Part shown: positions 1 through 64,000 of the stretch, piece by piece
Layout of the letters: every line of letters begins with the position of its first letter
How positions within the stretch are numbered: the stretch's first letter is position 1
Notes under the pieces: model-generated
What the model was told of the DNA's origin: nothing
Seen by the model: only the letters and a program-made list of their open reading frames with translations
Databases searched by the model: none
Origin: Octopus vulgaris
Lineage: Eukaryota
NCBI GenBank assembly: GCA_951406725.2
Contig: OX597816.1
Location: 56,358,001 to 56,422,000 of the forward strand
DNA length: 64,000 bases
Direction: 5' to 3'
Made by a program: the position numbers and the translations under genes

Positions 1-117
1 AATAATGAAGGTAGAAATTGATATTAATCAAATAAAAGCAGTAGCTTAGCATATTTAAAAAATCCGAAGATTAAAAATTATATTACATACAAAATTAAGA
101 GGTGGTCATTCCTTTTA
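1..117 (-). mobile_element. End fragment of the HHR-bearing Penelope/retrozyme-like repeat family also found at 29783-30333
   Basis: 1-102 aligns by eye to 30230-30333 (ggtagaaattgatattaatca...aatccgaaga...tacatacaaaatt(a/t)agagg); it is followed by a short inversion (ccttttaattttgta). Confidence 0.7.
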
Positions 118-145
118 ATTTTGTACATGTGTGTGTGTGTGTGTA

Positions 146-340
146 GGTTGTAAATATGTGGAAAACCTTCGTTTCACATAGTTTAATATCTTTTTATTAA
201 GAAAATGTTTTAAATATATATATACACATTTTATGGATATCGTGATATAAAACAACTTTCTTTATAAAAGATACTAAACTATGTGAAACGAATGCATTTT
301 TTTCTTCCACTTTTATATATGTTTTCCATATATTTCCAAC
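146..340. repeat. Imperfect fold-back (inverted) repeat
   Basis: ttcgtttcacatagtttaatatctttt (168-194) pairs with aaaagatactaaactatgtgaaacgaa (266-292); outer arms aaatatgtggaaaac / gttttccatatattt. Confidence 0.75.
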
Positions 341-769
341 TCATAATTTTGCCACGTGGTATTTACTGAATCTCCAGTGTTTTTGCTCTCTTTACATATA
401 TATACATTTATATATATTATGGAGATTTACTTGCATAGCAAGTGACCTAATCTGAGATCGTTAGCCAAAGGTAAAACAATTGCAGCGTGGAAGGTGTTTA
501 TAAGCCATTTAAATATCACACAAAACCTTTAGATTCACTTCAAAATTTAAATTTAATTTGTCAAAATATCTTCATTGCTTTGAAGCAACGACCTGTTCAC
601 TGACGAAATTCCGTTGTTTATATATATATAAATATAAGTTCAGCAAAATTTAGATTCAGATGAATATGGTACTTAAGTTAAAGGCACCAGAATTTTGTAT
701 GGCATTATCCATATAAATCAAATGGGAGTGATTATAATCAAAATAAGCAACAAGGATATCCAAGGTAGA

Positions 770-855
770 GTAATACAATTGTTTCATGCTACTTCATTTT
801 ATTAAACACTGTAAGTATTACATCAGTTTTAAAATGTCGAGCAATCTTCAGCTAC
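770..855 (-). ncRNA. Type I hammerhead ribozyme motif, intact core, long stem II
   Basis: Minus strand reads gtag-CTGAAGA-t-tgct...catttta...taaaatg...agca-t-GAAA-caattg-TA-ttac. Stem III is palindromic (ACAATTGT) and the cleavage triplet is GUA. Confidence 0.75.
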
Positions 856-1120
856 TTATAGAATTTTCTAATTGAAGTACAAACGACATTTGTACTACTC
901 CTTCCTATATCTATAAATAGAAAAAAATTCTTGTTTGTCTCCATTCAACCAAGAATAAAACCTCCTCTCCACTGACAGATCTAAATAACAAAGTGAACTC
1001 AATGATAAAATCTACAGACGGAAAGTGAACATACTACTATCATGTTCTTAAGAATGAAATCAGCCTCTCTGAAATAGGGATAAGAATGTGCGTTGTCCGT
1101 TTAATTGGAAATTTCTATAT

Positions 1121-1205
1121 GTGGCTGAAATTGCTCGACATTTTAAAACTGATGTAATACTTGCAGTGTTTATTAAAATGAAGTAGCATGAAACAGTTGT
1201 ACTAG
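1121..1205 (+). ncRNA. Hammerhead motif, degenerate inverted copy (core G lost)
   Basis: gtgg-CTGAAA-ttgct...agcat-GAAA-cagttg-TA-cta; inverted copy of 770-855. Confidence 0.55.
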
Positions 1206-1539
1206 TTTACCTTGGATATACTTGTTGCTTATTTTGATTATATATATATACAGAGTACATATATTCTGGCATACTCCTCTGTATGTGTTTGTGTGTGTGT
1301 GTGTGTGAGTGTTCATAATATTTGTACCCAGAATCGTGTGCAGAAAGGAAAGCTCATATGTATTCCGGTGTAAAAGGGTGGAAAATACATTGTGCTGCTT
1401 AAGATTGCTATATGTTGAAGTGATGGTTTCCATCTAGCATATCATGCTATGGGGATTAAGGGCTTTGCCTTTCGTCACGGCACAATAGCGTGCCACGAAA
1501 TGTAGCTAGGTGCACTGCAGAAATATTCGCAGAATTATT

Positions 1540-1960
1540 GGCTTCAAATTTTGAGAGGAGAGTTTAAGTCGATTACACTGTACTCAGTGCTCAACTGGCA
1601 TCGACCCCGAAAGGATGAAAGGCAAAGTTAACCTCGACAGCATTTGAACTCAGAACATAAAGCCGGACGGAATGCCGCTAAGCATTTAGCTCTGCGTGTT
1701 ACCGATTCTGCCAACTCGTTGCCTTGCGTTATTAGCTTCAATTTTTGGCACAAGGCCAGCAACGCCGGGGGATGAGGCAGACGATTACATCACCCCCACC
1801 CCCAGTATTCTTCTGGTACTTATATTTTAGCGATCTCGAAATGATGAAACGCAAAGTCGACGTCGGTGACGTTTGAATTCAGAACGTACAGACGGACGAA
1901 ATACTGCTTAGCATTTCGTTCGGGGCACTAACACAGTTCTACCAGTTTCGCCGTTTTACA
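1540..1960 (-). mobile_element. Two diverged tRNA-derived SINE copies (family B)
   Basis: Diagnostic core tcgaccccgaaaggatgaaaggcaaagt...tttgaactcagaac, shared with many copies in the window. Confidence 0.8.
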
Positions 1961-2340
1961 TTACACAAATATAAAATTATATCTTTAGAAATCTGATAAA
2001 CGCAAAAGGGAATTATAATGTCTCGATAATAATGTTTCATTTATTTGATAATAAGGTAATTAAGAATTTTCTGTAATTAAAAGAAAACGGAAATATTATG
2101 TAGCAGGTTGTGATAATTGTATTATATATATTCGAATAAAGAAGAGCGTGTTTAACTACCCGATTATATATATTCTTCTATTCTTGTATATGCTTCAGCC
2201 AACAGGCCGTGGCCATGCTGGAGCAGCACTAGTGTAATCACGTTTTCAGTGGCTATTCTTATACAATTGGCTTTTGGTGAAGGAGGGAGATCGACACAGC
2301 TGTTCCCTTCTTAAGTTTCTTGACGTGATGTATAAATGTG

Positions 2341-2382
<42 letters not shown>

Positions 2383-2398
2383 TGTGTACACATGTACG

Positions 2399-2449
<51 letters not shown>

Positions 2450-2454
<5 letters not shown>

Positions 2455-2836
2455 GTAAGTAGCGTGTTTACCAACCACATGGTTCCGGGTTCAGTCCCAC
2501 TGCGTGGCACCTTGGGCAAATGTCTTCTACTATAGCCTCGGGCCGACCAAAGCCTTGTGAGTGGATTTGGTAGACGGAAACTGAAAGAAGCCCGTCGTAT
2601 ATTATGCATATATTTGTATGTGCGTGTATATTTATGTGTTTGTGTTTGTCCCCCTAGCATTGCTTGACAACCGATGCTGGTGTGCTTATGTCCCCGTTAC
2701 TTAGCGGTTTGGCAAAAGAGACCGATAGAATAAGTACTGGGCTTACAAAGAATAAGTCCCGGTGTCGAGTTGCTCGATTAAAGGCGGTGCACCAGCATGG
2801 CCGCAGTCAAAATGACTGAAACAAGAGAAAAGAGAA
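2450..2836 (+). mobile_element. tRNA-derived SINE family A with internal TA/TG microsatellite
   Basis: A-box-like gtgtggtaagtagc, B-box-like ggttcagtccc; conserved 3' half ending cagcatggccgcagtcaaaatgactgaaacaag. Confidence 0.9.
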
Positions 2837-2899
2837 TATCGATGATAACGGACTCGCTCATGTCGAAGACGACGTATGAGCGTTCAGCTTTTTGCCGAA

Positions 2900-3135
2900 C
2901 GACCTCCACAAATGATATGTTTATAGTGATCAGGTGTAGGTGCCCTCCACTAGCTCGCTCTCTTCATCGAATCGACATTAACTGAACAGCTTCAAAGTGT
3001 ACTGCGCGTCAGGTGTCGAAGTGATCGGAGAGCAGCGTGAGAGGAAGTGTTTTGCTAAAGAACACAATGCTCTACCCGGTCTGGGAATTGAAACCACGAT
3101 CGCTAGATCGTGAGTGCAACACCCCAACCGCTTGC
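2900..3135 (-). mobile_element. tRNA-derived SINE family D (diverged)
   Basis: Minus head ggttggggtgttgcactcacgatc...ggtttcaattcccagacc; similar to 51250-51430, 34130-34275 and 37345-37620. Confidence 0.65.
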
Positions 3136-3138
3136 TCA

Positions 3139-3190
<52 letters not shown>

Positions 3191-3324
3191 GCATTTTTAT
3201 GTATATATACTCATAAATATACATATATATACATATATATGTAAATGTTTTTTGTGGGTTAACAAAGCTACTGCTGTCTTCATGCTTAGAGGAATCTCTG
3301 AACAATAATTAAGCTTGTGACATG

Positions 3325-3396
3325 GAACGCTGACATTGGTCTTTATCTTGGATAAGAATAGTACTTAAATTCGGCATGAAACCAATGGTAGCCTTC
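3325..3396 (+). ncRNA. Degenerate hammerhead motif
   Basis: gaacgc-TGACA-t-tgg...gca-t-GAAA-ccaatgg-TA-gccttc. Stem I and a near-palindromic stem III are present; the 5' core is eroded. Confidence 0.4.
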
Positions 3397-3538
3397 TTAA
3401 CCACCAATTGAAGAATATCCATGCACCAACATCGTGTTATGCACTCATTCTCACTGTGCGATACACACACACACACACACACATACACATATACGTCTAT
3501 ATATATACGTATATATATAGACATATCTATATATATAC

Positions 3539-3631
<93 letters not shown>

Positions 3632-3670
3632 CATACATACATAGATAGATAGATACATAGATAGGTAGAT

Positions 3671-4570
3671 AGATTCAGATCAATATGGTACTTAAGTTGA
3701 GGCACCAGAATATAGTACGGTATTATCCATACAATTTCAAAGTAATGTGATTAAAATCAAAATAAGCAACAAAGATATCCAGAGATAATGCAGTACGATC
3801 GTTTTATACAACTCCATTTAATTGAACAATGCAGTCATTACATCAATTTAAAATGCAGAACAATCCTCAGCTGCACCAAGACAGAATTTAGTTAAATTAG
3901 AACAGATGGACACATTAGTATAATTATACCTAAAATCTTCAAGAAGTTAAGGAAATAGACAAAGAACATGCTGTCTCCTCTCTAGCATAGAAGTTACTAA
4001 GTTGTCAAGAAGATATACATTGTTACAGACTTTGCCTGTCACTGATTTTTTTTGTTTTTATGGGGTCAGTTTTAATTTATAGACTAGTTTATCAAATCAT
4101 TTTATATCTAAGGCTGAGAGAACAGAGGGCAGTATCTGTTAGGAGTAGGGCTGAGGGAGGAAACAGACACCATAGTTGGTATAGTCATAAAAATCAAGAT
4201 TTATTAGAAGCAATATTATGAGGTTTGGTAAAGGAAAACTTAAAACAAGGTGTTAGCTGACAATTAAGCGGGTCGCCCACTAGCAGACCATTGATAATGA
4301 AACAGGGGAAGTTTTATCATGTAGTACTATAGTTAAATATTTCGAACAATGTTGCTATATTGTATACAGTTAAAGTTTAGGGTTATTCAGAGGATTATTA
4401 AGAAGAATTATAACAAAAGGATAGAAAGTTATGAATACTTTTGAGTATATACCAAACTTCTTACCACAATAGAGGGAGGATGTACACTTAAATACTAACT
4501 CATCAGAGGGTATCTGTGAATATTGATTAATTGGTATATACTGGTATCAATAAAGGAGTATTGAAGTAAA
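3671..4570 (-). mobile_element. Penelope-like fragment with HHR at 3789-3875
   Basis: 3671-3875 is homologous to 650-855. Minus strand reads tgcag-CTGAGGA-t...t-AAAA(for GAAA)-cgatcg-TA-ctgca. The right boundary is uncertain. Confidence 0.55.
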
Positions 4571-4579
4571 GGAACATGC

Positions 4580-4685
4580 TTTCACGTTTCGGGCGGAGCT
4601 CTTCGTCAGAAATATAGAAAAAGTCCAAAGAAGGGAAGACGGAGAAAGAAAATCGCCAACGATACAGACGCGGTCACATATTGAA
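4580..4685 (-). mobile_element. Partial copy of ~210-bp minimal-HHR element
   Basis: Minus strand reads ttt-CTGACGA-a-gagc-tcc-gccc-GAAA-cg-TG-aaa; flank matches 9891-10105. Confidence 0.7.
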
Positions 4686-4974
4686 TAAGCGGAAAGGAGT
4701 GGGTGAAGAAAAAGTTCTTTCTAAGACAGGAGAGTGCAAGAGAAGGAGGTGTGTGGGTATGAGCGTGCGCGCAGGTCTCTGTGTGTGTAAGGATAGCACG
4801 TGTGTGTGTGTGTGTGGTTGTGGCTGTTTATCTATAAGGTCATAGGAAGAATTTATAAGAATTTTGGTAGGAATGGCTGCCTACACACATACACACATAT
4901 ATATGTATGTATGTATGTACGTATGTATATATTTATGTGCGTGTGTGTGTGAGTGTGTTTGTTTCCTCCCACAG

Positions 4975-5160
4975 GCCATCACTTGACAACCGATACTGGT
5001 GTGCTTACGTTCACGTAATGTAGCGGTTCGGCAGAAGGTACTGGTAGAATAAGAACAAGGCTTACAAAGTGTAAGTCTTCTGGTCGATTTCTTCGACTAA
5101 AATCATTTAAGGCGGTGCTCCAGCATGGCCGCAGTGAATTGATTGCAACAAGTAAAAAAT
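4975..5160 (+). mobile_element. SINE family A, 3' half
   Basis: cttgacaaccgatactggtgtg...aggcggtgctccagcatggccgcagt. Confidence 0.85.
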
Positions 5161-5260
5161 ATAAGAATATGTATATATATGTACGTGTATATATAAATAT
5201 ATATAAGTATGTATATATATATGAATATATATATATACATATATATTTATATATACACAC

Positions 5261-5291
<31 letters not shown>

Positions 5292-5385
5292 AATATAAAT
5301 ATATATATTTATGTATATATATATGAATATATATATACATATATATTTATATATACACATATATATATATGTATATATATATGTA

Positions 5386-5462
<77 letters not shown>

Positions 5463-5774
5463 TTCCTTCGGTACATGTGTGTGAATCTGTGATGCGTGTG
5501 CGTAGATACACGCACACACACACACACATACACACATACACGCAGAAACACTCACACACATGTACACAATACAACACACGTGTGCGCATCCGTTTATTGA
5601 AATATAAGCACAAAAGCTCCAACTAAATAAGCAGGTGCCGCCTTTTTCTAAAGATTTCGCAAACAATGATTTTTTTTAGAGGCTGGTACGAAATATGTAA
5701 AATATTAGGGAACAATTGCGATTCGAAGAATTAAGGGAAGATACCTCCACAACCAACACATCGCCCTTAAACCG

Positions 5775-5813
<39 letters not shown>

Positions 5814-5973
5814 TTACTACTACTACTAGTGATATAGATATGGCTGTGTTTTCGTTCGGTGCTGTTTTGGTAAAAGCAGTTATTACAGAATAAAGAACGC
5901 TGCTATATTTTCACCGCAATTCTATATTTCTATAGCAATGCTGTTTTTCTCTCCCTTTCTCTCCCTTTCTCTC

Positions 5974-6008
<35 letters not shown>

Positions 6009-6041
6009 CTCTCTTTTACTTCTCCCTGAATTTATTCCCGG

Positions 6042-6072
<31 letters not shown>

Positions 6073-6556
6073 TCCTTCTTTCTTTCTTTCTTTCTTTCTT
6101 TCTTTTCTTTTCTTTTCTCTCTTAGCATCTCTCTACGTTATTCAGTAAACAACAAATACGCTCATAATAAACATATATAAACATGTGTGCGTAAGTATGT
6201 GTGTTTGTATGTGCGTGTGCGTGTGTGTGTGTGTGTTTCCTTGTGTATGCGTGTGTGACTGTATGCTTTGTATACGTATGCATCTATAAGCACGCGCGCG
6301 CGTGCATAAGTATCTATGAACGAATAAGACAAATCATGTATGTTTGTGTGTGTATGTGTGGGTGTGCGCGAGTCTGCGCGTGTGTTCATGCACACATGTA
6401 CGCCTATCTATTTATCCTTATCTATATATTTGTTTATGTAAATACGTATCATACACAATTATATATATACATATATATATATACATACGTACGCATATAC
6501 GCATATATATATGCATGTTTACATATATGCATATGTTTATATATATATATGCATAT

Positions 6557-6666
<110 letters not shown>

Positions 6667-7377
6667 GGATGGATGGATGGATGGATGGATGGATGTTTGT
6701 ATGTTTGTGTGTGTGTGAATTTATGTTTGTGCTCACACAATTAAATATACATAAATGCACGCATATAAGTATCTGTACCTATACACACACGCACACTCGA
6801 AAGGAAAGAAACATGGATGTAGATACGAAACCAACAGATGTTGAAATAAATACACACATGTGCAAGCCGATAGTAAACTGCTTCTATCTACACCTCTATC
6901 TATACATATATATTTATCTATCTATCTATATATCTAAATATATTTATATTATTATACATACCTGATTCGTAGATTTGTGAAGTTTTTTTCCTCTTCTTTC
7001 CTAATTTAGGCAGGTATACGTTTTAGAATTTCTGTCAATGAAGAATGGTATGGTTGATGCATGGAAGCTGGCGGCGTATGGGTTTGTTGTAGAAATGGCA
7101 ATGCTGCCCCGGTGCTACTCTGTTGACAGCAGTGGTTGTCTGGTGTGCAACAGGGAGACTGGGAAATCCTCCGCATTTCGATGTAGTTGCATGCGATCAT
7201 CGATCATTATTTGGACCAGCAGACAAGACAGGGAGACTGACAGCGAGGTGTTCTCTCGGAGATTGCCTCATTGCTCGATTGGCAGATTGGCAGATAGCTA
7301 GGAAAGAATACAGGTAGTTTGTTCGATGGTCAGTTATATAAACTGGTAAAGGAAGGAATTGTTTATATATATTTATA

Positions 7378-7409
<32 letters not shown>

Positions 7410-7411
7410 TG

Positions 7412-7457
<46 letters not shown>

Positions 7458-7514
7458 TATGTACATGTAGGGAACGATAAGGTCAATAGTGAAAAAGACA
7501 ATAAATTGGTAAAT

Positions 7515-7920
7515 ATGTAGGTATGTATGTATGTATGTAGGCAGGTGGGTAGGTAGATAGGTAGGTAGGTATGTCGGTAGGTAGGTATGTAGGTAGGTAG
7601 GTAGTAGGTAGGTAGTTAGGTAGGCTGGTAGGTAGGTAGGTAGGTAGGTAGGCAGGTAGGTATGTAGGTAGGTAGGTAGGTAGGTAGGTAGGTAGGTAGG
7701 TAGGTAGGTAGTAGGTCGGTAGTTAGGTAGGTTGGTAGGTAGGTAGGTAGGTAGGTAGTTATGTAGGTAGGTAGTTAGGTAGGTAGGTAGGTAGGTAGGT
7801 AGATAGGTAGGTAGGTAGGTAGATAGGTAGGTAGATAGGTAGGTTTGTAGGTAGGTAGGTTGGTAGGTAGGTAGATAGGTTGGTAGGTCGTTTGGTGGGT
7901 TGGTGGGTAGGTTGGTTTAT
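7515..7920. repeat. (GGTA)n tetranucleotide microsatellite
   Basis: Direct reading; a second tract lies at 9380-9480. Confidence 0.95.
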
Positions 7921-9159
7921 TGGTTGATCAGTTGCTAATTAGCTAGATAGATGGATATGCAGGTAAATAGCTAAATTGGTAAGAGGTCGGTTGGTGCATT
8001 GGTGCCTCTAGATATAGCTAGGGAGACAGTGGTGTTGGAGGTGGATATGCAGAAGGGTGGGTTAGGAAATTAGCTGTGGTGGGTAAGATAGGCTGAGGGT
8101 GGGTAACAAGCCAGGAAGATAACTAGAGTGATAAAATAGGTGCGTAATTAACCGGGGCGGGGACGATAGTAGATGTGTCGACTATTTGCTAGATACGGAG
8201 GTAGTTCTTGCGGTGGTGGGGGTGCACCGAGGTAAATAAGTAGGTATGAACTGGGGTGGTAGAGAGGTGGTTTGGTGGGTAAAGGGTCAGGAGGGAAGGT
8301 AATTAGATTACTGGGTGGGGAGGGGTAAAGAGTCAGTAAATCACTAAACAAATAGCTTTATGTATATCTTAACTCAAATATAATGCGATCAACAGTTTTT
8401 GTTTTTGTTTTAAAATAAACAATTTATTTACGTTTATCGTTTTATATTTAGCCCACCCGCGGATTTTGCACAAGTATTTATGTACATACGCACGCACCAT
8501 TGCGTAAACACACACACACAAACACACATATACACGCTCATGTACATACATATATTCTAACGACGGCAAACAAACAGGAACTTCGAGGTCACTATTGAGC
8601 TTTTTCCCTGAGAAATGTATTGAGTAAACCATTAATTAAATTTTTAAAATTAAAATTACAACATAACAAACGAACATCTATATTTATATCTGTATACATA
8701 CACACGCTCGCGCGCGCGCACTCTTTCACACACACGTACGCACGCGCGCGCAAACATTCGTGTGTGTTTCTTGTGCGTGTGTATACAGAAAAGGAAAGAG
8801 TAAGGAAGATAGAGAAAGGAGAGACAGAGAGGGTGAAATAGATACATAGATAAGTAAGGACAAAGCTAGATTGGTCGGCAGATAGACAGATATATTGGTG
8901 TGTACGTAGGTGCGTATGTATGTAAGTCTATATTTATGTATGTATGTATGTATGTATGTATGTATGTATGTATGTATGTATGTGTGTATGTATGTATGTA
9001 TGTATGTATACGTATGTATGTATACGTATGTATTTTTGTATGCATGCATATATGCATGTAGGTATATATATTTGTATGTATATATGTATGTATGTATGGA
9101 TTGATGGATGGATGGATGGATGTACGTACGTAAGTATGTCGGAAGTGACGGATCTAGTG

Positions 9160-9194
<35 letters not shown>

Positions 9195-9757
9195 GTATGT
9201 ATGTATGTATGTATGTATGTATGTATGTATGTATGTATGTATGTATGTATGTATATATGAATGTATATATGTATCTATGCATATATTTATACGTATGTAT
9301 GTATCTATGGATGCATGTATTTATGTATATATGTACATACGTATGTATGCATGTATCTATGTGTGTATGTATATATATGTAGGTAGGTAGGAGAGTAGGT
9401 AGGTAGGTAGATAGGTAAGTATAGGTAGGTAGGTAGGTAGGTAGGTAGGTAGGTAGGTAGGTAGGTAGGTAGGTAGGTAAGAACGTTGGTAGGTATGATG
9501 GTTGGGTGCGTAAAGAGGCAGGTGAAGAGGAAGATGGAATATTTAGAAATGTACTTGTGACTTTATACGTGTCAGCCGCAATCAGCTGGTTGTCAGGTTG
9601 TCAGGGATATGGTATATAATATGCATTGGGATTGTTTAAAGGTGCTACAGGTGAGTTGTTAGTCAGGTAGTTGGCATATTCTGAGATTGTGTTAAGATGA
9701 GCCACATTCAGATGGTGCTCAAGTATGTGTGTGTGTGTGTGTGTATGTGTGCGTATG

Positions 9758-10105
<348 letters not shown>

Positions 10106-10127
10106 TATATATATATATATTGGATGG

Positions 10128-10346
10128 GGGGGGGGGCTGAAAAGTTCCTGGCTTTAGGTTAAAGAAAAATACAGGAGGATCGGTTTATTATGATTTTATT
10201 CACCATATTCCTCTCTCAATTCCACACGCTTGTTGCAGTGGGCCTTCAGTTTTTTCTAAGCCGTATAAGAGAACTCGAAACGTTGGGCCTCCAGCCAGGC
10301 CTTTCGCGACACATTTAAAGCCAGGAACTCTTCAGCACTCCCCGTG
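10128..10346. mobile_element. Tc1/mariner-type MITE
   Basis: TIRs gctgaaaagttcctggcttta (10136-10156) and taaagccaggaactcttcagc (10316-10336). Confidence 0.8.
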
Positions 10347-10393
10347 TGTGTATATACATACATACATACATACATACATACATACATACAATA

Positions 10394-10798
10394 GGCGTCG
10401 GAGTGGGTGTGTGGTAAGTAGTTTGTTTACCAACCACATGGTTCCGGGTTCAGTCTCACTGCGTGGCACCTTGGGCAAGTGTCTTCTACTATAGCCTCCG
10501 GCCGACCAATGCCTTGTGAGTGGATTTGGTAGACGGAAACTGAAAGAAGCCCGTCGTATATATGTAAATATATATATATATATGCGTGTGTGTGTTTGTG
10601 TGTCTGTGTTTGTCTCCCTAGCATTGCTTGACAACCGATGCTGGTGTTTTTATGTCCCCGTTACTTAGCGGTTCGGCAAAAGAGACCGATAGAATAAGTA
10701 CTGGGCTTACAAAAGAATAAGTCCCGGGGTCGAGTTGCTCGATTAAAGGCGGTGCTCCAGCATGGCCGCAGTGAAATGACTGAAACAAGTAAAAGAGT
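10394..10798 (+). mobile_element. SINE family A, full length
   Basis: Highly similar to 2450-2836 and 55170-55579. Confidence 0.9.
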
Positions 10799-10803
10799 AT
10801 GCA

Positions 10804-10837
<34 letters not shown>

Positions 10838-11897
10838 CATACAGACATACAGACATACATACATGCATACATACATACATGCATACATACATATGTGTGT
10901 GTATGTGTGGGTGTGTGTGTGTGTGTGTGTGTGTGTGTAACCCCAAATCAATAAATATTTCTCCAAAGCACGTCTCCATAACAATCCACCCTGAAACCTA
11001 ATTCCCACTCCTCTCAGATCCACAAACCCCAGGAAGGTTTCATCTTGACTGAGACTATGTAAAGACAAGATTAACTTCAATTCATCGCACTTAGACCAAA
11101 GCCTAACAGGCTGAAACTTCGAAGTCGCTATCAATAAAATTTTTGTTTAAGTACAATAAATTTGTACTCTACTAAAGTATGGAGTAACTCTCCAGGTTAA
11201 TGTAGAACTGTTTTTATTATAACTGAACATAAAAGCAAACATTGATGTGTGTGTGTGTGTGTGTGCGTGTGTGTGTGTCTGTGTGTGTGGGGGGGTGTAT
11301 GTGTGTGTGAATAGTATACTCTCATGTAGAAATTTGAATTGTATAGATATGTATATACATACATACATACATATATATGTGTTTGTGTGTATGTGTGTGT
11401 ATGTATGTATATACACACACACATAAAGTCAGCTGGGTAGTCAGATAGCAAGGTAGATTATATATGTATGGATGTAAGGGGAAGCCATAGCCAGGTGGCA
11501 TCAGGTGGGTTATCAGGTAGTCAGGTAGGTAATGTGTCTGAATAGAGAGATGCTGTAACGATATAAAGGTGAGCTGTTAGTCAGGTGGTTGTCAGGTAGA
11601 AGCTATTTGGTGAGATGTGAGGGGGCGCCACACGCATTCAGCTTGGTAACCAGGTTGTGAGATGTGGCGAGGTGTCGGTGGTGAAGGTGAACTACAGTCA
11701 GAGAGTTGTCAGATAGGCAAAGGTGATTCTATTATGGTGAGATTAACAACAACAACAACAGCAACTGTTATAACAATGCCAACCGTAGCAACCGGCAGGG
11801 AACTTTATATTTTTGCTTAGTACAGCGTCAACCGGTGGACGTAGTGATATTTCCGCTCTCATTCACGCCTTACTTCAGACTGAGAGACTGAAAACAG

Positions 11898-11902
<5 letters not shown>

Positions 11903-11968
<66 letters not shown>

Positions 11969-13050
11969 GAGAGAGAGAGAGAAACAATCTCAGGTACAGC
12001 AGGAGAAAGAGAGAGAGAAGAGAAGAGACAGAGAGTGAGAGAGAAGGAGAAATAGAGGAAGAGAGAGAAAAGAGGGAAAGAGAGAAAGAGGGCGTGTGGT
12101 AGAGGAAGAGAGAGAGAAAAAGAGGGAGAGAGAAAAAGAAAGTGAGAGAGAAGGAGGAATAGAAGAAGAGAGAGAAAAGAGGGAAAGAGAGAAAGAGGGA
12201 GAGAGAAAGAGGAAGAGCGAGAAAGAGGGTGAGTGGGAGAGGAAGGGAGAGAGAAAAGAGGGAGAGAGAAGGGGGAATAGAAGAAGAGAGAGAAGGGAAG
12301 AGACAGAAAGTGAGAGAGAATGAGAAATAGAAGAGAGAGAAAGAGGGTGAGGAAGAGACGAAGAGAGAGAGAGAGGAGAGAGAGAAAGCGATAGGTAGGG
12401 GAGAGAAAGAAGGAGAGAGAGAAAGAGAGAGAGCGAGAAAGAAGAGAGTGAGAGAAGAGAGAAAGGTGAGAGAGAAAGGAGTGAGAGAAAATACAGGGAG
12501 ACAGATATAAAGAGAGAGAGAGAGAGAGAAGGATAAATAGAGAGAGAAAGGGAGAGAGAAAGAGAGAAAGGGAGAGAGAAAGAGAGAGAGGGAGAGTTGT
12601 GTGTATGTTGTGCAGTTGCAGCTAACTTTCGCCACGACTTTTCTATCGAACTGATGCTGTTTCGTTCATTTTTTCCTTCCGTTCTTGCACTCTTCCCTTT
12701 CACCATCTCTCTCTCTCTCTCCCTCTCTTTCCCTCCCTTCTTACCTCTCCCTCTCTTTCTCTCTTTCTCTCTTCCTCTGTTGTCTCTCTTCTCTCTTTCT
12801 TTCTTTCTTTCTCTCTCTCTCATCTCCCTCTCTCAGGTATACAATAAAATATACAACACACACCACGTGGTACAACGAGCAGACGAGAAATGCAGAGAGA
12901 AAGAGAGAGAGGGGGAGAATGAAGAAGAGAAAGCTAAGAATAAAGAGGGGGAGAGAGAGAGAGAGAGAGCAGAAGAGAGAGTGAGAGAGGGAGAGAGAGA
13001 GAGAGAAAGAAAGAGAGAGAGCAGAAGAGGGAATGAGAGAGGGAGAGAAC
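11903..13050. repeat. Polypurine/polypyrimidine (GA/CT)-rich tracts alternating strand
   Basis: GA-rich 11903-12596, CT-rich 12690-12834, GA-rich 12890-13050. Confidence 0.95.
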
Positions 13051-13124
13051 AAGCATGGCGCTATTGTGACAACAAAAGACGATATGCAGCAGTAAATAAT
13101 GGTAGAGGAAATATTTATTATAGA

Positions 13125-13609
13125 GTGGTGGTGGAGGTGGTGGTGGTGGTGGTGGTGGCGATGAAGATGATGGTGCTGGTTATGATGATGATGATGATGA
13201 TGATGATGAGGGTTCCAGTAGTTGTGGTGTCAATACAATTGATATTAATGATCAGTTTGACACGGTACAGATGTCACCTCTATGGTCCAACGATGGGGGG
13301 TGATGGGGGCTGGCGGTCCACGTCGTCGTGGCCGCCGCCGTCGTCGTCGTCATGGCGACGATGGTCGTGGTGGCGGCGGCAGCGGCGCTTGATTGACGCC
13401 TTTGTGATGATGATGATGATGATAATGACGATGATGGTGGTCATGATGATGATGATGATTGTGAAGATGATGATGGTGATGATGATGATGACGATGATGA
13501 TGATGATGATGATGGTCATGATGATTATGATGATTGTGAAGATGATGATGGTCATGATGATGATGACGATGATGATGATGATGATGATGGTCATGATGAT
13601 GATTGTGAA

Positions 13610-13643
<34 letters not shown>

Positions 13644-13748
13644 ATGAAGATGATGATGGTGATGACGATAGTGATTTTAATCATTAAAGTGATTTGTTTG
13701 GTACGACGACGACGACGACCACCACCACCACCACCATCACCACTGCTA

Positions 13749-13787
<39 letters not shown>

Positions 13788-13925
13788 CTGTTGATGTTGC
13801 TGTTGGTATCGCTGCTGCTGCTGTTGTGGTTATTGTTGTTACTACTATTTCTAGTGTGGCACTTACATATGCTGCTGAAGCTGCTGCTGTAGTGGTCGTT
13901 ACTACTATTACTACTACTACTACTA

Positions 13926-13973
<48 letters not shown>

Positions 13974-14030
13974 TTACTACAACAACAACTACTACTACCA
14001 CCACCACCTTTACTACTACTACTACTACCG
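13125..14030. repeat. Mosaic of trinucleotide repeats (GGT, GAT, GAC, CAC, GCT, TAC)
   Basis: Direct reading; explains the poly-Met/Val/Thr ORFs. Confidence 0.95.
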
Positions 14031-14509
14031 CTGCACGTTGCAGCTTCTCCAATGTTTCTAATTAGAATTAATACAATTAACGTTAATTACTTCAGCAATT
14101 AGTAAACTTCAATTCATTCTGTAATTTTAATAGGAAAACGGAAGTATTGATAATACAACACCTTATCAACCTAGATAACTGTTGCTTCTACACTCTTGGA
14201 TAGTTCAATACCTTGTCAGCCAGGTAGACTGATGTTTCTATACTTCACTTTTTCAGTCAAGTAAACTGCTGTTATACACTTCTGAAGTTACAGCACCTTA
14301 CAAGCCAAACACACTGGTGCCTCCGTATATCTGATAACGGTCTAGCTATTCCCCTGTGGATATTGCTAATGTGTACATCATAAAATTCAGCTCACCCTGC
14401 AGTATGTTTTCCATTATGAAGTGAGCCCTGATGTGGTTTGCGCTTTACATGGTTGATATTGTTAAAACGTGTAAAAGCGATTTACAATTGACGTGATATA
14501 TATATATAG

Positions 14510-14810
14510 TTTGTTCCTTCTCGAGCTATGCCTGGATCATTAGGGCCGGTTTCCCGGTTTTCTTGGCGCATAGGCTTCCTACCTGGACGGGACGCCCGTC
14601 CGTCACAGGTGAGCTGCAAGATGCAGGAGAAAAGAGTGAGAGAAAGTTGTGGCGAAAGAGTCAGCAGAAGTTCGCCATTACCCTCTGTCGGAGCTACGTG
14701 GAGCTTAGGTGTTGTCGCTCATAAACACACACATCGCCGGTCTGAGAGACGAACCCTCGATCTCTCGACCGCGAGTCCACTGCTCTAGCCACTAGGCCAT
14801 GTGCCTCCAC
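14510..14810 (-). mobile_element. tRNA-derived SINE (family C head with a different tail)
   Basis: Minus head gtggaggcacatggcctagtggctagagcagtggactcgcggtcg resembles 43802 and 46965; 3' part differs. Confidence 0.8.
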
Positions 14811-14879
14811 ATATAATATATATATATATAGGGTTTTCATACATCTAACTTGTATCTTATATATATATCTCCCCTTCTG

Positions 14880-15102
14880 CCTAGCTCTCCTGTGTTGACC
14901 ATGTGTCTGGCATTCGCCACGATAGATCGCTAACCACTAAGCATTTTTCATTTTCTCTCCTTGTTTATTTCTGTATTCTTTCTGTTGAAGAGCGTAGGCT
15001 CGAAACGTAAAAAGACTTTCTCACTTCCCGAGCGCTAAACCAATACATCTGTTTGTTGTTTACGTACCCGTCTTCGTCTTTTGTTGTTTTGTAAATTATC
15101 AC

Positions 15103-15105
<3 letters not shown>
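14880..15105 (+). mobile_element. Minimal-HHR element, related subfamily
   Basis: HHR at 14977-15015: tcttt-CTGTTGA-a-gagc-gtag-gctc-GAAA-cg-TA-aaaaga (A6U variant); bounded by (TA)n. Confidence 0.65.
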
Positions 15106-15161
<56 letters not shown>

Positions 15162-15797
15162 ATACATATATACGCACACTAGACTACTTCATGCGCAACT
15201 CCATTGTCTCCCGAGACAGAAAGGATGCCAATATATGCACACATCTGTGTGAGTGTGTATGTGTGTGTACATACATATAGAGACACAGAGAGTCACACAC
15301 ACTTAGTGAGATAATGTTGTTAGGTATTTTAATTATTTACTAATAATCAATATTAATATTAATTAATACATTGGTGGGGAAATAAAGACACATTTCCTTG
15401 ACCCCCGGCCATACAATTTCGTTAACTAAAATAACTTTTCTAATAAAGAGATCAAGACCAACGTCTAATGATTACTGTTTAATTCTATGGAGTCAAATCA
15501 AAAGGGAGACAACTATGAAATATCAGTCAAACTATGATACCAGTGATGTGGTAAAAATATCAATTCGACGATTGGTGATAATTTCATCTGAGTTTTATTC
15601 TATGACGCAAAAAATTAGTAAAGCACGCGCATGTCATATATGAATACATACAGATAGATAGGGAAATAGATAGACAGACTGACATTGCACCGGGTGTACA
15701 GACTCTCGCCCATGACGAACAGATGCATGATGGGTCGAAACGATCGTAGTCATTTATAGAGAATATCGTGAATTCCATTTTATTTCTCTTTCACTCC

Positions 15798-15860
<63 letters not shown>

Positions 15861-15909
15861 ATATATATGGGTGTATATTTGTGTATATATATGGGTGTAT
15901 ATTTGTATG

Positions 15910-15971
<62 letters not shown>

Positions 15972-15978
15972 TATGTAT

Positions 15979-16157
15979 GCAGTGGCTGTGGGGTAAGAAC
16001 CTTGCTTCCCAACATGATATTTCTAGGTTCAGTTCCACTGCGTGGCACCTTGCGCAAGTATCTTGTACTACAGCCCCGGGACGACCAACGGCTTTGAGCG
16101 AATTTTGATACACGGAAACTGAGAGAATCACGTTGCACACATAAATATACATACGTG

Positions 16158-16199
<42 letters not shown>

Positions 16200-16392
16200 T
16201 GTGTGTTTGTGTGTGTCTGTGTCCCTACCATCGTTTGACACCGGTGTTGGTGTGTTTACGTCCTCGTAACGTAGCGGTTCAGCAAAAGAGTCCTATAGAA
16301 TAAGTACTAGGCTTACAAGGAATGTGCTGGGGTCGATTTTCTCGACTAAAGGTGGTGCTTCAGCATATCCACTGACAAATGACAGATACAAT
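15979..16392 (+). mobile_element. SINE family A, diverged
   Basis: Same bipartite layout; its 3' end abuts the truncated 3' end of the L1/Tx1 element. Confidence 0.85.
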
Positions 16393-19195
16393 CGGCGAGA
16401 CGGCACTTCTGTGCCTTAAAAGTTTATAACGAGCAGGTAATGCCGCATGGAAGCACTGCCAAGCCAGGTATTTCTGGTAATTTTCCAGGTACCCCGGCCC
16501 GAAAGTTCTCCTGAACAGGTCGATCAACTGATTTTCATCGTAGCCCAGAGTCTCCCCCAATGCGTCTTCGGACATAATTTCCACTAACCCGCTATAAAAA
16601 ATCCGCGGTGGAACTCCTATTGCCGGCATTGCCCGCCCGAGAGAGTAGCTGAAATGCCTGACGACACTCCATTTGCCAGTCCCCCTGCCTAGGTCTCTGC
16701 TTGATCCAGTTACCAATGTCCGTTAAGGACGTTAACTGTGGAAGGTGGAACCGGACGTGCGGGTGACCACACCAGCTCTCAATCCAGGTGAAGCCAGAGG
16801 TGCCTCAACCTTAACGCGCGTTTTCGCATCCTCAGCCAAGGCATCCCTAGCCCACCCTTTAGCGGTTTCTGGCAGCAGACAGGGCGCTTCACAAGTGGTT
16901 TCCTTATTCCCACAAAAAGCAGAAAAGGATTGTCTCCAACTTGTTCAGCCACAAATCGGGGCAAAGAAGCACGGTCAGGCGGTCGGTGATAACCGACGAT
17001 ATAAACATCTGCACCACTTCCGCCTTTCCTAGTAAGGACAACGCCCGCCCAGACCAGGTCTGAGTTAGAGCAGCCACCTTGCAGGCTACCTCACTCCAAT
17101 TTTTCTCTATCTGGAGGTCTGGCCTAAACCAGACTCCAAGCAGCTTAACAGGACCTTCCGTCCAACGTCCCACGACGTTATTGGACGGCATCGGCTTTCC
17201 CCTCCAAGTGCCAAGTTGCAAACCGACCAACTTGTTCTTGTTAACCTTTGCTCCTGCCACCCTCTCGTAACTTTTGATAGCCTCTTCCACCACTGGAAGC
17301 TGGCTCCCATCCGCCACGATGATGGAGATGTCATCCGCATACGCTATAGCTCCTCTTCCACACCATAGATCATGCGGTGTGCCCCCTAGTACCTCCAACT
17401 TCCGCAGTAATAGCTCGAGAGCCAACACATACAAAAGCGGAGACAGGGGACACCTCTGACGCACTGAGCGCTCGATTCTGAATGGCTTCGAAAAGAAACC
17501 ATTCACTTTTATGACGGACTCGATGTCTCTGTACAATGCAGCACTCTAATCGCAGAAGGTCGGGCCAGCCTTCTCGAGGACCGCCACCAAGTACCGATGG
17601 TAGACCCTATCAAATGCCTTGGATTGGTCTAAATGTGCCAGTGTCCCCCCTTGCGCCAGAAAGCTTCCCCACCCTCTCTAAGGAGTAGCGTATAAGGTGG
17701 AGATTGTCGTGGATCGTCATGCCCGTGATAGCGCACGTTTGCGCTTCACCTACAAGTCTGTCCACGACCCGCGCCAACCTTTTCATTCTGCTGCCAATTG
17801 GCGTCGACGCTGGCCAGCAGGTGCCCGAACAAGTCTGGCATACTTTTGTAAAATTCATAAGGCACACCATCGAGACCCGTCGACCTCTCCCCGGGGCATT
17901 CACCCAGTACCTCGATCACTTCCTCGACTGTGATTGGCCCTTCACAACACTCCGCCTCCCGTGCCGAGAGACGTGGGCCACCAGACAGGAACTCCCTTAG
18001 GGCCTCACCATGATCAAGCGCTCCACCCCTCCCGAACAACTCGGCAAAGCGCTTGTGAAGCACCTCACACATCTCGTCCTATCCATCATCAATGAGAGAC
18101 CTAATTGTGGCATAATTTCCACACTGAGTTTCTACCGTACGGGCCCATCCGGCAACATTAATTCCCTCACGGCCCAATGCGCGCACTTTAGCCCGAATTC
18201 TGCACCCCTCATGTTTAACTTTGAGGTGACGGTCCAAGGCCGTTCTCGCTGCCAAAACGTGTGATGCAGAACCCAATCTCAACGCTTCCTCTAGGTCCTT
18301 AACTAGCTGCCCTTCTATTCCAGTCTTATCCAGTCTTAGCAGATGGCTAAATCTAACAGACTCAAAACGAATGGCTCTCTGGAGGGCGAACCGCCATCGA
18401 TTATTAACCACCGCGCCGGTTAACGCCCTCTGTACTAATTCCTTAATCCGGCTACGGTATACTTCGCAATTCAAAATAGACTTGTTTAGCTTCCAGTAAC
18501 CGGATCCTCTCTTAACTGTACTATCTATGTCCAGTCTACACTTAACCATTCTATGGTCAGTGTAAGCTTCTTGTACAAGCTGTGGACAGCTAAAACTAGG
18601 CTTATCTCTAGTTCTTATCTATCCTATCTAAGTAAGACTTAAACCTTCCATCGCCGCTAATCCAGGTTCACTTTGGGACGCTCGGATGGTCAAGTCTGTA
18701 GCGATCCGCTAGCTGAAAACGCTTAAGCAGATCTACGAGACGTGAGTTCACTTTCCTATAGATCGAGCCAACGCTATCAATAATAGCATTATAGTCTCCT
18801 AACACCACTAATGTCTTCGACGTCACGAGAAAGTTCTCCAGGCGCCGATAAAAATCAGTTTGAAGTCTTCTAGCACGATGAACCTGAAGGCCTTACTGCT
18901 GTATGTCACATCAAGGACGACCAGCCCACCTTCAGGGTCTACATAGACTGTACTTGTCCGCAGAACCAAGTCTTTCCAAACCAGTACTACTACACCCCCT
19001 CTCCCTCTGGTCTGGCTAGGAGACATGATTTTCTTATAGTCATTCAGGAGGGGCGAGAAGGGATATAGACTGTCCAGCTTGGTCTCTGTAGCAACCATCA
19101 CATGCATATCATGTGATCTGAAGTCGTCGAGGAAACAAGCTTACTTCCACTTCGAGCCTAGACCACGCACATTCAAACACCCAAGATTAAGTGTA
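16393..19195 (-). pseudogene. ORF2: APE endonuclease + reverse transcriptase (stops and frameshifts)
   Basis: LNVRGL, TETKL, GDYNA, TDHRMV, GYWKLN (endonuclease); GLDGVPYEFYK, KAFDRV, SVRQRCPLSPLLY, AYADD (RT). Confidence 0.92.
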
Positions 19196-19229
19196 GCCAA
19201 AACAAGCAAAAAAAAAATATTCAAGGGTT

Positions 19230-20440
19230 CTACTTACCCTTCATTGGCGATGTTAGGGCTGACCTCACAACACATAAGGCAGTCCTTTCCTCCTCCTCCT
19301 TCTTCAAATATCTTGGAAGGTCCGGGATACTCCCGATGGTCTTTGGATGCCTGTCCTTAAGTTTCTGAAAAGGCCTTCCCCTATCCAGACACATCTTTCT
19401 CTTAAGTCCTTGTGCTGTTCAAACAGCGTGGTGGTCTGGTGATCTTTTATAATGTCCTCAATGTATGTCATATTTTACCTCTGGTGTCATATTTTACCAG
19501 GGTTTCTGTTCACTACCTTTCGTTTTTTCCTTTTTTCCTTTGTGGGAGAATGGGACGGGTTCGTTTCTTTTATTTATTTTTTTTTCGTGGTGTGGTGCTT
19601 CCTTTTTCGTTTTCTTTTGAGAGGGATGTTGATGGGAAAGGTACGCGTGTTCGTTTCCGAACTGCTGTGAACTCCCCCTCAACCACCTCTATGATGTCGT
19701 CCGGGGAGTTACATGTTCTGGTGCCATTTTAGAGGGGGTGGATGATTTTGACGTTGTCGGGACTGGTGTAAGCATGGTCTGAGGTTTTTGGGTGTCGTGT
19801 CTGGGGGCGGGCACCACAGATGGAGGAGTGAGAATTTTTGTTTCTGTGTAGGCTAATGTGTGTGTAGGTTTGGGGTTTTTTTTTGTAATTGAGGGGCCTG
19901 CTGACTGCGCTACTTTGCTTTTCCATTGATCACAGTCTATACGGATGTGGCCTTTTTTGACACATTCTTAACACGTTGGCTTTTTGCCCTCTACTTGTAT
20001 TCTGAGGGCGATATCCTCACCCAAGAGCACCCTCTCTGGAAGCATTTCAATATCTTCCTGAGTTCCCTGAATAATGGCAGAAATGCTCTGCCCGAGCCAG
20101 TTTTGCGGGGCAAAGCGTGTGATCTGAAGGAAGGCGATTTTGTCCGTCCTGTTATACAACAGGGTGACCATCACCTCTTTTACATCAACTTAAGGTGGCA
20201 CTTCTGTCACTCTTACTCGAGCAGTTCGTCTCCCCATGTAGGTTGGCAGAATTTTTCAACACTAGGTGAGGGTGATATTTTTATATCACCCCCCCCCCTC
20301 TTCTTTCATTTCTTTCAAAAAGCTCGGAGAGCTTTTCCTTTAGTAGATCGTCGTTTTCAGTAGCCACCGCGGTAACTGCTGAAAATGTCTTAACTGGCTG
20401 TTCCAGTAAATTTTTCTCTGAAATTATTTCGATCGACATA
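19230..20440 (-). pseudogene. ORF1 nucleic-acid-binding protein with CCHC zinc knuckle
   Basis: IALRIQVEGKKPT-C*ECVKKGHIRIDC (Cx2Cx4Hx4C at about 19932-19973, with an internal TAA); homologous to the ORF1 starting at 62493. Confidence 0.8.
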
Positions 20441-20479
20441 TTCGTTCGAAATAAATTTATGCACAATTTAATCCCAGAA

Positions 20480-20875
20480 AATGGGAAACCTATAATTTTT
20501 AAAATTTATTTCCCTCTCAACGAGGACAACAGTTCAAATCTCACCCCCATTAAGGGGCGAGATGTAGCAACAAAACCTACAACGTTCCAAATTAAATTTT
20601 TCACATAATAATAAAAATACAGTATTCCAAAGAACGGGAAACCTATAATGTTTTTTTTCCTCACAACGAGGACAACAGTTCAAATCTCACTCCCGCTGGG
20701 GGCGGGTTCCACAATAGAGCCTACAACGGCTAAAATTTAATTTTCCACACAATAATAAATTGATTATCCCAAAAAACGGGAAACCTATATTTTTGACCTC
20801 TTAATGAGGATAACAGTTCAAATCCCACCCCCGCTGGGTGGGGGCACGACAATAAAGCCTACAACGGCTTTAATT
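20480..20875 (-). repeat. Three ~145-155-bp tandem monomers in the L1/Tx1 5' UTR
   Basis: Repeated gggaaacctata...gagga(c/t)aacagttcaaatc...cctacaacg at about 20483, 20636 and 20778. Confidence 0.85.
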
Positions 20876-21086
20876 AGTTCAATATTTCAACAATTAACAA
20901 CTGCAAAAGTGGCTTTACACAAACAATTACTTTCTCTCGTCACCGGAAAAAAGCACAAAAATTTTCAAAGTTTCAAAGTTCAACAATGTTCAACAATAAA
21001 CAGTCAACAATTCTAACAGAAAAATTATCCAACGTTCAGCAAAACGTTTGACTCACCGCCAAAAAAACATGTCTATCCGCGAGTCA

Positions 21087-21122
21087 GGTAAGCAGGCTAT
21101 TTACCACGCAGCCACTCCTGCG
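21087..21122 (-). mobile_element. 5' head remnant of SINE family A
   Basis: Minus strand cgcaggagtggctgcgtggtaaatagcctgcttacc matches 55172-55207. Confidence 0.8.
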
Positions 21123-21484
21123 TATGTTTGGTCCTTTGTGTTTTGGTTCGCCATTTCTCAGTGGCTTCTGGCCTCCAGTGCCATCTGAAGACACCAAAAT
21201 TACTGTTGAAAGCGCGAAATTGCGTTTGGTAGTAGTAGTGGTGGGGAGTACGCTTGTATATGTGGCTCTGCCCAATGAACGTAGAATCTTGCCCCTTAAT
21301 CTCAATGTAATTTTTATCTGACAGTTTTACTCTCTTCTTTGATTCTACGCCTTTAATTTACGACGTGCGTTGTGTGAGTGTGTGTTCAGGACCGGCAGTG
21401 CATGCTTCTCCTCGTTAGCCTACATCTAATCTTTCTTTGTTAGGTTGTGTTTTCTATATTTTATGACTTTAACATTATACAACG

Positions 21485-21870
21485 GGGATCTTTTTGCTTT
21501 GACCGGCAGATTTTTTAAATAATTTCTATGTAACTAAACACTTTTAAATTTCGTATACTGGTAGAATGTGTTTATAAACATCTTTTTCTCTTGGCTTTCT
21601 TGAGAAAATTCTGGGATCTTTTCGCTTTGACCGGCAGATTTTTAAAATAATTTCTATGTAACTAAACACTTTTAAATTTCGTATGCTGGTAGAATGTGTT
21701 TATAAAACATCTTTTTCTCTTGGCTTTATTGAGAAAATTCTAGGATCTTTTCGGTTTGACCGGCAGTTTTTAAAAATAATTTCCATGTAACTAAACACTT
21801 TTAAACTTCGTATACTGGTAGAATGTGTTTATAAAACATCTTTTTCTCTTGGCTTTATTGAGAAAATTCT
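21485..21870. repeat. Three tandem ~129-bp units
   Basis: Units start at 21485, 21613 and 21742 (ggatcttt...tttgaccggcag...gagaaaattct) and are highly similar. Confidence 0.95.
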
Positions 21871-21952
21871 ATAGTTTGTAAGATATTTGTTGTTTTTTCT
21901 TCAATTTCTGCAATTTCAACCAATCAATGACGTCTGTTGAGTTAAAAATATA

Positions 21953-22051
<99 letters not shown>

Positions 22052-22386
22052 AATGTGTATATATATGTGTATATATATATATTTATATATATATATATAT
22101 ATACATATATATATACTAGGTCATATTTAGTCATATTTGTTAACATTTTAACTTTATTACGTCACTAAATATAAATATATATGATTACAAATTACATAAC
22201 TTATAGCTTTTCAAAATATACCGTATTCTTCTAAGATACCTGATATATTTTTACAAGACACGTCTTATATCTAGACGATACAAGCTATATAAGATATATC
22301 GTATATATTTAGTCGGTTCAGTGTATATATTTACAAGGTACAAAATATCTATATTTATATGATTGAGATATGATGCATATTTTTAC

Positions 22387-22422
<36 letters not shown>

Positions 22423-22424
<2 letters not shown>

Positions 22425-23238
22425 TAGCTGATGTACCCGGTAATTCCCAGGAAAGCGGGGCTTATCCCTTGGCTCCGTTCTCTTAATTGTTTCGCTAATC
22501 CAATAACAACAATACAAAGTATGTAGCCTTTAAAACGCTTTTTGTATATTTACAGAGAATACCGAACTATCTTACACAGGATTTGCTTTTAGGAATTCCC
22601 AATAAGTAATGAATAACCAATTAGTGAAGTCAGTTATGTAATAACATGAAATTAGTTAACCGATAGTAAGAATTCAATGCTTTAATGCGTTCCCAGAGTA
22701 TATAGAACATAGGCGGAAATACTAATAGGGTACGTATAGTAAAATCGTGAAGCATTTTACATAATAACAGGCTAATCATATGAGATAATAACAATTCAAA
22801 GTAAATAACTCTGAAAAAGTCTTTTGTTGATTCCCAGAGAATATTACCCTCAGGGTTGTTAATGGTGGTATATTCGTGAATAAATCACTAACCGAAATAA
22901 GTAGATCTATTGTTTTAGAAAATACTACTTACTTGTTTAAGGATTGTACTGGATAAATTGCGAAAATAATTCTAACAGTTCAAATACTAAAAAATAAACA
23001 TACTCAATTTCATTTCTACCAACTAATTTAGGAAAATAAATTGGTTATTTTCCCTTGGCTATATATAAGGACCCCTTCCAGGGACCCTATTATTGATTTT
23101 TTTCAACAATCTGGATATGCTATGAGGTTTCCAGACATGAGTTTTACTCACGTGTCAAGTTTCATCAAAATCGAAAAAACCATGTAGGAGTAATTAGATA
23201 AGAACTCCACAAACGCACCCACAGACATATCCCCCCCA

Positions 23239-23241
<3 letters not shown>
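22423..23241 (+). mobile_element. Non-autonomous Helitron/Helentron-like (HINE/DINE-like) element
   Basis: 5' actagc...acccggtaattcccagg; subterminal aagtttcatcaaaatcg; 3' acagacata then (TA)n. The layout is typical of this class, but the family is not verified. Confidence 0.55.
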
Positions 23242-23276
<35 letters not shown>

Positions 23277-23345
23277 ACTACATATGTGGGAAATTATGTC
23301 TGTGGGTGTGTTTGTGGAGTTATATATATATATATATATATATAT

Positions 23346-24645
23346 AAATCATTTTGATGACATTTTGAGAGCCTTAGGAGAGGGTTCCAACACTGATGTT
23401 ATCTACCTTGATTTCAGCAAGGTCTTTGACAGGGTTGATCATAAGATCCTTTTGATAAAGCTGTCCAATATTGGTGTCAATGGAAAGCTGCTGCAGTGGA
23501 TGAAGTGCTTCCTGTCAAACAGAACCCAACATGTTGTAGTCGCAGTAGTCAAATCCAGCCCACCCAAAGTCAGAGTGGTGTCTCACAAGGCACTGTGTGT
23601 GGCCCACTTCTCTTCATCATCTACATCAATGACATTACTGATATCATCAAACACAGTAACATCAGAATCTTCGCTGGTGATTCCAAGCTCCAGAAGGTCA
23701 TCAATGCCGTGGATGACCGGATAAGCCTTCAGTCAGACCTACTGGCTGTTGTCCAATGGGCGGAAAAGAACAACATGCTGCTAAACGAAGACAAATTCAA
23801 ACTGATCCACTTTGGAGGGGAGGACGCTCTGAAACTCCCATACTCCCTTCCTTCTGGTGAAATTCACATGGCGTCTAGTAACATCAGAGACTTGGGAGTA
23901 ACTGGACAACATAAGCTGGGCTACACATATAAGCAGCAAAGTTGACATGGCTCTCAGAATGTGTTCCTGAATTCTCAGAACCTTCCAGTCGAGAGATTGC
24001 CACACCATTATCCTTCTCTTCTCCACTTTTGCCCGATTCCACCCTGAATACTGCTGTCCACTGTGGTCTCCCTACACGAAACAAAATATTATGAAAGTTG
24101 AAGCTCCCCAAAGGCCAATCACGAAAAAGATAGATGCCATGTCAGACCTCGACTACTGGGGTCGACTAGAAAAGCTGAAACTGTATTCACTCCAACGACG
24201 CAGTGAACGCTACATTATCTGTATGATGTGGAAAATATTCCATCAGCACTGTCCAAATGATGTTGGCATCACCTTCAAAATACATCCAAGGCTTGGACCA
24301 CGTGCCATCCGTCCACAACAACAATCTAAATCGCATCTCATAACAACAATACGGCACAATTATTTCACCTCATTTGGACCCGTTCTCTTCAACATTATAC
24401 CAGGACACGTCAAAACAGAAACTGACCACACAAATTTCAAGAAGTCTTTGGACAAATTCCTTCAAACCGTCCCGGACAAACCACCCACACCCGGATATGT
24501 CTCCACAAACAATAACTCTCTGCTCGAATGGGCCTTGGTGCCCAAATCCTGAATTGAAAGACTTCACCAAGTGGTGCTATTAAGTTAGACATGGCCTAGG
24601 CCAATACTGGCCAAAACCTTTCTAAGTTATTCTAAGTTATAAGTT
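23346..24645 (+). pseudogene. CR1-clade LINE, 5'-truncated: RT C-terminal half + 3' UTR
   Basis: DVIYLDFSKVFDRVDH, SGVSQGTVCGPLLFIIYIND, IFAGD (for YADD), RDLGV, PEYCCPLWSP, LYSLQRRSERY; stop at 24552; tail (tc)taagtta repeats. Confidence 0.9.
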
Positions 24646-24738
24646 ATATATACATACATACATATGTATATGTACATATACATATGTATATGTCTATATG
24701 TGTGTGTGCATACATATGCATATATGTATATATATTTA

Positions 24739-24783
<45 letters not shown>

Positions 24784-24793
24784 GTATATATAC

Positions 24794-24828
<35 letters not shown>

Positions 24829-25646
24829 TACATATTCCTCTAAAATGTAATTTTATGGATATTTCAACGTTTCGGTTGATGCTGATCTTAGAAAATCTTC
24901 AGTTCAACTCCATATAATTGCTCTTTTATTTTTTCTGACAATGGTCTCAAGGGTTCTACTGCTGCCTCTAGTGTTCATCCAATATTTCATATGGCAAAGC
25001 GACTTTAACCCTATTAGAATAGAACTTCAAGAATTTAATGACGGCTTTATTAAAGAAAGCTATCCCATTGCCCTTTGGAACTTTTATCCATTTCAATGGG
25101 TAAATACACAAGAAAGATTACAATAGAATCAATTTTTCAAAGAGCGAAATATTGTTTGGCGATATCTAAATGGTGTTTGACATCAATTAGAAGCACACAA
25201 TATCCAGTGAATATTTCTAAAAGTATAAAAGATATTATAGAATTTCGAATAAAGACATGAACAAATTTATATAAAAAGAAATAAATAAAGATATGAAACA
25301 GTATATATAAAGAGAAATAAACATCGAAGGTTTTTAATGTTCGCAAGCTTTTGTTAGTGTTGTTGCGTAGCTTCGGTTTATTGTTCGCAGTTCCAAAAGT
25401 TGATAACATCCAGCAGAAAAGGACGAAAAGTATCTTTATGAAAGAATACTTCTATCAAGAGAAACAATGACAAAGAGTGTGTCTGTGTGTGAGAGAGAGA
25501 GAGAGAGATGAGGAGGAGGAGGAAGAAGGAAAGAAAAGGAGAGTGAGTGGGTTTAAATAACCAATATTTAATGTAATATTGACAATAAACAGTATAGTCA
25601 CGGCTACACTTTCAATAATATAAACAGTATATATCAACTAGATATG

Positions 25647-25685
25647 TTTCACTGAAGAGGTGTAATAACACAGAAACTTGTGATG
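25647..25685 (+). ncRNA. Degenerate minimal hammerhead motif
   Basis: tca-CTGAAGA-g-gtgt-aata-acac-a-GAAA-cttg-tga; the cleavage position is G, so probably inactive. Confidence 0.45.
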
Positions 25686-26439
25686 TGTCGTCACTGAACG
25701 GCCAAGACCAGACTCACTGCCTGCTCTAATCACCATATTGTATTTTTAATTTTGTTCAATTAAAATGTATGCATTGTCTCCTCTGGGTATCTTATTCAGA
25801 ATTGATCTACGAGATGTACATAGTACAGACTTACATAAAGACCTGGCCAGATATGTTCTATCATTTTAAACATCATTGCATGTTAAAGTTTCTGATCAAA
25901 TGTGTGACAATCAAATAGTTTAACATGAATATATTACAGTAATCTCTCGACTATCGCGGGTGTTACGTTCCAAACTCACCCCCACCCAAGTGGTTTCAGT
26001 CTCAAGCTCACTAAGCAGCACTTTGGTGTCAGTGCTGGTGTTGGTGTTTTCCTTAGCAGTTCGGCAAAAAAATGTGATAGAATAATTAAGGGACTTAAAA
26101 AGTAAGTGTTATCGTAAATTTTTTAAAACTAACGCCTTCAAGTCGGTGCCCCAGCATGGCCGCAATGCAATGATTGAAAGAAGGAGAATATCAAAAAGGT
26201 AAAAGAAATGAAATTACTAACAATTTCTCCGAAATCAGTTGAAATGTCACGAGACAACTTGTGGAAGAATATTCTGTCGATGACGTCATGTAAGAATGGT
26301 TGACAAAAGAAACGCTTTTGTAGAAGGCGTAGGCGTTAATAATTGTTATGAGGTTGATGTCTTTTGAAAAACTGAAGAGATAAAAAAACTGAACCAAATT
26401 GAGAGACTCGTAAAAGTAAAAATGTGTGAATATGTTACT

Positions 26440-26718
26440 GTTATCATCGCAACAATCACCATCGTCATCACCATCATCATCATCATCATCATCATTTGCA
26501 TAGATGTTGCCATCGTCATCATCATGATCGTAATCCCCATCATCAGCATCATCGTCGTCGTCGTCGTCGTCATCATCATCATCATCATAGATGTTCCCAT
26601 CGTCATCATCATTATCATAATCCCCATCATCATCATCATCATTATGATAATCCCCATCATCATGACCATTCTCATCATCCCCATCATCAGCATCATCGTC
26701 GTCGTCATCATCATCATC

Positions 26719-26775
<57 letters not shown>

Positions 26776-27042
26776 GTCATGGATGTTCCCATCGTCATCA
26801 TTATTATCATAATCCCCATCATCATCATCGTCATCATTATGATAATCCCCATCATCACCATCATCATCATTATAATAATCCCCCTCATCATCATCATCAT
26901 GATTATGATCCTCATCATAACTATACTCCCCTCCCCGTCCACCTGTTTTTTTCCTACTCCCTACCCTCCTGCTCCTCTTCCTCGACGTCATCATTATCGT
27001 CATCATCATCATCAGCATCATCGTCGTCGTCATCATCATCGA
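26440..27042. repeat. Compound (CAT)n repeat with higher-order sub-repeats
   Basis: Direct reading; recurrent taatccccatc and gatgttcccatcg units. Confidence 0.95.
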
Positions 27043-27329
27043 TGACTTGTGAAATTAACAAATTTGGACTATGAAGAAAATTAGAAAAAGACCACAGATT
27101 ACATGTCTATGGATTCATTGCGCAAATCGCAGCACAAATTGCATAAACCGCCGCCTACATTGCACATAGCATTACCAATGCTACACAAAACATTCTACAC
27201 ACAGCAGATAATATTAAACAAATTCAGAAAATTTACCTGAGCTAAGACATCAAACAGGTGAAGATGAAACAACGATTTTTTAAAATCTTGCAGGTTAACA
27301 ATAAAAGCATAAATACGAACTCACGCACA

Positions 27330-27407
<78 letters not shown>

Positions 27408-27686
27408 TCACTCACTCACACACACGGCATACATTTAAACAGAGATATGCATACATGAATATATACATGTGCATCTAGACCTTATACCACATAACCAGTA
27501 ATATTGTCATCCTCAACACCATAATCATCATCATCATCGTCGTCATCGTCGTCGTCGTCGTCGCCGTCAGTCTCTTCACCGCCAAGTCGAGCATGAAGGG
27601 ATTAAACTTAATGGAGCTTAATAACTTCAATCTTGTGGAAAGATATAAGTAGGTATGTATATATACATACATATGTGTGTGTATGA

Positions 27687-27725
<39 letters not shown>

Positions 27726-27736
27726 CACATACACAC

Positions 27737-27780
<44 letters not shown>

Positions 27781-27842
27781 ATATATATGAATGTATGTAT
27801 GTATATATATATATATATATACATACATACATTCATATATAT

Positions 27843-27896
<54 letters not shown>

Positions 27897-27914
27897 GTGT
27901 GTATGTGTGTGTGC

Positions 27915-27949
<35 letters not shown>

Positions 27950-27996
27950 ATGAAATAATAAAGCGTCGAGAGAAATGGTATTTGTTTTAAAAATGG

Positions 27997-28261
27997 AGGA
28001 AATTTCGAACTTACCAGAATAGCTGTGAAAAGCAGCTTTAGAAAATCGGGTGAAAATAAATCTATAGACGGAAAAAAGTAGCACCTTGCCACAGAGAATC
28101 AAATTCTGTGCCCGTCTATGAGGGCTCACCTGGGATTTGGGGAGCGAAGAATTCGATTGATTGTATCGGCTTGCTGGTCGCCTTCCCCCGTTTATAGTTG
28201 TATGTTTATCCGATTTTCTAAAGCTGTTTTCACAGTTATCATCCAACATTCGAAATTTCCT
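27997..28261. mobile_element. Fold-back/MITE-like element
   Basis: aggaaatttcgaa...ctgtgaaaagcagctttagaaaatcgg pairs with ccgattttctaaagctgttttcacag...ttcgaaatttcct. Confidence 0.65.
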
Positions 28262-28329
28262 TTATTTCTAACATACACACATACATAGATACATACATAA
28301 ATACATAAATACATATATACTCTTTATAT

Positions 28330-28912
28330 TCATTAAAACATTAGCCCACAATGCGTTTGTAGTGCTAGTACTCATACCAACGTTTGGCCTGCTTGATTGG
28401 ACGCTTGATGAGATCCGAGTCATTGATGTGAAAACCCGGAAGATACTAACAAACACACATAATTTCCTGATCACCAGTGATGTAGACCGCTTCTACCTTA
28501 AACGAAAACAACGCGGCAGAGGCTTAACATTGATTCAAACTGCCTTTGAATGTCGTATTATATCCCATCGGCAACATCTTTTAACCACCAACTATCAAAT
28601 TACATCCCTTGACCAAGTTTTCATACATGAGGCTGATAACATCATAAGACTTGAGCAGAAATCCTTGTCAGATAATCTTAAATACACATGCCCAAAGAAT
28701 TTGTACGACTCTACCGCTAAATATCAAAGGAAAGGATGAGCGTACATGAGCAGGAAACTAGGCATGGATATGTTAGTAGAAAGCTCCGTGTAGAGAGTAA
28801 CATTCATCACCAAAGCAGTTTATCGTGGACCAAGAACCGGATTACAACCTCCCACTTTGAAGGGTATACGTTTGCAATCCAGGGACAGGAAATATCAACA
28901 AAATACCTGATG
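28330..28912 (+). pseudogene. R4/Dong-clade LINE internal fragment (post-RT region)
   Basis: IPTFGLLDWTLDEIRVIDVKTRKILT...SDVDRFYLKRKQRGRGL...EGYTFAIQGQEISTKY. Confidence 0.8.
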
Positions 28913-29164
28913 CAGAGCGCATCTTGAAAGAGTTAAGGAAAAAAACTGCCCCTCCTGTAGTTCTACTAACAACTGAAGAGTCCCGCTCACTCCCTTACTG
29001 GCAACAATATAGGAGAGGGGAGGAGAAACGTGAAGGTGTAAAAGTACGTAATTACAGCAGAAGCAACATAGACAGCAGCAGTGGTAGCAGACAGCATATA
29101 GGCTGTCCTCTTTTAGTGGTTAATCCTCTAAATTTTGTGTATATATATATATATATATATATAT

Positions 29165-29728
29165 CCCTAATTTTGAGAAATAATTGAGATTCAGTTGAAT
29201 TAGGTACTTAAGCTGAAGCACCAAGTCAGTCCGGTATTATCCTCACGCCTCGAAGATGAACGCAATCAAAACAAGCAACAGGATAACACGTAGTGATGCA
29301 GTACGACCGTTTCAAGCGGCTTCATTTAATTGAACAATGCAATCATTACATTAATTTAATGCAATGTCATCTTCAGCTGCACAAATAAATAAATAAATGG
29401 AATTTTAACAAGTAAGACACATAGATATAATTTTTTTTAGATATTTTAACAGATTTTCAAATTCATGTATTTTAAATTCATATTGTCGCTAGTGTAGCTA
29501 AGAATAGACTAACTTCTAAGAACATAGCGGAGCATTGTGGGATCAGAGGGTTGTAAGGGTTGTAATTCATTTCTAATTCAGTTATCTCTTTATCAACTAC
29601 TAAATGTAAGACTAGAAGACTGTGTCCACTTTGAATAAAGGACAAGAATGAGTTGACAGCTCATGGCTTGGTATGGTCATACATATTGTCATATGTATCA
29701 CTTTTCCCTAAGGAAGAAATAAGACATT

Positions 29729-29731
<3 letters not shown>
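29165..29731 (-). mobile_element. Penelope-like fragment with HHR, nested in (TA)n
   Basis: Homologous to 650-855 and 3671-3875; ends inverted (atatccctaat / attagggatat). Confidence 0.65.
29297..29381 (-). ncRNA. Type I hammerhead motif, conserved core, long stem II
   Basis: tgcag-CTGAAGA-t...t-GAAA-cggtcg-TA-ctgca; 5-bp stem I; the base of stem II has drifted. Confidence 0.65.
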
Positions 29732-29782
<51 letters not shown>

Positions 29783-29787
<5 letters not shown>

Positions 29788-30333
29788 AAATTTAGAGGAT
29801 TAACCACTAAAAGAGGACAGCCTATATGCTAAATATAGACACCAAAATCGCTATTTTCCACGAAGAATGTGTTCTCAAGAAAAAATTCAGCAAAACACCA
29901 AAGTGTAAAAGTAAGTAAGACAAATGAAAATATACGAAATAAAAAACGATTACCTATGTACTAATTAGTTTCACTTGTTAATAATTTACGTATATGAATA
30001 CATAAACATCTGCAAGATCATCAGCATAGTCTGTCGTTTACGAAACATAATTTCCAGAACTAGATACAGAGCGCTCGACCGAAATCCAGCATTGTATAAA
30101 GTGCCACAAATTATATTTATGTGTATCTTTCAAATGCCTTCACTTTGGCGCGCTGAGATCGGAAATTGCTCTGCAGTTAATAAACTACAGCATTCAATGT
30201 ACCGGCAAGATAACATATTTTTATTTAAAATTAAATAAGGGTAGAAATTGATATTAATCAATTAAAACCAGTGGCCTGGCATATTTAAAAAATCCGAAGA
30301 TAAAAAAATTTTTTACATACAAAATTTAGAGGA
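29783..30333 (-). mobile_element. ~534-bp unit-length HHR element with terminal direct repeat (retrozyme/pLTR-like)
   Basis: atacaaaatttagagga at 29783-29799 and 30317-30333; contains an intact HHR; 46-bp inverted copy of its end at 29093-29138. Confidence 0.75.
29954..30029 (-). ncRNA. Type I hammerhead ribozyme, intact core
   Basis: ctatg-CTGATGA-t-cttg...caag-t-GAAA-ctaattag-TA-catag; perfect 5-bp stem I, palindromic stem III ACTAATTAGT, GUA triplet. Confidence 0.85.
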
Positions 30334-30355
30334 ATTAATTTTATATATATATATG

Positions 30356-30463
30356 CCCTGCTCGCTTAGCCAGTGGGGTGGCGTCATTTAAAGGCTAAAA
30401 CAATTCGAAGTACATTGTGACCGGCGATGTGTACCAGCATCTGATAGCCTGATCGGTCACGAT
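30356..30463 (+). mobile_element. SINE family C 3' end
   Basis: cctgctcgcttagccagtggggtggcgtcatt...ggtcacg matches 47160-47265. Confidence 0.85.
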
Positions 30464-30464
30464 G

Positions 30465-30500
<36 letters not shown>

Positions 30501-30913
30501 GTGTGTAGTAACATACACACATTGAAATTTTTCTGTTTCCTTGAAATATTCCTGTTTTCCGATTTTACTGTGTTTTAAATGTCATATACTTTAACGATAT
30601 TTCTCATCACACGTCCATTATATTACAATTATTTTTTTTTAATAATATTTATATATTTTAGCATTAGTACAGTTTTTCTAATTTTAAAATTATGTTATTT
30701 TTGTAACCGATTTAAACGACTTTTCTAAAATAATTTGTATATAATTTTTAATGAAATTTTAAACACTTGTGAAATATTTTTTTCTATTTTTGTATTTCAA
30801 TTATGTGTTTTTTCAAATTTTATATTCAATCACTCAAGTAGTTTCATATATAATATTGTAATGCGTTATATTATACTATATATACACACGAACACACAGA
30901 CACGCACACATAT

Positions 30914-30956
<43 letters not shown>

Positions 30957-30994
30957 CGCACACACGTATATGCGTATGTATTTATAATTATATA

Positions 30995-31073
<79 letters not shown>

Positions 31074-31192
31074 CGGTTTATTCGTGATTTACACGTACAT
31101 CTATCTATAATTTATGTGCATCTCTCTTTCAATCACCAGTTCAAATGCGAGTATGAGTGTATATGGATATATTTATACATACATGCACTCAC

Positions 31193-31251
<59 letters not shown>

Positions 31252-31261
31252 CATACATACA

Positions 31262-31297
<36 letters not shown>

Positions 31298-31350
31298 TAT
31301 ACATACATACAAACATACATACATATATATCTATATATAATATATTATTA

Positions 31351-31392
<42 letters not shown>

Positions 31393-31406
31393 CATCATCA
31401 TCATTT

Positions 31407-31955
31407 AAGCCGGCGAGCTGGCAGGCACGTTAGCACGCCAGGCGAAATGCGTAGCCGTATTTCATCTGTCGTTACGTTCTGAGTTCAAATTCCGCCGAGG
31501 TCGACATTGCCTTTTATCCTTTCGGTGTCGATAAATTAAGTACCAGTTACGCACTGAAGTCGATATAATCGACTTAAACCGTTTGTCTGTCCTTGTTTGT
31601 CCCTTCTGTGTTTAGCCCCTTGTGGGTAGTAAAGAAATAAGTATTTCGTCTACCGTTACAGTCTGAGTTCAAATTCCTCCGAGGTCGATTTTACTTTCCA
31701 TCCTTTCGGACTCGATTAATTAAGTACCAGTTGTTTACTGGTGTCGATCTAATCGACTAGACCCCTCCCCCAAAATTTCAGGCTTTGTGCCTTGAGTAGA
31801 AAGGATTATTATTATCATTAAAGCGGCGAGCTGGCAGAGACGTTAGCACGCCGGGCGCGACAGTTAACAGCATTTCGTCCGTCTTTACGATCTGTGTTCA
31901 AATTTCGCCGAGGTCGACATTGCCTTTCATCCTTTGAGGACCTATAAAATAAGTA
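31407..31955 (+). mobile_element. SINE family B (internal dimer) plus a truncated second copy, downstream of (ATT)n
   Basis: Head ggcgagctggcag...gttagcacgcc at 31412 and 31825; repeated ttctgagttcaaattccgccgaggtcgac units. Confidence 0.9.
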
Positions 31956-31959
31956 TCCG

Positions 31960-32830
31960 TCTTCATTTGCCATGCGATGTCCTTGATCGTCGTCGACACC
32001 GACGGACGAACTAATAGCTAATGTCTCTGAGGGAGTATCTGGCTTTTTATTCTTAACATGTCTTGGCACATTCATACGCATACCATGCTGAGCGATGTAG
32101 TGTACGTCAAAGGAATAAGTTGTTCTCTTTGCCATGACAGTGTCTTCAACACACTCGTCTCACTGGCGCACGATATTCTGGGACACCGGTGTTTCGACAT
32201 ATTGCATCTTCTCTTTTCTTTTTCCCACTCCACATCTTTCCAGTCTCCAGTAACAGCAATCGTAGGCAATATTCTCCCATCTCGCGATGTTTGCGTCCTA
32301 TGAATTCTCGTGTGTACTGCAGGGATCTTTCAAACAAAAATGGGGACGGTCATGCTCTATTTAGCCGGAGATCATCTCCTCATATTGTATATTCTTCTGA
32401 ATCTCTTGCCTGACATGCGCTGTTCATGATTTAGCCTGAGGAATTTGCAACCGTGTTTCGTGGTCTGCTACCACAACAGCTCCTTTATAGGATCCAGTTA
32501 GCTCAAGACATCATCAGGAGGAACCACGTCCGGTTTCGGCCCCTACTCCTCTACCGTTTTGACGTGGTGCCCCCCCCCCCCTTTCGGAGGTGTCTTCAGC
32601 TCTGGTGTTGGGTGCATGTCTTCTTCTTTCTTCTGTTCCCTGGTCTCTTCGATGTATCGTCAGCGAGTGTCAGCTGGTGACTGACTGTCTTGTCAAACTT
32701 TTCCCTTTAAATACCTGTCGCATAGACTCCAGCAGGCAGCCCCAGCAAGTTGTCACGTGACAAGCAATCTCTTCAGTCCGGATGCCCACAAAATTTCATG
32801 GTTTCTGGCTTGTACATGGCTGCTTGATGT
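31960..32830 (-). pseudogene. Old RTE-clade LINE C-terminal remnant
   Basis: Minus translation HEQRMSGKRFRRIQYEEMISG*IEHDRPHFCLKD...WENIAYDCCYWR resembles the RTE motif HV.RM...R.P...LYGEL..G.R..GRP..R.KD...WE..A.DR..WR. Confidence 0.6.
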
Positions 32831-34024
32831 AAATATAATCGGATGATAGAATCGGTCAGGGATAGTTATAATGAGTGGGAGATCGTCTTACCATGAGCAG
32901 CAGGGTGTTATATATCCTGCAACTGGGAAATTGTGACTATATTATAAAGTTTTACAAGATTCTCTTCTAATTTACTTTGTCTATCATTCTATAAAAGATT
33001 AGCCGTGTTTTTCTCTCTCCTCACTGATTCTGTCTCTACCCCCCCTCTCTCTCTCTTCCTTCTTTCTCTGTCCCTCAATTCCTAACCCTCACCACATCCT
33101 ATCCCTTTTCCATCTCACTATAATCCATTTCTATTTCTTACCCTTTACTTAATCATTCAACTGCGACTTATTTTGCTTTTGTATTTCTCCCACTGAGTCA
33201 CGTTCCTCTTATTGTTATTCTCAACAACAAATCAACACTGCTTCTAATAAATGACCTCTGTCTATTCTACGATATAATGTCACTCTAAAAGAGCTTCACC
33301 AAGCCACGGTTTAGTCATATCACCATTTCAAACCTGTCCATGTTTACACAATAGACGCAGATATTATATTATTCTAGCTCTATTTATACTCTCGATATTA
33401 TTTACTTAATTTTAATCGATTTTTCAAATATTTTTCTCTATTATTTTATCATCGCCGATTCCTCCAAAGCGGCAAAGCTCAAATTTATGTTAGCTTCCAC
33501 CCTTAGAGAAATATCATTCTAAAACAGTTTGAAATAACGAAGAGTGGAGAAAAAAGGTATATCTATGAAGTTGGGAAGAACATGATTGTCATATTTTATT
33601 TCAATTTTAATTGAAAATGTCAAGGAAAGATAGCTAACGGCGATAATCAAATCTCTAATCTTTAGAAATAAAACTGAAGATATCACGTTGGAATATCAAA
33701 TTATGATGACTACTAAGACACTTACAACACAGAATATTTCCAGGTCTTGAAATATATACACAGGTATTTCGGATAAAACAGAACAAAAATTTAATCCTAC
33801 GTAGAAGCAAATCATAACGTGGATGTATCACCATCCCTACTTAAGTTTCGTGAATGCTAGAAACAGCAGCCAGCCTCCCTAAAACCGCCCAGTACCAACT
33901 TGAATAAGGAGAAAATGTGTTGATAATGCAGTCCTAAGCTTATCAAAAAAAAATTAGAAGAACAGTGTGGTCACGGCTGGGTTGTCTTTGATCGTTGACC
34001 TGCACCATAAGAGTTGATTTACGG

Positions 34025-34069
34025 TGAGTATATATAGAGTGCAACCAAGTTGCACTCTATATATACTCA
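34025..34069. repeat. Perfect 21-bp-arm hairpin
   Basis: tgagtatatatagagtgcaac-caa-gttgcactctatatatactca. Confidence 0.95.
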
Positions 34070-34129
34070 GAGTATAGAAATCAAATCAACTAATGCTAGT
34101 CTGGAATTTATCAGTTATAATTGATGTAG

Positions 34130-34545
34130 CGCGTAGCTTAGTGGTTAAGGCGTTCGGCTCATGATTGTAAGGTCGTGAGTTCAATTCCCGGCGATGCGTT
34201 GTATCCTTGAGCAAGACAATTTATTTCCCGTTGCACCAGTCCACGGCCCTCGTCGCCGTAACCGACGAAGTGCTCCTATTAATAAACTGGTAATTTATTG
34301 CAATTAATATATTAGAGATTCTGTCAAAGCTGGCAGAGTCGTTAGCAGACACTCGGAAAATGCTTAGTGACATTTCAGCCATGTTAACGTTTTGAGTTCA
34401 ATTTCCGCTGGGACCGACTTTGCTTTTCATTCTTTCGGGGTCATTAAAATAAAATAAGTACGAGTCGAAACACTGGGGGGGTTGATGTAATCGACTTCCC
34501 CTTTCCCCCGAGATTACTGGTTTTGTACCGACATTAAGAACCAAT
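34130..34545 (+). mobile_element. tRNA-derived SINE D head (34130-34275) and diverged SINE B (34326-34545)
   Basis: gtagcttagtggttaaggcg...gagttcaattcccgg (A and B boxes); agctggcagagtcgttagc...gagttcaatttccgc. Confidence 0.75.
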
Positions 34546-34845
34546 ATACTTGCAGACTCTGTTACCATCTTTTAACAATACATTTTATACTCCAGCACCA
34601 AGTTAGTATCACCACAAGAGACCGTGGCCGCCATATGCAGATGACTTCAGTGTAACTAAAAATACATTGACACAGAACGTTATATCAATGTTAATTAAAT
34701 GGATTAATTAGTTTATTGTTGAAGGAGTCAGTCACTTGTGATACAACTCGTCGCCCACATTACACTGATGGGTGTAGAAGAAGCTGTGCAGGTATTTCTT
34801 AATACATATAAAAACGAAGATATACACACGCACACACACACAAAA

Positions 34846-34974
<129 letters not shown>

Positions 34975-34978
34975 TATA

Positions 34979-35053
<75 letters not shown>

Positions 35054-35059
35054 ACATAG

Positions 35060-35091
<32 letters not shown>

Positions 35092-35252
35092 AAGATTGTG
35101 TTTATGGATGCATAAACGCTCTCGAATTCAGACGGCTTAATGTACCTTTGAGCAGGTGCCAAAATTCCAAAGCTTAATCTTTCTTGAAATACTAGATGAT
35201 ACCTCAGACATAACTTCACAAATATACAGGTACCGCTCAGAAAAAGTTCTTC

Positions 35253-35320
<68 letters not shown>

Positions 35321-35322
<2 letters not shown>

Positions 35323-35873
35323 ATTGGAAGCTATGCCAACATTATGGAATAACAACAGAAAAAAGATGGTATAGGCACACACCAGAAAAGGTCACAGAAA
35401 ACGAGAAAGCAACCATACTCTGGGATATGCCGATACACACAGATAGAGAAATTAAGGCCAACAGACCAGATATAGTTGTCAGAGATCATGAAGAAAAAAA
35501 TGCTTTCTAATTGATGTATCAATACCGGCAGATGACAACGTTTCTCTAAAAGAAATGGAGAAACTCTCAAAATACAAAGACCTGGAAATAGAGGTAACTA
35601 GAATGTGGAACCTGAAAACAGAAACAATTCCTATCATAGTAGGTGCATTAGGCATGATAAAAAAATATTCAGACAAATACATAACAAAAACACCAGGACT
35701 TACAAACACATATAACATACAGAAAATTGCACTACTAGGCACTGCACACATCCTACGCAGAACACTTTCCATACAATAACCATCAGAGCATCACAACAAA
35801 TCACAGCACATACCCAAGGCACACAGAGCTGCGCTCGGTAGTGAAGTGAAAGCACGCTATAAAAATAAAACTA

Positions 35874-35876
<3 letters not shown>
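35321..35876 (+). mobile_element. R4/Dong LINE 3' end (restriction-like endonuclease), 5'-truncated, in (AAT)n
   Basis: HWKLCQHY...ILWDMPIHTDREIKANRPDIVV...(frameshift)...LIDVSIP...KLSKYKDL...PIIVGALG...IQKIALLGTAHILRRTL*; PD-D-K RLE motif. Confidence 0.92.
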
Positions 35877-35947
<71 letters not shown>

Positions 35948-35968
35948 TAATAATGATAATAAGTATAA

Positions 35969-36387
35969 TAAGGCTAACAGACCAGATATAGTTGTCAGAG
36001 ATCATGAAGAAAAAAAAGCTTTCTAATTGATGTATCAATACCAGCAGATAACAACGTGTCTCTAAAAGAAATGGAGAAGCTTTCAAAAAGACCTGGAAAT
36101 AGAGGTAAGTAGATTGTGGAATCTAAAAACAGAAACAATTCCTATTACAGTAGGTGCATTAGGCATGATAAAAAAATATTCAGACAAATACATAACAAAA
36201 ACACCAGGACTTACAAATACATATAACATACAGAAAATTGCACTGCTGGGCACTGCCCACATCCTACGCAAAACACTTTCAATACAGTAACCATCAGAGC
36301 ATCACAACAAAACATAGCACGTACCCAAGGCACACAGAGCTGCGCTCGGTAGTGAAGTTAAAGCACGCTATAAAAATAGAACTACTC
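35969..36387 (+). mobile_element. Second tandem R4/Dong 3' end in (AAT)n
   Basis: Closely similar to 35453-35876 with the same 3' UTR; bounded by (AAT)n on both sides. Confidence 0.92.
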
Positions 36388-36512
<125 letters not shown>

Positions 36513-37065
36513 TCTTTTCTACTGTAGACACAAGGCCTGCAATTTTGGGGGAAGGGATAGCCGATTTCATCAACTGGTACTTAATTTATCGACCCGGAAA
36601 GGATGAAAGGCAAAGTCGACCTCGGCGCAATTTGAACTCAGAACATAAAGACAAATGAAATACCTATTTCTTTACTGTTCACAAGAGGCTACACACAGAG
36701 GGGACAGACAAACGGATTAAGTCGATTATATCGACCCCATTACGTAACTGGTACTTATTTTATCGACCCCGAAAGGATGAAAGTCAAAGTTGACCTCGGC
36801 GGAATTTGACCTCAGAACGTAGCGGCAGACGAAGTACCTATTTTTTTACTACCCACAAGGAGTAAACACAGAGAGGACAAACAAGGACAGATAAACGGAT
36901 TAAGTCGATTATATCGACCCCAGTGCGTATCTAGTACTTATTTAATCGACCCCGAAAGGATGAAAGGCAAAATTGACCTCAGCGGAATTTGAAATCAGAA
37001 CGTAGCGGCAGACGAAATACCGCTAAGCATTTCGCCCGGCGTGCTAACGATTCTGCTAGCTTGGC
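36513..37065 (-). mobile_element. SINE family B with three internal units
   Basis: Three repeats of tcgacccc(g)gaaaggatgaaa...tttga(a)ctcagaac. Confidence 0.9.
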
Positions 37066-37344
37066 TGGTTGGTTAGCTGGCTGGTTGGACGGTTGACTTC
37101 TGTGACGCTTCACATAGTATAGGTATAGGAAGAGAGAGAGAGAGGGGGGGAGAGAGAAAGAGTTAATAGAAGAGGAGCAGGATGAAAGCGCCTACGAGGC
37201 CTTGGTGGTCTTAGAGAGAAAACCAACCTGTAGCACTGATCAGAAGCCTTGAAATTGTTTCGATAGCAGTCTTCTGTTTCTTACGATCGTTGCTACACAA
37301 TTTGCTCCATTTCCTTTCTTATTATCGCTGATAGATTCTCTTAG

Positions 37345-37620
37345 CACGTGGCTCAATGGTTAGGGCATTCGGTTCACGATCGTAAGTTCTAAGTTTTGAT
37401 TCCCAGCAGCGCGTTGTGTCCTTCAGCAAGACTCTTTATTTCATTTTGCTCCAGTCCTTGCAACTGGCAAAAGTAAGTTGTACCTGTAATTCCAAAGGGC
37501 TAGCCTTGTCACATTCTGTGTCTCGCTGAATCTCCCAGAGAACTATGTTAAGGGCACACGTGTCTGCGGGTTTCTCAGTCGTATGCACGTTAATTTCACG
37601 ATCAGGCTGTTCCGTTGATC
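37345..37620 (+). mobile_element. tRNA-derived SINE (family D-like)
   Basis: gtggctcaatggttagggcattcgg...gattcccagcagcgcgttgtgtccttcagcaagac. Confidence 0.7.
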
Positions 37621-37654
37621 AACTTGCATGCTCGTCGTCTCAACAGGTGGAGTG

Positions 37655-37830
37655 CCAGCTAGATTCTCTACAGGATCCGAGTAAAGTGAGTTACCTGGCC
37701 AAAGAAGAATATCGATATGATGACCATCCAAGCAGATAGTGGTTGTTTTTCGTTTGACATTATGTGCTAGATGTCCAGTCTTATAGGAATTACAATTCCG
37801 CTTTACCATAGTCTAGCCCGTCTGATTAGG
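37655..37830 (-). pseudogene. Tc1/mariner transposase remnant
   Basis: AHNVKRKTTTICLDGHHIDILLWPGNSLYSDPVENL matches the Tc1 motif WP.NSPDLNPIENLW. Confidence 0.7.
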
Positions 37831-37887
37831 GAAACAGAAAGCGCTCCAATATCTCATAATAGTTCGTTGGGTTGGCTCTGTGTGTGT

Positions 37888-37958
<71 letters not shown>

Positions 37959-38669
37959 CGCGTGTGTGTGTGTGTGTGTGTGTGTAAATATATCTTGTGC
38001 TTCACTTCTGGTCACTTCATGATGTACAATCTGCAATTCCCACCATTCCTCAAACATGTCTGCGTGTCCGTCGTGTTCCACATGAGTCTTCAACCATTTC
38101 CTTACATAATAATCGAACCAATGTCCTCCACCCTTACCCTACCTTCACCAATGAATATCTTTAATATTTATTTACCAATCAATATCACCGAATTCCGCCC
38201 AGGTTCCACAGCATTATTGATCGGTTTGTTCTTATTTCTGTCTTTGATATTCTCAATAATCTTCTCCATCACATTCCGAATGCGGCCATTTTCCTTCTTT
38301 GTCTCGTTTGTTAATTTGTCCAACTCCCCCCACCCCCGCCTCCCAAACAACGGATGCCTCAGATTTTAACACCCTCTCCTTTGTTCTTAGATGCTGCCTT
38401 TATCTTTCATCATTGCCTGGACTTTTCATCGTGGCAGCAGTCATTCGAAGAGCTTTTCTTCTTGGAATTTCATTGGGGCGTCTCAAAAGTCTTTCATCCT
38501 TCGATGTAAGAAAAGTAACCAAATACCACCACCGCCACCACCACCACCCCCAAACCTAAGTCCCTTCCACCCGTTCATCATCAATATCAAATATATTTAT
38601 ATATGCGCATGCGCTCGAGTGTGTGTGCGCGTCTCTGTGCGTAGATTTTCTAAAACTGGCATATATACT

Positions 38670-39190
38670 CTATGTATGTACGTAGGTATCTATGTATGAA
38701 TTTATAAATGTATGTACATATGTATGCATGCGTATATTATGTATGTATGTATGTATGTATGTATGTATGTATGTATGTACATATGTATGCATGCGTATAT
38801 GTATGTACGTATGTATGTATCTATGCACGTACATATGCTAGCATGCATATATGTATGTATGTACATATATATGCCTGCGTATATGTACGTATGTATGTAT
38901 GCATGTCTCTATGTATGTACATATGTATGCATATATATATGTATATATGTACATATGTGTGTATGTATGTATGTATGTATGTATGTATGTATGTATCTAT
39001 GCATGTACATATGTTAGCATGCATATATGTATGTATGTACATATGTATGCCTGCGTATATGTACGTATGTATGTATGCATGTCTCTATGTATGTACATAT
39101 GTCTGCATGCATATACGTATGTATATAAATATGTATGTATGCATGTATGTATGTATGTATGTATGTATGTATGTATGTATGTATGTATGT
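38670..39190. repeat. (TATG)n-derived compound minisatellite
   Basis: Internal duplication of about 180 bp (catgcatatatgtatg...gcatgtctctatg). Confidence 0.9.
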
Positions 39191-40198
39191 ATAAAAAAAA
39201 ATCCTGCGATCGCCAAGCCAAAGAAAGTGCGGCTGGTCTGGAATGCAACGAAAACCATTTCCATAGATTTCACTTTCTTGTTTTCTTTCGTATTGTTTTT
39301 CTTTCACTTCCAGCGGTGCCGTTCACCGAGAATTTGCTTCTGACACCATAGAGATTTCTGAGTATCATAACGATGTTTTAATGCGCTTGGAAGAAGACGT
39401 ATAAGCTAACAGACAACACTCTACAAGTTTCCATCTACCATTCCATCAGCCACTTTACGCTTGGACGGATTTTCGTTATTCGTTGCGTGCTTGTGAAGGG
39501 GGTGTTTTTATGTAGAAAAGGAGGGAACAGAAATAACATGATAAATATATCCGTGTGTGTACCGGGGAATCCCATGTGACTTTGAATACACATGGATACT
39601 GATGCATGCATGTGCGTACGCGAGCGTTTGCATGTGTGTATACATGTGTTTGATCACAATGTTGAGATTATGTACGTAGATTGTTATTAATTTCGCGCGT
39701 ATCTACGTATGTGTGTACGTGTGTGTACGCATCTGTGTGTGTGTGTATGTGTGTGTATGTGTGTGTGTGTGTGTCTGTGTCTGTGTGTGTGTGTGTGTGT
39801 GCAAGATTACTCAGCAAATGTAATATGCGTATGAAAGGCAAGTCTTTACGGCCAGGCGTGCGATGCGTGTCTATACAAACGTAATCTATGCACGTACATT
39901 TGTTCGGTTGTATGCATACAAGGGCATGACACACCGGAATGTTTATGCGTATGGCTGTATGCAATTGGAGAGAAAGACGCCCATTAATGTATTCATGAGA
40001 TGAGAGTGACAATCAAGGCATGCAATGTCGTAGATTAGTTATCCTCCTTTTGAACTAAGAAATGCAAGCAAGCTTTCTGTATTCTCAACTCCACTTTCAA
40101 CCAATAACCAAAATGATATCCAGCCTTTATCAATCATATTCATGTCAATATATTACTGGTGACTTTATCAAAATTTTCACATTATTATTCGCTTTTCC

Positions 40199-40975
40199 AA
40201 AGGCAGCGAGCTGGTAGAATCGTTAACTCGCCGGACAAAGTGCTTTACAGGCATTTCGTCCGTCTTTACGTTCTGAGTTCAAATTCTGCCGAGGTAGATC
40301 TTGCCTTTCCCTTTCTGGGGTCGATAAATTAAGTACCAGTTGTGCACTGGGGTCAATGTAATCGTTTGCCCCCCCCCCCCACCACCACGATGGAATTTGA
40401 ACTCGGAACGTAAAGACAGACGAAATACCTATTTCTTTACTACCACAAGGAGTAAAACAGAGAGGAGACAATCAAGGACAGACAAACGGATTAAGTCGAT
40501 TATATTGACCACAGTGCGTAACTGATACTTATTTAATCGACCCCGAAGGGATGAAAGGCAAAGTCGACCTCGGTGGAATTTGAACTCAGAATGTTGCGGC
40601 AGACGAAATACCGCTAAGCATTTCTCTCGGCGTGCTAACGTCTCTTATTTCTTTATTACCCACAAGGAGCTACACACAGAGGGGGAAAACAAGGGCAGAC
40701 AAAGGGATTAAGTCGATTACATCGACCCCAGTGCATAACCGGTACTTAATTTATCGACCCAGAAAGGATGAAAGGCAAAGTCAACATCGGCGGAATTTGA
40801 ACTCAGGACATAAAGACAGACGAAATATCTATTTCTATTTCTTTACTACCCATAAGGGGCTAAACACAGAGAGGACAAACAAGGACAGACAAACGGATTA
40901 AGTTGATTATATCGACCCCAGTGCGTAACTGGTACTTATTTAATCGACCCGAAAGGATGAAAGGCAAAGTCGACC
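40199..40975. mobile_element. Cluster of SINE B copies in opposite orientations
   Basis: + copy at 40199-40380 directly followed by - units at 40390-40975. Confidence 0.88.
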
Positions 40976-41915
40976 TGATGATGCAAATCTTTCAACACAA
41001 TCATTTCAATTCCATTGATATTTATAAACCAGATTCACATTATCCAATGTGTCTTCTTTTTTAAAGCCAATAGGGTGTGATATGAGTGAGATATAGTTGT
41101 CATTTCTAGCAGACAATACGGGTGCGTACAAGCTGCCTAGTTTTTGATTTAGTGTGTGAGAAGCATTAATACTGTGTTACAAACTTAAAAAAAGCTGCCG
41201 GCACTTTCAGAGGTGGAATGGCAGGATTATAAAGATGTTGTATTAATTGGAAGAGAAACGATGAAGAAAAGAAAGAGAATTCGGTAAAATTCCTCGTTAG
41301 TTGTTTCCTCGAATAATTCAAAGATAAATTAACTTAGTGTAATATGCCCTCACTGCACTAATTGGCATAAGTAGGGGTTTATTAGCCCCACCAGAGAGAA
41401 ACTAATTTAGATCCTGACAACTTAAAAAAAAACAAAAAAACTCATTAATAATATTATTTCTCTCTGCTACTTCCTTATATTCCACCTTCTATGAGTATCA
41501 TACTTTTTCCCTTGCTCTCTTCTATCTCTTCTTTAGCCCCTCCGCCCCCTTCCTCTCTCTCTCTCTCTCTCTGTCGGTTCACATATATATTATCTCCATT
41601 TAATTATAATAATAACGATATAAAGTTCACTGGTTGGTTGGTTGGTCGGTTGGTTGATTTCTCCAATCACACTTTACATTGCATAAACATACACACACGC
41701 ATGTGTGTGAGTGTGTGTGTGTGTGTGTGTGTTTGTTTGTGTATCTCTATGTATGCCCGAAATTGTCATGACTTCTGGAACTTGACTGAGGAAAGAAAGC
41801 CACGAATGAACCACCTTTTTTTGCCTGTCCTACTATTTGTTGTTTCTCTTGTCCACCTTTGTATCGTCTATATGTCTGAATGTTTTAATGTCCTCTATTG
41901 CGCTTTTGTTCCAAT

Positions 41916-41972
<57 letters not shown>

Positions 41973-42127
41973 TTGGAAATGGATGCATCGCGTTCAATTA
42001 AATAATAAATAATGAATAATGTTTCATGTTATTTGCACCGTTGGTGATATCCTGTACCCATATATGCATGTATTTATATATATATATATATATGTGTGTG
42101 TGTATGCGTGCGTGTGTGTGTGTGAAA

Positions 42128-42446
42128 GAGTGACCCTTCGGTCATGAATGACCATGGGATTGCACCTAGAAAGATCTCCTCTGAGGCACAAGTCGGGACA
42201 AGGTTGTTTTGTAGATGACCAGCAAGCCTCCCCTCTCTATGCCAACGATGTTATCCAAGGGAAAGTCAAAGGCCGATACAACTTTGGCACCAGTAACGTT
42301 GCAACTCATTTGTACAGCTGAGTGACCTGGAGCAACATGAAATAGAGTATCTTACTGAACACAGCACGTAGCCCGATCCGGGAATCCAACTCACAACCTC
42401 ACGATCGTAAGCTCGACTCTCTAACTACAGAGTCATGTGCTTTCAC
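42128..42446 (-). mobile_element. tRNA-headed SINE with RTE-like tail
   Basis: Minus head ...gtagttagagagtcgagcttacgatcgtgaggttgtgagttggattccc; tail ttcccttggataacatc...catggtcattcatgaccgaagg. Confidence 0.7.
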
Positions 42447-42495
42447 TATATATATGTGTGTGTGTGTGTGTGTGTATTTATATATACATATATAC

Positions 42496-42560
<65 letters not shown>

Positions 42561-42562
<2 letters not shown>

Positions 42563-42888
42563 TGTTTTCTGCTATAGCCCCGGGCCGACCAATGCCTTGT
42601 GAGTGGATTTGGTAGACGGAAACTGAAAGAAGCCTGTCGTATATATGTATATATATATATGTGTGTATTTGTATGTGTGTGTGTTTGTGTGTCTGTCCCC
42701 CTAGCATTGCTTGACAACCGATGCTGGCGTGTTTACGTCCCCGTCACTTAGCGGTTCGGCAAAAGAGACCGATAGAATAAGTACTGGGCTTACAAAGAAT
42801 AAGTCCCGGGGTTGATTTGCTCGACTAAAGGCGGTGCTCCAGCATGGCCGCAGTCAAATGACTGAAACAAGTAAAAGAGTAAAAAGAG
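42561..42888 (+). mobile_element. SINE family A, 5'-truncated
   Basis: Near-identical to 10479-10798. Confidence 0.9.
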
Positions 42889-43043
42889 TATATAGGCATA
42901 CACACATACATACACATACATAGACACACACACATGTATATATACATACAAATCTATCTGTGTGTCTGTCTGTTTGTCTATCTAATTATCTGCCTCTCTA
43001 CATATTTTTCTCTTTTACTCCCAACTTGTGTGTGTGCATGCGC

Positions 43044-43088
<45 letters not shown>

Positions 43089-43746
43089 CATAATATTTGT
43101 TAAATCTGTCCCTCCTGTGTAATGTTTTCTTTTACCTTTTTCTTTTTACTCATTACCTTCGCGCTGTATATGCATATTCGTATACACACCCTCATACATA
43201 TACACACACATGCACTCATACATACGTACGTATGTATGAGTGCATGTACGTAAGTATGTATGTATGTACGTATGTACATATGTAAACATGTATGTAAGTA
43301 TGTGTATATATTTTAATTAGCATTCATTAACTGATACATTTCAAGAATTCTGCTCCTCACTTGTATAGATTATACGGATCATGTTTCTCAAAAGCTCTTT
43401 TTTAGTAGCAACATCTCGTACTTCGTTGAGAGAGATTTTACCCAGTCACACAGGCACAAGCGTATACACCCACAGCGATATATCGTTATATATTTATACA
43501 TGAATGCTTTTTTACATGTATGTATGCATAGGTGAAAAACTAAAAGAAGAAAGAGTCACAGGAAGCATGTGCCGGTCTGCTTCAGCCAAAATTCTAGAGA
43601 TGTTTGTCAGTTAGGAGTTGATCTGAGGCGTGCTGACGCCTCCGTACTAATTTACCCCCAGAGAGCTACATACATACATACATAAATACATGCATACATA
43701 ATACATGCATACACAGATATATATACATACATACATATACATGTAC

Positions 43747-43795
<49 letters not shown>

Positions 43796-43801
43796 TATAT
43801 A

Positions 43802-44056
43802 GTGGAGGCGCAATGGCCCAGTGGTTAGGGCAGCGGACTCGTGGTCGTAGGATCACGGTTTCGATTCTCAGACCGGGCGTTGTGAGTGTTTCATGAGCGA
43901 AAATACCTAAAGCTCCTCGAAGCTCCGGCAGGGGGTGGTGGCGATCCCTGCTGTTCTCTTTCGCCACAACTTTCACTCTTTCTTCTATTGCGGGGTGACG
44001 TCATTTGAAGGCTAAAACAATGCGAAGCGCATTGTGACCAGCGATATGTAGCAACA
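43802..44056 (+). mobile_element. SINE family C
   Basis: gtggaggcgcaatggcccagtggttagggcagcggactc...gtttcgattc (tRNA A and B boxes). Confidence 0.9.
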
Positions 44057-44084
44057 TATATATAAGCCTAAACGGTGATATATA

Positions 44085-44172
44085 TAAGCCTAAACGAAGT
44101 TGTGGTGGCGAACGCGTATATATATATATATATATATATACGCGTTCGCCACCACAACTTCGTTTAGGCTTA
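44085..44172. repeat. Perfect palindrome centred on (TA)n
   Basis: taagcctaaacgaagttgtggtggcgaacgcg-(TA)12-cgcgttcgccaccacaacttcgtttaggctta. Confidence 0.95.
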
Positions 44173-44254
44173 GCAGCCCTTCCTGTTTGTGTTACTTATT
44201 TTGACCCTCTGCAAAATCCCAAATTTTATCTAATTTGCTTTGCGGGAGCAACTG

Positions 44255-44330
44255 TTTTATCGAAAGCTTATGTTGTTGTTTAATGCTCGAAATAGGAGAC
44301 TAGAGAAACAGCCAACAACTGATGAAGAGT
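44255..44330 (+). ncRNA. Hammerhead motif with type II topology
   Basis: atc-GAAA-gct-TA-tgttgttgttt...aaacagccaaca-a-CTGATGA-agag. Stem I is closed, stem III is AAGCTT-palindromic, and stem II is open and weak. Confidence 0.55.
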
Positions 44331-44531
44331 CGTTCTTTATGTTGTTTGTTTTGTTTTCCATTTGTGGGTTTCGTTGTTCGGAAGAATAGTTCATGTTCCA
44401 TGTACTCGTGCTTCGTACATTTTTGTTGTAAACGTTAGATGACTTTCTGTGCCCATATATGGGCATATATATATATACGTATAGATGTAAGTATGTACAT
44501 AGACGCAAATATATATGCATATATATTTACA

Positions 44532-44872
44532 CTTTACTCTTTTACTTGTTTCAGTCATTTGACTGCGGCCATGCTGGAGCACCGCCTTTAGTCGAGCAAA
44601 TCGACCCCGGGACTTATTCATTATAAGCCCAGTACTTATTCTATCGGATATTTTTTGCCGAACCGCTAAGTGACGGGGACGTAAACACACCACCATCGGT
44701 TGTCAAGCAATGCTAGGGGGACAAACACAGACACACAAACACGCACATGCACACACATATATATAAATACATATATACGACAGGCTTCTTTCAGTTTCCG
44801 TCTACCAAATCCACTCACAAGGCATTGGTCGGCCCGGGGCCATAGCAGAAGACACTTGCCCAAGATGCCACG
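44532..44872 (-). mobile_element. SINE family A, inverted relative to 42561-42888
   Basis: Reverse complement of the family A consensus. Confidence 0.9.
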
Positions 44873-44912
44873 CATATTATTTATATTATTTATATTATTT
44901 ATATTATTATTA

Positions 44913-44964
<52 letters not shown>

Positions 44965-45527
44965 GTATGTATGTATATGTATGTAGAAATCGTTTTATGT
45001 TCACTTATAATAAAACAATTTTATATTAATCTGATGGGTCGTTCTATACATTTGTAGAGTAAAAATTTATTATTCTTAAACAAGAATATTATTGACAATG
45101 ACTTTGAAGTTTCGGACGAGAGCTTCGAACTCATTGTCAACATCTTTTGTATAAGAATAATTAATTTATATATATAACATGTATTGCATATATATATACA
45201 TATTATTGTTTGTTTTTCTTAGACGACCATACTCGATCAAACCTAGAATCAATGACATACCAATTCCGACCATCCTGTCGATATTCTAAGTTTAGTGTAC
45301 ACCAGACAACGTTATCTGATACGTCCTTTACTAATGGCATTTAATCAGTGAAGAATTTGTGACAAACGGTCCATCGAGAATCAAAACTCGATTGTGAATA
45401 TTATTTATCATTAAATTCCTCCGTCGCTAAAAATCATCCATCGCAATAAAAATGACAGAAAAAACAGCAGTCTTAAAGCAGGCTAGACACAGGCATCCCT
45501 GAAAATATATCAGCATAAAGAACATAA

Positions 45528-45728
45528 TCTTTTCTGCACTAGGCACAAGGCCCGAAATTTTTGAGAGAGGAGGGGGTCGATTAGATAGACCCCAGTACTT
45601 AATTTATCTACCCCGAAAGGATGAAAGGCAAAGTCGACCTCGGCGGAATTTGAACTCAGAACGTAAAGACAGACGAAATACCGCTAAGCATTTCGCCCGG
45701 CGTGCTAACGTTTCCGCCAGCTTGCCGC
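45528..45728 (-). mobile_element. SINE family B monomer
   Basis: Single unit with head and tail. Confidence 0.9.
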
Positions 45729-45883
45729 TTGCATAAATAACATAATAATGAAGCTCCCAACACAGTTAATTATATTAAGAGACCAATAAGAAGTAAATTA
45801 ACAAAAGATCTTGCAGCAGTAATTTGGTAGATTTAAAACCAAAGAAGGATATGACTAGTTTTATATAACCCGTTTTCTCTCTT

Positions 45884-45919
<36 letters not shown>

Positions 45920-45933
45920 ACTCTCTCACTCAC

Positions 45934-46013
<80 letters not shown>

Positions 46014-46638
46014 TGGCTTTTACATTGTAACTCTTGAATTATTAGTTGGGCTTTTTTTTAATGTATTTGAAAAGGAGTCAATTTCCCGAAATGTAATAGA
46101 AGAATTAAACAAACTATCATGTCTTCGTCTTTATTTATTAGTATAACCTTCCATATTATACCAAATTTCTTACTTTCTCCACTGAATTATGCATGTGTGT
46201 GTGTGTGTGTGTGTACATATGTAGATGAGGTCAGTTACAAGAATCGTTAACACGCCGACATAATGCTTAGCGTCATTTCTTCTGGATTAACGTTCCGAGT
46301 TCAAATCCAGCCGAGGGGAACTTTGACGTTAAATTTTTCCATCTCGATAAAATAGTATATTAGTTGAGAACAGGCACGTCAATGTGATTGCTATGAGGTA
46401 GGCCAAGCCTGATATTCGCAATTTGGTCTGCGATCATTTCGACGTCTGATAAGTGGTACGCCGTACACCTGTACAGGTAATGTGAGTATGATGGGCGGAG
46501 AGAGCTTATGTACAGCGGAAACATTTGATCATTATAAACAAATCATCGTTGCAAGCTGTTCAGCAAAAATGCTGTTTATGTGTGTGTGTATATGTGTCTG
46601 TCTTTGTCTTTGTCCGCGCTCAAACGTGCCTGTATGCG

Positions 46639-46675
<37 letters not shown>

Positions 46676-46964
46676 GTGTGTGTGTGTGTGTATGTGTGCA
46701 GATGTATGCCTGAGCACAACAACACAGACACAATGCGCATATGTATATATTAGTGCCTACTCATATTGAGTGATATTTCAAGGCGTTTCTGTTGTATTAT
46801 ATTTCTCATGCCGCCGTTTGTATTCAGTTTACTCCAAATATAATAACGTAGTCGGTTCTTTACTTATAGATTGCTAGTTCATACATGTTATGTACCACAA
46901 ATATGTGATCCAAGCTCTCTTTCTCCCTTTCGATCTCTCCCTCTCTTTATATATATACACATAT

Positions 46965-47265
46965 GTGGAGGCACAATGACCCAGTGGTTAGGGCAACGGA
47001 CTCGCGGTCGTAGGATCGCGGTTTCGATTCCCAGACCGGGTGTTGTGAGTGTTTATTGAACGAAAACACCTAAAAGCTCCACGAGGCTCCGGCAGGGACC
47101 CGTGGTGATCCCTGCTGTACTCTTTCACCACAACTTTCTCTCATTTTTTCTTCTGTTGGCCTGCTCGCTTAGCCAATGGGGTGGCGTCATTGAAGGCTAA
47201 AACAATGCGAACCGCATTGTGACCAGCAATGTGTAGCAACATCTGATGGCCTGGTCGGTTACGTG

Positions 47266-47270
<5 letters not shown>
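46965..47270 (+). mobile_element. SINE family C, full length
   Basis: As 43802-44056; tail ggtcggttacgtgacgtga then (TA)n. Confidence 0.9.
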
Positions 47271-47340
<70 letters not shown>

Positions 47341-47555
47341 TGTGTATATATATATATATATACTAAAAATTCTATACTTATGAGTATAATTTACTCTTTA
47401 TCTGCGTGAGTTGTTGAGTATTGCTGTCCGGGAGATTTTCTTATGGTAGTGAAATAGTTTTAACTGCTATTTCTAAATTTCGGTATGTGGTGAAACAAAT
47501 TTTTTATGAACCCTAATTATAATTATACTTATAATTATCGAATTTTTTTAATAAG

Positions 47556-47599
47556 TTTACCGATAATGGTTCTTTTAGTATACCGAACTACTTGGTAAA
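47556..47599 (+). ncRNA. Degenerate hammerhead-like motif
   Basis: tttac-CGATAA-t-ggt...acc-GAA-ctacttg-gtaaa; stems I and II retained, core eroded. Confidence 0.35.
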
Positions 47600-47635
47600 A
47601 TTACTAATTATTAATTAATTTTACCCATTATTATA

Positions 47636-47737
<102 letters not shown>

Positions 47738-48809
47738 ATTTCAAGCATACATGCGCATGTGCATGTCTGTGTTGAGGTAATGTGTATCAAAACTAGGAAA
47801 ATGCGTCAGTTGCAAATTTGAATGTTGAGAAAATGCTCCGTAAGTTTTCGGTTTGTCGTCTGCTCTTGTATCCGAAAACATTTAGAAAGGTTACGGTACT
47901 ACTTCTGTCTATTTCTAACAACTAAGCAGGATAACACCATTAATTTAACAAACTTACAAAATATTCAAAGGAATGTTTGCCAATCAATAGCTACCGAAGC
48001 ATGGCGCACCGACTGAACAGCGATTGGGACTTTTTCTTCTCAAGTACATTCTATGAAGCCATTTTTAAACACTATTCATTAGAACACGCCTTCTCCATTT
48101 AAATAGCCATTTCTGTGATCTGAGTGTAGTTATGTTAATAATATTGAATATGCTGAAGCGATCAATAAGTCTTTACTCCAAAAACTCCACTGACTTGTGG
48201 AATTATTAGGTGTGTCCCTTTTAGTAATTAATTGGTTTTCTCTTAGGAATAAGAATTATTTATTAGATTATGTTTCTTCCGGTAAAACTGTAATTTACTT
48301 GAAGACAAGTTTTGATTAATGGAATGGCAAATCTCAGTCACTACGGTGCGTTGTTGTGTCTCATTTTCAATCTGGAGTCTGATTGGTCATTTGTAGTTCT
48401 ATCCTTTCTTCTGATCTTTTATCTTGTCATTACACTGCGTTCATTTAGCTGTAGACTGTATTTTCACTAAACGTAACAATTCTTTGATATTCCGAGATGG
48501 TGTTTATTTGAAGAGTATAGAACTTTCTTTTAGCAACAATCATCATCGGTTTCCTTAACGAGAGGCACAGAATTCTTTTACCGCAACATAGCCTGTATTC
48601 GTTGTAAATATATTGTTACGTCTGCAGTGCAATGTTAATGACTGATTGAAAGACTGCCGATTGTAAGTAATTAGGTTTGTAACCAGACTATGTTTCGAGT
48701 GCAAGGAATCTGGTGAGGGTCTGCTTCTGTAACAATGGTAGTGAAATAATGTAAGTCAGTATGTTGGGATGTTGTGGCCGATGGAATATATATATATATA
48801 TGTGTGTAT

Positions 48810-49098
48810 ATCACCGTGACTGACCAGACTATCAGATGTTGCTACACATCGCTGGTCACAATGCGCTTCGCATTGTTTTAGCCTTCAAATGACGCCACCC
48901 CACTGGCTAGGCGAGCAGGCCAACAGAAGAAAGAGTGAGAGAAAGTTGTGGCGAAAGAGTACAGCAGGGATCGCCACCACCCCCTGCCGGAGCATCGTAG
49001 AGCTTTAGGCGTTTTCGCTCAATAAACATTCACAACGCCCGGTCTGGGAATCGAAACCGCGAGTCCGCTGCCCTAACCACTGGGTCGTTGCGCCTTCA
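48810..49098 (-). mobile_element. SINE family C, inverted
   Basis: Reverse complement of 46965-47270 with a small deletion. Confidence 0.9.
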
Positions 49099-49122
49099 CA
49101 TATGTGTATATATCTACATCTA

Positions 49123-49680
49123 TCTATCTAAAGAAATGGCAGAAATACTACAGAAACAATACTGCTCTGTCTTTAGTGATCCCACTGATATTGACGTAAG
49201 AGAAGCGAACAAAGTTGATCCCCAACATAAAATCTCGAACATAGCCTTCACTGCCTCAAACATCATAGCAGCAATAAATGAGGTCAAATACTATTCTGCT
49301 GAAGGCCCTGATAGATTCCCCGCTAGTCTCCTGAAGGAATGTAGACACCAACTTGCAGTCCCTCTGACCAACATCTGGAGAAATGTTTTAGACTCAGGTT
49401 ATATACCGAAACAGCTCCTATCCCAGTCTGTCATCCCGGTTTTCAAACAGAGAAACAGATCCTTCGCAGTCAACCATTGCCCAATTTCACTCACCTTCCA
49501 CATCATTAAAGTGCTTGAAAGAGTGGTAAGATCAAGGGTAGCTGACTTCCAGGAGATCCACAAACTCCTAAATGCAAATTAACGGCTTTCGCTGTGGCAG
49601 GGACTGTCTAACACAGCTCTTACACCATCTTGGGAACAGGTTCGAACTCTGACGTCATAATTTGACATTGGTAATAAGGG
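49123..49680 (+). pseudogene. CR1-clade LINE fragment: RT N-terminal part
   Basis: AEILQKQYCSVF...SAEGPDRFPASLLKEC...VIPVFK...NHCPISLTFHIIKVLERVV...GFRCGRDCLTQLL. Confidence 0.88.
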
Positions 49681-49789
49681 AACAAAATATGAGTCTGCAA
49701 TTATCAAAGAGTTCCATTTTTTGGTGTGAAATGGGTCAATTTGACGTTTCGGAAAATACAGGTGTTTCTGGTGGATAATCTTTCATCTT

Positions 49790-50266
49790 TTACAATTTAT
49801 TCATTTCAGTCATTTAACTGCGGCCATTCTGGGGCAACGCCTTGAAGAAATTTTGGTCGAACGAATCGACCCTAGTGTTTATTATGTTTAGAACCTCATA
49901 CTTATTCTATCGGTTACTTTTGACGAACCACAAGGCTACGTGGACGTAAGCACACCAACACAAAGACATATACACGCACACATGCACGCACCTACGCACA
50001 CGCACATACATGCACACTCACATACACACGCGCACGCAAACTCACATCTCTCTCTCTTTCTCTGTCTATATATATATATATATATATATGGATAGATAGA
50101 TAGATATATATTTATATACATAGAGAGAGAGAGAGAGAGAGAGAGAACGATAGTGAGAAAGAGAAAGAAAGTGATAGATAGAAAGATAAATAGATAGATA
50201 CATAGATTGACAGGCAAACAGACAGACAGACAGACAGACATATAGATAGATATATTGGTAGATAGT

Positions 50267-50337
<71 letters not shown>

Positions 50338-50668
50338 AGTTTCTTTCGGTTTCCGCCTACCAAATCCACTGACAGGGCCTATAATTATTCTGCCGGTCTC
50401 TTTTGCCGAACCGCTAAGTTATGGAAACATAGAAACACCAACATCGGCTGTGAAGCGATGACAGGGGTACAAGTACAGACACAAATACGCGCGCGCACAT
50501 GTATATACGATGGGCTTCTTTCAGTTTCCCTCTACCAAATCCACTCACAAGACTGGTTCGCCCGAAGCTATAGTTGAAGACACATGGGAAAGGTGCCACG
50601 CAGTGGGACTGAACCCGAAGCCATTTGGTTGGAAAACAAGCTTCTTATCACACGGACACGCCTGCGCC
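49790..50668 (-). mobile_element. Two SINE family A copies or fragments with expanded internal microsatellites
   Basis: 3' half at 49790-49965, short piece at about 50340-50370, and a copy at 50390-50668. Confidence 0.75.
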
Positions 50669-50716
<48 letters not shown>

Positions 50717-50866
50717 CATACATGCATGCATTCATACATACATACATACATACATACATACATACATACATACATACATACATACATACACACACACATG
50801 CATACATATTCTTTCATTCTTTTATATGCTTTAGCCTTGACGCTGCGGCCATGCTGGGGCACCTCC

Positions 50867-50914
<48 letters not shown>

Positions 50915-50917
<3 letters not shown>

Positions 50918-51083
50918 CCCGGGTTGAGTCGGGGTTAACCACAGTAAATAAGGTACTCAATACATAGCAGAGTAAAGTAATTTATTTTATTTTATAGAAG
51001 GAGCTTCTACAGGACTAGAACTGTTTCATTCAGATGAAATCTTCAGCTTCCTAGTCCTGTAGAAGCTCCTTCTATAAAATAAA

Positions 51084-51088
<5 letters not shown>
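50915..51088 (-). mobile_element. Short HHR element with perfect 38-bp inversion, in (TA)n
   Basis: Arms 50981-51018 and 51051-51088. Minus HHR at 51013-51048: ag-CTGAAGA-t-ttc-atct-gaa-t-GAAA-cag-TT-ct. Confidence 0.75.
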
Positions 51089-51169
<81 letters not shown>

Positions 51170-52413
51170 CAGTCTCTCCCTATAAGGCTTCTGCCGTTTT
51201 TTGCTGAACAACCACACACATGATTTGTTTATGGTGATTAAATATTTGTGTTGCACATAGGTTCACTCCCTCCATCAAATCGACATTACTTGAACTTGTG
51301 CAACGGGTGCCACATGTCAGATGACGAAATGATCGCAGTCCAACAACGTGAAATGAAGCGCATTGCTCAAGAATACAATCCACGATCCCGCAGTCGAGAG
51401 TGCAACACCCTAACCACAAAGTCATGCAGATCTATAAGGGTGCTTTTCCTTTTCTTTTATCTTGCACGAAAACTGTAGCATCTTGCCGCTCTATGGTGTA
51501 TATGCATTAAGTATGATACATAGATGGCTATTTTAACGATTGTTTTTAACTTTGAAGTGTTTTTCTTGTATTGTTTCGTAAGTTAAGCTAACTACATTAA
51601 CGTTAGATAGATTAAATCGCAATCGCCATACGGAACTGGGACCGGCTTCATCATATTTTTATTAGACAGTATAGGATCTAACGAAGAAGATTCAGATATT
51701 AAATTATAATCTTATTGATATATAATTGATTTACATATTGTAGGACGATGTTATTGTATTGAAAATTCTGTGCTATTTTAAGTACCACTAACTCCAATAT
51801 CAGCGGATTTATTTCTCTTCAGAGAAGATTTCATTTTGGCACTGAAAAAGAAAAAAAAATCACCTCCTGTACAGATTCCATATATTTCAATTTTCTATTA
51901 TTTTTTAATATTTTTTGGTCTTTGTTTTGATAGTTGTTGTGTATTTGGGGGTTGGTGGTGTGGAAGGGTCAAAGAAACCATTCGGTGCACACACAAGAGT
52001 TCATCAATAAACGGAGAATGAGATTAAAGAAATTACCATTGTTGCAGCTAACTTGCCGACATCTTAACCATTCAAGCATTGAAAGTTCGCAGAACACAAT
52101 GGATTCTCAGGAAATAGATTTCACGAAGGATTCTCTACGAGAGTAAACAAAGACACAAACAACAAACCAAACGCCAAAATCAATGTTCGTCAATTAAATA
52201 TCGATAAAGATAATTTAACAAAAACGGATGGGAGGCCCTCATTATCTGAAATATAGTTTGGTAGGTGCCTTTTTTTGTTGTTGCTGTTGTTGCTGCTGCT
52301 GCTGCTGATACAGAGGTCAAACCGAATTGAACAGATATAGTATAAACACCGTTATCTGTAGGGAACACCAGACATATTCTTACTCGGCTCGTAGATTTAA
52401 GAATAATTAGAAT

Positions 52414-52518
<105 letters not shown>

Positions 52519-52979
52519 TATTTATATATATATGTCTGTTATTATGTCAAATTATATGCGAAAAGAATTTATTAAGTACATGAATTATTCACTGCTTTTT
52601 TGATAGATTACAACGAAAAATAAGGGCGACAGTGACTTTGAATTTTCAACTTGCTCGTCTTCGTCACACTGTATATGTTGTAGTCGTTGTTGTTGTTGTT
52701 ATCAAAGTGACACTGGGGTACAAATATACGAAGCCCAATATACCCATTATGATTACTCACCTGATAAGGGTACGCCAGGCATATGCATCACAACCATACG
52801 TACGTGATATGGTTAGCTCATGATGAGATAAACAGTGCCATGACCTTGCAGGTGGGGTCCAGTTAGAATTTACTTGAGGTCGAGTAGCCCGCCCCACTCA
52901 AAAGGTCCCTGAATAAGGGTTGTGTAAGGATGTTGAACAAAACACCCATGTTTCCAAAGGTGAATTATTCAAACACCAA

Positions 52980-53515
<536 letters not shown>

Positions 53516-53539
53516 CATAATTATTATTATTGTTATTGT

Positions 53540-54280
53540 GTTTCTTCTCAGACGCTTAGTCTTATTTTCCTCTGGTTGATTCTGTGTGAGCGAATATTAT
53601 AGACGGGCTTGTCCGAGGTGCGCGCAGAGTGCCGAAACCGTTCTGCACCCCCTCGTTCAATGTCCAGGCAGTTCCTGTCATATGTGGGGTGGATCCGTCT
53701 GTCGGGCGAGTCTGTAATGATGATAGTCTAGTCGCTCTCCTTCAATCGGGCAGGCAAGGCAGTTTTCCTTTTGCTTGGTGGCTGTGGCGAAAGAGGTTGT
53801 TAGGTGAACAAGGCTGAAAGGCATGAGGACAGATACATTCACTTTTTTGGCAGAGCTTTCATTGACTTCTTCAAGTTTCACTTGAAAAAGAAATTGAGGT
53901 GGGGTGATTTTATGAAAAGGTTGGTGAAAGTTACGAAAATGGTAAGAGTAGATGGCACCACTCTCAGTGTAGACTTGTGAATCGGAGAGAAGGAATTAGA
54001 GAGGGCACTTGCTCCTGGGGTTTCAGGGAAATCTCGGACAGTGGGGTTCCTCGATTATCCCTAGAGGTCTTCCTGTATCAGGAGGGCCACATCTCTGTCA
54101 TCCTCCTCGCCACTTTTTTTTAACCTTTGTATTTGTCCCTTCTTTTTCTGTGTATACCGTGTATACTTACTTTTCTTTCTTTTTTTTTTTATCATTTCAC
54201 AATATGTAAACCCCCAAACTTTATGTCTGTCTTTGTATTGTTCCTCTCATCTTTCGCTCTTGTGGCAAATAAATAAAATC
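53540..54280 (+). mobile_element. L1/Tx1-clade 3' fragment (ORF2 C-terminal zinc knuckle + 3' UTR)
   Basis: CPRCAQSAETVLHPLVQCP at about 53609-53664; pyrimidine-rich 3' UTR ending aataaataaaatc, then (ATT)n. Confidence 0.75.
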
Positions 54281-54298
54281 ATTATTATTATCATTATT

Positions 54299-54330
<32 letters not shown>

Positions 54331-54447
54331 GGTGGTGGTGGTGGTGGTGGTGATGTTATGATCATCATCATCATTATCGTCATCATTATCATCAGTAGTA
54401 GTGGTGGGGGTGGTGGTGGTGGTGGTAGTAGTAGAAGTAGTAGTAGC

Positions 54448-54482
<35 letters not shown>

Positions 54483-55169
54483 AATATTATTATTAAGTAG
54501 TTTCTTTTGCTTTATTTTTTGCTTTTTGTGTAAGCGTGGTAAATGCGCCTCACTTTTTTACATAATTGAACAATCTTTATTATGTGTAATTAGATCTGCA
54601 AAAAATAAAAAAAAAGCAACAAAAAAAAAAACAAAACAAAAACAAAACTAGAATGATTCAGCGAGTAAATTTGATACGGTTCAGGGTCAGTTATGTCTGA
54701 TAGAATCAGATTGTATGATGTCGTAATATGATTAGGAATTCTAGGACAAAGTTTCCCTCTAATGGCAGCGCGTTGTGAAGTAATATACACCAACGGCCAC
54801 ACACATCAGTCAGCTTTTACATTTCGCTTTTTACTTCATCTATTCACAACAGAATAAACAACTTTGTTTTTTTATTGTTTAATACTCTCCTCCCCCTCGT
54901 CCCCCTTCCTCCCTCCTTCCTTCTCCGCTCTTTCATGCATTTAAAAAAAAAATTTGTCTCATCATTATTCCATTTTTCTGACTCTGAGTGAATGTATATG
55001 TGCATGTGTATATACGTGCATGTGTATATACGTATATATATATATAACTATATATATAACTTATTAGGAAGGAGAGGTCCATTAATATGATAATGTGATA
55101 TACAGTTCGATTAGAAGTCAATAAACCGAGAGAAATGCTGCAAATATTCTAAAGGTTTGGCAACAATTA

Positions 55170-55579
55170 GGCGCAGGAGTGGCTGTGTGGTAAGTAGCTT
55201 GCTTACCAACCACACGGTCCCTGGTTCAGTCCCACTGCGTGGCATCTTGGACAAGTGTCTTTTACAATAGCTTCGGGCGGACCAAAGCCTTGGTAGACGG
55301 AAACTGGAAGAAGCCCTTCATATATGTATATATATATATATATGTGTGTATGTATGTGTGCGTATATGTTTGTGCGTATATGTTTGTCTCCCCAACATCG
55401 CTTGACAACCGATGCTGGTGTGTTTATGTCCCCGTAACTTAGCGGTTCGGTAAAGAGACCGATAGGATAAGTACTAGGCTTACAGACAATAAGGTCTGGG
55501 GTCAATTTGCTCGACTAAAGGCGGTGCTACAGCATGGCCGCAGTCAAATGACTGAAACAAGTAAAAGAGTAAAAGAGTA
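55170..55579 (+). mobile_element. SINE family A, full length
   Basis: ggcgcaggagtggctgtgtggtaagtagc...gactgaaacaagtaaaagagtaaaagagta. Confidence 0.9.
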
Positions 55580-55889
55580 ATTTAATATTTGTACACACTC
55601 ACTAACACACTGTCACACACGCGCGCAGACACACACTCAGCACACACGTACATACACACACCTACGCACACATTCACATAGATACAAACACAAACATCAC
55701 ACACACACACACACACACCGTGGCACTCAAATACTTATCTAGTCAGTTTGAACCACTCAAAGAAAGGTCCAGTATGAGGTTGAACAACTCGCTAGAAATA
55801 GCTAGCAATTCTCACTGACATCAAACCAAGTCGTCTTAACATTCTTCAGCGTTCAGTTCATTCTGTCAAATATGATGCTTATTTATTCT

Positions 55890-56295
55890 TTTTTCTTTCT
55901 TTACTACCCACAAGGGGAAACAAACAAAGAGAGACAGACGGATTAAGTCGATTACATCGACCCCAGTGTGTAACTGGTACTTATTTAATCGACCCCGAAA
56001 GGATGAAAGGCAAAGTCGAGCTCGGCGGAATTTGAACTCAGAATGTTAAACAGACGAAATACCTATTTCTTTACTACCCACAAGGGCTAAACACAGAGAG
56101 GACAAACACAAATAGACAAACGGATTAAGTCGATTATATCGACCCCAGTGCGTAACTGGTACTTATTTAATCGACCCCGAAAGGATGAAAGGCAAAGTCG
56201 ACCTCGGCGGAATTTGAACTCTGAACGTAGCGGCAGACGAAATACCGCTAAGCCTTTCGCCCAGCGTCTTAACGTTTCTGCCAGCTCGCCGCCTT
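55890..56295 (-). mobile_element. SINE family B multimer
   Basis: Two full internal units plus a partial third. Confidence 0.9.
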
Positions 56296-58261
56296 GTGTG
56301 ATGCTTATTTATTGACATTGTAGCTGGTAGCTTTGAGATTTCGGTCACTTGATTGTTTATTTTCACAATGACATTGCAGCGTATGCATGATGGGCCAGAT
56401 CTGGCAATTTTCAACATGAAAGAAAATATTTGTGCCTGATTTGGCCGATTTAAATGCCAAAAGATTATATACAAAAAAGACACACAGATACTTTTAAAAA
56501 AATGCGATAATCTCATGTTTGGAGCGCGTTGATCAGAATTAGCTGGTGGTTAAATAATTCTTTTCTAATTCTTGCTCAACGCCAGCAGTTTTCAGGTGAT
56601 AGGTAAGTATCTGAGTGGCACAACTGACAAATGTCTTATCATCCCGGAAAGGGCTGAAAATAAAGTTGATCTCGGCGGAATTTGAGCTCAGAACGTAAAG
56701 ATCCGCAAGAAATGTTACATCTTGTTCACTTGCAACTTATTCTGCCAGCTCGCTGCCATTTTGTTTAAATTAGGAATCTCTGGTCATCCAATAACAGAAT
56801 TAGTTTTAAAGAAATGTCAATATTTACAAGTTTGTTGAGGATGTTCGAGTGGCTGAATCAGTAGAACGTTTGGAGCAGATTTCCATGTATTTGTTCCGGC
56901 TTTTAACGTTCTGAGTTCAATTCATGCTACTGTAAGTTTTGCCTTTTATCTCTTCATTAGATATTATTTATAGTTATTATTTCGTTTTAAAAAGGGCTGT
57001 ATTTGGCAAAATCGGTAAAAGGCCAGACAAAACGCTTAGCATTATTCAGCATTGCTTTTTTTCGAATATTCTACGTTCACTTCGCGATCTTGACTCTGTG
57101 TCTTGTTCTTTCAATGCTGCTTAAATAATACAATATTACATCGATTTAAGCAACTGCTTCTTTTCTCCACCCAAATAATTTCGCCTTTTCTGAACTAAAA
57201 CCAACCCAACTTTCATCGACTAATTTTCACGAAGACCGATTTCATTCTATCTTCTTTAGATTTCAGTAGTTTATTTCTATAAAGATGCCTTATATCTTAT
57301 AAAGATAATACAGGATTAACCTAAACATCGACCCTATTTAGATATAATTGTATCCTAATTCTTAATCATTATAAAAAATAAAAGAAATAGAATGTATAAT
57401 GTTACGAAAGATTTATTTATAATCTATCTTTAATCGTCTGTCTATCATCGACCCCGATTTCCTTCTTCAGAACGATAATTCCTACAGCATTATTTCGTTT
57501 AAATATTGATCATAAGATTGAGAAGAAATACAGCAAGAAGAAAAGTTTTCATTATAACAACCAAAAAAAAATTAATAAAATAACAAAAAAATAAAAGAAT
57601 TTATTTGAATTCGAACGGCTTCTATTGTTGACTCTTCACCAACATCTTCATTCTTCCATTCTAAAACATCTTCTCATCATTGGCTTCAGCCTTTCATTCT
57701 TTTTTGCTCTTCGATTCCGGTTATCATATCATATCGGTCGACACAGAACTAGAATAGGAATTGATTAATTCTAAATACAGCAGTGTCTATATAATACGAT
57801 TATCGATCCATTACACATATATACATATTGTCAAATAAACACACAGATTTTAAGCATTCTGACAGTTAGATACACCATCACAACAAATAAAACTTTCACA
57901 AAGTCTTGGCTTTTAACTCTTATAATTTTGAAATTACCGATGTTTAGTGGAAAAACACACGTGAACATATATAATAAATACATACACACATGTGCTAGCA
58001 AACACACACGCACACATACACACACACACACACACCAATGTGTACGCACGTTGGTATGTGTATACACACTTACATATACATACCATCAAAGGCACATCTA
58101 GATTTCACACACACACATACTCACATATATATATGGATATATATACACACACACATACACGTGTGTGTGTGTAATGCTCGAGTGTAGTAGCATATGACCG
58201 CCGTTGACTGGTCAGATTCGTTCATCGTCTTAAGCTCTCATTCACTTTCTCTGTCAATTAG

Positions 58262-58330
<69 letters not shown>

Positions 58331-58424
58331 ATACTTGACTATTTCTGCTTCTATTTTCTTTCTATTTTCTCTTATCTTTCTTTTCTTTGTTCCTTACCAT
58401 ATTTCTTGACAGCAATGACAGCCG

Positions 58425-58760
<336 letters not shown>

Positions 58761-58949
58761 ATATATATATATATATATATATATTTGTTTTGCAAGATTT
58801 TTGATGTGAAATCGTGTGTTGAAACAGATATTGTTGTATTTAGGAATGGTCATTTTGCCAGTTTAGCCAATAAAAACACACGCACTATATATTTGGTGTT
58901 ACTTTGCTTCAGTGTTATTCATTTTTTACATTAATCTTAATCTTATTTC

Positions 58950-58994
58950 GGCCAGAGTTCTTTCGTCATACTCCTGTGACCTCATCAGTGGTCC
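58950..58994 (-). ncRNA. Minimal type I hammerhead ribozyme, intact core
   Basis: ggacca-CTGATGA-g-gtca-caggagta-tgac-GAAA-gaac-TC-tggcc; CUC triplet; lies within a repeat-like segment at about 58783-59095. Confidence 0.8.
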
Positions 58995-59448
58995 TTTGCT
59001 TTCTTCTTTCTTATTTGTGTGTCTTTCCTTACTAACGGTCAACCATTTTGTATTTTGTATTCCTATTGTATGTGTCTTCATTTGCGCATGCATATACCTC
59101 TTCTGCAATATGGGGTGGAATCGATTCCATTACATCGCTCCCCACTCAAATAGGGAGCAGTGTTGAAGTAAGCCGAAACGATCGTTGTCCTAAATAAAGC
59201 TTCCAATACATTCTATCTTCCGTATTAGTAATTTAGAATGCACTCAATGTGCACCGACGAATTCCTTGCGTACATCCAGCAACGAAAGTGAACTACTTCG
59301 GATGACATCTGGTAGCTGCAAGCGGTGAACGTGCTTTACAGGCACACTACAAGGCACATTTCAATAGCAAGGTTTGGACACTACACCTTGAACTCTCCTA
59401 CCTAAGTTTTAATTTTATATACAACTTATATATGTTAAAATATATATT

Positions 59449-59700
59449 AAAATTATTAATTAGTGTATCTACGAGATACCACCATGCTGAAAATAGCAGC
59501 CATGATCTAACTCTAAAACCACCTTAATTGTTCATATATCAACACGGAGAGAAAACAAAATTTTTTACTAGTTTCATCTTGTCTCTTTGTTTTCTCTCCG
59601 TGTTGATATATAGACAATTATGGTGGTTTTAGAGTCAGATCATGGCTGCTATTTTCAGCATGGTGGTATCTCGTAGATACTCTAATTTATAATTTTAATA
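59449..59700. repeat. ~110-bp-arm inverted repeat with a half-hammerhead in the loop
   Basis: 59449-59560 vs 59586-59700; the loop on the minus strand reads caagat-GAAA-ctag-TA; a third partial copy lies at 60384-60436. Confidence 0.85.
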
Positions 59701-59785
59701 ATTATTACCTTTGAAGGTTATTTTCCCCATGCTAACCACTTGATAAAATCGTTGTTTATCTTTAAATTAACGATCTTATCCTTAG

Positions 59786-59861
<76 letters not shown>

Positions 59862-59936
59862 TGTCCATTCGTGACTGAGGAAGGTATCACAGACCATTGC
59901 CCATAAAATGCTAGCAATGCTCGTCCATGAGGTCAA

Positions 59937-60038
59937 TGCACCAGAGGTCGGTTTCACCCAGGTTCGCGTCCGCGGCTTCCATGCTCCTGACGGCGCCCTC
60001 CTACTCGAACGGGCATTGGAGAGTTGCCTTCACCGGCG
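59937..60038 (-). other. 28S rRNA-like segment (pseudogene fragment or retroposon module)
   Basis: Minus strand cgagtaggagggcg...gaagcc...gggtgaaaccg...ggtgca resembles the conserved LSU stretch CGAGTAGGAGGG...GAAGCC...GGGTGGAGCCGCC...GGTGCAGATCTTGG, compared from memory. Confidence 0.55.
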
Positions 60039-61228
60039 ATTGGAGAGCTTAAAACTTTAGGTTCAATAAGGCTTGCGCTGCACCTCACAGACTCTCTCCA
60101 ACCTATTGACATAATTCAGAGCTAAGCTGGAGCAAGATATCCGGAACGAATGCAGGCTGCAGACTCAGGAATGTGGGGGAATCATGATCTCAAGCAAAAG
60201 ATACCCAAAATGTTTCAAGCCATTTCCTGCACATCGGGTTTTCACAGATATGCCTTAACAAACACTAAGGGGTGTCGCAAACGATATTTTATCTCCGTTA
60301 TATTTTCAGGAAACCTGATTCTACTAAACCAGTCCCCCAAATCTGCAGAGATTGCACAGAGAGGTGCATAAAACTCAAAGGTAATAATTATTAAAATTAT
60401 AAATTAGAGTATCTGCGAGATACCACCATGCTGAAAGAGGTGTTTATACCAGACATCTTGTTGTCCGTGACGTAGCAACTTATTTCAAGTTGTCAAATTT
60501 TAAAAGTTACAAATTATTTATTGCAACTTTCAAATGATAAATTATTAATAAACAAAAGTTTGGAGAAAAATGAGATTTTAATTATTAGAAACATTTCGTA
60601 TTTCATTTCAATAAATTTTTTATATTTACTTTACTTTGTGTTGTGTATGTTTTTGCCTGTAATATTTGTATGTTTAAACGATAATTTTCTTTTTAAACAT
60701 ATCAATTTGGCATATCAGGTCAACAGTTTCCAAGAAACCAAATAAGTTTTCTTCACAATTATATATTATTAAAAAAAAACTTTTGTTTTTCTTTACAGAA
60801 AAGAAAATGTCTACCTTCTGATATATCTCAGTTCATGTAGAAATTATTTTAGCGTATCGATTTGCTTCGTTCGTCGACATTTTCTATTAGTTTTCCTCAG
60901 ATATTTTATTATGATAACAAAATCAAAAGGCAATATATATTCACATATTTATACTACATATACATATCTATACTGTGTAAATAGAATATTCGATCAGAAA
61001 CTTGAAACAAAAGTATTTGTCAGACGGTAAGTACATTACGACAAGGTTATAGGTTGTGGCGAGACTACAGTCAAGTACATTGATTTCTGTGTTTAACAAA
61101 TACTTTAACTGCTCGGCCCAGCAGGAACGAAGAAATATAGAATTATTGTCAGTATATTTGAACACTAATTAGAAAAGGATTTTACTAAATAATATATAAA
61201 ACATGATGGTATATATATATATATATAT

Positions 61229-61421
61229 AAAGTTAATCCAAACAAGAAAGCATAAAAAACAACAACGCGAGAACGTGGAACAAATATAGTATTATTGGAC
61301 GCTCAGGAAAGAAGGAGGGTTTAACGTTTCGAGCGGAGCTATTCGTCGGAAACATAGGAGAAAGAAAGATCTAGAGAAGGAAAAAAAATCGCCAACGGTA
61401 CACACGCGGTCACATTTTGAA

Positions 61422-61425
<4 letters not shown>
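61229..61425 (-). mobile_element. ~210-bp minimal-HHR element
   Basis: HHR at 61319-61353: gttt-CCGACGA-a-tagc-tcc-gctc-GAAA-cg-TT-aaac; near-identical to 9891-10105. Confidence 0.8.
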
Positions 61426-61454
<29 letters not shown>

Positions 61455-61663
61455 TGTATGTATGTATGTATGTATGTATGTATGTATGTATGTATACAGT
61501 GTATGGGGGTTTAGTTCACAGGTGATCCAAACGATTAGGTACGCAAGGTAAGTGTTGCAACGGATTACTGGGATACTAGGACTCCGAGACGGTAGTTATA
61601 GAGCCATTGCAGATTTCCGATGCAGCGGATATATAATTATTAACGTTTGTTGTCCTATTTAAC

Positions 61664-61704
<41 letters not shown>

Positions 61705-62192
61705 CTGGAAATAGCAATCGATAATCGTTCGATGCTAGGTAAAGTTTCACTGAATGTATAGAGGCAAAGATGTGTGCAGACGGCAAATATAAAACAAACA
61801 AAAATTCGTCTTACCTCTAGGTTTTGTTTATGGCTGGGGCTATTGGCCGAGTATACAGGCATTGATGAAGTGGATATTTTAAATTTGGTTTCTTCTGTGG
61901 ACCTAACTGACGAGGACAAATCAGTTCTACGATTACAAACCTATTCTGAAAAGTCCGTGTACTGGGCTGTCCATTTCACTGGCGCTTTCCCTAGATGTAA
62001 GACAAAATTTTTTTTTTATATTCACGGCCAGCACTCTTCTTTGCTGCTATACACCCAGTGACGTCGAACGATTATCAACTACTATTTCTAGCAAAAATTG
62101 GCACCTTGTTGTGCCACTATTTGCTATTTATAATTCTACTTTTACAGGGCTTCATTTCGCTAGAAAATAATATTACTGTATTGTAATAATAT

Positions 62193-62274
<82 letters not shown>

Positions 62275-62492
62275 GACAGACAGACGCAAGTCAAATGGGC
62301 TCCACGTAAGTTGGTATTTTTGTACGTTCAAAAGTGTATATTGACAAATATTTTGTGCTTAAAAGTTGTGCAACAACATCCACTGTAAACCTTTGATAAA
62401 TATCGACACAAAATTTTGCCCCTTGTGGGCAAAATTTAAAAGAAAAACTTCTCATAGCCTTCGTGGTTTCATTTAGCCATTTTATTTCCAAA

Positions 62493-62846
62493 ATGGCCAC
62501 TGGTCACCACGAGGCTGAGGTGCAAGTCAAGCGTGACGCAGAGGCAGAAAAACAGGATGCTCTGTTAGCATACGCTGAACCTGACAACTCCACCACCATC
62601 AACATCGACAACAGCAACAAATACAAAACAAAGGTCGCAAGGCCAAGCACCGTCAACACCATCAGTGAGTCCACCACCACCAACACCGACAACAACACCA
62701 TGGCAGAATCTGCTACTAAAACTGCTATCCCTACTAAAGACATCGCCACCAATAACAATACCAACATCACCATCACCGCCACCAAAGACCGTGCCGTCAA
62801 TGCTACTAATACTACAAACACCACCGCCGTCACCAAGAACGACAAT

Positions 62847-62878
<32 letters not shown>

Positions 62879-63987
62879 CGACGACGACAACAACAATTCC
62901 CTTCAACCACTGCTCACTCCATCACCAACAAGTGAAAAAATAACGACGACAAGCAAACGAAATGTCGAAATTTGCGCTAATGCAGGACTAAATTACGCAG
63001 GCAATTTTCCACCCCTTGCTAGTTGCATAATCAGCAACCACAAACCTACAACCCACACCCCTGCCATCAACACCAACACCACCGGCAGTAACAACAATAA
63101 CAAAACAACAACAAACTTCGCCGAGGCGATAAAAGAAAAGGTAACAAAAGTTTCGTTTACTACACAACAGATTAAAGATTGCAGAAACCTTATTACAAAT
63201 GAAAACGGAAAAATACTCTTACACATACCTCAACACATACTGAATGAGGAGAAAAAAAAGACAATTGTATATAAAATCACAAATAAAAAAACTAAAAGTC
63301 CAGAAAAGGCAAGCACAGACAAAGTCGAAAAGTGCTTACGCCCCATCTGGGGATACAAGGATTGTGTGACTTGGGCGAACAAGTTCGCACACGTACATGT
63401 GGTTTTTCAGAATGAAGAGTTGGCGAAGAAATTCTCAACGATAACCCTTCATTCTGATGAACTAACGTTGACACCGAGTTACCTCGGCCAGAAGGTGACG
63501 AAAGTCATTATCAGTGGTGTCCCCCAAGTGACTACAACACTGTGGATAACATCCGCCTTAACATCCGAAATGGAGGACTTAAACATCCTAGATATCGGTT
63601 TTCGGAAAACAAGGACTGGCTGGGAAAGAGAATAGAGTTCCTCTTCCACATAAGTCAAGAGGACATAAATAAAATCCCCACCCACGTACATCTTGAGGAT
63701 GGCCGCAAGTTATACGTAGTAGTCGAGGGCAGAAGGCCACGATGCTATACATGTGGCAGTGAGGCACACCTCAAAAAGGAGTGCAAATCTGCCGCAAAAT
63801 TACAACAACAACAACAGCCACAGGAAAAATCACAAAAGCCAGGATTATTGCCCACACCACAATATGGACAGCTAGTCAAGAAGCTGTATGCGGAAATGCA
63901 GGAAAAACAACAAAGAACAAGCCAACCCAACCAAACAACACCAACACCAGCGCCAAGAACAGAATCATCACCACCAACAACAAATAA
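62493..63987 (+). pseudogene. L1/Tx1-clade ORF1 (Thr/Asn-rich N-terminus, RRM-like region, CCHC knuckle), frameshifted near 63630; element continues past the window
   Basis: ATG at 62493; ...VHVVFQNEELAKKF...PSYLGQKVTKVIISGVP...; in another frame HVHLEDGRKLYVVVEGRRPRCYTCGSEAHLKKEC (Cx2Cx4Hx4C). Confidence 0.8.
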
Positions 63988-64000
63988 ACCAATTCCAACA

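What the first reader, a model, noticed from the sequence alone, without database searches (positions are those of the whole stretch)
29783..30333. Unit-length 534-bp element with an intact hammerhead and a terminal direct repeat, like a copy of a circular template
Seen: the element begins and ends with the same 17-mer (atacaaaatttagagga), so it is one unit plus a short overlap. It carries the best HHR in the window (ctatg-CUGAUGA...GAAA-cuaauuag-UA-cauag). The repeat junction lies about 170 bp from the predicted cleavage site. The same family ends at 1-117. Inference: this fits reverse transcription slightly more than once around a circular RNA, or a partial tandem pseudo-LTR.
Basis: partly seen in the sequence, partly recalled or inferred. 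Interest (0 to 1): 0.75.

Follow-up and report, generated by a model that had tools for sequence, protein, structure and literature searches.

The report
Aged Penelope-type hammerhead repeat copy
This is one aged copy of an abundant non-coding repeat family that carries a hammerhead-ribozyme motif and was likely pasted in by a Penelope-type jumping-gene enzyme; its 17-base terminal repeat is part of the element itself, not a target duplication, and it does not show that the template was a circle.

Summary
The 17-mer repeat, the 534-nt unit and the type I hammerhead (minus strand, predicted cut after 29959) are real. The element belongs to a dispersed family (1,207 exact hits of one 24-mer). 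Of 188 sampled segments, 171 end at one of two fixed 3' sites, mostly on (TA)n. 5' ends are truncated, and 86 of 165 carry a head-to-head inverted arm. This is the published Penelope-like (PLE) footprint. The 17-mer is template overlap, not a target-site duplication. A circle is not shown: 49 of 188 segments exceed one unit, none reaches two, and 5' ends do not pile up at the ribozyme cut. On the second lap 13 of 37 copies, including this one, stop in one 16-nt window (3 expected), which fits a linear RNA start. The hammerhead shows compensatory changes across subfamilies, but this copy has U·U instead of the canonical G10.1–C11.1 pair, and Rfam does not detect it. RT+GIY-YIG PLEs are abundant in the genome; no sequence-linked partner was found. 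The scan has noted this kind of element many times on other DNA. Verdict: new member of a known kind (non-autonomous PLE derivative / non-LTR retrozyme).

The parts
29783..30333 (-). Main arm: one 534-nt unit plus 17 nt of the next (unit positions 1-551, ribozyme sense)
   Evidence: about 5% from the family majority
29783..29799 (-). 3' copy of the 17-mer; holds fixed 3' end 'site 1' (inferred reverse-transcription start)
   Evidence: 56 of 188 segments end at unit 7-26; junction tally
30317..30333 (-). 5' copy of the 17-mer, the copy's 5' boundary, at the edge of the preferred second-lap stop window (unit 520-535)
   Evidence: 13 of 37 second-lap copies stop in this window, 3.0 expected
29954..30029 (-). 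Type I hammerhead motif; palindromic stem III; U·U at 10.1-11.1; predicted cut after 29959
   Evidence: no Rfam hit; cleavage untested
30222..30232 (-). Internal position of fixed 3' end 'site 2' (unit about 102-112), read through in this copy
   Evidence: 115 of 188 segments end at unit 96-126
29735..29782 (.). (TA)n tract joined to the 3' end
   Evidence: sequence; 136 of 171 canonical ends are followed by a TA/TG/GATA run
30334..30354 (+). Likely 8-9 nt second (inverted) arm from site 2, then (TA)6; the junction shares a 4-nt palindromic microhomology
   Evidence: matches the commonest site-2 terminus; too short to prove
29093..29138 (+). 46-bp opposite-strand copy of the 3' end (unit 504-15), followed by (TA)n; identical to the main arm including its 4 differences from the majority
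   Evidence: 0 of 152 other segments within 2 differences
29177..29734 (-). Neighbour: older, separate hammerhead-bearing repeat family (motif 29381-29297) whose two TA flanks received the focal pieces
1..125 (.). Second, short two-armed insertion of the same family (unit 2-107 on minus; unit 526-16 on plus)

Best explanation
This is a 5'-truncated, partial-tandem copy of an abundant non-coding repeat that was likely mobilised in trans by a Penelope-like element (RT + GIY-YIG endonuclease). Shown: two fixed 3' ends about 95 nt apart, joining to (TA)n, random 5' truncation, head-to-head inverted arms, unit-on-unit tandem junctions, and a covarying hammerhead fold. Inferred: the PLE protein nicks a TA tract on both strands, and each DNA end primes reverse transcription internally at site 1 or site 2 of the RNA. 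Copying stops at about 0.5% per base, and the two cDNAs join by microhomology. Here the long arm began at site 1, ran one unit and ended at a preferred 5' boundary, leaving the 17-nt overlap. That boundary is most likely the 5' end of a linear transcript starting at unit 520-535; longer copies would come from read-through of partial tandems. Ribozyme cleavage is likely not needed for insertion, and would need two tandem motifs.
For: 171 of 188 segments end at two sites; 136 of 171 on TA-type runs; 86 of 165 pattern-sampled segments have an inverted arm within 25 nt. Repeats within one insertion differ by 7.1% against 11.2% between copies, and arms by 6.6% against 12.1%, so both come from one template lineage. 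Second-lap stops at unit 520-535: 13 of 37 against 3.0 expected; first lap 4 of 61 against 5.0; 0 of 150 simulated best windows were as extreme. No pile-up at the cut: 1 of 42 against 2.6. Coding PLEs are abundant (6,136 GIY-YIG candidates, 150 scored; RVT_1 and GIY-YIG domains), and 9 of 9 examined end in (TA)n. Literature: two internal RT starts, priming on both strands, uncleaved RNA as substrate (PMC11167929); partial tandems, inverted 5' copies and TA bias (PMC8557442).
Against: No autonomous partner with shared sequence: 0 of 30 and 0 of 20 (partly overlapping) GIY-YIG loci matched the unit. The 520-535 window was picked after seeing the data, 24 of 37 copies run past it, and the stops are spread over about 15 nt. 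No consistent cap-derived G is visible by eye at those junctions. In Penelope the start site, as recalled and partly seen in PMC2377424 passages, lies upstream of the ribozyme, whereas here it would lie about 150 nt downstream. The whole unit folds far better than shuffles (z -5.4 linear; -4.9 focal and -7.8 majority as circles), which suits a retrozyme circle.
Confidence: 0.8

Rival explanations
1. Same PLE-driven insertion, but the template is a 534-nt circular RNA made by dimer self-cleavage and ligation (retrozyme cycle). The enzyme goes round slightly more than once, and second-lap stops come from having to displace its own cDNA.
For: Every copy longer than one unit is unit-on-unit. 8 of 188 cross the cut position twice. 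No consistent upstream-versus-downstream differences. Repeats within a copy are about as alike as the two arms. Strong fold as a circle. Covarying palindromic stem III. Circles are shown for mussel, coral and axolotl retrozymes (PMC7229834). Stopping rate rises to 1.9% per base beyond 700 nt.
Against: 0 of 42 long copies reach two units against 2.4 expected (weak). No three-motif runs. The second-lap excess sits at one unit position for both site-1 (7) and site-2 (6) copies, not at each enzyme's own start. U·U at 10.1-11.1 in 41 of 53 motifs. Only one full dimer of motifs (L172) was seen in the sample.
Confidence: 0.3
2. The unit is the solo pseudo-LTR (truncated 3' end) of a coding PLE, not an independent non-autonomous family.
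For: Most PLE insertions are 5'-truncated down to a terminal repeat (bioRxiv 10.64898/2026.07.22.740005). Only 150 of 6,136 GIY-YIG candidates were scored.
Against: All 49 copies longer than one unit continue into the unit itself. No flank matched the coding PLEs tested. The unit has no open frame of 100 aa or more.
Confidence: 0.08
3. The 17-mer is a target-site duplication or a chance repeat around an unrelated insert.
For: The two 17-mers are identical.
Against: The 17-mer is family sequence at dozens of unrelated loci and is internal in longer copies.
Confidence: 0.01

Closest known systems
Metazoan non-LTR retrozymes (Cervera & de la Pena 2020, PMC7229834; Li, Clavereau & Pollet 2026, bioRxiv 10.64898/2026.07.22.740005)
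   Same: Non-coding, AT-rich (31% GC), head-to-tail unit with a type I hammerhead; strongly self-paired; co-occurs with PLEs; size within the 51-972 bp range of Li et al.; dispersed monomers are described there too.
   Different: Larger than the 170-400 nt invertebrate circles. No arrays of two or more units in 188 segments. Circles and cleavage untested. In the text I read, those papers do not describe fixed 3' ends or inverted arms.
EN+ Penelope-like elements and their pLTRs (Craig et al. 2021, PMC8557442; Frangieh et al. 2024, PMC11167929; Cervera & de la Pena 2014, PMC4209133)
   Same: Partial tandems, 5' truncation, inverted 5' copy, two alternative 3' ends, TA-microsatellite bias, hammerhead with palindromic helix III.
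   Different: No ORF. The two ends are about 95 nt apart rather than a 30-40 bp tail. The dominant subfamily lacks G10.1-C11.1. The template beside the 3' ends is itself TA-like, so priming may use microhomology, unlike the Anolis element.
Non-autonomous PLEs such as MRC1 of Chlamydomonas (PMC8557442 passage)
   Same: Non-coding, forms pLTR-like overlaps and head-to-tail insertions.
   Different: Those resemble an autonomous family at the 3' end; no such partner was found here.

Membership tests
Non-LTR retrozyme | Type I hammerhead in each unit | tested here: met
   Fold supported by covariation: 91% of cells paired; 66 double changes against 15.5 in shuffles and 0-12 in slid controls. Core letters intact in 36 of 53. 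No Rfam hit.
Non-LTR retrozyme | Canonical G10.1-C11.1 pair | tested here: not met
   U·U in this copy and in 41 of 53 motifs; G-C in 3.
Non-LTR retrozyme | Non-coding | tested here: met
   No frame of 100 aa or more over 29783-30333.
Non-LTR retrozyme | Tandem repeats with at least two complete ribozymes | tested here: inconclusive
   Not at this locus. Rare same-strand motif pairs 530-534 apart exist (L172). No segment of two full units in 188.
Non-LTR retrozyme | Self-cleavage and circular RNA | not testable with these tools
   Only assembled contigs were available.
Penelope-like element (insertion footprint) | Fixed alternative 3' ends with variable 5' truncation | tested here: met
   171 of 188.
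Penelope-like element (insertion footprint) | Partial tandem and inverted 5' copy | tested here: met
   49 of 188 longer than one unit; 86 of 165 with an inverted arm.
Penelope-like element (insertion footprint) | AT-rich / microsatellite target | tested here: met
   136 of 171.
Autonomous Penelope-like element | RT + GIY-YIG open reading frame | tested here: not met
   None in the element or continuing from sampled copies.
Non-autonomous PLE derivative | Sequence link to an autonomous PLE | tested here: inconclusive
   No match in 30 + 20 partly overlapping GIY-YIG loci out of 6,136 candidates.

The most novel reading that the evidence does not exclude
This family records a non-rolling route for animal retrozymes. 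Copies were written from linear RNAs, many starting at an internal promoter just upstream of the first reverse-transcription start. The '17-bp repeat' would then be a retrovirus-like terminal redundancy between transcription start and RT start, and the ribozyme would be dispensable for spread, tolerating loss of G10.1-C11.1. That would contrast with the circle-based model and with the long young arrays noted elsewhere in this genome.
Probability: 0.3. Interest if true: 0.55.

Novelty: new member of a known kind. Interest (0 to 1): 0.3.

Why it matters
The class is known, and this locus is a decayed copy (about 3.5% change since insertion, inferred as half of the 7% within-insertion difference). 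Its value is as a population record: the ends of the copies map two RT start sites, show two-ended priming, and give a preferred 5' boundary. These give concrete positions for testing whether animal retrozymes are copied from circles or from linear partial-tandem transcripts, a step that PMC7229834 and PMC4209133 propose but do not show in the passages I read.

Tried and rejected
Rfam found no hammerhead on the element; the whole-window scan showed only microsatellite-driven miRNA hits among the 150 of 361 rows listed. Idea that 29165-29735 is a MITE: rejected, it is a second hammerhead-bearing repeat family. Idea that 5' ends mark the ribozyme cut: rejected (1 of 42, 2.6 expected). Search for an autonomous partner: none in the loci tested. 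Sequencing runs: no RNA holder on record. Contigs of four guessed-RNA runs held diverse family copies including inverted joints, but contigs cannot show starts, ends or circles. Three other runs held the family but did not bridge the locus. The first motif count used too strict a pattern and was replaced. Searches used over-strict duplicate filters (143 and 177 segments); one search is the corrected count (188), and one search was not re-run, so some two-armed loci count twice in it. A sharp start at the initiator-like pentamer (label recalled) was not seen: 4 stops against 4.1 expected at unit 529-3 over both laps. Look-ups by sequence and by nearby place in earlier findings were blank. Paper searches 'octopus + hammerhead ribozyme' and 'cephalopod + Penelope-like + non-autonomous' listed no description of this family (listings only). 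Repbase and Dfam could not be checked, and supplements were not read.

Full report
Observation. The 17-mer stands at 29783 and 30317 and nowhere else in the window. I number the element on the minus strand (unit position p = window 30334 - p). A type I hammerhead spans 30029-29954, with the predicted cut after 29959. Rfam does not detect it. The 534-nt unit folds at z -5.4 against shuffles. The 3' end runs into a (TA)24 tract. A 46-bp inverted copy of the 3' end lies at 29093-29138. It shares all four of this copy's differences from the family majority, and none of 152 other segments comes within two differences, so it likely stems from the same template or from later conversion. Facing pieces like this are rare (5 of 163 rows). 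The 5' flank 30334-30354 reads like an 8-9 nt second arm from site 2 plus (TA)6.

Family. The window lies in G000 (2.8 Gb, 227 contigs). Earlier scan notes call the genome octopus; I did not test that. The DNA search gave 3,128 candidates, of which 40 were scored. Exact 24-mers at unit 353-376, 457-480 and 72-95 gave 176, 356 and 1,207 hits. Several thousand segments is my inference. The 30 best copies are about 5% from their majority and 9% from each other. I sampled loci from the first-listed hits of three patterns (48, 35 and 82 segments) plus 23 from the DNA search: 188 after removing 8 duplicates.

Ends. 56 segments end at unit 7-26 (site 1), 115 at unit 96-126 (site 2) and 17 elsewhere; 136 of the 171 are followed by a TA/TG/GATA run. 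5' ends follow a flat stopping rate of about 0.5% per base up to 700 nt, then 1.9% (11 events in 592 bases). 86 of 165 pattern-sampled segments have a head-to-head inverted arm. 49 of 188 exceed one unit, always continuing into the unit itself; the longest is 990 nt and none reaches two units. The 17-mer is therefore template sequence, not a target duplication.

One template per insertion. Repeated stretches within a copy differ at 353 of 4,965 sites (7.1%; control 11.2%) and share 132 derived letters (38 expected). Inverted arms differ from main arms at 490 of 7,383 sites (6.6%; control 12.1%) (run on 143 segments, some loci counted twice). No position differs consistently between upstream and downstream repeats. 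This fits a circle or a fresh partial tandem equally well.

Circle or linear RNA. There is no excess of 5' ends at the ribozyme cut (1 of 42, 2.6 expected), and 8 segments cross the cut position twice. On the second lap 13 of 37 copies stop at unit 520-535 (3.0 expected, p 4e-6; 0 of 150 simulated best windows as extreme; 11 of 36 after discounting the focal copy and one with an internal deletion). On the first lap 4 of 61 stop there (5.0 expected). Site-1 copies (7) and site-2 copies (6) stop at the same unit position, not at their own start. The focal copy is one of these. A linear RNA starting there explains this simply, and Penelope has a promoter within its pseudo-LTR (PMC2377424, passages). 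Against: the window was chosen post hoc, the stops are spread, and 24 copies run further. Stalling during strand displacement on a circle remains possible. That array is probably another family; I could not compare its sequence.

Ribozyme. In 53 motifs (the focal one plus 52 from loci not selected on the motif), 91% of cells pair, with 66 double changes against 15.5 in shuffles. Compensatory changes occur in stems I, II and III; related copies inflate these counts. Stem III stays self-complementary at 8-10 nt, the form that published work says needs a dimer (PMC4209133, passages). Pair 10.1-11.1 is U·U in 41 of 53 and G-C in 3, whereas that paper calls G-C highly conserved. Activity of this copy is doubtful and untested.

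Partner. GIY-YIG search gave 6,136 candidates and 150 scored matches, many in a 781-codon frame with RVT_1 (just under its cut-off) and GIY-YIG domains. Nine of nine copies examined end in (TA)n. None of 30 and 20 partly overlapping loci matches the unit, so the mobilising family is not identified.

Comparison. It works like an EN+ PLE insertion: two internal RT starts, both strands primed and uncleaved RNA used (PMC11167929, parts 1-2 of 4 read); partial tandems, inverted copies and TA bias (PMC8557442, passages). In content it is a non-LTR retrozyme-type unit (PMC7229834, passages and sections 14 and 17; bioRxiv 10.64898/2026.07.22.740005, parts 1-3 of 5). It is not an autonomous PLE, and it meets the retrozyme definition only in part, because arrays, cleavage and circles are not shown. 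Searches listed no description of this family. The scan has noted the same kind of element in this and other genomes (unchecked AI notes, not counted as support).

Verdict. Real, correctly located, a new member of a known kind. Interest 0.3. The only non-routine point is the preferred second-lap 5' boundary, which argues that at least part of this family was copied from linear RNA.

Noticed in passing
window 29177-29734 (-): A second, older hammerhead-bearing repeat family of about 555 nt (3,671 candidates, about 83% identity), also ending on (TA)n; motif at 29381-29297.
   Followed up: partly
window 733-1242: A third hammerhead-like motif (856-769, minus) inside an inverted pair 733-890 / 1085-1242, suggesting another two-armed insertion.
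   Followed up: no
window 30355-30465: A very abundant short repeat flanked by (TA)n directly beside the element's 5' end; very deep in all runs laid. SINE-like by appearance only.
   Followed up: no
window 28341-28930: Broken reading frames that look like the C-terminal part of a non-LTR retrotransposon RT (Dong/R4-like, recalled); no Pfam hit for 28341-28736.
   Followed up: partly
L147-L154 (e.g. G000:C16:20833500-20841500): A young PLE family with many 781-codon RT+GIY-YIG frames, an overlapping upstream frame of up to 479 codons, and a roughly 1-kb 3' region of internal repeats; my pattern found no hammerhead in the first 520 nt after the stop.
   Followed up: partly
window 35453-36482: Two tandem 519-bp copies, 93% identical.
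   Followed up: no
L006 and L252: Two unrelated loci share the same junction between the inverted arm and unit position 475, at a short microhomology; four copies start at exactly 475.
   Followed up: partly
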